Assembly: GCA_977017645.1 (NCBI GenBank)
Contig: OZ360222.1
Location: 248,186,001 to 248,250,000 of the forward strand
Direction of reading: 5' to 3'
DNA from: Torpedo marmorata
Taxonomy: Eukaryota
DNA length: 64,000 nucleotides
Part shown: positions 1 through 64,000 of the stretch, one piece after another
Numbering within the stretch: the stretch's first letter is position 1
Layout: every line of letters begins with the position of its first letter
The notes under the pieces: model-generated
Seen by the model: only the letters and a program-made list of their open reading frames with translations
Told to the model about the DNA's origin: nothing
The model's database searches: none
Made by a program: the position numbers and the translations under genes

Positions 1-691
1 ACAGGCCTTTGACCAGCTTCAGGAAATCAAATAAATTCTCAAATGTTCTTTCTTCTCGGCCAGTTGCTGCAGGCAGTTTGTATGCATTGCGTTTGCAAAA
101 GCTTTCAATTTATTTTCAGAAGAAAGGAACATGATTGCATATTGCACCTGACTGAATTTCTCAGCTACGAACCAAAGCTCTTCACATTTAATGAATTGCT
201 TTGAAATGTGCAGATTGTTGTGTAGGCAACAATTTTTTTGGATGCAGGCCGAGTTGTCTGAATAATTAAAATATCTCCTTCTGTATTCAGCTCAACTTTC
301 ACATTGAAGCGCGACTTACCTTCAGATCTGGTGGTGAAGGTTTTAAACAAGTCCACGGAGCAGAGCTCCATGTCATTCTTGCGACCATTTACTTCACAAG
401 CTGACTTTCTAATTCCAAATGGGACCAGAAATAATTTTGTTATGCTTTTAGTTATTTTAATTAGCAATGAGATTAGTGAAGATTACTGCCAGTAGATAAA
501 AATCAGTGTAATTAAAATGACATGAAGACTAATGTTTCCATAATTTAGAAGATATCAGAAACAGTTTTAAAGCTGAATATTGCTTAAAATATCTACCATT
601 TATTCCTTGTGATCAGTCAATAAACAGTCTAAAATTAGTACAGTGTTTTTAGAAATGATTACTGCCGATTCGATTCTCAGAATGAACCTTA

Positions 692-954
692 AGTTTAAAA
701 TTTAAATCTAGACATACAGCACGGTAACAGGCCATTTCGGCCCACGAGTCCGTGCCGCCCAATTTACACCCAATTAACCTACATCCCCGGTATGTTTTGA
801 ACGGTGGGAGAAAACCGGAAACCCCGGGGAAAACCCATGCAGACACGGGGAGAACGTACAAACTCCTTACAGACAGCGCGGGATTCGAACCCCGGTCCCG
901 ATCGCTGGCACTGTAAAGGTGTTGCGCTAACCGCTACGCCAACTGTGCCGCCCC
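692..954 (-). mobile_element. tRNA-derived V-SINE (HE1-like)
   Basis: Reverse complement shows A-box-like TGGCGTAGCGGTTAGC, B-box GGTTCGAATCC, central V-domain GTCTGTAAGGAGTTTGTACGTTCTCCCCGTG and an AT-rich tail; many near-identical copies in the window. Confidence 0.9.
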
Positions 955-1203
955 AGAGCATTATTTGTAACAGGTACTGGAGATACAGTGTACAAGCAGA
1001 CTATAGATTCATAGAGGCATACGGCAGAGTTGACCATTGTACTTACCTACACTGGTCCCTTTTACCCACAATTGGTCCATAGCCTTCTGTGGTAACTCAA
1101 GTGCTTCTCTAAATGCTTATCAAAAAGCCTATAGAAATGTAAAAAGGAAAAGGTTAGCAAAAGTTAATGTAGGAACATTACAAAGCGAGACAGGAGGAAT
1201 TAT

Positions 1204-1566
1204 AAGATTTCAAGATTCAATTTATTGTCATAGTAATAAAACAGTGTCATATTACATGAAATTTCTTTTTGCCTTCTGCAAGGCAGACAGATTCGCCACC
1301 GGCAGAAATTGCCTAAGCGCCTCTAACATTCCTTACAGTCAGAGAAAGAGAAACAAAAGAGAGTCCTCCCAGAGTCACCATAGATTCGCCTCCAGCGCTT
1401 CCGCAGCCTCCACAGCCACACAGAGTCCAGTCCAAACCATCAGAAACCCGAGCTCCAGATCCGAACCTCCGACACGGTCAGGAACCATTCGGCGCCCTCG
1501 GCAACTCCTCGCATCCCGGTTCCGATACCTGGTACTCCTCCAGCCAGTTCGAGCCAGTCTCCAGAT
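1204..1566 (-). mobile_element. Non-autonomous LINE-tail repeat fragment (same family as 58085-58740)
   Basis: CAAGATT tail repeats plus TTTATTGTCAT; clearly similar to 58085-58450. Confidence 0.65.
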
Positions 1567-1589
1567 ACTTAAATAAATATTGCATATCT

Positions 1590-2170
1590 CTCTTCACAGG
1601 AGAAGTCACAAAAAAATAGCCGTGAAGTAGTGGAGAACAGGTCTAAAGTCAATGAGGAGCAGATAGAAATTAGCATCAGGAAAGAAAATGTATTTGGGGA
1701 AATTAATAGGACTGAAAGCTGTCAAATCCACAGGACCTGGTGTCCAAGTCGTTGATAGTGATGACAATGGCGGCAGAGGGTGTATTGATTGCCATATTCC
1801 AAAATTCCATAGATTCTAGAATGGCTCCCGCAGATTGCAAATGTAACCCCACTCCGCAGGAAAAGAGGGAGAGAGAAAATGGGAAACTACAAAACAGTTA
1901 GCCTGATGATTCCTGGAGGAAATGCTGGGATCTTATTATGGAAGTGGTAACAGGACTGGATTGGGCAGAGCCCACATGGATCTTTGACAGAATATTGAGG
2001 ATGTGTCCAGCAGTGTGTATTAGGAGTTGAAGATGGTGCCACATGTGGTTAGTCACAAACTTGTGGGGCATGGGATTGAGGAAATAATACCGATATGGAG
2101 AGAAAGAAGAGAATAGGAAAAAAGGAGTAATTTTTGAGTTGAAAGCTGCAACTAGTCGGGTGTTGCAGGG
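1590..2170 (+). mobile_element. Degraded CR1 LINE fragment
   Basis: Decayed CR1 ORF2-like sequence (GLKAxKSxGP, FQNSIDS, GNYxxVSL motifs) with deletions. Confidence 0.55.
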
Positions 2171-2174
2171 GTGG

Positions 2175-2750
2175 GTAAAAACACACAGTAAATACTGGAG
2201 GAACTCAACCGGTCTCACAGCGTCCATAGGAGGTAAAAATATATTACTGACGTTTTGGGTCTTGGCCCTTCTTCAAGGCATAAGCAAAAAGCAGGCAGAC
2301 GTCTCAATAAAGACTGAGAGAGAAAGGTGGGAGGGGGAGGAGTCGACCAACAAACAAAAGGTGTTATTTGGATATGATAAGAGGAGAAGTGAGAATTACT
2401 TTTGGATCTGTGAAAGGAGAGAGAGAGAGAGAGAGAGAGAGAGAACTAGAGGAAAGGAGACAGGGGGACAAAGATAGGGGGCAGTTTTTAATGGAAACCA
2501 GAGGTCAATGCTAATGCCATCTGGTTGGGGGGGGGGTCTAGACTTCTCCCCCTCCCATTCTTCAACCTTTCAGTCTTTATTGAGACACCTTCCTGATTTT
2601 TGCTTATACCTTGAAGAAAAGCTCAGGCCCAAAACATAGGTAATATATCTTCTCCTCGTATGGACGTTGCGAGACCGGCTGAGTTCCTCCAGCATTTACT
2701 ATATGTTTTTACTACAATCACAGTGTCTGCAGACCTCCGTGTTTCACTCT
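2175..2750. mobile_element. Inverted pair of Penelope-like terminal-repeat fragments
   Basis: ~2175-2340 is the reverse complement of ~2560-2715; both resemble the 3' region of the Penelope copies (GCTGAGTTCCTCCAGCATTT). Confidence 0.6.
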
Positions 2751-3638
2751 GTTGCAGGGATAAGTGCTCAGATTCCAGCAAAAATCCTATGGGGCATGAC
2801 AGGATGTCTAGAACAAGGAGTCACAATCTCAAAATAAGGGGAAGACTGCTCAGGGCTAAGATAAGCATAAATGTCTTCACCCAGAGCGTGGTGAATGTGG
2901 AATACACTCACAAAGAGGGCTTTTGGATATTAAGAGAATCTAGAGATATGGGGTTAGTGCTGCGAAGTGCTGCTGTGGTAAAAGATTGGCTATCCTTATT
3001 CTTATAATTTACAGTGATTATTAAAATAAGCATCTAATGATCCATGACAATGCAGGGAACCAGTCAGAATTCAAAGAATTACACATTGCAGGGAATTTTA
3101 GAAACCAGTCATGGGAGTCCAGATAACTAACTGCTTTATTAATTGAGGGCAGAGAGGAAATACAACGTATTCAAATGAACAAATTGCTCATCAGTTCCAC
3201 AGCTCTCTTTCTCTCCCCTTTCTTTTCCCTTTTCCCTTCCATCCCTCTCCGCTTCCTGCAATCTTCCTGAAAGGATTTATCTCTGGATTTCCATGGACAC
3301 AAGAGCCAAAAAAATACCCCCATCCTTTCCTCAAGGGAGTTCCAGATGTGCCGTTTTCCATTGGAGTAGCAATGATCATAGAATCACAGAAAATTTAATG
3401 TAGAGGCAACCATTCAGCCCACAATGTCCATGCCAGCCCTCTAACAGCAACATTCTAATTCTACTTGCCTGCCCTTTTATTGCAGCTTTGGACTTTTTTT
3501 CTCCACCATATATTCATTTAATGACCCCTTGATAACCACAAAGGCTATCAATCTCCCCATTTTCCACATTCTGACCACACGCTACCTAAAAAAAAGTATA
3601 TCCTCACATTACTTTTAATTCTCTTCCCCTTTATTCTT

Positions 3639-6543
3639 TTGAATATTTCATTTTTTCATTTTCAAAGTTCACAATATAAACAGGAAATATACGATTCACA
3701 ACTATATACAACATTATCATTAAACTTTCCCTCCCTCCCCCAACTGAAAAAATAAGTAAAAGGTACAAAAGAAAAGAAATAAAATGAAAAACTAAACGTA
3801 CCGTCAGTGCTTACATTGATTTTTCAATCTTTTTGGAGGCGCCACACCGTTAAATATTTCTACGCTATATTGTATTGTACCCCAATATACTCCAGGTATG
3901 GTTGCCACACCTTTACAAATGTACCGTATCTATTCCTGAGATTATATGTAATTTTCTCCATAGGAATACAGCTGTGCATTTCTGTTGACCACCGAGTGAT
4001 TTGAAGGGGGGAGTCGGACTTCCAAGTGACTGCAATACACTTTTTTGCTACGGACAAAGCAACTAGCACAAATTGAATTTGGAATTTGGATAATTTGTAG
4101 CTTATGTCCATTAAATTTCCCAGGAGATACAACTCCAGGTCCAGTGGAAAGGCCATCCCCGTAATTTTAGTTAGTGTATTAGATATATCATACCAAAAGG
4201 ATCGTACCTTTGCACAGGACCAAGTGGAGTGCAGGAAAGTTCCAACCTCCCCACCACATCTGAAACACAGTTCCGATATTTTGGATTTTGACCTGTGCAA
4301 CTTTTGTGGTGTGAGATATAGTTGGTGCAAGAAATTATATTGAACCAATCTATATCTAGCATTAATAACCGTCGTCATACTGTCCCTACACCAATCCGAC
4401 CAGCAACGCTCATGAATTGTTGTACCCAGGTCCGACTCCCACCTCTCCCTTGATCTATGTATACCCGGCTTAGGGCTTTCACTTTGGAGTACATAATATA
4501 TTCTGGATAAAATTTTGAATGCATTTCCCAGTCGAAGTAACTGTTCTACCTCATTGCTTATAGGTGGGGTCATTGCAGGACTCCACCTTTCTCGCAAGAA
4601 GGATCTTAATTGGAGAAAACAGTGAAAGGTTCTATTAGACAAATCATATTTATTTTTGAGTTGTTCAAAGGACATAAGCTGTCCCTTGTCGTAGCAGTCC
4701 TCAACATATCGAACACCCTTCTGATACCAAACGCTCCATATTTTATTACCCAAAATCATGGGTATAAACTCATTTTGAAATAGAGGTGTCTTGGTGGATA
4801 TTCCAACTTTTCCCCCAACACACTCATTGATTTCTTGCCAAATTTTAATCATATGTTTCAGAATAGGGTTGTTCGTTCTTTTGGATATTAACTTGGTGTT
4901 CCATTTGTAAATAAAATCCTTAGCTATTTTCGCCCCTATAGTATTCAGTCCAATTTGAACCCATGAAGGTGTATCACCCTCTTCAAAAAAGGACAAAAGA
5001 AACCTCGACTGGGCTGCTAAGTAATACTTCTTAAAATCTGGTAATCGCAAGTCCCCCAATTTATAATCCCACGTCAGCTTTTCCATGGAGACTCTCGAGA
5101 CTTTGCCATTCCAAATAAACTGTCTTACATATCCATTAAGTGTTTTGAAAAAGGTTTTTGGCAAACGAATAGGTAAAGATTGAAAAAGGTATTGCAGTTT
5201 CGGCATCACCATCATTTTGATACAGTTAACCCTGCTCACTAATGTGATGGGCAGGCTTCTCCATCTAAGTAAATCGTCCTCAATCTTTCCAAGCATCGGG
5301 AGGTAGTTGAGTTTATATAAATTCTGTAAATTATTATCAGTCCTTATCCCTAAATACTTAATGCCTTCCGGTTGCCATTTAAAGCAACTCCCTTGTTGAT
5401 GTTTTTTATAGTCAAATTTTGTCAGTGGCATGATTTCACTTTTATCTAAATTTATTTTATATCCTGAAATCATACTGTAATCCTCCAGTGTAGTCTGCAG
5501 TTTGGTTAAAGACTCAGCCGGGTCTGTTAGACATAACAATACATCGTCTGCAAACAAGTTTATCTTGTGATCCATCTGCTCCACCTTGAATTCTTTTATC
5601 TCTGGATCCCTCCTGACAGCCTCCGCCAACGGTTCAATCGCTAATACAAAGAGTCCTGGAGACAGTGGACAACCCTGCCTACTAGATCTATTCAATGAGA
5701 ATGTCGATGACATCTGTCCATTCGTTATAATTTTAGCCCGAAGGTTGTGGTAGTGTTTTTACCCATTAGACGAATGATTGTCCCAGTCCAAACTTTTCAA
5801 GTACTTTAAATAAAAAAGGCCACTCCAGCCTATCAAAAGCCTTTTCCGCATCTAAAGACACGGCTATGCCCGGGTCTATCTTGGATTGTGCCAAATGTAT
5901 AATACTAAATAATCTACCCAGGTTGTTGGCAGAGTGTCTCCTCTTCACGAAGCCGACTTGATCCGGATTTATCAATTTTGTTAGATAATAACTTAATCTA
6001 TGAGCTAATGCCTTAGCTATTATCTTATCATCAGCATTTAACTTATAATCAGGTCTATATGAAGATGGTTTTAGGGAATCTCTATCTTTCTTAGGTATAA
6101 CTGTAATAATAGCTGTTGAAAAGGATTCTGGAAGGGTCCGTGTCTCCGCTGCCTGATTAACCACATCCATAATAAGAGGCATCAAAAGTTCTTTGTAAAA
6201 CTCAGGCGGGAAACCGTCCTCCCCCGGCTTGTTAGCTTGTAATGTACTCAAGGCTTTTTCAATCTCCTCTCTAGAAAAAGGGGAATCTAATTTCATCTGG
6301 TCATCTTGATCCAATCTAGGCAGATCAATCTTGGACAAAAATTCATCTATTTTAGTTGAATCTTTAGGTGATTCTGATTTATATAGTTCTGTATAGAACT
6401 GCTTCAATGTGTCATTTATCTCTTTCGGGTTGTGTGTTATCTTATCTGGTCCTAACTGAATCGCATTAATTGTCCTCGATGTCTCTTCCGCCTTCAATTG
6501 CCAAGACAAGACCTTATGGACCCACTCGCCTAATTCATAATAT
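3639..6543 (-). mobile_element. L1-clade LINE, 5'-truncated, ORF2 (RT) disrupted
   Basis: ORFs 5766-6509 and 3860-5713 carry SLDAEKAFDR, RQGCPLSP, LFADD and a C-terminal CFRC..HSTWSC motif; 17-bp target-site duplication TCTTCCCCTTTATTCTT at 3622-3638 and 6544-6560. Confidence 0.93.
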
Positions 6544-6694
6544 TCTTCCCCTTTATTCTTAACCTGTAATCTCCAGTCCTTGATGCCTCTGCCAAAAGGA
6601 GCATCCTCCCACGATCCACTCGACCAGACCTTTCATCATTTTAGATATTTACATCAAATCTTCCCTCAACCTTCTTTTTAAAAAAAAAATCGAT

Positions 6695-6957
6695 TTAATT
6701 TTAGAGATACAACAAGGTACCAGATCCTTCTGGCACACAAGCCCTTGCTGCCCAAATATACCAATTAACCTAGAAACCCTGTATGTTTTGGTGGGTGGGA
6801 GGAAACCGGAGCACCCGCAGGAATCCCACGCAGGACACGAGAAGAACGTACAAACTCCTTACGGACAGCGCCAGATTCGAACCCGGGTAACTGGCGCTGT
6901 GATAGCGTTGTACTAACCGTGACACTAACTGTGCTGCCCAATGCTAACCGTGCCGCT
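6695..6957 (-). mobile_element. V-SINE (diverged copy)
   Basis: Same head, V-domain and tail as the other copies. Confidence 0.85.
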
Positions 6958-7227
6958 CCCTTTCTCTTCTCCAGGAAAGCAGTCCCAACCTCTCTGATCT
7001 ATCCTTGAACTAGTTCCCACATTGCAGGGACCATTCTCTTAAATCTTTTCTAATTCCTCTCTTTCCCACCAAGTGGTGACCAGAATTAAACACAATACTC
7101 CAGTTGATGCCAGACCAATTTAGACAGTTTAGTGTTAACATCCCAGCATTATGCCTCTATTGTTAAAGCTCAGAATTGCATATGCCTTTCTCACTTGCAA
7201 TGACTCGTGCTCACATACACCTAGCTC

Positions 7228-7630
7228 CAGGGTCGGCGCCAAAGGGGGGCATTCGCGGGCATTGCCCCCCCAAGCGAGGTGCTGTGCCCCCCCATCGCTT
7301 GCCGTCAGACCCGCCCCTGCCACTAGCGTGCGTCAAGCATCACTAGCGTCTAGCTTGACGCACGCTAGTGACTCTCCACCTGCCCCCGTCACTAGCGTGC
7401 GTCAAGCGTGACTAGCGCAGGCTAGTGACTCTCGACGCAATAAAAGCAGCGCTTTCGGCTGCTACCGTCGGAGGAGGCGGTTTACGTCTGTTTGGATGGT
7501 AGTTCACCAGCACCCCCCCACCCCACCCCACCCACCCACCTCCGTTGAGCGAGTTTACGACTGTCGGACTGTGCCCTCCCCTCGGATACCCTAATGCCCC
7601 CCTCTAACACTCGTTCTGGCCCCAATCCTG
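7228..7630. mobile_element. hAT (Tip100-like) MITE
   Basis: Imperfect TIRs CAGGGTCGGCGCCA / TGGCCCCAATCCTG; perfect 8-bp TSD CCTAGCTC (7220-7227, 7631-7638). Confidence 0.85.
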
Positions 7631-9232
7631 CCTAGCTCCCTCTACTCCTGCACCCCTCTTAGGGCAGTTTCCTATATTTTAGATTGTCTCTTCCTACCAA
7701 AATGCTTCCCCTCACACATCTCCACATGAAACTTTATCTACTATGAAAGTTGAAACTGGCTGACAGTCTCTCTGTATTCCTGGACCTATAATACAGACTT
7801 TCCGGTTATGATCAACAAATGTAGCACAGGCTGATCTGGGACCTTCTGTTCTCTGAGGCTTCAGTACAGCAGCAGAGTGAAGATTTAAATGATAAATGAC
7901 TTTAACATGACATGATAAGAAAATACCAACAAAAAGTTATTCGAGAAAACACTGAAATCTCTTTTTAGTATTTAAGAAAAAAAGAAATGTAAAGGATGGT
8001 AAAAAAGAAACTCTGCAGATTCTGGGGTCTGGTGTGTGTCACCTGCTGAGTTTTCCAGCACTTTTAAGATTTAAAAGATATAGTGGTGGTTAAAGCAGCC
8101 ATTTAAAAACAACACAATTTAAGCACTGGAGTTAATTTCTAATGTGAAATAGTAACGTTAAGTTTGTATTGAATTTTATTTAGTCCAGTGCTTAGTTCCA
8201 GTTTTCATTTTGTATAAAAATATAGAGGCAATGGGGAAGGTGCAGACCAATTTATAAAATCACACCAGAACTAAGGATTTTAAAGCTGTCAGGAAGGATT
8301 AAGAAGACTGGGCATCTTTTTTTCTGATTGAAGTATTTAAGATTAGGAACGGATTTGACAGGATAAATGCTGAGATATATCCGTGAGGGGAGACCAGAAG
8401 TAAAGGCCATGAACAAAATTATAAAGTAGCCTGTAATATGAAGAACTGAGAATAAATGTCTTTATTCAATAATTGGTGAGAATATGTAACTCGCTTCCTA
8501 AATGTGAGTAGTGCCATTTAATTAAGTAATTCTGACATATTGAGTATGAAATAGTTGAAATGGACCTGGCCACTTTTAGAGTCCAATCTTTGCTTTGATT
8601 TAAATCAGTGCAAAGAGGATTTTAAAGGCAGGCCAAACCCAAACCACAGTCAGGAATCATGGTGAGAACTAACGTACGGGAAGCTTTGAGTTCAGAAGCA
8701 CTTTCAGCAGAAGAATGTACAGTTGAGCCTTGTGGGTATTGATGTTAATTGTTCAAATGCTTCTTACATGTGTTATAATAGTGAGCAAGAAATGGACGTG
8801 TCCACAGCGTGGCAATCCTTTACCAATCACAGAGCACCTATGGCATAGGGATTGCTTAAGGTGGAATGTGAGTTTAGGGGGGCAGTTTGAAAACCACTGC
8901 AGTAGAGTGATCAAGGTGCCAACTTGTTCTTTTCTTATATTCTGTCCCTTTTATCTCCCCGCTCATCTTTCATTCCTGCAAAAGTCAGTAGGAGCTAAAG
9001 ACATAAACTCCTATCTACCATCAGCGAGAGTGATGAGTGTTAATTATCTCTATAACTTTGTACAGGTTTGCCCTTGGTAGAGCAAAAACACATTCAGTGT
9101 GTCTATCAATTTAAATTCAAGTTCATTAACATCTGTGTATACACGACCAGATGAAACAGGGTTTCTCCAGACCAGGGTGTACACCTGCATTACACAGAAC
9201 ATAATACATAAAGATATAATTTAAAATAAATA

Positions 9233-9567
9233 CAGCCATGCATCGACTTGCGTCCGGGTTACATTCTGGAAGTGGGGACGCAAATTGATTTGGGCGTAAG
9301 TCGATCATTATAGGTGAAATATACTGCACAACATAAGATACCATGACGCACATACATATTTACCTAAACCTCTATATTGTACATACACATGTCTAAATAC
9401 TTCTGCAACACGCGTGTCGAATGCGTGATGCGTGACTTAACGTCCGCTAACGCCCGCCAACGTCGGTCCCGGCGTAAATTTTAATTTTTTTATCAAGCCC
9501 TTATGGTGACCTCAGACGTATCTGCGATCGGACGTTACTCGATCGGGCGTAAGTCGAGGTATGGCTG
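9233..9567. mobile_element. Tc1/mariner (Tigger-like) MITE
   Basis: ~24-bp TIRs CAGCCATGCATCGACTTGCGTCCG / CGGGCGTAAGTCGAGGTATGGCTG flanked by TA. Confidence 0.85.
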
Positions 9568-9569
9568 TA

Positions 9570-10900
9570 TTTTGTGATGATTTACTCCGTTCATCAATCT
9601 CAGTTATTTCTCAGCCTGGCAATCCTGATTTTGATGCTCCTGTACCTCCTTCTTGATGGTAGTGGGTCAAAGATACTGGGCGCTTTGAGCCTATTTAAGC
9701 AACACTTCCAGTTAATGCCATCAATAAAGGAAAGGGAGACCCCAGTGATCTTCTCGGCCGTTTTGATGATCTTCTGTATTGACTTCCGGTCCGATGCTTT
9801 GCAGCTACCGTCCCACACAATGATGCAGCCGGACAGGATGCTCTCAATTGTGCTCCTGTAAAATGTTGTCAAGATGGGGACCAGTAACCTTGCCCTTTTC
9901 AAACTCCTTAGGGATTGTAGGCGTTGCTGCACCTACCTGACTAATGAGGAGGTGTTGTGGGTCCAGGATAGGTGGTCCTTCACATGCACACCAAGGAACT
10001 TTGTGCTCTCCACTCTCTCCATGACGGAACTATTGATGTATAATGGAGAGCGGCCGACCTTTGTCTGCCTGATGTCCTTTGTCTTGTCCATATTGAGACT
10101 CAGGTTGTTGTTCTTAAACCATTTTACGAGCTTCCTAACCTCCTCTCTGTAAGCCGACTCAACGTTGTTGCCAGTGATGTTGTTGTATCAGAGCTGTTGT
10201 ATCATCCACAAACTTGATGATTCTGTTGGAACTGAATCTGGCAGTGCAATCGTGAGTCAACAGCATGAACAGTAGCGGGCTTAGCACACAGCCCTGAGGT
10301 GCGGGAATGCTCAGTGTGATGGGGATTGAGGTTTTGCTATTAACCCAGACAGACTGTGGCCTTTCGGTGAAGAAGTCCAGAATCCAGTTGCAGAGAGTGG
10401 TGTTGAGCCCCAGCGAAGAGAGTTCATCACCAGCATCTGGGGTATGGTCATGCTGAAGACCAAGCTGAAGTCAATGAACAACATCCTCCAGGTGGGTCAG
10501 GATGGAGTGGAGGGTTAAGGCTATATTGGTGGACCAGATTGGAAGGTAGGCAATGTCGCTGGAAGGTGCAATTTGATGCGTTCCATTACCAGTCGCTCAA
10601 GGCACTTCATGATCGTGAAGGTCAGTGCCACCAGGCGGTAGTCATTTAGTCCGGTTACCGTCACTCTTTTGGCACCAGGATGATGGTGGCTGCCTTGAAA
10701 CCTGCAGGGACAGTGGACTGCTGCACTGAGATGTTGAAGATGTCCGTTAGGATCTCCGTTAACTAGGCCGCACGGTCCTTCAGCACCCGAGCCTCCTCAC
10801 CTCAGCCGTAGCTATGCAGGGTGCCTGTTTTTCGGAGGAGACGGGGCTTTCTTTGGTGTCACATCGTTTTTCTCATCAAAACGAGCATAGAAGGTGTGCA
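9570..10900 (-). mobile_element. Rex1/Babar LINE, degraded RT and C-terminal region
   Basis: FYRSTIESILSGCIIVWDG and LPSRRRYRSIK motifs; LNDYRLVALT-like motif near 10630-10650. Confidence 0.8.
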
Positions 10901-11189
10901 CTTTAAGTGACTTTGGTAAGTTAAGGCTGAGACCATAATGTACCCCCAATTAATTGAGTGGTAATTAATAACCTCAAAGAAGAAACACATAATACATCAG
11001 TGTTGGGCAAATGGCTCAGCAGGCATTTGATTTAATGGAACTCTTAACCTGATACTTTTGACCAATCTTTCTCTGTTCTTTTCCTTGATATGTTGGTGGT
11101 CTATAATTTTTCTGTCTTTGCACTTCATTTTATATGTCAATCATAAGATGAATGAAACCATACTCCCACGTGTCCACTTAAATGATCAT

Positions 11190-11730
11190 ACCGTGGCAGC
11201 CCGCCACCGCGGAGATCGAGCCGCGCGAAGTGCCGGCTCGATCTCCGTGGTGGAGGGCCGCCACATGACCCCCCCCACCCCCCCCCAAGAACCGGCGCTA
11301 CAGTTCATAGTGTCCGTGGATGCAGTCCCCAATGTCTTTGGTGGTCTGCCTCTCCGCTGAGGTGCTGGAGTTTCCACGGGTTGTGTCGGGTCCATGTGTG
11401 CGGTAGTAAACAGCGGCATAACACACTGTAACGCGACCCATAGCATAGCGAACCGGCGCGGTTGAAAGCTGGAGCAGTACAAGAACAGCAGCCCTAAAAT
11501 GGCGCTGGCCAAGCTGCCCAGCTAACAGATCAATACCAGGCTGGCGAAGAAGGGTATTCATATGCAAGAACGTTCCCGCCCGCTATTGTTATTCATGCGG
11601 CTGATGTCAACCAATCAACCAAACGGCGGGAACTCTAACTGTATAAAAGAAGCATTTCCAGCCTCAATAAGGCAGAGAGCTTAACCTTCCACACTGCATG
11701 TGTGTGTTTCTTCATAGCAGTCGGCTAAAA
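11190..11730. mobile_element. Rearranged Gypsy remnant (integrase tail, PPT and LTR pieces)
   Basis: Minus strand AHMDPTQPVETPAPQRRGRPPK followed by a G-rich PPT and TGTGGCGG; plus-strand LTR-like block ~11428-11730 with TATAAAAG and AATAA. Confidence 0.5.
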
Positions 11731-11873
11731 TACAACAAAACAGAAGGAGGCCTTTCAGCCCATTGGCTCTATGCTGAATCCCACGGGAACAATCCCATTA
11801 GTCCAATTCCCCTTTCTTTATTTCCCTTTACCCCTGAAATATTCTCCCTCATACATATCCTACGCCAACCGTA

Positions 11874-12148
11874 GGTGGCACGGTTAGCGTAGCGGTTAGC
11901 GCAATGTCTTTACAGCGCCCGCAATCAGGAACCGGGTTCGAATCCCGCGCTGTCTGTAAGGAGTTTGTACGTTCTCCCCGTGTTTGCGTGGGTTTTCCCC
12001 GGGGGCTCTGGTTTCCTCCCACCATTCGAAACGTACCGGGGATGTAGGTTAATTGGGTGTAAATTGGATGGCACAGGCTCGTGGGCTGAAGTGGCCTGTT
12101 ACCCTGCTGTATGACTAAATTTAAAAAAATAAATTTTTAAAAATTAAA
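11874..12148 (+). mobile_element. V-SINE
   Basis: A/B boxes, V-domain, AT-rich tail. Confidence 0.9.
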
Positions 12149-12191
12149 ATCTAATATCCATCCAGTCCCCTTTAATTAATCCACACTATCT

Positions 12192-12571
12192 TTGATAGAG
12201 GTATTTAAAATTATGAAGGGGAAATTTAGAGTCAATGTGGACAGGCTTTTTCCATTGAGAGTGGGGAAGATTCAAACAAGAGGGCATGGATTGAGATTGA
12301 AGGGGGAAAAGTTTAGAGGAAACATGAGGGGGAATTTCTTCACTCAGAGGGTGGTGGGAGGGTGGAACGAGCTTCCGGCCGAAGTGGTAGATGCAGGTTC
12401 AATTTTAATGTTTAAGGAAAAGTTGGATAGGTATATGGACGAGAGAGGTGTGGAGGGTTATGGGCCGGGTGCGGGTCAGTGGGACTAGGTGGGAGAATGT
12501 GTTCGGCATGGACTCGAAGGGCCGAACTGGCCTGTTTCTGTGCTGTAAATGTTATATGGTTATATGGTTAT
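12192..12571 (+). mobile_element. CR1 LINE 3' fragment
   Basis: LIEVFKIMKG..TRGHGLRL..NFFTQRVV ORF2 C-terminus and (TATATGGT)n tail. Confidence 0.9.
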
Positions 12572-12979
12572 ACTAAAGAAAATCTACTGGAGCCAATAAA
12601 CCCAACATCAGTCTCTGGATTGTGGGAGGACACCAGGGTGAAGCCCATGCAGTCACAGGGTAAATATGCAAGCTTTACACAGGTCAGGGTTAAACCTGTG
12701 TGGCCACTGCAGTGAGGCAACAGCTCTACTAGCTTTGCCACTGTGCTGACTTCTATACTTTCCGCCGTGTGTCTCAGTTCAGATTCGCATCTGATAAGAT
12801 TAGCAAATGATCTTCCACTGTTCATCAGCGCCTGTGACATCAGAACGATATCTCTTGGGATTAGCGTGATGTGAAGATCAATTGATCTTCACCTGTAAAG
12901 GGATGTTAACAGGATGAAACTTGCAACAAACATTTCTCTGGCTGCTAGTCAATTTAGCCTGATTTTTGGGCAGACTTTT

Positions 12980-13693
12980 TGGGATTTAGGAATTCTGGTA
13001 CATAATTCCCTGAAAGTTGAGTCACACGTAGATAGGGTGGTGAAGAAGGCATTTGGTATGTTGGCCTTCATAAATCAGAGTATTGAATATAGGAGTTGGG
13101 ATGTCATGTTGAAGTTGTATAAGGCATTGGTGAGGCCAAATTTGGAATATTGTGCGCAGTTTTGGTCGCTGAATTACAGGAAGGATATAAACAGAATAGA
13201 GAGAGTGCAGAGGAGATTTACAAGAATGTTGCCTGGGTTTCTGGGTTTGAGTTATAGGGAAAGGTTGAACAGGCTGGGACTTTATTCCCTGGAGCGTAGA
13301 AGGTTGAGGGGTGATTTGATAGAGGTATTTAAAATTATGAAGGGGAAAGATAGAGTCAATGTGGACAGGCTTTTTCCATTGAGAGAGGGGAAGATTCAAA
13401 CAAGAGGGCATGGATTGAGATTGAAGGGGGAAAATTTAGAGGAAACATGAGGGGGAATTTCTTCACTCAGAGGGTGGTGGGAGGGTGGAACGAGCTTCCG
13501 GCCGAAGTGGTAGATGCAGGTTCAATTTTAATGTTTAAGGAAAAGTTGGATAGGTATATGGACGAGAGAGGTGTGGAGGGTTATGGGCCGGGTGCGGGTC
13601 AGTGGGACTAGGTGGGAGAATGTGTTCGGTATGGACTCGAAGGGCCGAACTGGCCTGTTTCTGTGCTGTAAATGTTATATGGTTATATGGTTA
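12980..13693 (+). mobile_element. CR1 LINE 3' fragment
   Basis: DLGILVH..LYKALVRPNLEYCAQFWS..TRGH; near-identical to 27400-28105. Confidence 0.92.
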
Positions 13694-13949
13694 CTTTGAT
13701 ACAAGCTCTCGACATTACTGCTGAAAGAAAATGGGGATAAATATATTAATAGGTGGACACAGTTAAGACCCCAACATAATTTAGATGTCAAACAGTGCTG
13801 TCTTGATACATCCAGGTGTCAGATGGTATTCCTCAAGAAACCATTACCAACATTTAGAGAAGTATCTGATGCTCAGCTTTCCCCAGTGATTTACGTGAAA
13901 GTTTCAGCTTCCTGCTGATGGATGCACTGTTTAAACTTTGCCATACTGA

Positions 13950-16900
13950 AACAATAGACAATAGACAATAGACAATAGGAGCTGGAGTAGGCCCTTCGGC
14001 CCGTCGAGCCAGCACCGCCATTTTACAGATCATGGCTGATCACTACTATCAGTACCCCTTACCAGCCTTCTCGCCATAACCCTTAACTCCTCTGCCCACT
14101 AGAGTCTTATCTAACTCTCTTTTGAACATAATCAGCGAATCTGCCTCTACCACCCTCTGTGGCAGAGCATTCCACAGATTCACACTTCTCTGGGTAAAAA
14201 AATTTTTCCTCAACTCCGTCCTAAAGGGCCTTCCCTGTATTCTTAAACTATGCCCTCTAGTCCTCGTCTCTCCCATCATTGGGAACAAGTAATCTGACTT
14301 CACCCTGTCTATCCCCTTGATAATTTTGTATACCTCAATCATGTCCCCCCTCATCCTTCTAAACTCCATCGGATATAAGTCCAGTTTTTCTAACCTTTCA
14401 GCATATGTCAACCCTGCCATCCCTGGAACTAACCTTGTAAATCTGCGCTGCACACCCTCTATAGCTAGTATGTCCTCCTCAAACTTGGAGACCAGAACTG
14501 GACGCAATACTCCAGGTGGGGTCTCACCAGGGCCCTGTACAACTGCAGAAGGGCGTCTCTGCTCCTATACTCCAATCCCCTCTTTATGAAAGCCAACATG
14601 CCATTTGCCTTCTTCACAGCTTTCTGAACCTGCATGTTAGCCTTCAGTGACCGGTGAACAAGTACACCCAGATCCATCTGCACTTCCCCACTCCCTAGCT
14701 TGTCTCCATTTAAATAATACTCAGCCTTCCTATTACTGCCCCCAAAATGGATAACCTCACATTTGCTCACATTGAACTTCATCTTCCATTCTTCAGCCCA
14801 CTCCCCCAACCTGTCCAAGTCCCTCTGCATTTTCCTGACATCCTCTTCACACTTTACACCGCCACCCAGTTTAGTGTCATCTGCAAATTTGCTCATGTTA
14901 TTAATAATCCTATCATCCAAATCATTTACATAAATGACAAACAACTGAGGACCCAACACCGATCCCTGCGGCACTCCACTCGTCACATCCTGCCATCCTG
15001 AAAAAGACCCGCTTACCCCAACCCTTTGTTTCCTATTTCTTAACCAACTTCCTATCCATGTCAGCACCTTACCTTCAATACCATGCTCCCTGATCTTGCC
15101 CACTAGTCTCTCGTGCGGTACCTTATCAAAGGCCTTCTGGAAGTCCAAATACACCACATCCACTGGCTCTCCCAAGTCCACCCTTTTTGTCACATCTTCA
15201 AAAAATTCCAGAAGGTTAGTCAAGCATGACTTACCCTTAAGGAATCCATGCTGACTAGCCCTTATACTATTATTTCTGTCTAAGTGTTCTGCTATTACTC
15301 CTTTTATGATAGATTCCAATATCTTCCCCACCACTGATGTCAGGCTGACCGGTCTATAATTTCCCGTTTTCTCCCTCTCTCCCTTCTTAAAAAGCGGCAC
15401 CACATCAGCCACTCTCCAATCCACAGGGACCTCCCCCGAATCTATGGAGCTTTGGAAAATGTCGACCAGTGCCTCCACAATTTCCAGAGCAACCTCTTTA
15501 AGCACCCTGGGATGCAGCCCATCAGGCCCTGGGGATTTATCAGCCCTCAGTCCCAACAATTTACTCACAACCTCCTGCTTCTGGATCCGAATATCTATCA
15601 GATTCCCTACTTCCCCAGGAAAGTTCCCCAAGTCTCTTGATACTGCATGACCACTACCCCCTAACTGACCATAACCAATATCCTCCTTGGTGAAGACAGA
15701 TGCAAAGTACTTGTTAAATTCCTCAGCCATTTCCTTGTTTCCAGTAATAATTCCACCCTTTTCCAATCTTAATGGCCCAATTTTAGACCGAACCAATTTC
15801 TTCCTCTTCACATATTTAAAAAAGCTTTTTCTATCCTCTATTATATTACTTGCTAATTTCCTCTCGTACTTCATTTTCCCCTCTCGTATGACTTTCTTAG
15901 TTACCCTCTGATGCTCTTTGAAGGTTTCCCAATCCTCTAGCTTCCCACTCTGCTTCGCTATCTTATATTTACTCCCTTTGGACTTGATAATGCCCTTGAT
16001 TTCATTAGTTAGCCACGGCTGCCATTTGCATCTCCTTGAGCCTTTCCTCCACTTTGGAATGAATTTGTCCTGAATCCTGTGAAAAATGTCCAAAAATACC
16101 TGCCATTTTCCCCCAGTTGTCCTCCCAGCTAGTGTATCTTTCCATTTTATTTTGGCTAGCTCCTCCCTCATAGCTGCATAATCCCCTTTATTTAACCTCA
16201 GTATAGATGCTTCCGACTTCCTTTCTTTTTCCCTTTCCAATTGCAAATCAAAAGTAACCATACCATGGTCACTATTCCCTAATGGCACCCCTACTTCGAG
16301 GTCACTAATTAACTCTGCGTCGCTGCACAGCACCAAGTCCAGAATCGACTTCCCTCTGGTAGGTTCCTCCACTAGCTGCTCCATGAATGTGTCTCGTAGA
16401 CATTCTATAAACTCACTCTCTTGTTTTCCTGCCCCCATCTGATTTTCCCAGTCCACCTTCATGTTGAAGTCCCCCATAACTACCGTATTGCTACCACTTT
16501 GACATGCCACTCTTAATTCCTGATTTATACTACTTCCTATATCTGAGCTACTTTTCGGAGGCCTGTAAATGACCCCCATTATGGTCTTCATGCCTTTGCA
16601 ATTTCTTAATTTAATCCAAACAGACTCTACCCCACCTGTTTCAATGTCTTTCCTTTCAAACGCCTGAACTTCATTACTTACCAACAGAGCTACCCCACCA
16701 CCTCTTCCTAACTTTCTGTCCTTTCTGTAGGACGTGTACCCTGGAACATTTATTTCCCAATCCTGTCCCTCCTGCAGCCATGTCTCCGTAACTCCGATAA
16801 TGTCATAACCTCCCATTGCCATTTGCGCCTCAAGTTCATCCATTTTATTCCTTACACTCCGTGCATTCATATACAATACCTTGATACCATATCTCCTTTC

Positions 16901-17108
16901 TTCCTCCACCTTTGTTCCTGATGCACTTGCCCCTACTCTCCTATCACTTTTAGTTCCCTTTTTCCTTATGGTTTCACCGTCTATCGGATCCACCCCTATA
17001 TTCACTCTCCTATCTGCCTCCCTATCAGTCCCGTTCCCTTCCCCCTGCCAAATTAGTTTAAATCAAATCCAACAGCATTTTTAAACGTAACTGCTAGTAT
17101 ATTGGCCC
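13950..17108 (-). mobile_element. CR1 LINE with nearly intact ORF2
   Basis: 846-aa ORF plus a 152-aa continuation after one frameshift near 14475; (CTATTGT)n 3' tail at 13951-13977. Confidence 0.95.
14049..17005 (-). CDS. CR1 ORF2: AP endonuclease and reverse transcriptase (frameshifted)
   Basis: APE motifs YMNARS, GVTETW, GDFN, SDH; RT motifs YRPVSLTS, LDFQKAFDKV, GVPQGSVLGP, FADD. Confidence 0.92.
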
Positions 17109-17343
17109 CAATATTGAAACCAATAACTTTGATCTTTGCACCCTTCACCTTTAACTAATTGCTGAAAATAATTGAGAAAATAAAAATTGGAAGAGTTGAC
17201 CTTTATTGCAAAGTGGTAGTAGTTTAGAAATAGGGAAGCCTTGTTGCAGTTGTAACGTGTTCACCCATGACTGCGTAGCCAAACATCGCTCCAACTCCAT
17301 CTATAAATTTGCCGCTACAATTGAAGGTCAGATTTCAAGCAAG

Positions 17344-17628
17344 TGGGCGGCGCGGTTAGCATAGCAGTTAGCGCAATGCTGTTACAGCGCCAGCGATTGG
17401 GACCGGGGTTTGAATCCTGCTCTGTCTATAAGGAGTTTGCACATTCTCCCCGTGTCTGTGTGGGTTTTCCCTGGGGGCTCCGGTTTCCTCCCACCCTCCA
17501 AAACATACTGGGGGTTGTAGGTCAATTGGGTGTGATTGGGCGGCATGGGCTCGTGGGCCGAGAGGGCCTGTTACCGTGCTGAATGTCTATATTTTTTTTT
17601 TAAATTAAAATTTATTTAAAATTTAAAA
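17344..17628 (+). mobile_element. V-SINE inserted in a degraded Rex1 fragment (~17260-18010)
   Basis: SINE consensus; flanks translate to Rex1-like YKFA and ISNDLSWTNH motifs. Confidence 0.85.
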
Positions 17629-18221
17629 CAACACAACGGAATACAGAAAGAAAATGGAGGGTCTAGTGGCTTCGTGTCACAACAACAACCTCTCCCTCAA
17701 TAAGACTAGGAGCTGGTCATTGACTTCAGGAAGAGAATGAGGACTCATTCCCCTATCCACAACAATGGCACTGGGTGGAGATAGTAAACAGCTTTAAGTT
17801 CCAAGGAATAAATATCTCCAACGACCTGTCCTGGACAAACCATGTCGATGTGACAACCAAGAAGGTGCACCAACAACTCAACTTCCTCAGGAGCCCGAGG
17901 AAACTCAGCATGTCCCTGACATTCTTCAGCAACCTCAACAGATGCATCAGAGTATCCTGTCAGATACAAGAGTGTGGTAGAAGATCAGCTCTGCCCAAGA
18001 CCACAAGAAACTGTTGCTCTTAATCCCAGGGCCTCACTCCAAAATAAAGAAGGGGCATTTGGGAAAATTGTCAGAGGGTTGCTATGGAGGGAAGGTAAGA
18101 GAGAAAGAACACCAAATTATTTTAATAGTTTCCAAGTCATATTTGAAATTGAACTAAAATGTACAACTACATTTGAATGCATTTCTTGCGCCTGGTGTTT
18201 ATAAAGAGTTCTAATTAATAT

Positions 18222-19075
18222 TCAACACATTATCCGCCGGAATTTCTGGCACTTACTACAGGATCCCACCACCAGACACATTTTTCCTTCTCCTCCCCTC
18301 TCGGCCTTCCGCAGGGACCACTCCCTCCGTGATTCCCTCGTGCACTCATCCCTCCCCACCCATCGCACCCCCGGCGCCTTCCCCTGTGGCCGCAAGAGGT
18401 GCAAGACTTGCGCCCACACCTCCTCCCTCACCACGGTCCGGGGCCCCAAACAGGCCTTTCAAGTGAAGCAACACTTCACTTGTACTTCCAGAGGACTTAT
18501 TTACTGCATCCGGTGCTCCCTTTGTGGCATTCTCTACATCAGAGAGACCGGTAGTAGATTGGGAGATCGCTTCGCTGAGCACCTCCTCTCCGTCCGCAAC
18601 AACAGCGACCTCCCAGTAGCCAGCCATTTCAATTCCGAGTCACACTCCCACACTCACATGTCTGTCCATGCTCTTATGTACTATCCCACCCAGAGGAACA
18701 ACATCTCATTTTCCGCCTGGGCACTCTCCAGCCAGATGGCATTAACATTGACTTTTCTGCTTTCTACTAAATCTGCTCGCCTTTTCTTTCCCCTCCCCCT
18801 TCCCTGTCCTTCCAGTTCTTCCACCCACCCAGCCATCCCTCCTCCCCCTCATTGTTGCTGTCCCCTCCCTCCTTTCTCCACCTATCATCTCCTGCCTTTG
18901 CCACCCCCCTTCCCCCCCTCCCCCGCCCCCACTCTTTTGTTCGGACGCCTGCTGGCATTTTCTCATACTTTGATGAAGGGCTCAAGCCCGAAACGTCGGT
19001 TATGTATCTTTACCTTTGCTACATAATGGAAACTGTTTGACCTGCTGAGCTTCTCCAGCATTTTATGTTTTTACA
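18222..19075 (+). mobile_element. Penelope-like element 3' part (GIY-YIG and terminal repeat)
   Basis: FPCGRKRCKTC linker, LIYCIRCSLCGILYIRETG; highly similar to 34877-35730. Confidence 0.9.
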
Positions 19076-19822
19076 TTTACTTTCTAATTAATATTCAACC
19101 TGGATTGTTTTTTCTGTAATTTTGCAACCTGAAGGTTAATTTTACGGGTCAGCTAGTAATGAAGGGATAAAAATTTGATCTGATAAAAGAATCATTTAGT
19201 GAAAACACAATGAATGTAATTACAGTGACATGGTGATTTCCTGTGTTGTCATAGAGAATGTTGTCTGGAACCATTCTCACGTTATTTTCAGCTCCTTGCC
19301 TGATTCCCAGCATCTGTCACAGCTCAGCTCAAGTGTATGTGATATTGAAGTGGGATTTTAGATTGAGATGAATGTTTTCTTGAAAATCCAAAGCAACTAC
19401 AAGTAACCTGAAACAAAAACAGAATATGCTGGAACCACTCATCAGGTTAGGCAGTATCCGTGGAGTTAATGTCTCAAACCCAAGACCTTTCATCGCATCT
19501 GGGACGGAGTGGGCATATTTTTTCATTCTTGCCTCTCCACGTCTCTGTAACCTCTTCAGGGGTCTCTTGTGTTCCTCCAACCTTGGCTTCCCAAGCCTTT
19601 ACAAGTCCATACCCCAACCTCTGGCATTCCTTTGCCGAGTCTTTATTTCTCCCTTTCCTCCCTTCAATTACTCTACAAAAGCTATTGGTGGAGTGACACT
19701 GTGAAGTCTTGTGATCACCGTTGGGGTGACTCTCTTAAAGTGTCTCCTTATCCCTGCTTAGTAAGAGTCGCCCTGGTCAGAGGCTTTATCTGAGGGGGGG
19801 GGGGTTAATTATCTATAACGTT

Positions 19823-22800
19823 GATAATAAATGTATTATTTGGGAAGCTTTAAAGGCTTATTTAAGAGGAAAAATAATAAGTTATTCAGCAAAAATTAAG
19901 AAGGATTATGTTCGGGAGGTGGATAATTTGGAGAGGGAGATTGAATTTTTGGAGAAGGACTTGCAAAAAAAGAGATCAGAAGAAGAGGAAAAATTTAGTT
20001 GGGAAAAAATTGCATTATAATTTGTTACAAACAAATAAAATGGAAAAATTAATTGAAAGAACTAAGCAAAGATATTATGAATTGGGAGAAAGAGCACACA
20101 AAGTGTTGGCGTGGCAACTAAAGAAAGATCAAACTTCTAGAACTATAAATGCTATAAAAAAGAATTCTAAGAAAATAACATATAAACCTCGAGAAATAAA
20201 TGATTCTTTTAAGGATTATTATTTGAATTTATATAAATCTCAGAATGATGAAGATGATTCTAAAATTAATGAATTTCTATCTAAAATTAAGGTACCTCGA
20301 TTAAATACTCAAAGTAAAGAATTTTTAGATTCGTCTTTTTCAATGAGGGAAGTTAATGATGTTCTTAGTTCTTTAACGAGTGGTAAATCTCCAGGGGAAG
20401 ATGGTTTCCCATCAGAATTTTATAAGGAGTTTAAAGATTTATTGATACCTCCATATATGGATGTGTTGAAACAAATAACGGAAACTCACTCGTTACTGGA
20501 AACATTTTCGAATGCAATAATTACAGTTATACCTAAAAAAGATAGAGATGTGTTGAAAACAGAATCATATAGACCAATTTCATTGTTAAATGTGGATTAT
20601 AAGATAATGGCAAAAATTTTAGCAAATAGAGTGGCTAATTATTTACCAGATTTAATCCATGTAGATCAAGCAAGTTTTATTAAGAATAGATATTCAAAGG
20701 ATTATATAGCTAGATTAATTCGTTTAATTAATGTGGGAAAAAAAAAGAGGATTTAGCATTAGTATTAACATTAGATGCTGAAAAGGCTTTTGATAGATTA
20801 GAGTGGAATTATTTATTTAAGGTATTGGGGAAATTTGGTTTTGGAACTACATTTATTAATTGGATTAAAACTATATATAAAGAACCATCTGCTAAAGTGG
20901 TGACAAATGGACAAATTTCTTCAAAATTTTCTTTGACTAGATCAACTAGACAAGGATGTCCTTTGTCGCCAGCATTGTTTATTTTAGCAATAGAACCTTT
21001 GGCAGAATTAATTAGACAAGATATTAAGATTGCAGGTATTAAAGTTGGAAAAGAAGAGCATAAAATTAGTTTATTTGCAGATGATGTATTGATTTATATG
21101 ACAAAATCTATTACTTCTTTAATACAATTGACTGTTTTATTGAGAGAATATGGGGAAATATCTGGTTATAAGATTAATTCTGATAAAAGTGAAATTATGG
21201 CATTAACACAAGGGGATTGTAGTAACTGTAAAGAAATTACACAATTTAAATGGTCAAAGGAAGGAATTAAATATTTGGGAATAAAGATTGATACAAATTT
21301 AACTAATCTATATAAATTCAATAATTTACCATTATTTATGAAAATTAAAAAAGTTTTAGAATGTTGGAAGGATTTACCTATAACTTTAATAGGAAGGGTA
21401 AATTGTATTAAGCTGAATGTCTTTCCAAGAATTCAATCTTTTTCAATTAATTCCTTATGAAATCCCTTTGAAATTTTTTAAAGATTTAAATTTAATTATT
21501 AGGAAGTTTTTGTGGAAAGGAAAGTTGGCTAGAGTAGGTATGGAGAAATTAACTTGGAATTATGAAATGGGTGGTTTACAACATCCTAATTTTCAAAATT
21601 ATTATAAAGCAGCTCAATTAAAATTTGTTAATGAATTGTTTGATTTAGCTAAGTCTTCTGCTTGGATTAGAATAGAATTAAATAATATAGGAGAAGATCT
21701 GAAAGAAGGAGTTATTTATAAATGGAATTCTAAATTATTATTAACAAGAGGGAAAAATTCTCCTATTTTTAAACATTTGTTAGAAATATGAAATAGAGTG
21801 GATAGGGAGATAGGAGGGAAAGGGTTAATTTCTCGAAGAATGCCTTTATATCAAAATAAACTTATTCCATTTACTGTTGATAATCAATTATTTAAAATTT
21901 GGTTCCAAAAGGGAATTAAGAAAATAAATGATTGTTTTGAAGCTGGTAAATTTATTACTTTTCAAAGAATGAAAGATAAGTTTAATCTATTGAATAATAC
22001 ACTTTTTGCTTATTATCAAATTAGAGCATTTTTAGTTGGGAAGTTAGGCTATAGTTTGACTTTACCAAGACAGAGTGAACTAGAATTATTAGTTACTAAC
22101 GGAGGAGTAAATAAATTTATTTCTCAAATGTATAGACTGTTTCAGAGAAAAATCCCAAAAGTAGGAATTCATAAATCAAGATTAAAATGGGAATCAGATT
22201 TGAATGTAACAATAGATGAAGAACATTGGAAAGAATAATGTAAACTAAGTATGAAGAAGATTAGTAATGTTAGATATAGATTAGTTCAATATAATTTTTT
22301 TCATCAATTATACTTAACGCCTAAAATATTAAAGAAATTTAATGCGACATTATCAGGCTTACGTTTTAGATGTAATAGAGAGGAAGGTTCTTTTGAACAT
22401 TCTACATGGTTTTGTTCAAAGGTTTATGATTTTTGGTTGAAAGATAAAAAGTTTTCAGATAAAGTATTAAAAATTACATTCCCAATGGACCCAATGATAT
22501 TTTTGTTTGGAGATATTAAAAGAGTAAGTACTAAGATGAAATTAAATATGTATCAAATAGAATTTTTGCGAATTGCTTTAGCTGTTTCTAAGAAATGTAT
22601 TGCTATTACTTGGAAATCTGATGTAGATTTAGGGTTAGAGAGATGGCATGCAGAACTTCGTTCATGTATACCACTTGAAAAAATTACTTATAATTTACGT
22701 AATAAATATCATTTCTTTTTGAAAATACGGAGCCCATATAGGAAGGCTGTTGGTTTAATGATTTGATGATCTCTGGACATCGGATCTGACTGGCGAACCT

Positions 22801-23052
22801 ATCCTCCATGATAAAATTAGTTATAGATGTATTTTTTTAGATTGACATTCTCCTTATTCTATCTTTTTCTTTTCTTTTTATCTTTATTTTAGTAGATTAG
22901 TAGGGATGGGAGGGTTAGGGAGGGGAGGGAGGGAGGGGGGATGAAAATGTATCACAAGTATTTTGATAATTTCATATTTTACTTTATATATTTTGTGATT
23001 TAAAATTTTAAATAAAATATTTAAAAAAAAAAAAAAAAATTTAAAAAAACAA
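19823..23052 (+). mobile_element. L1-clade LINE, 5'-truncated, frameshifted ORF2, poly(A) tail
   Basis: WEALKAYLRG, KSPGEDGF, YRPISLLNVD, RQGCPLSP and LFADD across ORFs 19908-22766; G-rich 3'UTR, AATAAA and an A-run at ~23023-23050. Confidence 0.93.
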
Positions 23053-23684
23053 ACCTATAATGTTATTTTTGTCTCTCGGGCGGCTCCATGGAGGGGAAGG
23101 AACCTGCAGATGCAACGACGGTTAAATGTTTTCAAAGAATGTGATTAAAAATAATGTAAAATGCTTTAAGGTTTATATATTCATGCAAGTGAAGTTTGTT
23201 CAGTGTAAGTACAGTACAGTATTTTTGCCTTTTTAAATGGTTTATTCTTAATGCAGGTGTATTAGTTAGGCATTGTAAGAGTAAGTGTCAAGCAACCGGA
23301 AAATACACTTATCCAGCAACTACCAATCCCCATAGGTGCTGGATACCAGGGGTTTTACTGTATTTGAATAAAATGTGTGAATTTAATCTTTATTGCTGGG
23401 GCAGCAAAATCAGAAAGACATCACTTATTAAAGAAGTTCTAGTTTTTAAATAATCAAAATCAGTGCATTAAGATTTGAGAGAGTTCTACGAAGCGGGGTG
23501 GTCTGCTCTGACAGTTGACAGATCCCACTGGATCTTGCTGGTCATGACCAGATTGTTATGATCGTCAATAGACATCAAGGGGCATTGCAAGGTGGAGTCT
23601 TCACTGTCAGTCTCCACAGCTGATGGGATCTAGTGGTCTGAAGGTGACCTGTGAACACTTCTGTAGCATTGAAGCAAGCAATTT

Positions 23685-23940
23685 GGGGCGGCACGGTTAG
23701 CGTAGCGGTTAGCGCAACGCTGTTACAGCGCTAGCGATCGGGACTGGGGTTCGAATCCTGCGCTGTCTGTAAGGAGTTTGTTCGTTCTCCCCGTGTCTGC
23801 GTGGGTTTTCCCCGGGGGCTCCGGTTTCCTCCCACTGTTCGAAACGTACCGGGGATTGTAGGTTAATTGGGTGTGAATTGGGCAGCACTGGCTCATTGTC
23901 CGAAATAGCCTGTTACCATGCTGTATGTCTAAATTAAATC
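23685..23940 (+). mobile_element. V-SINE
   Basis: SINE consensus. Confidence 0.9.
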
Positions 23941-24107
23941 AAACATTTACGAATGTCTGATAGTCAGGGACTGGAAGGCTCACTTTAGTATCTTATGCTT
24001 TCTTCCATTGTACAAATAGAATGAGAATTACTGTGTACATATGTGTGTCGGACCATACTTGTGCAGAGAGACACGTGCACATAGAAAGATAAATAGATAA
24101 ATTAGAT

Positions 24108-24357
24108 AAATTTAGACATACAGCACGGTAACAGGCCATTTCGGTCCACGAGTCCACGCCGCCCAATTTACACCCAATTAACTTACATCCCCGGTACGTT
24201 TTGAACGGTGGGAGGAAACCAGAGCCCCCTGGGAAAACCCACACAGATACGGGGAGAACGTACAAACTTCTTACAGACAGCGCGGGATTCGAACCCCAGT
24301 CCCGATCACTGGCGCTGTAAAGGCGTTGCGCTAACCACTACGCCAACCGTGCTGCCC
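24108..24357 (-). mobile_element. V-SINE
   Basis: SINE consensus, reverse orientation. Confidence 0.9.
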
Positions 24358-25182
24358 GAAGCAAGCTGGCAATGATTCCCTGATTCCCACATTCTCTCAC
24401 ATTGAGCAAGCATTGAGAGTCTCAGTCCATCTGCAGGGCCTTTGTGAATGGGAAACGTTCACCGTGTCAGCGACTCATTGTCAACCTAGCCTCTGCGCGA
24501 TGGGGGGTGGGGGTGGGTGGAGAGTGCCAAAACACCTGAAAGCACGAGCAGTGGTTGTGAGCAGAGTGATTCAGGGATCACTTCCACTGACTGCTACTTG
24601 CTGTGAAGGTACAATATGTACTGGGTCAGACACCACCCATACAGATACCAGTTAATGGGAAGATTAAACCAACGAGCTGCAAGATCAGGCTCGTCATAAC
24701 TTCATAAATGAAGAAATATATTTTATTGAAATATCAGATTCCTGGAAAATAAAGGGATTGGCCTTGGACTTTCGAGAAATTCAGCAAAGCCTGACACCTA
24801 AATGTACAACATTGTGGGGAAACTGTAGGAGAGGGCTGGCGGTGAGTTGGAGGTGGTTACGGAGGCAGGGTTTTGGGGAGTGGGGCTACTGGGCTCTGCA
24901 GATCAGCCCAGTTGTCAGAGGATTCTGGAGATTCTGTTTAGTTAGGGAGTTTGGGGCCCTCAACCAATGTTCCCTCTAATTTTATAGTTGGCACCTCCGT
25001 ACCAGACAGAGATGCAACCAGCCAGATGCCTGTGAATATTTAGTGAGTTATACCCAGATATTTCCGGAGATCCACCACCTCCCCCCACCCCCGCCGTAAC
25101 ACAATCGGTAGAGTTTCTGCCTCGCAGCTCCAGCGACCCAGGTTTGATCCAGATTTCTGGTGCTGTCAATTTAGACATTCAT

Positions 25183-25410
25183 ACAGACATACAGCATGGT
25201 AACAGGCCATTTCGGCCCACGAACCCGTGCTGCCCAATTACATCCAATTACAATCCCCGGTACGTTTCGAACGGTGGGAGGAAACTGGAGTACCCGTGGA
25301 AAACCCACACAGACACGGGGAAAACGTACAAACTCCTTACAGACAGCTCGGGATTCGAACCCCGGTCCCGATCGCTGGCGCTCTAACAGCGTTGCGCTCA
25401 CTGTACCGCC
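25183..25410 (-). mobile_element. V-SINE inserted into an older plus-strand SINE (~25095-25620)
   Basis: SINE consensus; flanks carry a decayed SINE head and V-domain (GTGACCATGTGGGTTTCCTCC). Confidence 0.85.
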
Positions 25411-25836
25411 TATGGTCGAGTGGCAGGCATTCCTTGTGACCATGTGGGTTTCCTCCAAGTGTTCTGGATTCCTAAAATATCCCATAAATGTGTTGGTCGG
25501 TAGGTGAATTGATCTTGGTGGGGGGGGGAGTTGATGGAAATATGGGGAGAAAATATTGTTCAGACAGGATCAGTGTTAAAATGGGTGCTTGATGTTTGCT
25601 TAGACGTGGTTGGTGTGGTTCCATGCGAGTTTGCTGGTGGATTTTTTTGATGTCTGGGGTGAAACACTGTATCTGTTGATTTTGTCCAGATCAGCCTGAG
25701 TTGTCATTTTTGGAAATATCTGCGTCATGCTCGGGTAAGATGTGAGCACAATTAATTAGAGACGTATCTTTGTCATCTGTTTAAACGACGTTTAACCAAG
25801 CTGTCGTCAACGTGCCATGTATTGATATGATAAATA

Positions 25837-26311
25837 CCGCATATGCCGTTGTATAGGACGACTCTGTACAGGACGACCCCGGAATTTCCACCTAAAATGT
25901 TGGTTTTGAGCGATATCCTTTGTATAAGACGACCCCAAATCTGGCACTTACCGCTGACCAGTGGATGCTGTTAAAAGCAAATCACAATATTTTAATAACA
26001 AATGATTATTTAAAGGTTTCGATTTTATTGGGATATTTTAAAATAAACCACTGTCGGCTCCTGTAACAGGCTCTTTAAATTTAAAGCCTGTACAGAGCCG
26101 ACAGCAGTGAGACGGGCGGATGGACCCCGCGGAGGAGACTTCGCTAATAACTAATGCGGCATGTGTGAGATTGCATCGGAGCCGGCAGGAAGATGACTGC
26201 GGTGTTGAGACTTCGTCTTCAAGGGAAGATTTAAGACCCTTTGTATAGGACGACCTGATTTTAAAGTGAAATTTTTAAGTTTCGGGTCGTCCTATACAAC
26301 GGCATATACGG
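25837..26311. mobile_element. Tc1/mariner (pogo/Tigger-like) MITE
   Basis: ~26-bp TIRs CCGCATATGCCGTTGTATAGGACGAC / GTCGTCCTATACAACGGCATATACGG with TA on both sides. Confidence 0.9.
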
Positions 26312-26495
26312 TAATAGAGCAGGGGCTACTTCTTGGAGAAAGCCATTGTCCAGCCTCTGCTTACCTCATCCTCGACACACATACAGGACGTGAGTTTGCT
26401 GAGGAGAGACCATAATCAACTGAGTCTGATTACATGCTTCCTTGTCCTTCCTCATTTATACCATTAAAAGATCAAAGAGCGATCAGTGCAGCTTA

Positions 26496-26760
26496 GGGAG
26501 GCACGGTTGGCGTAGCGGTTAGCGCAACGCTGTTACAGCACCAGCGATCGGGGCCGGGGTTCGAATCCGGCGCTGTCTGTAAGGAGTTTGTACGTTCTCC
26601 CCGTGTCTGCGTGGGTTTTCCCTGGGGGCTCCGGTTTCCTCCCACCCTTCAAAACGTACCGGAGGTTGTAGGTTTAATTGGGCGGCATGGGCTCGAGGGT
26701 AGAAATGGCCTGTTACCGTGCTGTATGTCTAAAAATTTTAAAATGTAAAATTTAAAATTT
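26496..26760 (+). mobile_element. V-SINE
   Basis: SINE consensus. Confidence 0.9.
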
Positions 26761-27157
26761 CACAATATCTTCTGCTCCCAACTGCTCTAAAATTAGACTG
26801 AACAGGACATACTTCACATCAGTTTGAAGAAGGCTACCATCATACCAGTACCAAAGAAAAGCACAATAATGGGCTTAAATGAATATCAATCACTAGCTCT
26901 GACATCCACCATCATGAAGTGCTTTGACATGTTGGTCATGGCTCACATCAGCTCCTGCCTCCCAGCCAGCCTTGATTAACTTCAATTTGCCTGCTTTCTA
27001 AACAGGTCCCATGGCAGACACTCAATCCTTGGCCCTTTTTTAAAAATTCTTTATTTCACTAAAACATCAAGTTAAACAATCAACTATAATACATGAAACA
27101 CAAGACAACCGTACAACTATATTTTCACTCGGTTCTGGACACCAAGGACACCCATGT

Positions 27158-28105
27158 AGATGATAGGGTGGTAAATTGGATTAGTAAGTATGCAGATAAT
27201 ACGAAGATTGGTGGTGTTGTGGACAGTGAAGAGGGATATCAAAGCTTGCAGGGGGATATTGGACAGTTAGAAGAGTGGGCAGAAACATGGCAGATGGAGT
27301 TTAATACTGATAAATGTGAGGTGCTACATTTTGTTAGGACTAATCAGCAAAGGTCATACGTGTTAAATGGAAGACAATTGAGAAGTGCAGTAGAACAGAG
27401 GGATTTAGGAATTCTGGTACATAATTCCCTGAAAGTTGAGTCACACGTACATAGGGTGGTGAAGAAAGCATTTGGTATGTTGGCCTTCATAAATCAGAGT
27501 ATTGAATATAGGAGTTGGGATGTCATGTTGAAGTTGTATAAGGCATTGGTGAGGCCAAATTTGGAATATTGTGCGCAGTTTTGGTCGCCGAATTACAGGA
27601 AGGATATAAACAGAATAGAGAGAGTGCAGAGGAGATTTACAAGAATGTTGCCTGGGTTTCTGGGTTTGAGTTATAAGGAAAGGTTGAACAGGCTGGGACT
27701 TTATTCCCTGGAGCGTAGAAGGTTGAGGGGTGATTTGATAGAGGTATTTAAAATTATGAAGCGGAAAGATAGAGTCAATGTGGACAGGCTTTTTCCATTG
27801 AGAGAGGGGAAGATTCAAACAAGAGGGCATGGATTGAGATTGAAGGGGGAAAAGTTAGAGGAAACATGAGGGGGAATTTCTTCACTCAGAGGGTGGTAGG
27901 AGGGTGGAACGAGCTTCCGGCCGAAGTGGTAGATGCAGGTTCAATTTTAATGTTTAAGGAAAAGTTGGATAGGTATATGGACGAGAGAGGTGTGGAGGGT
28001 TATGGGCCGGGTGCGGGTCAGTGGGACTAGGTGGGAGAATGTATTCGGCATGGACTCGAAGGGCCGAACTGGCCTGTTTCTGTGCTGTAAATGTTATATG
28101 GTTAT
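27158..28105 (+). mobile_element. CR1 LINE 3' fragment inside a Rex1 remnant
   Basis: ISKYADNTKIGG..WQMEFNTDKC..TRGH and TATATGGT tail; flanks 26800-27030 and 28110-28350 are Rex1-like. Confidence 0.92.
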
Positions 28106-28842
28106 ACTACAGCTCCACCTTCAAGACGACAATCCCCAGCAAACATATCCCCAAACATTTGGACCGTGGCCTCAGCAACCCCCTCTGAAACTGGATCTTT
28201 GGCTTCCTGTCCAACAGGCTGCAATCAGTGAAGCTGGGTAGCCACCTATCCTCCATGTTCACCCTCAACACCGATGCGTACAAGGATACGTAGTCAGCCC
28301 CTACTATACTCCCACTACACCAACAACTGTGTACCCAAATATCACTCCAACTCAGATTTCAGATTTATTGTCAGAGTAAATACATGACATCACATACAAC
28401 TCTGAGATTCTTTTTTCTGCGGACGCGGCAGAATTACCACTTATTGGTAGTTAAAAATAAACCTGTACACTGCGTGCACATGTAAACAAATAAAGAACTG
28501 TAAACGGATAATGAATGTAAACAAACTGTGCAATACAGAGAGAATTTTAAAAATCAATAAAATGCACAAGTAAGAGTCCTTAAATGAGTCCCTGATTGAG
28601 TTTGTTGTTGAGGAGTCTGATGGTGGAGGGGTAAAGAATTCCATCTTTAAGTTCACTGATGACACCATAGTTGTAGGCCGGATAGCAAATAATGATGAGA
28701 TGTAATAGAGGAAGGAAGTTGAGGGCGAGTAGCCTGCTTTCAAGATAACAACCTCTCTATAAATGTCAGTAAGACAAAGGAGCTGATCATTGACTTCAGG
28801 AGTGGGTGTAGAGCTCACTTCCATGTCCACATTAATTTTTTT

Positions 28843-29098
28843 TTAATTTAAATTTAGACATACAGCACGGTAACAGGCCCTTTCGGCCCACGAGTCCATG
28901 CCACCCAATTTACACCCAATTGGCCTACAACCCCCGGTACGTTTTGAAGGGTGGGAGGAAACCGGAGCCCCCAGGGAGAACCCACGCAGATCGGGGAGAA
29001 CGTACAAACTCCTTACAGACAGCACAAGATTCGAACTCCGGTCCCGATCGCTGGAGCTGTAACAGCGTTGAGCTAACCGCTACGCCAACTGTGCCACC
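28843..29098 (-). mobile_element. V-SINE
   Basis: SINE consensus. Confidence 0.9.
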
Positions 29099-29738
29099 TG
29101 GAGCTGAACATATCCAGTAACCTGTCCTGGACCAACCACATAGACATGACATTCAAGAAAGAACTTCTTTAGAAGAGTTTGAAAGTTCGGCATGTCGCAC
29201 ATGTCCCTTAACAACTTCGCCAGGTGCAGCATCAAAAACATACTTGCTGGAAGCATTACAGGGTGGTACGGGATTTGCTCCACCTATGATTGCAAGAAGC
29301 TGCAGAAGGTGGTAAATGTAGCTCAGTACGCCACGCAAACCTCCCTCCCCTCCATCATTTGGCGACACGGTTAGCGTAGCAGTTAGCACAATGCTGTTAC
29401 TGCACCAGCGATCGGGACTGGGGTTCGAATACCTCATGCCTCATGTACTATCCCACACAGACTACCCGCAAATTGGAGGAACAACATCTCATATTCCGTC
29501 TCGGCACTCTCCAGCCAGATGGCATTAACATTGACTTTTCTGCTTTCCACTAAACCTGCTTGTTGTTCCCTTCCCCTCCCCCCTCACCTGTCCTTCCTGT
29601 TTTTCTGCAGCTACCCAGCCATCCCTCCTCCCCCTCTTTGCTGCTGTCCCCTCCCTCCTTTCTCCACCTATCATCTCCTGCCTTTGCCATCCCCCTTCCC
29701 CCCTCACTCTTTTGTTCGGACGCCTACCGGCATTTTCT

Positions 29739-29783
29739 CATACTTTGATGAAGGGCTCAAGCCCGAAACGTCGGTTATGTATT
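29739..29783 (+). ncRNA. Minimal hammerhead-ribozyme-like motif (copies also at 18964-19008 and 35626-35669)
   Basis: ATAC-TTTGATGA-AGGGC TCAA GCCC-GAAA-CGTCGGTTA-TGTAT matches the core/stem II/GAAA layout known from Penelope terminal repeats; core begins U instead of C. Confidence 0.55.
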
Positions 29784-30439
29784 TCTACCTTTGCTACATA
29801 AAAGACACTGTTTGACCTGCTGAGTTTCTCCAGCATTTGTGTTTTTTACTTCAACCACGGTGTCCACAGATTTTCGTGTTTTACTTCTGAATACTACAAC
29901 AACTCTGTGAAAACTCTTTGAGGGATGCCTACCCTGAAGAAGTTCGCCTTTGCTCTCCGAAGGGAGTTCTGTGGGATTCTCTCTCACTGCTCCCCATCTG
30001 CAACCCCTGCTGCTCTCAAGCTCTACGACCATGTACCCACCCAGACTCGATTCCACAGTCACGTTGCCTTCCTTGCTACTTGCCTCCGTCGTCATCTTGT
30101 GCCTCGTGGTTTCCAGCTTCGATTCCAGGCCTCGCAGTTTGGCCCCCGCAAGGACCTCAGGTACCTCCACAACATCAACTGCTGCTCTCTCCGCTTCTCC
30201 CAAAGACTCCTCCGCACCACCCTCACCTCGACGCGGTGATACCAGCGGCAACTCGCGCTATCCCTGCCACAGCTCCGGACCTCGCTGGCCATGGCCTGCA
30301 GCGGACCCCTCCTATACTACATCCGCTGCCGGATCCACGCGTTCAACCGTCGGCTCTACACCTACCTGGCGTCCATCAAGAACCGTAAGCTTGCCTCCCT
30401 TGAAACTGCAGCCTCTGCTACCCTCTACGTGGATCCCCA

Positions 30440-30800
30440 TCTCGGCCCAGGCCACCTGCCCTCCGGAGCTCCCAACGCCGCGTCCGCCGACCCGATCCCT
30501 GGTCCCAGCCGCCGACTCACCGGAGCTCCCAACGCCGCAGCCGCCGACCAGAGCCTGGACCCCGGCCGCCGACTTACCGGAGCTCCCTACGCCGCAGCTG
30601 CCGACCTGATCCCTGGTCCCGGCCGCCGACTTACCGGAGCTCCCAACACCGGCGCTGCCGACCCGAACCTGGACCCCGGCCGCCGACTTACCGGAGCTCC
30701 CAACGCGACGGCCACCGACCTGACCCTGGACCCCGGCCGCCAACTCACCGGAGCTCCCAACGCCGCAGCCGCCTGCTCCGACCCGCGCCCCTGGCGCCGA
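30440..30800 (+). repeat. 57-bp GC-rich tandem repeat (~6 units) in the Penelope 5' coding region
   Basis: Repeating CCGGAGCTCCCAACGCC..GACC..CCCGGCCGCCGACTTA, translating as 19-aa GAPNAAAADxxxxPGRRLT units. Confidence 0.85.
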
Positions 30801-31501
30801 CATGATGGTACTCCCATAGCTATGGCCGCTAACCCCAGCCCGGACCCCGAGCCTCTACTCACCAGAGTTCCCTATGCCTCCACCGCCGACTCCTGACACA
30901 GACTGTTACCTGCTGGAGCCTCCCACGCTGACTGCCACTGGAGTCCTCATCTTGCAACAAGATCCCACTTACCTATCCCCCTCACTACTCCTTCCCTCTC
31001 CTCCTGCACCTCTCCCTACTCCACCCCCATCTCCCCCTCTCTGCCCCCCTCTCCTCCCCAACCCTCAGACCTCATCCCTTCCCTCCATCCCCCCCTCTCT
31101 CTGGCTACCCTCCCTACCCCCCTCTCCCACCCTCCTACCTCCCCTACCCCCCACCTCCCCCCTCCGATCCCCCCTCCCCCTCCCTCCAACCTCCCCCACC
31201 CTCCACCTCCCCCCTCTGACCTCCCCAACCCTCCCCTTCCCCCTAACACCCTCCACAACACCGATCCCCACTCTAACCCCTGCTTGGTTTTTACTATCCC
31301 CTCTGACCTTCCCCTCTCTGAGAAGGAGCACTCCGTCCTCAGTAGAGGCCTCACCTTCGTCCCCCTCCGCCAACACCTCAACAAGTTCCGCGCACGCCAT
31401 GATGCCGAACTCTTCTTCCGTCGCTTCCACCTCCGGGCTCACTTCCATGACCGTGACTCTCCACCCCCCACCCAAGACCCTTTCTCCCGCTTCAAGCCTT
31501 C

Positions 31502-33469
31502 TTTTTTTTTTTTTTTTTATAATTTTATTTAAATTTTTAAAATCACAAAATACATAGATCAAAAATAATATATCATTACAAGTACATGTGATATATTTCC
31601 TACCCCCCTCCCACCCTCCCCTCCCCAACCCCCCCACCACTACTCTAAAAAAAAAAGAAAAAGAGAAAAATGTTGAATAATAAAGAATTGAAGAATTAAA
31701 GTGAGGAGAAAACAAATTACAAGCTAATTCTATTTATAGATTGGAGGTTAATTTCGCCAGCGGAGCCGACTTCTAGAGAATTAATTCATACCCATAATTC
31801 TCATATATGGGCTCCAAATTTTCAAAAAGAAATGATATTTATTACGTAAATTATATGTAATCTTTTCCAATGGTATACATGAACGTAATTCTGCATGCAA
31901 TCTATCTAAATTCAAATCTAAATCTGATTTCCAAGTAATAGCAATACATTTTTTTGAAACCGCTAAAACAATTCGCAAAAATTCTATTTGATACATATTT
32001 AATCTATTTCTAATACTAAATTTTTTAATATCTCCAAATAAAAATAACATAGGATCCATTGGAACCGTAATATTAAAAATTCTATCCAAAAAATCTTTAA
32101 CCTTAGACCAAAAATCCTTAATTTTAGAACATAACCATGTTGAATGAACAAACGAACCAATTTCATCCTTACATCTAAAACACATATCTGATAATGCCGG
32201 ATTAAATTTCTTTAATTTTTTAGGTGTTAAATATAATTGGTAAAAAAAATTATATTGTAATAATCTACACCTAACATTAATAATTTTAGTCATACTCAAT
32301 TTACATAAATCTTTCCAATGTTTTTCATCTATACTAATATTTAAATCTGATTCCCATCTTAATCTTGATTTATGAAATCCTACCTTAGGCATTTTTCTCT
32401 GAAGTAATTTATACATTTGTGATATAAATTTATTAACATTTCCATTAGTAATTAATAATTCTAATCCATCCTGTCTTGGAGCTATTAATTGATTCCCCAA
32501 TTTCTCAACTAAAAATCCTTTAACCTGATAATAAGCTAAAATTGTATTATCCAATATTCCAAATTTTTCTTTCAGTCTGGAAAATGTAACAAATCTTCCA
32601 GCCTCAAAACAATCTTTAATCTTCTTAATTCCTTTTTGAAACCATATTTTTAAAAATTGATTATCAATAGAAAAAGGTATTAGTAAATTCTGATACAATG
32701 GCGTATTTGGAGATAATAACCCTTTTCGTCCTATCTCATTGTCTAACTGTGTCCAAATTTCCAACAAATGTTTAATAATCGGTGAATTTTTCTTTTTAAC
32801 TAATAATAATTTAGAATTCCATTTATAAATAATATCTTCTTTCTATCTCTCCCCTATATTATTCAATTCTATATTAATCCAAGCAGTAGATTTAGTTAAA
32901 TCAAAAAATTCATTAATAAACTTTAATTGAGCTGCCTTATAATAATATGGAAAATTGGGGAGTTGTAATCCACCCATCTCATAATTCCAAGTTAATTTAT
33001 CCATACTTACTCTCGCTAATTTTCCCTTCCATAAAAATTTCCTAATAATAATTTTTAAATCTTTAAAAAATTTTTGAGGAATTCCAAAAGGAATAGATTG
33101 AAAAAGGTATTGAACTCTTGGAAAAATATTCATTTTAATACAATTCACTCTTCCCATTAAAGTTATAGGTAAATCTTTCCAATTCTCCAAATCTTTCTTT
33201 ATTTTCTGAAATAAAGGTATATAATTTAATTTATATAAATTTTCAAATTTTGTATCTACTTTAACTCCCAAATATTTAATTCCTTCTTTAGCCCATTTAA
33301 ATCCTGTAACTTCTTTACATTTAGTATAATCTCCTTGAGATAAAGCCATTATCTCACTCTTATCCGAATTTATTTTATAACCAGATATCTCACCATACTC
33401 CCTCAATATCTTAGCTAATTGTTGAAGTGATACAATAGATTTCGTCATATATATTAATACATCATCTGC
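31502..33469 (-). mobile_element. L1-clade LINE 3' portion inserted in the Penelope element
   Basis: T-run (poly-A) at 31502; ORF2 pieces 31781-32767 and 32843-33448 similar to the 19823-23052 copy; TSD CAAGCCTTCT on both sides. Confidence 0.93.
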
Positions 33470-34090
33470 AAGCCTTCTTCCTCTTCCTGGACACCTCGCC
33501 CTGGCCAGCTGCCCGCTCTGGACCTTTTTATTTCCAACTGCCGCAGAGACATCAACCGTCTCAACTTCACCACCCCCCTCTCGTATTCCAATCTCACCTC
33601 CTCAGAACGCTCTGCCCTCCACTCTCTCTGCAACAATCCCAACCTCACCATCAAACCCGCAGACAAGGGCGGTGCGGTTGTGGTCTGGCGCACTGACCTC
33701 TACCTTGCCGAGGCCAGTTGACAACTCTCAGACACCTGCTCCTACCGACCCCTCCCACAGGACCCCACCACAGAACATCAAGCTACTGTCTCCAACACCA
33801 TCTCCGACCTCATCAGCTACGGCCACCTCCCCTCCACGGCCACCAACCTCATTCTCCCCCACCCCCGCACTGCCCGTTTCTACCTTCTACCCAAGATACA
33901 CAAACCCAACCATCCGGGCAGACCCATTGTTTCTGCCTGCTCCTGCCCCACCGAACGAGTTTCATCTTACCTTGACTCCATCTTTTCTCCCCTGGTCCAA
34001 TCCCTCTCCACCTACATCCGCGACACCTCACATGCCCTCCATCTCCTCAATGACTTCAGATTCCCTGAACCGGACCGCATCATCTTCACC

Positions 34091-35440
34091 ATGGATGTCC
34101 AATCCCTTTATACCTCTATCCCCCACACAGAAGGTCTGAAAGCACTTCGCTTCTTCCTGGACAAAAGACCCGACCAGTCACCCTCTACCACCACCCTCCT
34201 CCGCCTGGCAGAACTTGTCCTCACTCTCAATAACTTCTCCTTCAACTCATCCCACTTCCTCCAAATCAAAGGAGTAGCCATGGGTACCCGCATGGGTCCC
34301 AGCTACGCCTGCCTGTTTGTGGGCTTTGTGGAGCAATCCATGCTGCAAGCCTACACAGGCAAGACCCCTCATCTCTTCCTCCGTTATATCGACGACATCA
34401 TCGGGGCTGCCTCATGCACCCACGATGAGCTTGTCAACTTCATCCACTTCGCATCCAACTTTCACCACGATCTCAAACTCACCTGGTCCATCTCCGATAA
34501 CACTCTCCCCTTCCTGGATCTCTCTGTCTCCATCTCGGGAGACAAGCTTTCCACCGACATTTACTACAAACCCTCCAACTCCCACAACTATCTGGACTAC
34601 ACATCCTCACACCCTGTCCCCTGCAAGGACTCCATCCCCTTCTCTCAATTTCTCCGCCTCCGCCGCATCTGTTCCCAAGATGAGGTGTTCCACTCCAGAT
34701 CTTCTGAAATGTCTGCGTTTTTCCACAAATGTGGCTTCCCCTCCACCACCATCAACTCAGCCCTAACCCGCATCTCCTCCATTTCCCGCTCATCTGCCCT
34801 GGCCCCCTCTGCCCCCAGACGCAACAAACATAGAATCCCCCTCATCCTCACCTACCACCCCACCAGCCTCCGCATCCAACACATTATCTGCCGGAATTTC
34901 CGGCACTTACTACAGGATCCCACCACCAGACACATTTTTCCTTCTCCTCCCCTCTCGGCCTTCCGTAGGGACCGCTCCCTCCGTGATTCACTCGTGCACT
35001 CATCCCTCCCCACCCATCGCACCCCCGGCACCTTCCCCTGTGCCCGCAGGAGGTGCAACACCTGCGCCCACACCTCCCCCCTCACCACGGTCCAGGGCCC
35101 CAAACAGGCCTTCCAAGTGAAACTACACTTCATTTGTACATCCAGAGAACTTATTTACTGCATCCGGTGCTCCCTTTGTGGCTTTCTCTACATTGGAGAG
35201 ACCGGTCGTAGATTGGGAGACCGCTTTGCTGAGCACCTCCTCTCCGTCCGCAACAACAGCGACCTCCCAGTAGCCAACCATTTCAATTCCGGGTCACACT
35301 CCCACACTCACATGTCTGTCCATGGCCTCATGTACTATCCCACCCAGACTACCCGCAAATTGGAGGAACAACATCTCATATTCCGTCTCGGCACTCTCCA
35401 GCCAGATGGCATTAACATTGACTTTTCTGCTTTCCACTAA
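34091..35440 (+). CDS. Penelope RT C-terminal half and GIY-YIG endonuclease (remnant ORF)
   Basis: 449-aa ORF with YIDD, FLDL and GIY-YIG motifs; upstream part broken by a stop and the L1 insertion. Confidence 0.88.
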   Translation: MDVQSLYTSIPHTEGLKALRFFLDKRPDQSPSTTTLLRLAELVLTLNNFSFNSSHFLQIKGVAMGTRMGPSYACLFVGFVEQSMLQAYTGKTPHLFLRYIDDIIGAASCTHDELVNFIHFASNFHHDLKLTWSISDNTLPFLDLSVSISGDKLSTDIYYKPSNSHNYLDYTSSHPVPCKDSIPFSQFLRLRRICSQDEVFHSRSSEMSAFFHKCGFPSTTINSALTRISSISRSSALAPSAPRRNKHRIPLILTYHPTSLRIQHIICRNFRHLLQDPTTRHIFPSPPLSAFRRDRSLRDSLVHSSLPTHRTPGTFPCARRRCNTCAHTSPLTTVQGPKQAFQVKLHFICTSRELIYCIRCSLCGFLYIGETGRRLGDRFAEHLLSVRNNSDLPVANHFNSGSHSHTHMSVHGLMYYPTQTTRKLEEQHLIFRLGTLQPDGINIDFSAFH

Positions 35441-36304
35441 ACCTGCTTGTCGTTCCCTTCCCCTCCCCCCTCACCTGTCCTTCCTGTTTTTCTGCAGCTA
35501 CCCAGCCATCCCTCCTCCCCCTCTTTGCTGCTGTCCCCTCCCTCCTTTCTCCACCCATCATCTCCTGCCTTTGCCATCCCCCTTCCCCCCTTACTCCTTT
35601 GTTCGGACGCCTGCCGGCATTTTCTCATACTTTGATGAAGGGCTCAAGCCCGAAACGTCGGTTATGTATTTCTACCTTTGCTACATAAAAGACACTGTTT
35701 GACCTGCTGAGTTTCTCCAGCATTTGTGTTTTTTACTTCAACCACGGTGTCCACAGATTTTCGTGTTTTATTTCGAATCCCGCGCTGTCTGTAAGGAATT
35801 TGTACGTTCTCCTTCGTGTCTGCGTGGGTTTTCCCCATGTCCTCCGGTTTCCTCCCACAGTTCAAAACGTACTGGGGTTGTAGGTTAATTGGGTGTAATT
35901 GGGCAGCACGGGCTCAGGGGCCGAAATGGCCTGTTACCGTGCTGTATGTCTAAATTTAATTTTTTTTTAAATTTAAAAATGAACTCCATCTACACCTTCC
36001 GCTGCCCAGGAAAGGCAGCCAACAGACTGAAGGGCCCATCCCACCCTAGACATACGTTCCTTTCTCTCCTCCCCTCAACGAGAAGGTTCAAGAGGGTGAA
36101 TCACACACAAACAGGCTTAAAGACAGTTTCTTCCCTGCAGCCATTGGGCTCCTGAATGAACCTGGTAATGGTGATATCACAATGTACTAACTGAACTTTC
36201 ACTGTATCACTATACTCTATAATTGTGCTCTTGCACTTCTACTTTGTACGGCACTTAACTTGCTGGACTGCATGCAAAAGAACCATCACTTTATTAGGTA
36301 TAAT

Positions 36305-37125
36305 GTGATCACTAACAGAATCACAAACGGCAATGAGGAAGCATACAGGAGGGAGATAGATCAGCTCGTTGAATGGTGTAACGACAACAACCTTGAGCTC
36401 AACGTTAGCAAAACCAAGGAGATGATTGTGGACTTCAGGAGGAAGTCAGGGGAATACGACCCAGTCCTCATCGAGGGTTCAGTAGTGGAGAGGGTCAAGA
36501 ACTTCAAATTCCTGGGTGTCAACATCTCCGAGGATCTGTCCTGGAGCCTCCACGTTGATGCAATCACAAAGAAGGCTCGCCAGCGGCTATACTTTGTGAG
36601 GTATCTGAGGAGATTCGGTATGTCACCGAAGACTCTCGTAAACTTCTACAGGTGTACCGTGGAGAGCATTCTGGCTGGTTGCATCACTGCCTGGTATGGA
36701 GGCATCAACTCTCAGGACAAGAATAAACTCCAGAGGGTTTTTAACTCGGCCTGTGACATCACAGGCACCAAACTTCACTCCATCGAGGACATCTACATGA
36801 GGCGGTGTCTTAAAAAAGCAGCCTCTGTCCAGAAAGACCCCCACCACCCAGGCCATGCCCTCTTCACTCTGCTACCATCGGGAAAAAGGTACAGGAGCCT
36901 AAAGACGAGCACTCAACGGCACAAGGACAGCTTCTTCCCCGCTGCCATCAGATTCCTGAATAATCAATGAACCAAAGACACTGCCTTACTTTTTGTGCAC
37001 TATTATTTATAATTTTTATAGTAATGTTGTAAGATGGTTATAATATGAATGTTAATTGCACTATGATGCTGCTGCAAAACACCGAATTTTATGACTTGTT
37101 CATGACAATAAATTCTGATTCTGAT
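36305..37125 (+). mobile_element. Rex1/Babar LINE 3' fragment
   Basis: [44 protein letters not shown] and (ATTCTG)n tail; near-identical to the reverse complement of 60712-61530. Confidence 0.92.
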
Positions 37126-38389
37126 CATCTCAAATTTGAATTTGAAGGGAATAGACTGATCTTGAGGAGCTCCTGACTTGCCTGAAAACCACTTGCTCCT
37201 TTGTAAGGGTCTGATGCTGCCAAAAAGTGAATGCTTGAGAGGGGATTGGCATACAGTGGTGTAGCAGGATTTCCTGTTTGTCTGTATGTGCGTTATGTCT
37301 GGTTGTGTGTCTGTATGTTTTGCACTGAGGACCGGAGAACGCTGTTTTGTCGGGTTGTACTTGTACAATCAGATGACAATAAACTTGACTTGAGAAGTCA
37401 GTGATTAAAAAAATACCCTCTGATCAGCAGAGTAACAAAAGATAATTAAGATAACCATTTCATAGTAACTCTGGCTTTTAAAAAGTTCCATATAGTGAGA
37501 TAACAAATGAGGATTTCAGTTTTAAGATATTACGCCTGCTTATTACAGGCAATCAAGAAAATCTGCCGATGCTGGGGTCAAGTGCAGCACACAAAAGTGC
37601 TGGAGAAACTCAGCAGGTCACGCAGCATCCATAGGAAGCAAATAATAATAGTTGGCTAGTATAAAAAGGAATATGACAGTGCTGCTGCGGTGGATGAGCT
37701 TCATTCTTTCCGTGGCCCCACCTGCCCCCGAATAATTAATTCTCTCCCTGGGAAACCACATTGAGAGGCAGGTATTGCCCACATACAGCACTGTCATCCT
37801 TGCTCTTAATACATCTAAAAATTGATGAAGAATCAGGGAAGCACTGTGATTCCTCCCAGAACTCCCAACATTTTGTGCTAAAGATCAGGCCTGTTACATT
37901 CCCATTATAAAACAAATGCGAGTTTAGAAATGGCCTGCAAATGAGTCAGCAACCCATCCGTACAATGTCTGCCTGCCCATAATTTCATTGTGTTTTACAC
38001 ATGGGCACCATTACACGTTCGGATAGCCGGTGACTCATGGATCCGCAAATGTTAATCCCCTGAAGCAAAGGAATAGTGCGTCAACAAAACGTGACAAGTG
38101 GCTGCAGAAAGCCGAAGCCCCCACCGAGCTGACACGTTGCGGCTGGAAGATCTGTCCATGGTGCTGAACGGCGGCCGCTTCCAGACGTCAGTTGTTCTGA
38201 ATCAAGCGCAAAGTTTACACGTGTTCGTCAGTACGTTTCGGTATAAGGCTCTGTGGTCTGTTACCGTGTCAATCCCCGAGAGGAAAATTACATTTAATTG
38301 TTGTTGCGGCATTTTACCTCACCTCGGTAGATGCTGGAATATGTTGCTGCAGCTAAAATGCATATCGAGACGAAATTGGTTTTGGTTGA

Positions 38390-38525
38390 AAAGTAAATCA
38401 CGAAAATCTGTAAACACCGTGGTTGAAGTAAAAACACAAATGCTGGAGAAACTCAGCAGGTCAAACAGTGTCTTTTATGTAGCAAAGGTAGAAATACATA
38501 ACCGACGTTTCGGGCTTGAGCCCTT
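38390..38525 (-). mobile_element. Penelope terminal-repeat fragment
   Basis: Reverse complement of 35640-35770. Confidence 0.85.
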
Positions 38526-39021
38526 TTTGGTTGACTGCGTTTTTTTTATATCTTAAAGTTGCAATGTATTTAAGATCCTTGACATTGTGATCATGTCACC
38601 AAATTATCTAGGAGGCAGTGAATGTTAAAATAAAGATCGGGGTTTTGAATGAAGACTCCACTTGAGTGAAGAGATAAGAATGTAAAAATCAGAAGTCGGC
38701 AACTCGACTCCTCCCGTCTCCTCCACCATTCACTACGATCGTGGCTGACCCGGTCTTGGCCCCAACCTCCTAATTCTCTTATAGTTTCATGTCTCTACCT
38801 TCTCCTTGAATATACTCAATGACTCCCCCTCCACAAGTCTCTGGGGGAGAGAATTCCAGAGATTCAAGAAGCTCTGGTTGAAAAAATTCTTCCTCATTTC
38901 CATCTGGAATGAACTACCGCATATTCTGAAACGGTGCCCTCTTGTTCTAGAAACTCTGACCAGGGTAAACAACTTCTCCGCATCCACTTTATCAATCCTG
39001 CTCAGAATACTGTGCGTTTCC

Positions 39022-42000
39022 TGTGGTAAACCACTATAGTATGTATATATGTATTGTGGGCTGGGGCAAGTATGACCATGACCTGTCTGTCTGTCCCGGT
39101 GACTCCTCCCCCCCTTTCCCCTGGAATAAAGGCCTTGAGCCATTGACTCCACCCACAGTTCCGGGACAATCCAGCAGGGATCACCAGGTCAAGTGTAGCT
39201 TAGCCCTGGCCTGATTTCTGGTATTAAAAGCCTATTGATTTCCTGCACTTCCAGACTCGCGTCTGTCATTGATAGGTACATCAATTTTAATACCAGTTCT
39301 AAAATCCGATGGAGAATTTTCTGAGGCCGGACAAGCTGGACATCGACCCCCTGGCCCAAGACGCTGCAAGTGACTTTGAACTCTGGCTGCGCTGCTTCGT
39401 AGCCTTCCTGAGGTCGACCAGAGCGGTCACCAACGAGAATAAACTCGACATCCTCATGTCCAGGGTAAGCAAACGAGTGTATGGCACTGTCAGAGACTGT
39501 GATACCTATGAGGATGCCTTGGAAGCCCTCCGAAGGCTGTACCTGACGCCGGTGAACGAGGTTTTCGCGAGGCACCGGTTATCGCAACAGTACCAGCGAC
39601 CCGGAGAGTCAATCTCTGAATATATCCAGGACGTGATGCTCCTGGTGCGGGCGTGCGATTGCCGAGCCCTGACGGCTAAGCAACACGCCGAAATATTGGC
39701 AAGGGACACGATCATTATGGGGCTCAGGTCGGTTTACATTCGCCAGCGATTGCTGGAACACGCCGACCTGACCCTGAGATCTACCGTTCAGAATGCCCTC
39801 ACGCTGGAATCGGCGCTCAAGAACGCTGACGCTATGCAGGCGCAGCCTGCCTCTTGGATCGCCCCAACCGCCAGCCCTGCAAGCAACGCGACGGCCGCTG
39901 CCGTCTACCGGGACCCGCTCGCCGCCGCCGACGCTATCCGTGAGTTGGCCGCTGCCGCCGCTACCCGGGACCCCGCCGCCACCCGTGAGTTAACCGCTGC
40001 CGCTGTCACCCGGGAGCCCGAGAAGTGCTACTTCTGCGGGCTCGACAAACACCCACACAAGCGCTGCCCGGCCCGAGACGCGACTTGTTCTAGCTGCGGC
40101 AAGAAAGGCCACTACGCAAAGGCCTGCCGCTCCAAGTCGCGTACGGGTCCGAGCAGCGCCGCGTGCGAAGTAAGGGAGCGGCCATCTTACCTGTCGTCAC
40201 TTCCGGCGGAGACCTCGTGCGAGGAATGGAGGCGGCCATCTTGGCCTTCAGCACTTCCGGTTTCGACATTTCCGGCGCGGCCATTTTATAACCTCGCCGC
40301 GGCTCTGCCAGCACTTCCGGCGCCGCCATCTTGTAGCGACACGTGTGAGCTACGGGAGCTGCCATCAGCGTCGGATCAAGACGACTCGTCGGATCAAGAC
40401 TACGTCTCGACCCTGGCATCCGTGACGCTGGATCAAAGCGCGCCCCATCAGCTGTCCAGATCGATGATGGACATATTAGTTGAGGGGCATAAGACTACCT
40501 GCCTGTTCGACACAGGCAGTACTGAAAGTTTTGTTCACCCAGACACTGCCCAGCGCTGTGGCCTCACAATTGTACCGGTAAGCCAGAAGGTGGCCATGGC
40601 GTCTGGAACTCACACAACAGACATCCGGGGGGGTTGTGTGGCGAATATAGTAGTGCAGGGCACGGAATATCGCGGGTTTTCATTGATGGTCATGCCCCGT
40701 TTGTGTGCTCCTGTATTGCTGGGACTGGACTTCCAAAGCCACCTGCGAAGCGTCACCATGCACTATGACGGGCCCCACCCTCCGATCGTTGTGACCAACC
40801 CCCAGTACTTGAATAATACGCCCCAGATTACCTGTGGTCTCTCCACGCTGAAGACCCAACCCCCGCCACTTTTCGCCAACCTGACCCCTGACTGTAAGCC
40901 TGTAGCGACTAAAAGTAGGCGATACAGTGCAGGGGACAGGGCATTCATTAAGGCGGAAGTGCATCGTCTACTGGGGGAAGGGATCATAGCACCCAGTAAC
41001 AGCCCCTGGAGAGCACAGGTAGTCGTGGTGAAGAACGGGGCTAAGAGCCGGATGGTGGTGGACTATAGCCAGACCATTAACCGGTTCACGCAACTGGATG
41101 CCTATCCGCTGCCAAGAATCGCGGATATGGTCAACCAGATTGCGCAGTATAAAGTATTCTCCACTATTGACCTAAAGTCGGCTTACCACCAGCTTCCGAT
41201 TCGCCGGGAAGACCGAGCGTACACCGCTTTCAAGGCGGACGGCAGATTATTCCATTTTCTGCGCGTCCCCTTCGGGGTAACAAATGGGGTATCCTTGTTT
41301 CAACGGGAGATGGACAGGATCATTGACCAGTTCAAACTCACTGCCACCTTCCCGTACCTGGACGACATCACCATTTGTGGTCATGATCGCCAGGATCACG
41401 ATAAGAACCTTCGGAAGTTCCTACAGGCGGCTAAGACGCTGAACCTCACCTATAACGAGGAGAAATGCGTGTTCGGGACTACCCGACTCGCTATCCTGGG
41501 GTGCGTCGTGGAGAACGGGGTGATTGGACCCGACCCCGACTGCATGCGCCCCCTGTTGGAACTTCCGATTCCCCTTACCCCCAAAGCCCTTAAACGATGC
41601 CTCGGGTTCTTCTCGTATTATGCGCAGTGGGTCCCAAACTATGCGGCAAAGCCCGACCCCTCGTCAAATCCACCAAGTTTCCCCTGGCAGCGGAGGCACG
41701 TGAGGCCTTCGACCTCATAAAAGGGGACATCGCCCGAGCAGCGATGCACGCGGTGGACGAGTCGGAACCTTTTCAGGTGGAGAGTGACACCTCGGACTTC
41801 GCACTGGCTGCTACCCTCAACCAGGCGGGAAGACCGGTAGCGTTTTTCTCCCGCACCCTTCAAGGCCCCGAAATTCGGCACTCCGCGGTAGAGAAAGAGG
41901 CCCAGGCCATTGTTGAGGCTGTCCGGCACTGGAGGCACTATCTCGCCGGAAAACATTTTACCCTGCTGACGGACCAGCGCTCCGTCGCATTCATGTTTAA

Positions 42001-43661
42001 CAGCCAGCAGCGGGGTAAAATCAAGAATGACAAAATCATGAGGTGGAGAATAGAACTCTCCACCTACAATTACGACATCATGTACCGGCCCGGGAAGCTC
42101 AACGAGCCCTCCGACGCTCTATCCCGGGGATCGTGCGCCAGCGCGCAGATCGACCTAGTATACTCCCTACACAACGACCTCTGCCACCCAGGAGTCACCA
42201 GGCTGTTCCACTTCATCAAAGCACGGAACCTGCCTTTCTCCCTGGATGAGGTCAGAACCATGACCAGCAGCTGCCGAGTCTGTGCGGAATGCAAACCGCA
42301 GTACTACCGCCCCGACAGAGCACAGCTGGTCAAGGCCACCCGCCCGTTCGAACGTCTCAGTATAGACTTCAAGGGACCCCTTCCCTCCACGAACCGCAAT
42401 GTGTACTTCCTTAACATCATCGATGAGTACTCGCGGTTCCCCTTTGCCATCCCCTGCCCAGATACCTCGGCGGCTTCGGCTATCAAAGCCCTCCGCCAGG
42501 TATTCACCTTGTTCGGGTTCCCCAGCTACGTCCATAGAGATCGGGGATCCGCGTTCATGAGCGAGGAGCTGCGACAGCATTTGCAGACCCGAGGCATCGC
42601 CACCAGTAGGACCACGGGGTACAACCCGCGGGGGAACGGACAGGTGGAGAGGGAGAACGCCACTGTATGGACAGCTACACTACTGGCCCTGAAATCAAAA
42701 GGGTGGCCAGTGGCCCGCTGGCAGGAGGTTCTCCCGGACGCCCTCCACTCTATACGATCCCTCTTATGTACCGCCACTAACGCTACCCCTCACGAACGTC
42801 TCTTTTCCTTCCCCAGAAAATCGACTACCGGGACTACCCTCCCTGCCTGGCTGACGTCCCCGGGACCGGTGCTACTCCGCAAACATCTTCGGAGTAGCAA
42901 GTACGAGCCCTTGGTCGAGAGGGTGCAGCTGATCCACGCGAACCCGCAGTACGCATTCGTGGTTTTCCCCGACGGGCGGGAAGACACGGTGTCAATACGG
43001 GACCTGGCGCCTGCAGGAGCGTCAGAAGAGGTCCCCGACAGCGGGAACGCCGGGTCACAGCTGCCCCCTCCGGCCCATCCGCCTCCCAGCACGGCGGGTA
43101 CAACGCCCCAGCCGGAGCTGGAAGAGCCACAAGCCAGGCAGGAGGCAAACCAGACCCAGACCCACCCTACTCTCGTTCCACAACCACAACCATCTACGCA
43201 GGCATCACGTACCCTCATTCCACAACCACTACCATCACCGCTGGTACTACGCAGGTCACAGCGGCGAATCCGGCCGCCGGTTAGACTCAACCTGTAGACG
43301 TGATAATTACTATGTAAATAATCTGTGTATATTTGTGTTTTCTTTAATTACGGTATCCACTTCACCCCCCCGTCGGACTTGTTCTAAAAGAAGGGGTGAA
43401 TGTGGTAAACCACTATAGTATGTATATATGTATTGTGGGCTGGGGCAAGTATGACCATGACCTGTCTGTCTGTCCCGGTGACTCCTCCCCCCTTTCCCCT
43501 GGAATAAAGGCCTTGAGCCATTGACTCCACCCACAGTTCTGAGACAATCCAGCAGGGATTACCAGGTCAAGTGTAGCTTAGCCCTGGCCTGATTTCTGGT
43601 ATTAAAAGCCTATTGATTTCCTGCACTTCCAGACTCGCGTCTGTCATTGATAGGTACATCA
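39022..43661 (+). mobile_element. Full-length Ty3/Gypsy LTR retrotransposon (Mag-like Gag)
   Basis: LTRs 39022-39283 and 43401-43661 (TG..CA, about 3 substitutions and 1 indel); 5-bp TSD TTTCC; PPT AAAAGAAGGGGTGAA; inserted in a CR1 remnant. Confidence 0.97.
39309..43297 (+). CDS. Gypsy gag-pol polyprotein, one frameshift near 41647
   Basis: Two Zn knuckles (CYFC..H..C, CSSCGKKGHYAKAC), protease LFDTGS, RT YLDD, RNaseH ESDTSDFAL/EKEAQA/TDQ, integrase H..H..CRVC, DFKGP, DRG, VERENAT. Confidence 0.93.
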
Positions 43662-44919
43662 TTTCCTTACCATCACCTCTCATTTTTCCGTACTCCAAAG
43701 TGTGTAGGCTCATCTGCTCCACCTTTCTTCATACAACCCTTTATCCCAGGAATCATCCAAGTGAACCTTCTCTACAATACCACCTATGCAAGAATCTCTT
43801 TCCATTAACAGGGAGACTAGAAGAGTAAAATCATGCTCACAGTGCAGTCTCACCTGTGCTCTGCAAAATTGCCACAAATATGCTCCATACCTTTTGCAAT
43901 AAAAGCCATTATTCCATTGGCCTTCTTACCCCAACTGTACCAGCATGCAAACTTTGTGCACCTCCTCCCTTTGTACTGCTACTTTTTTTCATCTCTTTTA
44001 AAATAATAATTGTTTATTCTCGTTCTTCCATCTAAAGTGGATAATCTCACATTTACCCCATATTACACTCCATTTGCTCACTTCTTGCCCATGCACTTAA
44101 TCTATCTATATCCCTCTGCAGACTCCTTGTGCCTTCCCTACAGAGTTGCTAACCCGCCTATCTTTGTATCATCAGCAAATTTGGCAACAGTACAAGGTCC
44201 CTTTCTTCCAAGTCATTACTATAGATTATAAATAGTTGAAGTGTTATCACTGATTCCTGCAGCACCACACTGATTACTGACCACACATCTAACAGTGATC
44301 CAATTATCTTCTGTTTTTTTTTAAAGTTAATCGATCCCCTATCTATATCAATTCATGCCAACTAGTAGGGACCCGTCTTTATTATTCTCCTCGGCCCACA
44401 GCCTTCAGTGTCTAAGCAATTCAAGTACCTGTCAAGACATTTCTTCAAGGCTGCCAGCATCTCTGCTCCCAACGCTCTCTTTCCACCACTCTCTCTGGCA
44501 ATGCATTCCAGGTGATCACCACTCTCTGGGTAGAAATGGTTCCCCTTAAATCCCCTCTAAACCCCCTATCCCCTACCCTAAATCTGTGTTCTCTAATTTT
44601 ATTCACCTCTGAAAACAGGAAATGATTCCAACAGTATACCCAATCCATACTCTTCATAATTTTATGTCTCCTCTTAACCAGCTTCAGTCCCAGCCTCTCC
44701 AGTCTCTATTCAAAACTAAACTGCTCCATTCCAGCCCTCATTCTCGTGACTCTCATTTGTACCCTCACCACCGCTTTCACATCCATCTATCGTGGGTCAG
44801 CAGATTTACACATGGTACTCCTGTAAGGTCTAACCAATATTTTACAAAACTGGAGTATAACTTTCCTGCTCTTGTATTCAGTGGCTGATTGATGAAGGTC
44901 AATATCCTGTGTACCTTCT

Positions 44920-45475
44920 ATTTTTAAAAAAATATTTTATTTTTCATTTTCAGAAATGTTCACAAAACATTAATAAAGAATCACGAAATATACACAAATT
45001 TCAAACGTGGCAAGTACAGAATACATGACACCCCTTCACCCTCCCTTCCCCACCCAAAAAAAAGAAAAAGAATAAAATCAAGACAGAAAGAAAAAGAAAA
45101 GAAAACTAAATGTACCGTCAGCACTTACAACTTTTGTCCAAGTATTTGGGGATGACACACTCTTAAAATAATTATACATTACAGTACACCATACCTCAGG
45201 GGTTTGATTACAACTGAGCACCAATGTGCTCCAAGTACGGTTGCCACACTTTAACAAAGTTATCGTACTTATTTCTAAGACTATATGTAATTTTTTCCAT
45301 GGGGATACAGCTGTACATTTCCGTAGACCATCGAGAGATGAGAAGGGGGGAGTCGGACTTACAAGTAACTGCAATGCATTTTTTTGCTACGGACAGAGCA
45401 ACTTTTACAAATTGAATTTGGAATTTAGATAATCTGTTGCTTATGTGCATGAGGTTTCCTAGAAGATACAACTGC
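44920..45475 (-). mobile_element. L1-clade LINE 3' fragment
   Basis: SKFQIQFVKVALSVAKKCIA..CIPMEKITY, similar to 3860-4140. Confidence 0.85.
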
Positions 45476-47231
45476 GGGCCGTGTATCTTCTTAACCTTGT
45501 TATCTACCTGCATTGATCTTTGGACTTGCACACCACGGTTCCTATGTTCTTCAGTGCTCCCTGGGTCCTTACCATACATTCATTAGCTTCATTAGTACTT
45601 TTAAAATGCATTGCCTCACACTTACCTGGATTAAACCCCATCTGCCATTTCACAGCCCATTTCATCAACACACCAATATCACCCTGTTGCCTCAGACTAC
45701 CCTCCCCACTGTCAACAACTCCACCAATCTTAGTGTAACCTGAGAACTTTCAGATCATGCCTCCTCCATCCTAATAAAAATAATTCATCTATGTTACAAA
45801 CAACAGAGATCCCAGTGCTGACCCCTGCATCCAATGACAAAAACAATCCTCTACTATCTCTTTTTTCCAAGCCAAATTTGGATCCAATTTACCAACTTGC
45901 ATTAGATCCCAGGGGTTCTGACCTTATGGACCAATCTCCCACGTGGGGCCTTATCGAAGGCCTTACTGAATGAAGTCCATATCCAAAGTCAATTTCCTTC
46001 TAGCTCAATGCACAGATTGTCCCAATCTTGCCCTTAATAGGTCCCACCGTTTTCTTTTATCTTTAATATACATAAAAACTCTTTTGCCTTTACCTTATTC
46101 CTGTTTACCAGTGGTATTTCATTATTCCTCTCTACCTTCCTAACTTCATCTTTAAGCATCTCTTGATGTCAGATTAATGTCAGATACTTGACGAGCCTCC
46201 CCGTCTTTAACTTTTTCTACTTAGAACCTAGAACATAGAACACTACAACACAGTAAAGGCCCTTCGGCCCTCGATGTTGTGCCGATCCATATATCCCTAA
46301 AAAAAATTACTAAACCCACCCTACCCCATAACCCTCTATAAGTAACGGTGACTTCGCTCCACCAATAGTCACCTGGAGGCTAAGTGTGGTCCTTGCTTTT
46401 GACGCGTTTTATTTAATTTACTGACAAAGTCCAATATGTTCAAAAACCTTTATTTTCACACATGACTTGCAGTAATCTTCAATGACTTTAATATAAACAG
46501 TTCTTGTAAACGATGTATGATAAGTTCCTTTAAATTATTCCTTAAACAATTCCAAAACGATATGAAACACTGTAGATGATGTTAAAGTTATAGAAACATT
46601 ATAAAACGGTATAAAACGGTCAATAAAGATGTGGAGACCAGACTCACCCCCTATACATCTCTATCCTTTCTTTGTTCTCTCTCTCTAATGGTTCTGCGCA
46701 TGCTCCAACGCGCATACTACAATTCCCAGCCTCCCACGCGCACTATGACGTCACTCTATACTGCGCATGCGCCCGTCGGCACTCCCGCGCATGCGCATAT
46801 CAAAGAACGGGCCGACGACGGCCCACAGAACACAACGCAAGCGCTCCAAGGCCCGACGTGGCCTCGGAGCGCGCTGAGGACGGCCCAGTGAACAACGCGA
46901 GCGCTCAATGGCCCGACGTGGCCCAGGAGCGCTCCGAGGACGGCCCACCGAACCACGCGAGCGCTCCAAGGCCCGACGAGACATCGGAGCGCCGCAACAA
47001 CGGTAAGTTAACGAGCCTACGGCTCTTACACCGGCCCCTAATTATTATAATTAGACGTAATGTCTTGAATAATAATTACACTATAAATAATAATAACCAT
47101 AACATTCAAAACAATACAAATCTTCTTTCTTCCTTCTTCATAAATCTAGAGTTTACCATAACTCTGATTCAACAAAAGTCTGTAACCTGTGAAATGTACA
47201 ACAACAAATAAAGTCAGTTTACATTTATCAA

Positions 47232-47445
47232 AGTTCCTCTGTCTCCAACAAAAGGCAGACCTGGTTAATAGGTCTGCTTAGAAAACCAGTCTTAGCTTTA
47301 ATTCGCACTTGACGCACAAGTCCTCTTTGTCTTGAAAAGTCTCAATAATCTTTTCCAAGTAAACAGGAATTTCTTGAAGTTGAACCATCCATAACAATCA
47401 CAATGTCTCTTTAAAGTTCTTTTATCTTCACAATCCGAGTCAAAC
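47232..47445 (-). pseudogene. Degenerate BEL integrase C-terminal remnant
   Basis: Translates with frameshifts to DIVIVMD..RNS..LGK and GLVRQVRIKAKTGFLSRPINQVCLLLE, typical of the BEL/Pao Pol C-terminus. Confidence 0.75.
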
Positions 47446-47446
47446 G

Positions 47447-50400
47447 TCAACCAGTAAACCTCAAATCCTCCTCAGATAAAATAGATACAGTTTTTCTTTT
47501 GAATTTAACACAAGGCACTTCTTCAGCACGTCGTTTCACTTTATTCCTTTCTTCAGTATTCCACTTCTCATGTGAAGAATTTAAACTCTTAGAATTAGAA
47601 TTTGAATATTTATCTGATTCTCTCGACCTTAAACAGGTCTGTTTAACCACTCTGGTTTCTATGGCTCTTTCCTGTAATTCTAAATCCAATTTCGCAACTT
47701 TCAATTCAGTCTCAGCTCCTTCCGAGAAATTAATAATTTGATCTGAAGTCAAAATATCATGCGATACATTGATAATTCCATTGTCAATCCTGTTGCGGCA
47801 TACTTGAAATTTTTTAATTTCTTCATCTTGCTTGTTACATTTCTGCAATGCAATCTCACATTCTTTCTGCATTGTTAATTGTTGAACATTCAATTTACAT
47901 TCTTGATTGGTTTTAAAAGTCAACTGTTTTGTGTTATTAACCAATAACTTGATCTCTTTCAAAACATTAATCTCTTCCTCCAACCTTTTACATTTTGATA
48001 ATGCTGAATCTCTTTCCTCAATAACTGTATTCATTTCTTCAGCAGTTATTCTTTTCTTCCGCTTTCTGACTTTGCGAGTTTTACTTACAATTAAATCTTT
48101 CTGTTTACTGTTTTCTTGCTTATTTAATATTTCCAATTCTCCTTTCAACATTTTGTTCTCTGAATCATTATTCTTTACTCCATCAGCACAATTTTCTGTG
48201 TTTTCCATTTTTACATCACATTGCAATAATTCTTCATTAGCTTTGTCTATTGTAATCTCTGAACTACAAAATCTACATTCAGATTTGTTTTCAGTCACTT
48301 GTTTTATTCCTGTATTTGATTCAATTACACATGAATGATCAACAGTATTATTTGCAACATCTTCTAATACTTCACTTTCATCCATTTCTGACGAAATTAA
48401 TTTCTTTAATGTTGTTTTAAATACCACTGATTTATTTTCACATTGATCTGTTTTCTTTTCTTCATAAGTGATTTTCTTATTCACGGTTTTTTGCTCTTCT
48501 CTTAACTCTTCAAATTTCTCAACTGAAATTTTATTAACATTTATCGCTACCTGTTCCTGAGCAATATCATTATTTCTTTCCATTGGTCCATTGATTGCCC
48601 AACCAAGCATGGTTCTAATAGCGTAAGGTCCATTCCTTTTACTTTCTATTACTTCTTTTGGTACCAAAACCTTTGGCACATCTGAACCAATCAGCATTTC
48701 TATCTCAGAATTAATTTCAGGTAAATAAACCTTCCACAGATAAGCTAAATGATGGATATCACTTTGATGAGGAATATTTCCTTCGTTCACAGGCATAGTC
48801 TTCTGAGTATATACACTTGGAAGATCACAAAATTTTTTGTCATCCAATCCAGCAACCTCTAAGCCTGAAACAATGTTAGTTTCAACAACCTTTTCTTGTC
48901 CCATTGTTTTTAACATAATTCTTGATTTTCTTCCTTGAATATTAAGTTTATTCATTAGTCCTTCCGTGCAAAAAGATGCAGTGCTACCTGGGTCTAGAAA
49001 TGCATATGTTTTTACTATTGCATCCCCTTTCTTGGCCTTAACTTGTACAGGCACTATTGAAAGTTTGCAGTTATTCACCCCGGCCCCAGTAAGACCACTT
49101 GTCTGAACCGAGGTTATAACATTATTTTCTTTTGTTTCCTTTGTTTCTGTTTGCTCCTTTTCCAATTCCTTGTTTCTGTTACGGACATGCAAAATTCTAG
49201 GATGTTTAAAATTGCATATGTCACAATTAATTTGCTTCTCGCAGTTTTTACTGATGTGCCCTTTACACAGACAGCTAAAACATATTCCATTTTCCTTTAA
49301 GAAAGTGATCCTTTCTTTATGTTCCTTCCTTTCCAATTGTAAACACATTTCCAAAGCATGTCCACCTTTACAGAACAAACAACTCTTTTCATTAGGCAAA
49401 CTTTCCTTTTCCTTATTTATTTTGTCCTTTTCTTTACTTATAACTTGCACATTAGTAGCAAAAGTACTCCTTTTCACCTTCGGACTAGACTGTGAATTAG
49501 ACTTTCTTACATCTTTGCCCATTGAATTATCTCTGGTATTTCCATATAGTGGATCTGTTTCAACGTACACCCGTCGTTCAAGAAAATTTACCAAATCCTT
49601 TAAGGTAGTTTTTCGACCGTAATCTACTTGTAAATTACAAGCCAAATCTCTCCATCTATCCCATAACTTGTAAGGTAATTTTTCTAAGATAATTCGCATA
49701 TTACTATGCACTTCAAGCTCACGAATACCATCGATTTCTTCCATAGCATTACAACATCCTCTTAAAAACAAAGTATATTCTTGCAAAGCCTTTACATCAT
49801 TTTGTTTTATTGATGTCCATTTAAGAGCTTTATCCATATAAGCTAAAGCAATTCGATGTTTGTTGCCAAAATATTGTTCCAATAAATCCTTAGCTTTATC
49901 TAATCCTCTTCCTGAAGACATTTGATTACAACTTTTAACCAGTTCCTTTGGATGTCCCTTTGTGAACATTTCCAAATAATAAAGACATTCATCTCGATCT
50001 TGGCATTTATCTTCAATATTGCGTTTGAAAGATCTCATAAACGATTGATATTGAAGTGGATCACCATCAAAAGTTTGTATCTCTTTCTTGGGTAAAGAAG
50101 AGAGAGACTGTAACTGAAACAATGATGCAGCAATTTCATTTTGTCTTTCCTTGGATGACAATACATTGCTCTGTTCACCGTCTCTTGTTGTATGCAATGT
50201 ATCTGGAAACCTTACTGGTGTAGTTTCTTCCATATTTCTGATGCTTGGCTCATATAACAAAGAAGCTGCTTCGTTCGACCGTACCCAATCCGCAGCTTTG
50301 CTTTCAGATGTTATTATTGGTACATGTGACTTGATACCAATATGCTCTTGAAAGGTTTGTCCTTGTATACGTAAGTTTTGTATCCTTGGTTCTAAAATAT

Positions 50401-51388
50401 CTATCCTTTTGGTTGGTTTCTTTTCCTGTGACTCCTTTTTTGAATATGACCTTTTATTATCAGACAATTTAGATAATTTACTGCTAGCACCAGATACCAT
50501 TGAACCTTCTATTGCTTTCTTTTCTGCCTTGGCAATAGCAATGTTTGCTTCCAGCTCCTGCAGTTCTTTTCTCTGTCTTAGCTGCTCCTTCTCTTGTCTT
50601 AGCTGCTCCTTTAGCTGCTTCTCATTTTGTCTTAGCTGCTCCTTTAGCTGCTCCTCATTTTGTCTTAGCTGCTCCTCCTCTTGTCTTAGCTGCTCCTTCT
50701 TTTGTCTTAGCTGCTCCTTTAGCTGCTTCTCATTTTGTCTTAGCTGCTCCTTTAGCTGCTCCTCATTTTGTCTTAGCTGCTCCTCCTCTTGTTCTAATAT
50801 AAATTTATCCTTAAGCGTTTTTTGTTGTGCAAGAAGAGCGGCCAATTTAACATCAACCTTTGTACGTGACGATGCAGAACTTGAAGTACGAGAAACTCTG
50901 GAGCTTGAACCAGAACTTCTTTTGCTTCTCCTGCTTTCAGCATTTGAGACACTGTCACTTGCTTGTATTTCGTCCTGCAGTTCATATGTTGTCTTCATAC
51001 TTACCTCTTTATCCAATTCGAATTGTATATCCTTTGCATCTTCAACCAATTCAATTTCTTCCTCATTTGGTGACACAATTTCAGCCATTTCCAAGTTATC
51101 TTCTTGTTCAAATAATGAAGCTGCCTCTTCATCCTTTGCCTGCTTCAATCTTTCAATAAGAACCTTTTTATTTCCACTTATGTCCCTTTTCAGTCGCTTC
51201 AATTCTTCTTTAATATCCGCAACCTTCATGTCTTCAATACGTTGGTCCTCAACAGCAACATCAGCGGTTGCTGCGTCAGCTGCTGATAAATCAGTAGCTG
51301 CTGTATCAGTGGCTGCTGCGGCCATTTTACTCGTCTTGTTCCTCTTTCCTTCAAGCATACACAACACTAGCCAAACAACAGTCCCCAA
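47447..51388 (-). CDS. BEL SAP-Gag-protease fused to a MIPOL1-like coiled coil; no RT, RNaseH or integrase core
   Basis: SAP motif MKVADIKEELKRLKRDISGNKKVLIERL; Gag LPKKEIQTFDGDPLQY; three Cys-His knuckles; protease AFLDPGSTASF and GPYAIRTMLGWAINGP; likely start is the ATG at 51325. Confidence 0.9.
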   Translation of the reverse strand: MGTVVWLVLCMLEGKRNKTSKMAAAATDTAATDLSAADAATADVAVEDQRIEDMKVADIKEELKRLKRDISGNKKVLIERLKQAKDEEAASLFEQEDNLEMAEIVSPNEEEIELVEDAKDIQFELDKEVSMKTTYELQDEIQASDSVSNAESRRSKRSSGSSSRVSRTSSSASSRTKVDVKLAALLAQQKTLKDKFILEQEEEQLRQNEEQLKEQLRQNEKQLKEQLRQKKEQLRQEEEQLRQNEEQLKEQLRQNEKQLKEQLRQEKEQLRQRKELQELEANIAIAKAEKKAIEGSMVSGASSKLSKLSDNKRSYSKKESQEKKPTKRIDILEPRIQNLRIQGQTFQEHIGIKSHVPIITSESKAADWVRSNEAASLLYEPSIRNMEETTPVRFPDTLHTTRDGEQSNVLSSKERQNEIAASLFQLQSLSSLPKKEIQTFDGDPLQYQSFMRSFKRNIEDKCQDRDECLYYLEMFTKGHPKELVKSCNQMSSGRGLDKAKDLLEQYFGNKHRIALAYMDKALKWTSIKQNDVKALQEYTLFLRGCCNAMEEIDGIRELEVHSNMRIILEKLPYKLWDRWRDLACNLQVDYGRKTTLKDLVNFLERRVYVETDPLYGNTRDNSMGKDVRKSNSQSSPKVKRSTFATNVQVISKEKDKINKEKESLPNEKSCLFCKGGHALEMCLQLERKEHKERITFLKENGICFSCLCKGHISKNCEKQINCDICNFKHPRILHVRNRNKELEKEQTETKETKENNVITSVQTSGLTGAGVNNCKLSIVPVQVKAKKGDAIVKTYAFLDPGSTASFCTEGLMNKLNIQGRKSRIMLKTMGQEKVVETNIVSGLEVAGLDDKKFCDLPSVYTQKTMPVNEGNIPHQSDIHHLAYLWKVYLPEINSEIEMLIGSDVPKVLVPKEVIESKRNGPYAIRTMLGWAINGPMERNNDIAQEQVAINVNKISVEKFEELREEQKTVNKKITYEEKKTDQCENKSVVFKTTLKKLISSEMDESEVLEDVANNTVDHSCVIESNTGIKQVTENKSECRFCSSEITIDKANEELLQCDVKMENTENCADGVKNNDSENKMLKGELEILNKQENSKQKDLIVSKTRKVRKRKKRITAEEMNTVIEERDSALSKCKRLEEEINVLKEIKLLVNNTKQLTFKTNQECKLNVQQLTMQKECEIALQKCNKQDEEIKKFQVCRNRIDNGIINVSHDILTSDQIINFSEGAETELKVAKLDLELQERAIETRVVKQTCLRSRESDKYSNSNSKSLNSSHEKWNTEERNKVKRRAEEVPCVKFKRKTVSILSEEDLRFTG
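47640..48090 (-). other. MIPOL1: Captured host-gene fragment resembling MIPOL1
   Basis: RITAEEMNTVIEERDSALSKCKRLEEEI..NNTKQLT..NQE matches recalled MIPOL1 RITAEEMSALIEERDAALSKCKRLEQEL..NNMRHLT..NNQE; recognised from memory, not searched. Confidence 0.7.
50570..50790 (-). repeat. Coding tandem repeat (EQLRQ/EQLK units, 108-bp higher-order duplication) in BEL Gag
   Basis: Repeated TTGTCTTAGCTGCTCC units. Confidence 0.9.
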
Positions 51389-53469
51389 TGGACCAGCGGC
51401 AGCAATTCCAATCTGTGTTCTTACTTGCTAAAGATACACAGAAGGAGTCCACAGACTTATGCCTACCACTTCAAATGACTGTAATGTGCTGCAATCCTTA
51501 AACGAGTTTCAACCACAACATCCGTCACTAATATCACTGATTTTCAAAAAATAGTTTCTCCAACGTATTTATAGGACACTTTATTATAAGATTTGAAGCT
51601 TTAAATCACTCTCTGGCTGTTATTCATGGCAGATGGATGTAGATTACAAACTGCCCCCAACTCGAGGCATCTCCAAAATGGCCACCAATTTATATCAGCC
51701 CAAAGCACAGAGAGTTTTTTCTATCTTCTTTCCTTCAAACTTCTGTTCCAAACAGCCAGCCCTTTATTGACTATAAGTAACGGTGACTTCGCTCCACCAA
51801 TAGTCACCTGGAGGCTAAGTGTGGTCCTTGCTTTTGACGCGTTTTATTTAATTTACTGACAAAGTCCAATATGTTCAAAAACCTTTATTTTCACACATGA
51901 CTTGCAGTAATCTTCAATGACTTTAATATAAACAGTTCTTGTAAACGATGTATGATAAGTTCCTTTAAATTATTCCTTAAACAATTCCAAAACGATATGA
52001 AACACTGTAGATGATGTTAAAGTTATAGAAACATTATAAAACGGTATAAAACGGTCAATAAAGATGTGGAGACCAGACTCACCCCCATACATCTCTATCC
52101 TTTCTTTGTTCTCTCTCTCTAATGGTTCTGCGCATGCTCCAACGCGCATACTACAATTCCCAGCCTCCCACGCGCACTATGACGTCACTCTATACTGCGC
52201 ATGCGCCCGTCGGCACTCCCGCGCATGCGCATATCAAAGAACGGGCCGACGACGGCCCACAGAACAACGCAAGCGCTCCAAGGCCCGACGTGGCCTCGGA
52301 GCGCGCTGAGGACGGCCCAGTGAACAACGCGAGCGCTCAATGGCCCGACGTGGCCCAGGAGCGCTCCGAGGACGGCCCACCGAACCACGCGAGCGCTCCA
52401 AGGCCCGACGAGACATCGGAGCGCCGCAACAACGGTAAGTTAACGAGCCTACGGCTCTTACACCCTCTATTTTTATTTCATTCATGTGCCTGTCTAAGAG
52501 TCTCTTAAATGCCCCTAATGTTTCAGCCTCCACCACCGTCCCAGGCAAGGAATTCCAGGCACCCACAACTCTCTGTGTAAAAAACTTACCCCTGATGTCT
52601 CCCCTAAACTTCCCTCCTTAACTTTGTACAGATGTCCTCTGGTGTTTGCTATTCCTGCCCTGGGAATCGGCTTCCTTTTTTCCTCTTTATTGCATTTTCG
52701 ATATCTGTAGACATGCAGGGTTTCCTGCACCTGTAAGCCTGAACTTTCGCCCATATTGCAACATGTTGGCCCTGAACACTTATTATTTCTCCTTTCAGTG
52801 CTTCCCACTGTACAGATGCAGATTCAGCTACAATAGATGCTACCAGTCTACCTTTTCACCAGGTTCTGTCTTATTTAATGAAATTGGCCTTCCCCCAACT
52901 TGTCCTTTAATCCTGGTCTATGCTGATTTTGTTTTCCATATCCACTTTGAAATATATGGAGTTTTGGTCACGAGCTCCCCCGCTGACACTCCTTTTACCT
53001 GACCAGATTTTAGTTCCTAAAACAAGCTCAATCAAAAAGCCCTCTTGGATATACTTCAAAAACCCACCCCACTGAGCCCTTTATGTCAAGGTAGTCCCAG
53101 TTAACATGGAAACACCCCCCCTGTCCCCCAACTACAATAACCCTATTTTTTATCACATTGCTCTTCTATTTGACTGTACATCTGCTACTCTATCTCCTGT
53201 TGGCTGTTAGGAGGTGCATCATATACCCCCGGCAAAGTGGTGACACCCTAATCTCTACCCATATGACCTCATTTGAGGAGCCTTTGGAATATCCTCCTTC
53301 AATACTGGTGATGCAACCTTAGACTAACAATGCAATGCCATTTCCTGTTTTACACCCCTGTGTTTCATCTGACATTTCTGTATCCAGGATACTGAGTAGC
53401 CAGTCCTGCCTGTCTCAGTGATGGCAACAGTATTGTAGTTACCCATGTTCATTAAAGCTTTGAGCTCAC

Positions 53470-54229
53470 TGTTGTGTTGAGAAGAGTATCAGGTTTGGTG
53501 AGTTCACCGAGAGACGAGTCTGGACACAAGTGTTACAATCACACATAACTTTTATTAACACACGGGAAACAAACAGGGGAGAACGTTAAATGGTACACTA
53601 TTGCTAATTCACGTAAGCGACGATATAGACATTCACCTTGGACATCAGTTGGACTCCGACAACGGTAAACCTATATTCAACCCAATTCACACACTACACA
53701 CACTGTTTCACTTGAGCGACGATATAGACGTTGACCTCGGACATCAGTTGGACTCCGACAACGGTAAACCTATATTCGACCCTGCTCACATACTATAAAC
53801 AGGGACTCTTACACACGCTCCCGGTTCCCTGATCAATGGAGATGTGGCTCCACTGCAAATATTGATCTATCGCAATACTACGGCTCAGCTTCAGTGTAGT
53901 GAACACCTTACCCGCGACCCTTCCAGCGACGTCCACAGTAGCGACCTGGCATGGAGTGGTGTCCGGGGCTTGGACAACGAGGCAGAGAGAGAGAATGTGC
54001 TGTGGGTTGGTATTATATACAGTGCTAATCTGTGCTTCTAGCCAATAATGACCCTAGGTGATTTAAAGTAGCCAACGGCAAGATGTGCACTAATGGGCGG
54101 CCGGAGTCCAACCTTGATTGACAGGTGATGTGACTTCCGAATAAGTTCCAGATGGGGAGGACACGTGACCACCCGCAATCCACAATATTCCAGACAGGCA
54201 GGGAGGCCACGTTTCCTCCACACACAACA
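53470..54229 (-). mobile_element. Retroviral-type LTR (3' LTR of an ERV-like element) with an internal ~100-bp tandem duplication
   Basis: Inverted ends TGTTGTGT..ACACAACA; preceded on the minus strand by PPT GAGGGGTGGAA; AATAAA on the minus strand near 53555; duplicated block at ~53617 and ~53717. Confidence 0.75.
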
Positions 54230-55463
54230 TTCCACCCCTCGGAAGCCACATCACTCTGCAATCACTATGATGACAATCAATAACTCTATGTACATGTTAT
54301 AATTATTAAAAAAAAAGAAAAGAGAAAAAAAACCCAAAAAGACGTGTTAAAAAAAAGATATCAATCAAGCGGATCAATATGTACACAAGTGTCTTCCATA
54401 TGCTGGACAAGGCACATAATCAAATTCAATGACAACGCCTCACCAGCTCTGCCCCCCCCCCCCCGACCAAACAGGGTCGCTTTGTGCTGTTGGAGCAGGG
54501 TGCTGTGGGAGCTTCTCCGCAGTGTCAGAGAGGAGGGTAGAGAAAGAAATTTGTCTGGTCACCGACTCGCCTGCCTGGTTTCTCCGGCTTGGCTGGCAAA
54601 TGTGAGCACCCTTACCACCAACGTCTGCGAGCAGGTGCTATCCTGTGCCTTGGCCTCACGCTTGTGCGCTCCCTAAGCACAGCCCCCAGGTGGCCGTCGC
54701 CGTTCTATCCCGTGGTGAGTCAGGGGGCAGGCCGGCAGGCATACATCCAGGGTGTACCCGGGGCGTCCCGTTTTCCTGGGCTGTCGTCTGACACCAGGGT
54801 GCCATTCCTGCTCGTGTTCTCTATAAACGGGTGCCACAAGTGCCTGTGTTGGATCCCTGTAACAATAGCCAGGAGGAGTCGGGACTAAAAGTTAGCCAAT
54901 TTACTGATTTTAAGTAAAAGCTCCCGAAGCCCCCACCCCATGAGGTATTTGTTTCTGTTAATGGGAGTTCTGGGTCGATGCTGTCATTGTCAAGTGAAAC
55001 AAAATATATACAACGTTTCTTACTATTGTTTGATCAATGACACTCTACTTATAAGCTGTGACTTTGAATCTGACCCTACTTATAAATTGTAACTGAATAC
55101 CTAGATTGTGCTTGGTAAAGTCATCATTAGTACAGCTCAGGGTGATTAAAAAGGAGAAAGACAACACAAAAGGTCCATTACAAAGTCTGCACCTGTAATG
55201 TGAATCACAATAGATGCAATTGAATGTCCAATGCTGAGGTTTAGGTTTCCATGGCAACAGCTCTTGCCCATGAGAATTCTTTGCATAATAAGTGACAAAA
55301 GTTCCTGCAGGTAAAACGAGTTGATGGCTGGGATCAGTGATGAGATCGCAGCAGTCTGTTTTGATGAGCATTTTGTAGACCTTCACGTCGAGAAGAGGAA
55401 CAGCTTGAAGGGTGGTCTTCTCCTGTGGGGGGGAGGGGTGTTTGGGAGAGCTCAAACGATAGA

Positions 55464-56396
55464 TTAGTCAGGGGCCACCTCCGGTGGAGGAGGACCAGAG
55501 GGGAGGCTGGTCCAGGACGGAGTGGGCAGCACATGGGAAGCTCCACATCTACGGAGCTTCCCCCCGCAATGCTCTCTCCAGAGAGCACACATGTCTCTGT
55601 GAGACACCGGCAGGGTGACGTCGCTGAACTTCCCCTCAGTCCTGAAAACTCGAGCGGGAGCTCTCCGCTCCGTGTGCTCCGATCCCTCCAGGAGGGTAAT
55701 GGCTTCCCGGACCGCCATCCCGGTTGCCAGACCCATGAGGGGCAAGACCACCCCTCTATGGCCAGGGCATGCGGCGGTGACTAAATAGCCCACCAAGGCA
55801 CCAGTCACCTTTGTGCCCCCTGGGAGGTGGTGCTCATGGGTGCCCCTATAGATACCCAGGATCAGTGCCAACTCCCTAACAATCCGTGTCCCCACGCCAA
55901 TGGTGTGCCACTCTTGGAGGGCAGGGAACCTGGCCTGGACCGCAGTCGCCACCCGTTCCCACAGGGTGGTGCCATCATCGACCCCTTCTGGCGGCGCCCG
56001 CAAGGTGTTGTCAATCGTCTGCTGGTCAGATAGACCGCCCAGGACGCTCGCTTCCCAATAAGAGAGAAGGGAATAGGGGGCCCCCTTGTCTCCCAACTGA
56101 AGCAGCGGCATGGCTAAGTGTTCACCTGGCCGCTGGTGGTATCGGTCCCCTCGCCCAGTTAGCCCCTTAGCAGAGTAGTCCTGGGACTCCATTATCTCAC
56201 AGTGACCACCTATGTACCCACCCGAGGTCCCTCCGTTTTTGGCTAACTCCCCATTTTGGAGAGTCGGCGGGGTGCCCTCGTTGCAGACCTGGGACCGCGT
56301 GGTCACTGCTCGGGCTTGTAAAGGCTCGGGGACGCAGGGAGGAGGAAGTGTGTCGTGTGACTCAGTTTCCTCATGGTTATCACCATCCATCCACAC
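55464..56396 (-). pseudogene. Degenerate Gag resembling class III (ERV-L/ERV-S) endogenous retroviruses
   Basis: TLWERVATAVQARFP and VSHRDMCALWREH resemble ERV-L-type Gag blocks; lies between a Ser-PBS and a PPT/LTR. Confidence 0.5.
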
Positions 56397-56418
56397 ATAC
56401 CCACCCCCCCCCCCCCAC

Positions 56419-57234
56419 CAGGGCTGGATTTACCTAGTAGCAAAAGTAGCACATGCTACGGGCCCGGCATTTCCAAGGGTTCCGCGCTAAATGCTTGCAA
56501 GCTATTAATTCAAGTACGAGGACATGCTGCGCTTCGCTGTGGCCCAGTCTGATGCGGCCCGCCAGATGGGCGACCCGGATCGCGTCACCGAGGCTAACCT
56601 CAACCTGGCGCGGGGCCAGGAGAAGCTGTGCAAGTTCTCTGAGTCCGTGGCCTACTGCAGGACGTGCCTCGGCGCCGAAGGCGGCCCTCTGCGCCTGCAG
56701 TTCAACGGGCAGGTCTACTTCAGCATGGGCAACACCTACCTCGGCCTCAGCGCCTTACAGAAGGCGCTCGAGTGCTTTGAGAAGGCGCTGCGCTAAGCGC
56801 ACGGCAACAACGACAAGATGCTGGAATGCCGCGTGTGCTGCAACCTGGGCGCCTTCTACGTGCAGCTGAAGGACTACGAGAAGGCGCTCTTCTTCCCCTG
56901 TAAAGGCGCTGAGCTGGTCGCCGACTACAGCAGGGGCTGGAGCCTCAAGTACAAGGCCATGAGCCGCTACCACATGGCTATCACACTGGGACGCCGGGTC
57001 AGTGGGGTGGGGTGGGGGTGACATAGGGTGGCCATTTCAAACTTACCAAAACGGAGGACATGCAGGGTCAGCGTCACAAACTCGCTCGGGGTGGGGGTCA
57101 CTGCCGTCACACTTCCCCCTCACTGCGCATGCGCCAGTTGGCACTATTTAGGACCTTGCATGCTCCAGCCGGCACAATTTAAGGCCCCTTTATAACATAT
57201 GCTACAGACCCCGCACTAGCTTAATCCGGCCCTA
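56419..57234. mobile_element. hAT (Tip100-like) non-autonomous element carrying a RAPSN fragment
   Basis: TIRs CAGGGCTGGATT / AATCCGGCCCT(A); subterminal repeats CACATGCTACGGGCCC / CATATGCTACAGACCC; TSD degenerate (C-rich). Confidence 0.65.
56512..56979 (+). pseudogene. RAPSN: Rapsyn (43-kDa receptor-associated protein of the synapse) gene fragment with an in-frame stop
   Basis: [67 protein letters not shown] corresponds to rapsyn TPR region (~aa 58-213); TAA at 56794 in place of Tyr; no 5' or 3' remainder. Confidence 0.93.
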
Positions 57235-57374
57235 ATCCCCCCACCACGTGTCGATCCCCTCCCCCTGCTGGACAATGGCTCGGGCTTTTCCTGAGTCAAG
57301 CTGCCAGCTAGACTAGCGAGCTGCTTGCAGCTGTTGTGTTTCAATCAGCTTGGAAGCTGCCTCCAAGATTTTAA

Positions 57375-57920
57375 ATTCTTTTTTTTTCAATCTTTTTTAT
57401 TGATTTTTATAAGAAATACAATACAATGAAGAAAAGGGAATGAAACTGAAAATACAATATCACATATGTATATATATTAAAATAAAACTTCAAACAGTAT
57501 AAATTCAATCCCCCCTGGTGACAATGAAAAAAACCCATCAAAAGTATTATATATATATTTTAAAAAAACACCTAACCTACTCTAATAAAAAAACAACTAA
57601 CAAAAACAGCTGAGCAGCTTATCCTGAAGGTTATATATATTTTGTAATTTTTGGTTCCTACCGTAAATCAAAAAACAAAGGAAGAGTAAATACATCTAAT
57701 CACATTAGAAACACTTACATCATATGAAAATAAGACATAAAAGGTCGTCATGTATCTTCAAATTTCACCGATGAATCAAATACATGATATCTAATTTTTT
57801 CTAAGCTTAAACAAGACATAATATGAGAAAACCATTGAAACACTGTTGGACGTCTAGAGTCTTTCCATTTGAATAGGATGGCTCTTCTAGCCAACAATGT
57901 AGAGAAGGCCACAACCCGAT
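57375..57920 (-). mobile_element. L1-clade LINE 3' end
   Basis: T-run at ~57378; translation LLARRAILFKWKDS..WFSHIMSCLSLEKIRY. Confidence 0.8.
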
Positions 57921-58084
57921 TCCCACACTACTTCACCGGCTTCCTCCAGCTTCCTTGTTCCCGCCATGGCCATATCTTACTGTGTCTGCAATTCCGCCTC
58001 CCCGAACCTATGTCTCAAAATAAAGTTGGTTAGTTAGTCGATTTCCCAGACACCCCAATACCCGTTTTCCAACGTCAAACTCCT

Positions 58085-58740
58085 CAAGATTCAAGATTCA
58101 AGATTCTATTTATTGTCATGTAACAAAACAGTGTCATGTTACACAAAATTGTTTTTGCCTGCTGTAAGGCAGACAGATTCGCCATCGGCAGAAATTGCCT
58201 GAAGCGCCTCTTACAGTCAGAGAAAGAGAAGCAAAAGAGAGTTCCCACTAGAGTCATCGAATGTCTGTGGATTCGCCTCCAGCGCTCCCGCAGCCACACA
58301 GAGTCCAGTCCAAACCATCGGCAACCCGAACTGCAGATCCGAACCTCCGACACAGTCAGGAACCCCCCAGCGCCGTTGGCACCCCATCGCATCCCGGTTC
58401 CGATACCTGGCACCCTTTCAGCCAGTTTCGAGTCAGTCTTCAGCAGTCCACAGCCCGGCGCGAGTCCCCTGACAGCAGTCTCCAGCAGCCCACAGCCTCC
58501 GTGGGTTCCTCGCCTCGAGTCGCCAGCAGCCCGCCGCTTGCGTGGGTCTTTCAGCTGCAGAACCCCCTCACTGGTCCGCCGCCGTGGCCACCGTCCCATG
58601 GGTTGTCTCCTCTGCTTCTCCTTCTCAGACGGGGGGGGGGGGTGATCTCCCCGTTTTCTCGTGCCCTGCGCCAGTCCTCTGCTTCCCCAGAGTCTGCAAC
58701 CCCTCGTGGCTGCTGCCGATCACAGGTGTTGCCATTTAAA
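58085..58740 (-). mobile_element. Non-autonomous LINE-tail repeat (family of 1204-1566), followed by a partial V-SINE (58750-58845)
   Basis: (CAAGATT)n tail and similarity to 1204-1566. Confidence 0.7.
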
Positions 58741-59194
58741 AAAATTTTTTTGACATACAGCACGGTAACAGGCCATTTCGGCCCACGAGTCCATGCCGCC
58801 CAATTTACACCCAATTAACCTATACCCCCAGTACATTTTGAACAGTCCATCTTGGGCGCAGACCCCGTGGACGCGGGATTTTAAATAAATCTACCGTCGG
58901 CTCCTTTAACAGGCCGTTCAAAGCCTGTGCGGAGCTGATGGCAGTTGGACTAGGCGGTTGGACCCCATGTGAGCACTGTATCTCCGCTCCTCGATCTCCG
59001 TGGGTCCGCACCAGCGGCAGCGCTGCCGTTACAGCAGCTCCGGCAGCATCGCCATATTCTCTTCACCACGCTCCCTTTTTACCACACCTTACGGTCACAG
59101 TTAACTCTGGGGTATTCCCCTAACCTAACAGGGTGATATTTCAAACACATTCACCCAACCTGGAGCCTCATAGTCGGTTGCGACCCGGTGGGAT

Positions 59195-59212
59195 ATCCTG
59201 CCGACTACACCA
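59195..59212 (-). promoter_or_regulatory. Primer-binding site complementary to the tRNA-Ser 3' end
   Basis: Minus strand TGGTGTAGTCGGCAGGAT versus the tRNA-Ser complement TGGCGTAGTCGGCAGGAT; directly follows a CA-ending LTR-like sequence that starts at 59215 on the plus strand. Confidence 0.75.
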
Positions 59213-59589
59213 GTTGTAGGACCAAATAGAAATGCCTCGCGGAGTTGATGTTCAAAATAACAGATGATTTATTAAAACTGATGCGCATCAGGAGACCAGT
59301 CAAAGCTGATCTCCTGAGCATGATTTTGGTACAGGTTCTCAATGGACACAATTACAGAAACTTGATTGACTTTGTTTTACTGTTTTGATTACAGATTGGG
59401 AGTTACAAAGATTTAGTTACTGGCAAGATAAAATTTGATTACAGAATAGGATGCTATTACAGCTAGGATGCTTAGCAAATTTACAATGGGTCTAAGTTTC
59501 TGTTTACAACAATGGGTGCATGTTATGTTTCTAACTTACTTAACAATAAATCCAATTTCCTATTACAGCAAAGGGTTCAATGTTCAAAA

Positions 59590-60262
59590 TTCAAAATTCA
59601 AAATTCAGGTTTATTGTCAGAGTACATACATGTCATCACATACAACCCTGAGATTCTTTTTTCCTGTGGGCCAAGCAGAATTTCAAGTTATCAGTAACTG
59701 TAAACTGTACTCAAGAAAATGATACATATACAAAAGAGAGCAATGTAAACAAAGAAAGAAATGTAAGCAAACTGACTGTGCAATACAGAAAAAAATAAAT
59801 ATTCAGTAATAAATAAAATGCAAAATTAGAGTCCTTAAATGAGTCCCTGATTGAGTTTGTCGTTGAGGAGTCTGATGGTGGAGGGGTAGCAGCTGTTCCT
59901 GAACCTGGTGGTGCGAGTCTTGTGCCACCTATACCTCTTTCCTGATGGCAGCAGCAAGAACAGAGCATGTGCTGGATGGTGTGGATCCTTGATGATTGCT
60001 GCTGCTCTCCGACGGCAGCGTTCCCTGTAGATGTTCTCGATGGTGGGGAGGGTTTTGCCTGTGATGTCCTGGGCTGTGTCCACTACCTTTTTCAGGGCTT
60101 TATGCTCAGAGGTATTGGTGTCCCCATACCAGACCATGATGCAGCCAGTCAGCACACTTTCCACCACACCTCTGTAGAAGTTTGCCAAGGTTTCCGATGA
60201 CATACCAGATCTCCACAAACTCCTGAGGAAGTAGAGGCGCTGACATGCTTTCTTCATGATGC
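59590..60262 (-). mobile_element. Rex1/Babar LINE 3' fragment
   Basis: [40 protein letters not shown]. Confidence 0.88.
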
Positions 60263-60711
60263 CAAGTGAGGTTAAGTGAGCAATCTCCTCACTTACCTCT
60301 TTCAATAACCTTATACACTTTAATATTCTTCCAATGATGCAGCACCATCCGTTTCTTAATCTCAAAATGACCTATCACATTAGCATACTATGTTCCCTAT
60401 CACTATCCTCTGTAAACCTAATGCTTCTCTTGCCTGATTCTTTTAATAGCCATATAGAACTGATTTTGTTACACATGAATAAAAAGTGAAAAAACACAAA
60501 AAACTGGCCAAAAACAAGCCTCCTAATTTCAAGCCCTAATTATAAATTGCTCAGTAATACCAGGGCCCAAATGTACTATAGTGAACAATGACATGGCCTG
60601 CAGTTAAAGGGTTCCGGTAGGGATTTGTGTCGGAAATCTGCACGCGGATTCCACCTTGTTGAATGCCCAGGGGCGGTGGTTGGACTCTTGCCTGCTGGAG
60701 ATAGTCATTAC

Positions 60712-62680
60712 CAGAATCAGAATCAGAATTTATTGTCATGAACAAGTCATGAAATTCGGTGTTTTGCGGCAGCATCATAGTGCAATTAACATTCATATTA
60801 ACCATCTAACGACATTACTATAAAAAAATCATAAACAATAGTGCACGAAAAGTAAGGCAGTGTCTTTGGTTCATTGATTATTCAGGAATCTGATGGCAGC
60901 GGGGAAGAAGCTGACCTTGTGCCATTGAGTGCTCGTCTTTAGGCTCCTGTATCTTTTTCCTGATGGAAGCAGAGTGAAGAGGGCATGGCCTGAGTTGTGG
61001 GGGTCTTTGAGGATAGAGGCTGCTTTTTTAAGACACCGCCTCATGTAGATGTCCTTGATGGAGTGAAGTTTGGTGCCTGTGATGTCACAGGCCGAGTTAA
61101 CAACCTTCTGGAGTTTACTCTTGTCCTGGGAGTTGGCACCTCCATACCAGGCAGTGATGCAACCAGCCAGAATGCTCTCCATGGTACACCTGTAGAAGTT
61201 TACGAGAGTCTTTGGTGACATACCGAATCTCCGCAGACACCTCATAAAGTATAGCCGCTGACGAGCCTTCTTTGTGATTGCATCAACGTGGATGCTCCAG
61301 GACAGATCCTCGGAGATGTTGACACCCAGGAATATGAAGTTCTTGACCCTCTCCTCTACTGAGCCCTCGATGAGGACTGGGTCGTGTTCCCCTGACTTCC
61401 TCCTGAAGTCCACAATCATCTCCTTGGTTTTGCTGACGTTGAGCTCAAGGTTGTTGCCATTACACCATTCAACGAGCTGATCTATCTCCCTCCAGTACGC
61501 TTCCTCATTGCCGTTTGTGATTCTGCCGACAACTGTGGTATCATCGGCAAACTTGTAGATGGCATTGGAATTGTGCCTGGCCACACAGTCATGGGTGTAT
61601 AATGAGTAGAGCAGTGGACTAAGCACGCATCCTTGGGGTGCGCCTGTGTTGATAATCAGTGAGGAGGAGACGTTGTTTCCAATTCGTACTGACTGTGGTC
61701 TTCCGATGAGAAAGTCAAGGATCCAATTGCAGAGGGGGGTACAGAGGCCTAGAGTTTGTAGCTTCTTGACCAGCACTGAGGGAATAATGGTATTGAAGGC
61801 CGAGCTGTATTCGATGAAGAGCAACCGTATGTATGAATTGCTGTTTTTGAGGTGATCCAGAGCTGAGTGGAGAGCCAGCGATATTGCATCTGCTGTGGAG
61901 CGATTGTGGCAATAGGCGAATTGCAGTGGGTCCAGATCTTTGCTTAGGTATGTGTTAATTCTGGCCATGACCAGCCTCTCAAAGCATTTCATCACAGTAG
62001 AAGTTAGTGCAACTGGGCGGTAGTCGTTGAGGCAGCCCACACTACTCTTCTTGGGTACCGGGATGATTGATGCCCTTTTGAAGCAGGTGGGAACCTCTGA
62101 CTGCCGCAATGAGAGGTTGAAAATGTCCGTGAACACTCCGGCTAGTTGGTTGGCACAGATTTTCAATACCCTGCCAGGTACGCCGTCAGGGCCTGACACC
62201 TTGCGAGGGTTCACCCTCTTGAATGATGTTCTGACGTCGCCCTCAGAGACAGATATCACAGGGTCCTCAGCCTTTTCAGGGATTCTAGTTGGCACTGTTT
62301 TGTTCTTCTTCTCAAAGCGGGCATAGAAGGTGTTCAGCTCATTGGCTAGTGAAGCATCACAGCCGTCTATAGTGTTCGCCCTCGCTTTTTAGGCTGTAAT
62401 GGCCTGCACTCCCTGCCATATACTTTCCTTCAGAGATGGCCTTCTGCAGGTCGTGCCTGGACTTTTTGTAAAGATCCCGGTCCCCGGCCTTAAACGCCCT
62501 TGTTCTCGTCCTCAGCAGGTTGCGAATTCTCTGATTCATCCAGGGCTTCTGGTTGGGGAACACCCGGTATTTGCGCGTGGGCACACACTCAAAGGTGTTG
62601 ATGAAGTCAGTGACACCTGTTGCATATTCATTTAGGTCTATGGCTGAGTGCTTGAATATGTTCCAGTCCACCGATTCAAA
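60712..62680 (-). mobile_element. Rex1/Babar LINE, 5'-truncated, RT ORF 60871-62295
   Basis: [54 protein letters not shown]; (ATTCTG)n tail. Confidence 0.94.
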
Positions 62681-62943
62681 GGGACCAGGCACTTGTTGTC
62701 CAGTTCTGCTGCATGCAATGAGCTGCTTCATTTGCCATTGAATTGAACATCGTACATTGATCGATGTCCATCACTGCTTCTTGCCTTATGATGGAAAAAT
62801 AAATCATTCATGAAGTAGCTAAGGCCTGGGGACATTGCCATGATGAAATCATTGTGATTACTGGGGCAGAGATAAGTGGCATCAATACCATAACCTTCTT
62901 CCTCTATGTAATATATTCCATTGACTGCCGGTTCACCAGGGCA

Positions 62944-63100
62944 CCTTGATCCCTTTGCTACATAAAAGACACTGTTTGACCTGCTGAGTTCTCCACCTTG
63001 ATACCTTTGCTACATAAAAGACACTGTTTGACCTGCTGAGTTCTCCAGCTTTTGTGTTTTTTACTCTAACCACGGTGTCTACAGATTTTCGTGTTTACTT
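62944..63100 (+). repeat. Penelope terminal-repeat fragment with a ~52-bp tandem duplication
   Basis: CCTTTGCTACATAAAAGACACTGTTTGACCTGCTGAGTTCTCCA occurs twice. Confidence 0.8.
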
Positions 63101-63359
63101 TTTGATCCCATGTTTGATAGGGTGCTGCCTTGATGACTCTCACTGGAATTGAACTCTTTGGTTCAATTTTGGGTCTGCATCTGAGAAGTCCTGGCAAAAC
63201 CAAAACTCAGCTTTTATGGAGGGGATTTTGGAAAGTATGTGCCACTTTGTTATATGGTTGATGACACCTTGCATCACATTGCTGCTAGTGTAGAGTAGAT
63301 TTGGCAATGACAAGGGAATGAAAGCAAGATAAATGCTTACAGGGTAATCTTGGAATGTA

Positions 63360-63760
63360 CTTCAACCAATTCGTCCAAGTGGCAAGACAGGTGGGTGAAG
63401 TGTTTAAGAAATCATACATGATTACCACCTTCATTGGCCGAGGCACAGGGTGCAAGAGTACTGGTGAGGCCTCAGCTGGAGTACTGGTACAGTTCTGGTC
63501 ACCACACTTCAGGGATGATGTGATTGTTCGAGAGGGAGCAAAGGAGATTTATAAGGATCTTGCCAGAAATGTCGAGTTATACTTTTGAAAGGAGATTGAT
63601 GAGTCCAGAGTTGCTTTCCTTGGAACAAGGGGTGAAGGGAAAATGTAATTGAGATGTAAAGGACTTATTTCCCTTGACAGAGAAGTCAGTAACTTGAGTG
63701 CATAGATTGTAATAGTTGGTGGAAGGATTAGAGGATGGGGGGGGGGGGAGATGACAAAAA
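63360..63760 (+). mobile_element. Highly degraded CR1 3' fragment
   Basis: LVRPQLEY/VQFWSPH-like remnants. Confidence 0.6.
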
Positions 63761-64000
63761 CATTCTAAAACAACTCTACTATTTATTATGAATGTTTATT
63801 ACATATGTACTGAATATACGTATCGTGTGTTTTGTCTGTACATGTGTTTTGCACTGTTCTGTATTATTGAATGACTTCAACTTGAAAGATTTGTTCTGGA
63901 CTCCTTGCCTGGGGTAGTGGTCAACAAGTACCTGGATGGACACCTGGAGAGCCTAATTTCAAAACTCTGATAGGTGTTTGCAACCAAACGATTGGTGTAC

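Follow-up and report, generated by a model that had tools for sequence, protein, structure and literature searches.

How can a retrotransposon that has lost its own enzymes come to carry host coding sequence in their place, and how does such a frame stay open? The question is raised by a BEL/Pao LTR element with a single open frame at 46337–52462, on the minus strand of the window, i.e., the whole 64,000-nt stretch analysed here, which lies on contig C11 of the 6.2 Gb assembly of the ray Torpedo marmorata. Overall, we consider it probable that the element belongs, as a young member, to a non-autonomous BEL/Pao family of high copy number in which pieces of BRCA1, exon-scrambled MIPOL1 and Elongin A (ELOA) replace RT, RNaseH and integrase, with capture likely by template switching, mobilisation likely by a helper, and the frame under selection.

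The window element, its helper and its copies

The earlier note on this DNA had described near-identical LTRs, a perfect target-site duplication and an uninterrupted ORF, and all three are confirmed (Table 1). The LTRs, 694 and 691 bp long, differ by no mismatches and three gap bases, CCCTC is present on both flanks, and the frame is open over 47447–51427, giving 1326 aa from stop to stop; the length of 1313 aa reported earlier is obtained by counting from a Leu codon. A Pfam scan of the window ORF detected a SAP domain and a weak aspartyl protease (E 0.086) and no RT, RNaseH or integrase core, as the note had also stated. The ORF plan of autonomous BEL/Pao elements, Gag-PR-RT-RNaseH(PF05380)-IN-DUF5641, is absent from the window element and present in the helper described below. 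The element is thus a non-autonomous BEL/Pao derivative. Its integrase tail, correctly recognised earlier as broken, lies behind the stop codon, and its frameshifts (47047–47409) are common to young copies.

Table 1. Features of the BEL/Pao element and its flanks (window positions).
Feature	Position	Strand	Basis
Target-site duplication CCCTC, left	46332..46336		sequence
3' LTR, 694 bp, TG...TA on element strand	46337..47030	-	LTR comparison
Polypurine-tract region, common to helper	47031..47046	-	helper comparison
Helper-like integrase tail and 3' UTR, behind stop	47047..47409	-	~95% identity to helper
Single ORF Gag-PR-cassette, 1303 aa from first ATG (51358), open to 51427	47447..51358	-	ORF list
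ELOA-derived piece: two host exons, intervening exon deleted	47450..47632	-	78–84% nt to host exons (C41)
MIPOL1 exon C-derived piece	47637..47719	-	host exon alignment
MIPOL1 exon B-derived piece (5' half), downstream of exon G	47720..47792	-	putative back-splice junction between 47793 and 47792
Spliced MIPOL1 piece: exon E in part, then F and G; RITAEEM inside	47793..48098	-	host exon alignment
BRCA1-derived piece: two host exons, spliced	48100..48495	-	host exon alignment
Aspartic protease (LDPG)	48578..49075	-	Pfam and helper comparison
Gag zinc knuckles	49178..49381	-	sequence
Gag core (DUF1759 region in helper)	49529..50092	-	97–100% nt to helper
SAP domain, Gag N-terminus, present in helper too	51137..51238	-	Pfam
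5' LTR, 691 bp	51772..52462	-	LTR comparison
Target-site duplication CCCTC, right	52463..52467		sequence

Some details of the backbone are recorded here as observations. Helper Gag and satellite Gag alike begin with the SAP domain, which is of a nucleic-acid-binding kind. The LTR ends in TA instead of CA (window 51772–51790), in three helpers (L134, L138 and L140) it ends 6 nt earlier than in the others, and what follows the 5' LTR lacks the initial TGG usual for a primer site. Within Gag (50541–50822), tandem repeats with units of 12, 21 and 33 nt keep the frame and encode an EQLRQ coiled coil whose length differs between copies, as does the number of GC-rich 60-bp tandem units in the LTRs (46832–47032 and 52204–52464). 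Two 95-nt direct repeats, 87% alike, lie just outside the element at 53608–53801.

The autonomous partner that the earlier note had envisaged is present in the genome, intact and as young as the satellite. A search with PF05380 over the genome gave 6,618 first-look candidates, of which 150 were scored and 10 fetched in full. Seven of these ten contain ORFs of 2018–2134 aa and share the LTR start, the post-LTR sequence and the polypurine tract with the window element; the helper LTRs are 98.6–98.8% identical to the window LTR, no MIPOL1 was found in the fetched full-length copies, and the one helper ORF scanned holds the full BEL domain set, including RT, RNaseH and integrase. The window element tracks the helper over element bases 1–3972 and 5054–6126, with 1,081 bases in place of about 3,190, and nucleotide identity in the protease falls from 96–100% in its 5' and middle part to about 82% in the last interval before the cassette. 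Because the satellite is without enzymes and its cis ends are common to the helper, it is likely mobilised by helper Pol acting in trans.

The structure is far from single-copy. An exact 20-mer of the cassette occurs 14,859 times in the genome, at dispersed sites, and a helper 20-mer, likewise exact, 838 times (0 for the controls). This corresponds to at least about 15,000 satellite copies, outnumbering the helper about 18 to 1 by single 20-mers, a ratio to be read alongside the numerous older RT-bearing BEL families (6,618 first-look candidates). Another cassette 20-mer, with 9,232 occurrences, gives a partial count, being absent from most of the youngest copies. Outside the window, 750 kb of sampled sequence contained five cassette copies, four of them in the MIPOL1 region and the fifth in 200 kb of evenly placed stretches; scaled to the genome, the five give about 41,000 copies (Poisson 13,000–97,000). 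LTR pairs are 99.3–100% identical in 15 of 16 young satellite copies, eight of them having identical LTRs, and 88–92% identical in the five of 19 older copies for which pairs were recovered. The satellite has therefore multiplied recently at dispersed sites.

In three public runs labelled as other organisms, sequence related to the cassette was likewise present in 30 of 30 bins. Coverage was 30/30 bins in run X6, whose type (RNA) is a guess and which is not taken as a sign of transcription, and 6/30 bins in run X16; none of the runs listed is recorded as RNA. Among annotated proteins, no match to the full-length fusion was found in 4,951 candidates of 716–2281 aa, and none of 103 matches in a representative protein library had a best stretch of BRCA1 plus MIPOL1. 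When 100 of these 103 were tested for permuted MIPOL1 parts, none was found in the 62 proteins holding both parts.

Three host genes and a non-colinear junction

The earlier note had likened the coiled-coil-rich region behind the protease to MIPOL1. In a protein search, the last 371 aa of the ORF matched MIPOL1 of many vertebrates, the best being Pristis MIPOL1 (E 9.7e-29), and among the 120 matches listed of 190, those named by source were all MIPOL1 save three with uninformative or odd labels. Generic coiled-coil similarity is ruled out because the cassette has nucleotide identity to host exons. The likeness to MIPOL1 is accordingly upheld for about 155 residues, but the rest of the cassette of about 350 residues belongs to BRCA1 and Elongin A. 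The stretch upstream of MIPOL1 gave BRCA1 in six of six matches (best Narcine, E 1e-55), with the window's own stretch matching BRCA1 at E 2e-37, and the stretch downstream of MIPOL1 in older copies matched human Elongin A (E 2e-47; Pfam PF06881).

When the element was compared with the host loci (BRCA1 on C61, ELOA on C41), older copies were found to hold up to four BRCA1 and five ELOA exons, spliced and colinear, at 89–98% nucleotide identity to the host; the window's BRCA1 and ELOA pieces are eroded, at 73–86%. All three host pieces are in frame with Gag-PR, and the intron-less host exons occupy the place of the internal coding sequence (RT-RNaseH-integrase). A second, split Elongin-A-like locus (C25:175318134–175337048), probably a paralog, does not match the cassette exons and was rejected as a source. 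Precise skipping of the lost ELOA exon was also ruled out, as the deletion lies between short direct repeats.

The proposal of a captured host mRNA fragment holds in that the sequence is host-derived and spliced, the MIPOL1 exons mapping against the host exons as joined pieces; it has to be amended in that three genes are involved and that MIPOL1 is not colinear. A genome search with the Pristis MIPOL1 protein gave 49,865 first-look candidates, and most of the 77 scored matches present residues ~340–470 of MIPOL1 followed by residues ~210–300. In the host gene, for which 350 kb of contig C40 were fetched and exons mapped, AG/GT borders delimit exons B, C, D, E, F and G, which together with a 34-nt exon amount to 780 nt, or 260 codons. 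In the cassette, by contrast with this order, exons E-F-G come first and B-C follow. All 29 older element loci compared, which are the best matches to host MIPOL1 protein and hence the least diverged, present exon E, starting at about nt 48, and then F, G and B; the window retains E-F-G-B-C. In the ten copies viewed at single-base resolution, exon G runs to its final base and exon B follows from its first, with nothing in between, and an exact 22-mer spanning this junction occurs 178 times in the genome (control, 0). Four cassette-bearing copies of different ages lie inside introns of host MIPOL1 itself (C40:64.29–64.65 Mb; L062–L096).

What identifies a circRNA-derived copy, according to Dong et al. 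(2016, PMC4897178), is a non-colinear back-splice junction, and the flush G-to-B junction bears this signature. We consider it likely that the MIPOL1 template was a circular RNA. The same junction could have come from a linear transcript, through exon repetition or trans-splicing, or from a tandem duplication of exons B–G that has since been lost, and because the captured arc of about 585 nt is shorter than one full 780-nt circle, a linear RNA with repeated exons stays compatible with it; our literature search also found no paper on circMIPOL1. Such an origin nevertheless seems unlikely. Each exon is single in the 350 kb of the host locus, element copies aside, and no sequence from outside exons B–G was captured, exons A and H having no match in the 60 element sequences searched (32 rows listed). 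Furthermore, the introns flanking exons B–G are long, 50 and 62 kb, and long flanking introns are typical of circular RNAs. An RT jump on linear MIPOL1 mRNA, landing by chance on two exon borders that share an AG, is very improbable. AG is indeed common to the exon ends, and short apparent homologies occur at some of the other switch points of the element, but exons B–G hold 85 AG dinucleotides, so that chance landing on this donor and this acceptor together is not to be expected, and all four gene-to-gene switch points lie inside exons. A circular template therefore remains our preferred reading of the junction.

At these switch points, about 2 nt of apparent homology were seen at BRCA1-MIPOL1 and a near-match at ELOA-IN; MIPOL1 and ELOA are joined through a 19-nt linker whose source is uncertain. 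All 20 loci picked by ELOA alone stop at nt 61–63 of one ELOA exon, and 19 of the 20 have MIPOL1 upstream; this common end and common neighbour show that the cassette has a single origin. One older subfamily (L153, L158, L159 and L160) has about 50 extra RT-start codons and two extra BRCA1 exons, with one further ELOA exon in several of its copies, and the extra codons and exons suggest that it stands closer to the original capture. Host BRCA1 is 82% identical to that of Narcine, 67% to that of Pristis, 63% to that of a skate and 52% to that of a shark. As for the date, in one BRCA1 exon older copies have 0 of 14 Narcine-derived residues and 0 of 8 host-only residues, from which we infer that capture probably took place near the split of the T. 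marmorata lineage from Narcine.

Backbone exchange and the open frame

In a tree of one BRCA1 exon, older copies stand beside the host exon and the later ones branch off stepwise, the window's subfamily being the last step. In the protease and Gag trees, young satellites fall among young helpers, apart from older satellites. A single protease clade for all 29 cassette bearers was rejected (p-AU 1.07e-5) in a test on 52 rows, three of them lacking the protease region, with presence of the cassette as the criterion for the group. When the window is compared with older copies, synonymous divergence amounts to 0.5–1.3 in Gag/PR and 0.29–0.44 in the cassette. The cassette has therefore moved between BEL backbones, by recombination onto a newer LTR-Gag-PR backbone.

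The earlier note had set a stop-free host segment against a frameshifted integrase remnant, and this observation is well founded. Over 322 hand-limited codons aligned to host exons, at about 20% divergence, the cassette has no stops where 10.4 are expected, and 0 of 5000 shuffles were stop-free; in the integrase remnant, which is only about 5% diverged from the helper, copies have +1 and -1 shifts in common. Fixed deletions in the cassette (3, 24, 24, 120, 3, 81 and 111 nt) keep the frame in seven of seven cases, and an eighth (-201 nt) is in frame relative to one older copy only. Single older copies often have +/-1 shifts, e.g., 6 of 16 in one 99-nt interval. The aligned cassette is without stop or shift in 27 of 29 young copies, which, like the window, were chosen by likeness to the intact ORF, a choice that favours openness. 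Four intermediate copies found regardless of ORF have private breaks only, and no shared stop was found among the young or intermediate copies examined.

The residues themselves have a different record. Cassette dN/dS is 0.67 (bootstrap 0.46–1.04) vs. 0.71 with the same substitutions shuffled, so a value well below neutral, as for a functional retrogene, was not obtained; Gag and PR have dN/dS of 0.15–0.42. Because amino-acid changes are slightly below the shuffled number (117 vs. 126, P=0.04; ELOA part, P=0.05), weak protein constraint may act on the cassette. The absence of stops, the in-frame deletions and the near-neutral dN/dS together indicate that selection keeps the frame open while residues are barely constrained. 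The earlier idea that the segment was kept as a Gag-PR fusion is therefore right as to the in-frame fusion and a frame under selection, but does not extend to the amino acids, which drift near neutral.

Neutral drift of the amino acids would also fit a cassette that is a neutral passenger, its open frame reflecting only the choice of an intact copy. We regard this as quite improbable given that no stop is shared among young or intermediate copies, that fixed deletions are in frame although single older copies often carry shifts, and that frameshifts did become fixed in the tail behind the stop. A need for the tail as protein is a possible, if doubtful, reason for the open frame; the tail would then serve either as a long charged coiled-coil spacer for co-assembly of Gag-PR-tail with helper Gag-Pol or for interference with host partners. 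The slight deficit of amino-acid changes is in keeping with this, as is the better preservation of the MIPOL1 exon E block (95 of 106 nt vs. a cassette average of about 80%). However, cassette dN/dS is at the neutral expectation, unlike that of Gag/PR, the BRCA1 RING and BRCT domains were never captured in the element copies compared with the host, and the Elongin A core is lost from young copies. We favour, at roughly even chances, the reading that the cassette is a translated filler that keeps the stop near the 3' end of the RNA and so avoids long-3'-UTR decay, and this is the weakest step of the mechanism. NMD acts on long 3' UTRs, and the distance from stop to 3' LTR is about 205 nt in the helper and 417 nt in the window, and would be about 1,460 nt if the ORF ended after the protease.

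In the history that we propose, RT template switching inside a particle would have captured host RNA pieces, as in the model for LTR-mediated retrocopies in the main text of Tan et al. (2016, PMC5131818), with the MIPOL1 piece likely copied from a back-spliced circular RNA. One capture would have joined, in this order, the BEL RT start, BRCA1, the MIPOL1 arc, ELOA and the integrase end. The cassette would later have shrunk from about 2 kb to 1.1 kb through in-frame deletions, and recombination would have carried it onto the LTR-Gag-PR backbone of the current helper. An intact helper with the same LTR likely mobilises the satellite, whose amino acids would drift as selection held the frame open almost as far as the 3' LTR. 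A more tentative proposal, to which we give slightly less than an even chance, is that a circular RNA and pieces of BRCA1 and ELOA mRNA gave a chimera that became a major ray repeat family because host coding sequence is the stop-free filler that single-ORF BEL satellites need, and that it has survived since near the Narcine split by hopping between helper backbones.

Relation to known systems

Soybean SNARE and SARE are reportedly non-autonomous and autonomous LTR partners that swap LTRs. Like such partnerships, the ray satellite would track the LTR of its helper by recombination; unlike them, the ray family exchanges LTR, Gag and PR around a host-derived cassette.

In the main text of Tan et al. 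(2016, PMC5131818), maize Bs1 is described as an LTR element with partial exons of three unlinked host genes and switch points common to all copies. The ray element likewise has three host genes in one LTR element with shared switch points. By contrast, Bs1 has 1–5 copies and one piece out of frame, whereas the ray family has at least about 15,000 copies and all pieces in frame, and is an animal BEL/Pao element with one non-colinear junction. According to the same text, 14 of 21 older LTR-mediated retrocopies have loss-of-function changes, and one mosquito LTR-mediated retrocopy is flanked by a BEL element. The ray family resembles such retrocopies in the replacement of the internal ORF by mRNA pieces, the several parent genes, secondary retroposition and, perhaps, short homologies at switch points; it differs from these single- or few-copy cases in being long-lived, in outnumbering its helper and in a frame that is open at 20% divergence. 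The string "circ" is absent from that main text.

Non-colinear junctions in genomic copies have been described for mouse circRFWD2-derived pseudogenes, 33 of them high-confidence, with the mechanism left open (Dong et al. 2016, PMC4897178). These pseudogenes, like the ray copies, have a back-splice junction, LTR sequence in their flanks and no poly(A). In the ray, however, the junction is part of a defined LTR element that has a helper; it stands in a presumably translated frame and exists in thousands of copies. In addition, a recent preprint places MIPOL1 first among retrocopy parent genes in cartilaginous fishes and reads these as ordinary retrocopies (bioRxiv 10.64898/2026.06.26.734816); circRNA, BRCA1 and ELOA are absent from its main text, and the ray BEL satellite family may be what it counted as MIPOL1 retrocopies. 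Each ingredient thus has a precedent (Bs1, LTR-mediated retrocopies, circRFWD2 pseudogenes), and the combination is new as far as our literature search goes, which found no description of the ray family or of its combination of features and outside which most subscription papers lie.

The element would be a fossil of an ancient back-splice event and would show in concrete terms how circRNA can be retroposed, a point that Dong et al. did not settle. It indicates that what begins as LTR-mediated gene capture can grow into a family with tens of thousands of copies and not just a few retrocopies, and it offers a natural test case in which translation would be selected for and protein sequence would not. 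Read-mapping and retrocopy counts for BRCA1, MIPOL1 and ELOA in these rays are confounded by the element, which probably accounts for MIPOL1 topping the recent cartilaginous-fish retrocopy list.

Follow-up and report, generated by a model that had tools for sequence, protein, structure and literature searches.

The transposon unit and its surroundings

The window, a stretch of 64,000 nucleotides of Torpedo marmorata DNA, carries at 56419-57234 a transposon unit of 816 bp, whose two ends are found again in most of 29 further loci examined alongside it. Its left arm (56419..56511, + strand), which is also present in RAPSN-free and transposase-bearing relatives, opens with a terminal inverted repeat (TIR) of 14 bp (56419..56432, +); the final C of the arm is common to arm and cargo. 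The cargo (56511..56978, +) is a 468-bp piece of RAPSN exon 1 (c.171-638, the TPR region) without start codon and with a stop at 56794-56796, which corresponds to codon 152. A junction filler follows (56979..56985, +), in which seven bases from 11 bases upstream are copied again (TACCACA in the family form) and whose final ACA is shared with the next segment: a remnant of RAPSN intron 1 in the form of one GC-rich minisatellite unit (56983..57023, +; 94% over 36 bp to C50:86650768-86650803). The segment at 57024..57175 (+) comprises the truncated end and subterminal repeats of a nested hAT-like MITE (TAGGGTGGCCA); 57024-57143 are 83% identical to a complete 335-bp element in locus L026, and 57144-57175 were assigned by eye. 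The right arm (57176..57234, +) is the last 59 bp of the 135-bp arm of the family and contains the right TIR (57221-57234), with its terminal G changed to A. The TIR family form is CAG(G/T)GCCGGATTAA, from which the window copy departs at both ends. The earlier note on this DNA had described a 468-bp RAPSN piece with one premature stop between hAT-like bounds, and its coordinates are exact. It had also pointed to a further hAT-like end near 57024; this end is real, but it belongs to the separate nested MITE and not to the unit that packages RAPSN.

On the right, the unit is followed by the target site duplication (TSD) ATCCCCCC (57235..57242, +), which agrees with empty sites in the host repeat. 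On the left, the TSD is degraded within an expanded C-run of the host element (56403..56418, +), where empty sites read CATACCCATCCCCCCACCACG. Across the family, the two TSDs match in at least 6 of 8 positions in 25 of the 26 copies with both ends, as opposed to 2 of 650 mismatched pairs; the sole failure is the window copy itself (5/8), with its left TSD in the altered C-run and the right one intact. A second set with both ends yields a match of at least 6/8 in 13 of 16 copies, counted by eye. In empty copies of the host repeat the flanks overlap by 7-11 bases in 7/7 cases. The flanks thus form one hAT-type element, as had been claimed, with shared ends and 8-bp TSDs. A partner with matching ends and hAT transposase remains exists in the genome: L107 combines both family ends with a Dimer_Tnp_hAT domain (Pfam, E 1.8e-10), and 146 protein matches to related transposase are found. 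With its 14-bp TIRs, 8-bp TSDs and this partner, the window unit is a non-autonomous hAT transposon. To judge by the likeness of its TIRs, the family may belong to the Tip100 subgroup.

The unit interrupts the internal region of an LTR element (53470..57379, - strand), of which one LTR is preserved at 53470-54229 (TG..CA, 760 bp) and which ends after 57379. The host is high-copy (best 40 of 3115 candidates scored), and its relatives have paired 760-bp TG..CA direct repeats. Together with the empty sites, these repeats bear out nesting in an LTR element, where the earlier note had named an ERV. As its open reading frame has neither a Pfam match nor a useful Atlas match (best score 0.85, uninformative), the host is called simply an LTR element on the basis of the paired repeats; it may encode an ERVL-like gag motif. 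Where the host breaks off, an AT-rich, LINE-like 3' end follows (57380-58080), and the window contains no second LTR of the host. Two further frames lie nearby, both on the - strand: a frame of 1,326 aa with a SAP domain and zinc-knuckle-like motifs (47447-51427), which we assume to resemble a BEL/Pao-type gag, and a 505-aa reverse transcriptase frame (RVT_1) of a non-LTR element (60871-62388).

Copies and subfamilies

The cargo is 94.2% identical to chromosomal RAPSN (C50:86645962-86646429) and has a GC content of 67.7%. It yields TPR domain matches in the window, the source exon itself carrying Rapsyn_N; a PDB search with the cargo returns generic TPR proteins alone. When the RAPSN piece was searched for in the ray's own genome (6.2 Gb), 40 matches were scored at the DNA level, the best 40 of 66 candidates; at the protein level, 77 candidates yielded 69 matches. 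Merged, these matches fall at 60 places, spread over 25 contigs. The one match without transposon ends (C50:86645962) is the RAPSN gene itself, which leaves at least 59 copies as a lower bound. The majority of copies start and stop at the coordinates of the window unit, and their TSDs are distinct; the amplification considered in the earlier note has therefore taken place. Because six differences from chromosomal RAPSN are common to 27-30 of 30 copies, the piece appears to go back to a single capture.

Cargo-free versions, which the earlier note had suggested looking for, are present as well: L075 (421 bp, with a perfect TSD), L068, L086, L093 and L094 were found among the best 40 of 981 candidates of a search with the left arm. 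The family also includes deletion copies with transposase remains. Among 30 RAPSN-bearing copies, 11 belong to subfamily A (~1.1 kb), 17 to subfamily B, and two are unclassed. In subfamily A, the exon 1 piece is followed by ~400 bp matching RAPSN intron 1 (C50:86650768-86651164), with gene order and strand kept; this intron piece consists of a minisatellite unit and a 5'-cut CR1-like fragment, the CR1 label being our assumption. Subfamily B, to which the window copy belongs, has the nested MITE end in place of the CR1-like piece, so that of the intron piece the minisatellite unit is left in the window, and it has extra markers. Subfamily C (~2.5 kb, ~20 long matches) encloses new cargo between 23 bp of the exon and the end of the intron piece. 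In subfamily E (~1.1 kb), a 4-base match joins 129 bp of the exon to a GC-rich stretch of ~640 bp from many loci on contig C62. Subfamily D is RAPSN-free and has its own interior in 1.7 kb. A is placed before B on the strength of shared markers; the exon tree has a star-like shape and gives no order for the two.

Several observations accompany the subfamilies. Subfamily D (L082, L080, L096, L120-L129) has matching ends around a 1.5-kb interior with 182 candidates and may represent another host capture; donors of the C and D interiors were not found among the best 40 matches scored. The donor stretch of subfamily E (L181:495-1133 and C62, L189-L196) is a 640-bp GC-rich promoter-like sequence followed by a minisatellite, which occurs at at least 30 places on C62 (3,141 candidates). 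It probably represents the 5' end of a large gene family arranged in tandem; a C2H2 motif was not found near the piece in 4 x 10 kb. One subfamily E copy, L180 (C69:30727400-30729400), contains its left arm-exon junction a second time, as a 104-bp duplicate in inverted orientation. The complete TAGGGTGGCCA MITE (335 bp), which we take to be Blackjack-like, lies inside L026 with an 8-bp duplication of its own, and the same MITE has inserted independently, at two different sites, in the subfamily A copies L026 and L167. In L022 (325-1258), its 52-bp subterminal unit is expanded to a tandem array of ~20 copies.

In public sequencing runs, two further organisms, B and C, have the junctions between arm and exon and between exon and minisatellite as well as those of subfamily E. 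Organism B may be the same species or a close relative. For organism C no contig reaches at least 99% identity, so the element is likely older than the split from this organism. Run X16 gave no cover, and the exon piece was left uncovered by X1 and X9, which is not evidence of absence.

The RAPSN source gene

The chromosomal RAPSN gene starts with an ATG at C50:86645792, from which a frame remains open to codon 230, followed by GT and a GC-rich minisatellite. Codons 1-230 are therewith contained in one exon of 690 bp (C50:86645792-86646481; L002:1331-2020), which matches Rapsyn_N with E 1.3e-29. Five further exons with AG/GT borders bring the gene to six exons and a 412-aa protein, and among 31 candidates it is the only Rapsyn_N match of the genome. 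Third positions of exon 1 are 99% G/C, and the CpG observed/expected ratio in the captured part is 0.93.

In human RAPSN, introns precede c.193 and c.532 and lie at c.912/913 and c.1166/1167, as read from the variant names given in the available parts of two papers (PMC6451864, PMC10494853), the first two positions being supported by c.193-15/IVS1-15 and c.532-2A>G; for mouse Rapsn, the same partly available sources give eight exons. The ray gene keeps the downstream borders c.912/913 and c.1166/1167 and is without the first two human introns, so that the captured c.171-638 lies inside one exon.

The unbroken exon is not confined to this genome. In a public run of organism I, one contig of 3,707 bases spans the exon from end to end, gap-free and with 95 differences, and diverges two bases into the intron; it is the sole contig examined from this run of 2,716 million letters, which is judged to be DNA by size and content only. 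Since organism I shares it, the unbroken exon likely predates the capture. A literature search for intron loss in chondrichthyan or shark rapsyn returned nothing relevant. Family ends are absent from 100 kb around the RAPSN gene, and a founder copy was thus not found.

Origin of the capture

As had been claimed, the window piece reads through both human intron positions, and the earlier note had concluded from this that a spliced mRNA or cDNA was captured. It had also named, beforehand, the absence of these introns from the parental gene as what would speak against this conclusion. The organization of the ray gene and the presence of intron 1 DNA in the family overturn the claim: the source exon is unbroken and had no introns to lose, and intron 1 DNA follows in gene order in the likely older subfamily A, both of which argue for capture at the DNA level.

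Because the CR1-like repeat is abundant (3,337 candidates; the best 40 were scored, and the RAPSN intron copy is not among these) and free copies equal the intron copy by identity, the source of this piece was tested separately. The minisatellite unit in the cargo is the unit of the array that opens RAPSN intron 1. Ranking by plain identity does not point to a particular donor of the CR1-like piece: the intron copy is 81-85% identical to subfamily A and no closer than free copies (85-87%, to L010). The test set comprised 17 A copies, 20 free CR1-like copies and the RAPSN intron copy. The A copies share 16 of 26 diagnostic columns with the intron copy and at most four with any free copy; the other 10 of the 26 are not common to A and the intron copy, and 13 bases differ at the minisatellite-CR1 border. 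The 5' break beside the minisatellite occurs in the A copies and the intron copy and in 0/20 free copies, and the tree places the A copies and the intron copy on one side of a branch at 95/97, with bootstraps that had not yet settled. Diagnostic columns, border and tree together point to RAPSN intron 1 as the donor of the CR1-like piece of subfamily A.

The junctions are short. Left arm and exon share one base (C), and the right junction has one shared T amid looser likeness. At the middle junction, the exon stops at c.638; the 7-base re-copy comes next, and three bases (ACA) are common to it and the minisatellite. This junction exists in a long form (15/25 displayed copies, counted by eye) and a short form with one repeat unit less (10/25), each found in both A and B. 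Possible microhomology thus amounts to one base at the outer junctions, three at the middle one and four in subfamily E. The junctions are compatible with template switching in break repair.

We consider it highly probable that RAPSN DNA was copied once from the chromosomal gene into a non-autonomous hAT element during break repair and that this element has since reached at least 59 sites, probably moved by the family transposase. The element could have arisen as follows: the hAT family with these ends, which exists with and without cargo and in some copies with transposase remains, would have provided the recipient. Starting from a broken left arm, repair synthesis may have changed over to exon 1 of RAPSN and, after 468 bp, slipped back by 11 bases; a 3-base match would then have allowed a jump into intron 1 (4,338 bp further in the present gene), where ~400 bp would have been copied before the return to the right arm. 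The resulting subfamily A (~1.1 kb), now dispersed with distinct 8-bp duplications, would have given rise to B when the nested MITE end displaced the CR1-like piece, and later captures, in an order that we infer, would have overwritten most of the cargo to yield C and E. The cargo itself has gathered changes neutrally, as a passenger.

Within capture from DNA, the copying step may also have proceeded differently: one contiguous RAPSN capture of ~5 kb could have been followed by internal deletion and a small templated insertion, all before amplification. This route is a serious contender, though clearly the less favoured one. In its favour, order and strand are as in the gene and internal deletions are common in the family. 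The 7-base re-copy is compatible with template switching and with a long capture plus deletion alike; however, the skipped 4.3 kb are absent from the copies examined (five were aligned to the whole locus), save for minisatellite units. For unspliced RAPSN pre-mRNA as the repair template, the sense order of the exon and intron pieces could be cited, but no feature requires RNA, and subfamily E acquired its GC-rich piece through a 4-base match with unrelated loci that exist in many copies, in the manner of DNA template switching, which makes such a template very improbable. Spliced mRNA or cDNA, finally, can be virtually dismissed: running through both human intron positions is expected from a source gene without intron inside the piece, the ~400 bp of intron 1 after the exon piece cannot stem from a spliced molecule, and the piece stops 52 bases before the splice donor, with neither exon 2 nor poly-A in 26 displayed copies. 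The element thereby ceases to count as an instance of RNA captured by a DNA transposon.

Decay of the cargo

Copies differ by 3-6% from the column yardstick, about half of this via CpG transitions. A stop or frameshift is found in 20 of 30 copies and neither in 10 (by eye). When changes are compared by mutation class in 28 of the 30 copies, leaving out two close relatives and five subfamily columns, 201 silent, 342 missense and 13 nonsense changes are observed, with 207, 334 and 14 expected (N/S ~1.05). Selection on the cargo had been considered on account of an early non-CpG ratio of 0.62-0.67, and was rejected when the ratio rose to ~1.05 after splitting mutation classes. The cargo decays neutrally; it therefore rides as a passenger.

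That the copies are retained for an activity, be it as peptides or as small RNAs acting on RAPSN, appears remote. The 10 copies whose piece is free of stops and frameshifts would allow for it, and in a run of organism C guessed to be RNA one contig extends across a subfamily E copy at a depth of 11.9, compared to ~1,200 for host-like contigs. However, this run is possibly DNA, the piece has no start codon, later subfamilies drop most of it, and N/S, the level of nonsense changes and the predominance of CpG transitions all point to neutrality. A search of public runs listed no RNA run as carrying the element.

Comparison with known gene-capturing transposons

The ray element falls under the definition of a multicopy Pack-TIR: it has an identifiable parent without flanking transposable element, is not a retrocopy, and occurs with distinct TSDs and in a cargo-free version. 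The available text of Tan et al. 2021 (PMC8277862) reports 370 Pack-TIRs in 100 animal genomes, 281 of them unique, with four multicopy cases among these and none in elephant shark, after intronless retrocopies had been filtered out. A close counterpart of the ray element there is Pack-hAT-N8_XT of Xenopus tropicalis, with three copies of a 291-bp 5' UTR piece (PMC8277862, as far as available). With it and the other animal multicopy Pack-TIRs described in that part of the source, the ray element has in common that it is a non-autonomous hAT enclosing host DNA, that its copies have distinct TSDs and lie far away from their source, that the matches at its junctions are short and that its cargo is GC-rich (67.7% here; four of five multicopy cases lie above background according to the supplement legend of PMC8277862). 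In contrast to Pack-hAT-N8_XT as described there, it has at least 59 copies (~twentyfold more), contains coding exon sequence, took up two pieces from one gene and has exchanged its cargo in successive steps. RAPSN is absent from the supplement text of Tan et al. 2021 (PMC8277862) to the extent that this is available. A literature search for a rapsyn transposon in Torpedo or for transposable elements of electric rays returned nothing specific; subscription papers, Repbase/Dfam and bioRxiv supplements were outside its scope and may list the element.

Plant Pack-MULEs and Pack-TYPE elements including Pack-hAT, according to the accessible parts of PMC5861414 and bioRxiv 2021.06.18.448592, likewise favour GC-rich pieces, combine several loci per element and form large clusters. 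Unlike the Pack-MULEs of these partly available sources, the ray element resides in a vertebrate, has 14-bp TIRs and an 8-bp TSD instead of long MULE TIRs, and carries neutral cargo. With a processed retrocopy it has in common a coding stretch that is intron-free relative to the human gene; it differs in that the source exon itself is unbroken, in the presence of intron DNA, in its TIR bounds and in the lack of poly-A.

We tentatively propose, with a confidence that falls somewhat short of even, that this hAT family acts as a plant-style collector of gene fragments in the vertebrate germ line, repeatedly capturing GC-rich 5' gene ends while transposing, overwriting its cargo and spreading to tens of sites, and that high-copy Pack-TIRs are common and overlooked in ray and shark genomes. 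If so, such elements would not be the rare exception in these animals that has been reported for animals at large. The Pack-MULE and Pack-TIR papers (PMC5861414, PMC8277862), in the parts available, state the link between capture and transposition as open. The ray family is a well-resolved, high-copy Pack-hAT lineage whose donor is known, whose parents without cargo are present and whose cargo swaps can be read in order; it permits this link to be tested by setting capture dates against family activity. Human intron maps are not safe to assume for cartilaginous fish. A minor finding in its own right, on gene structure, is that a more distant organism has the same fused first exon of RAPSN.
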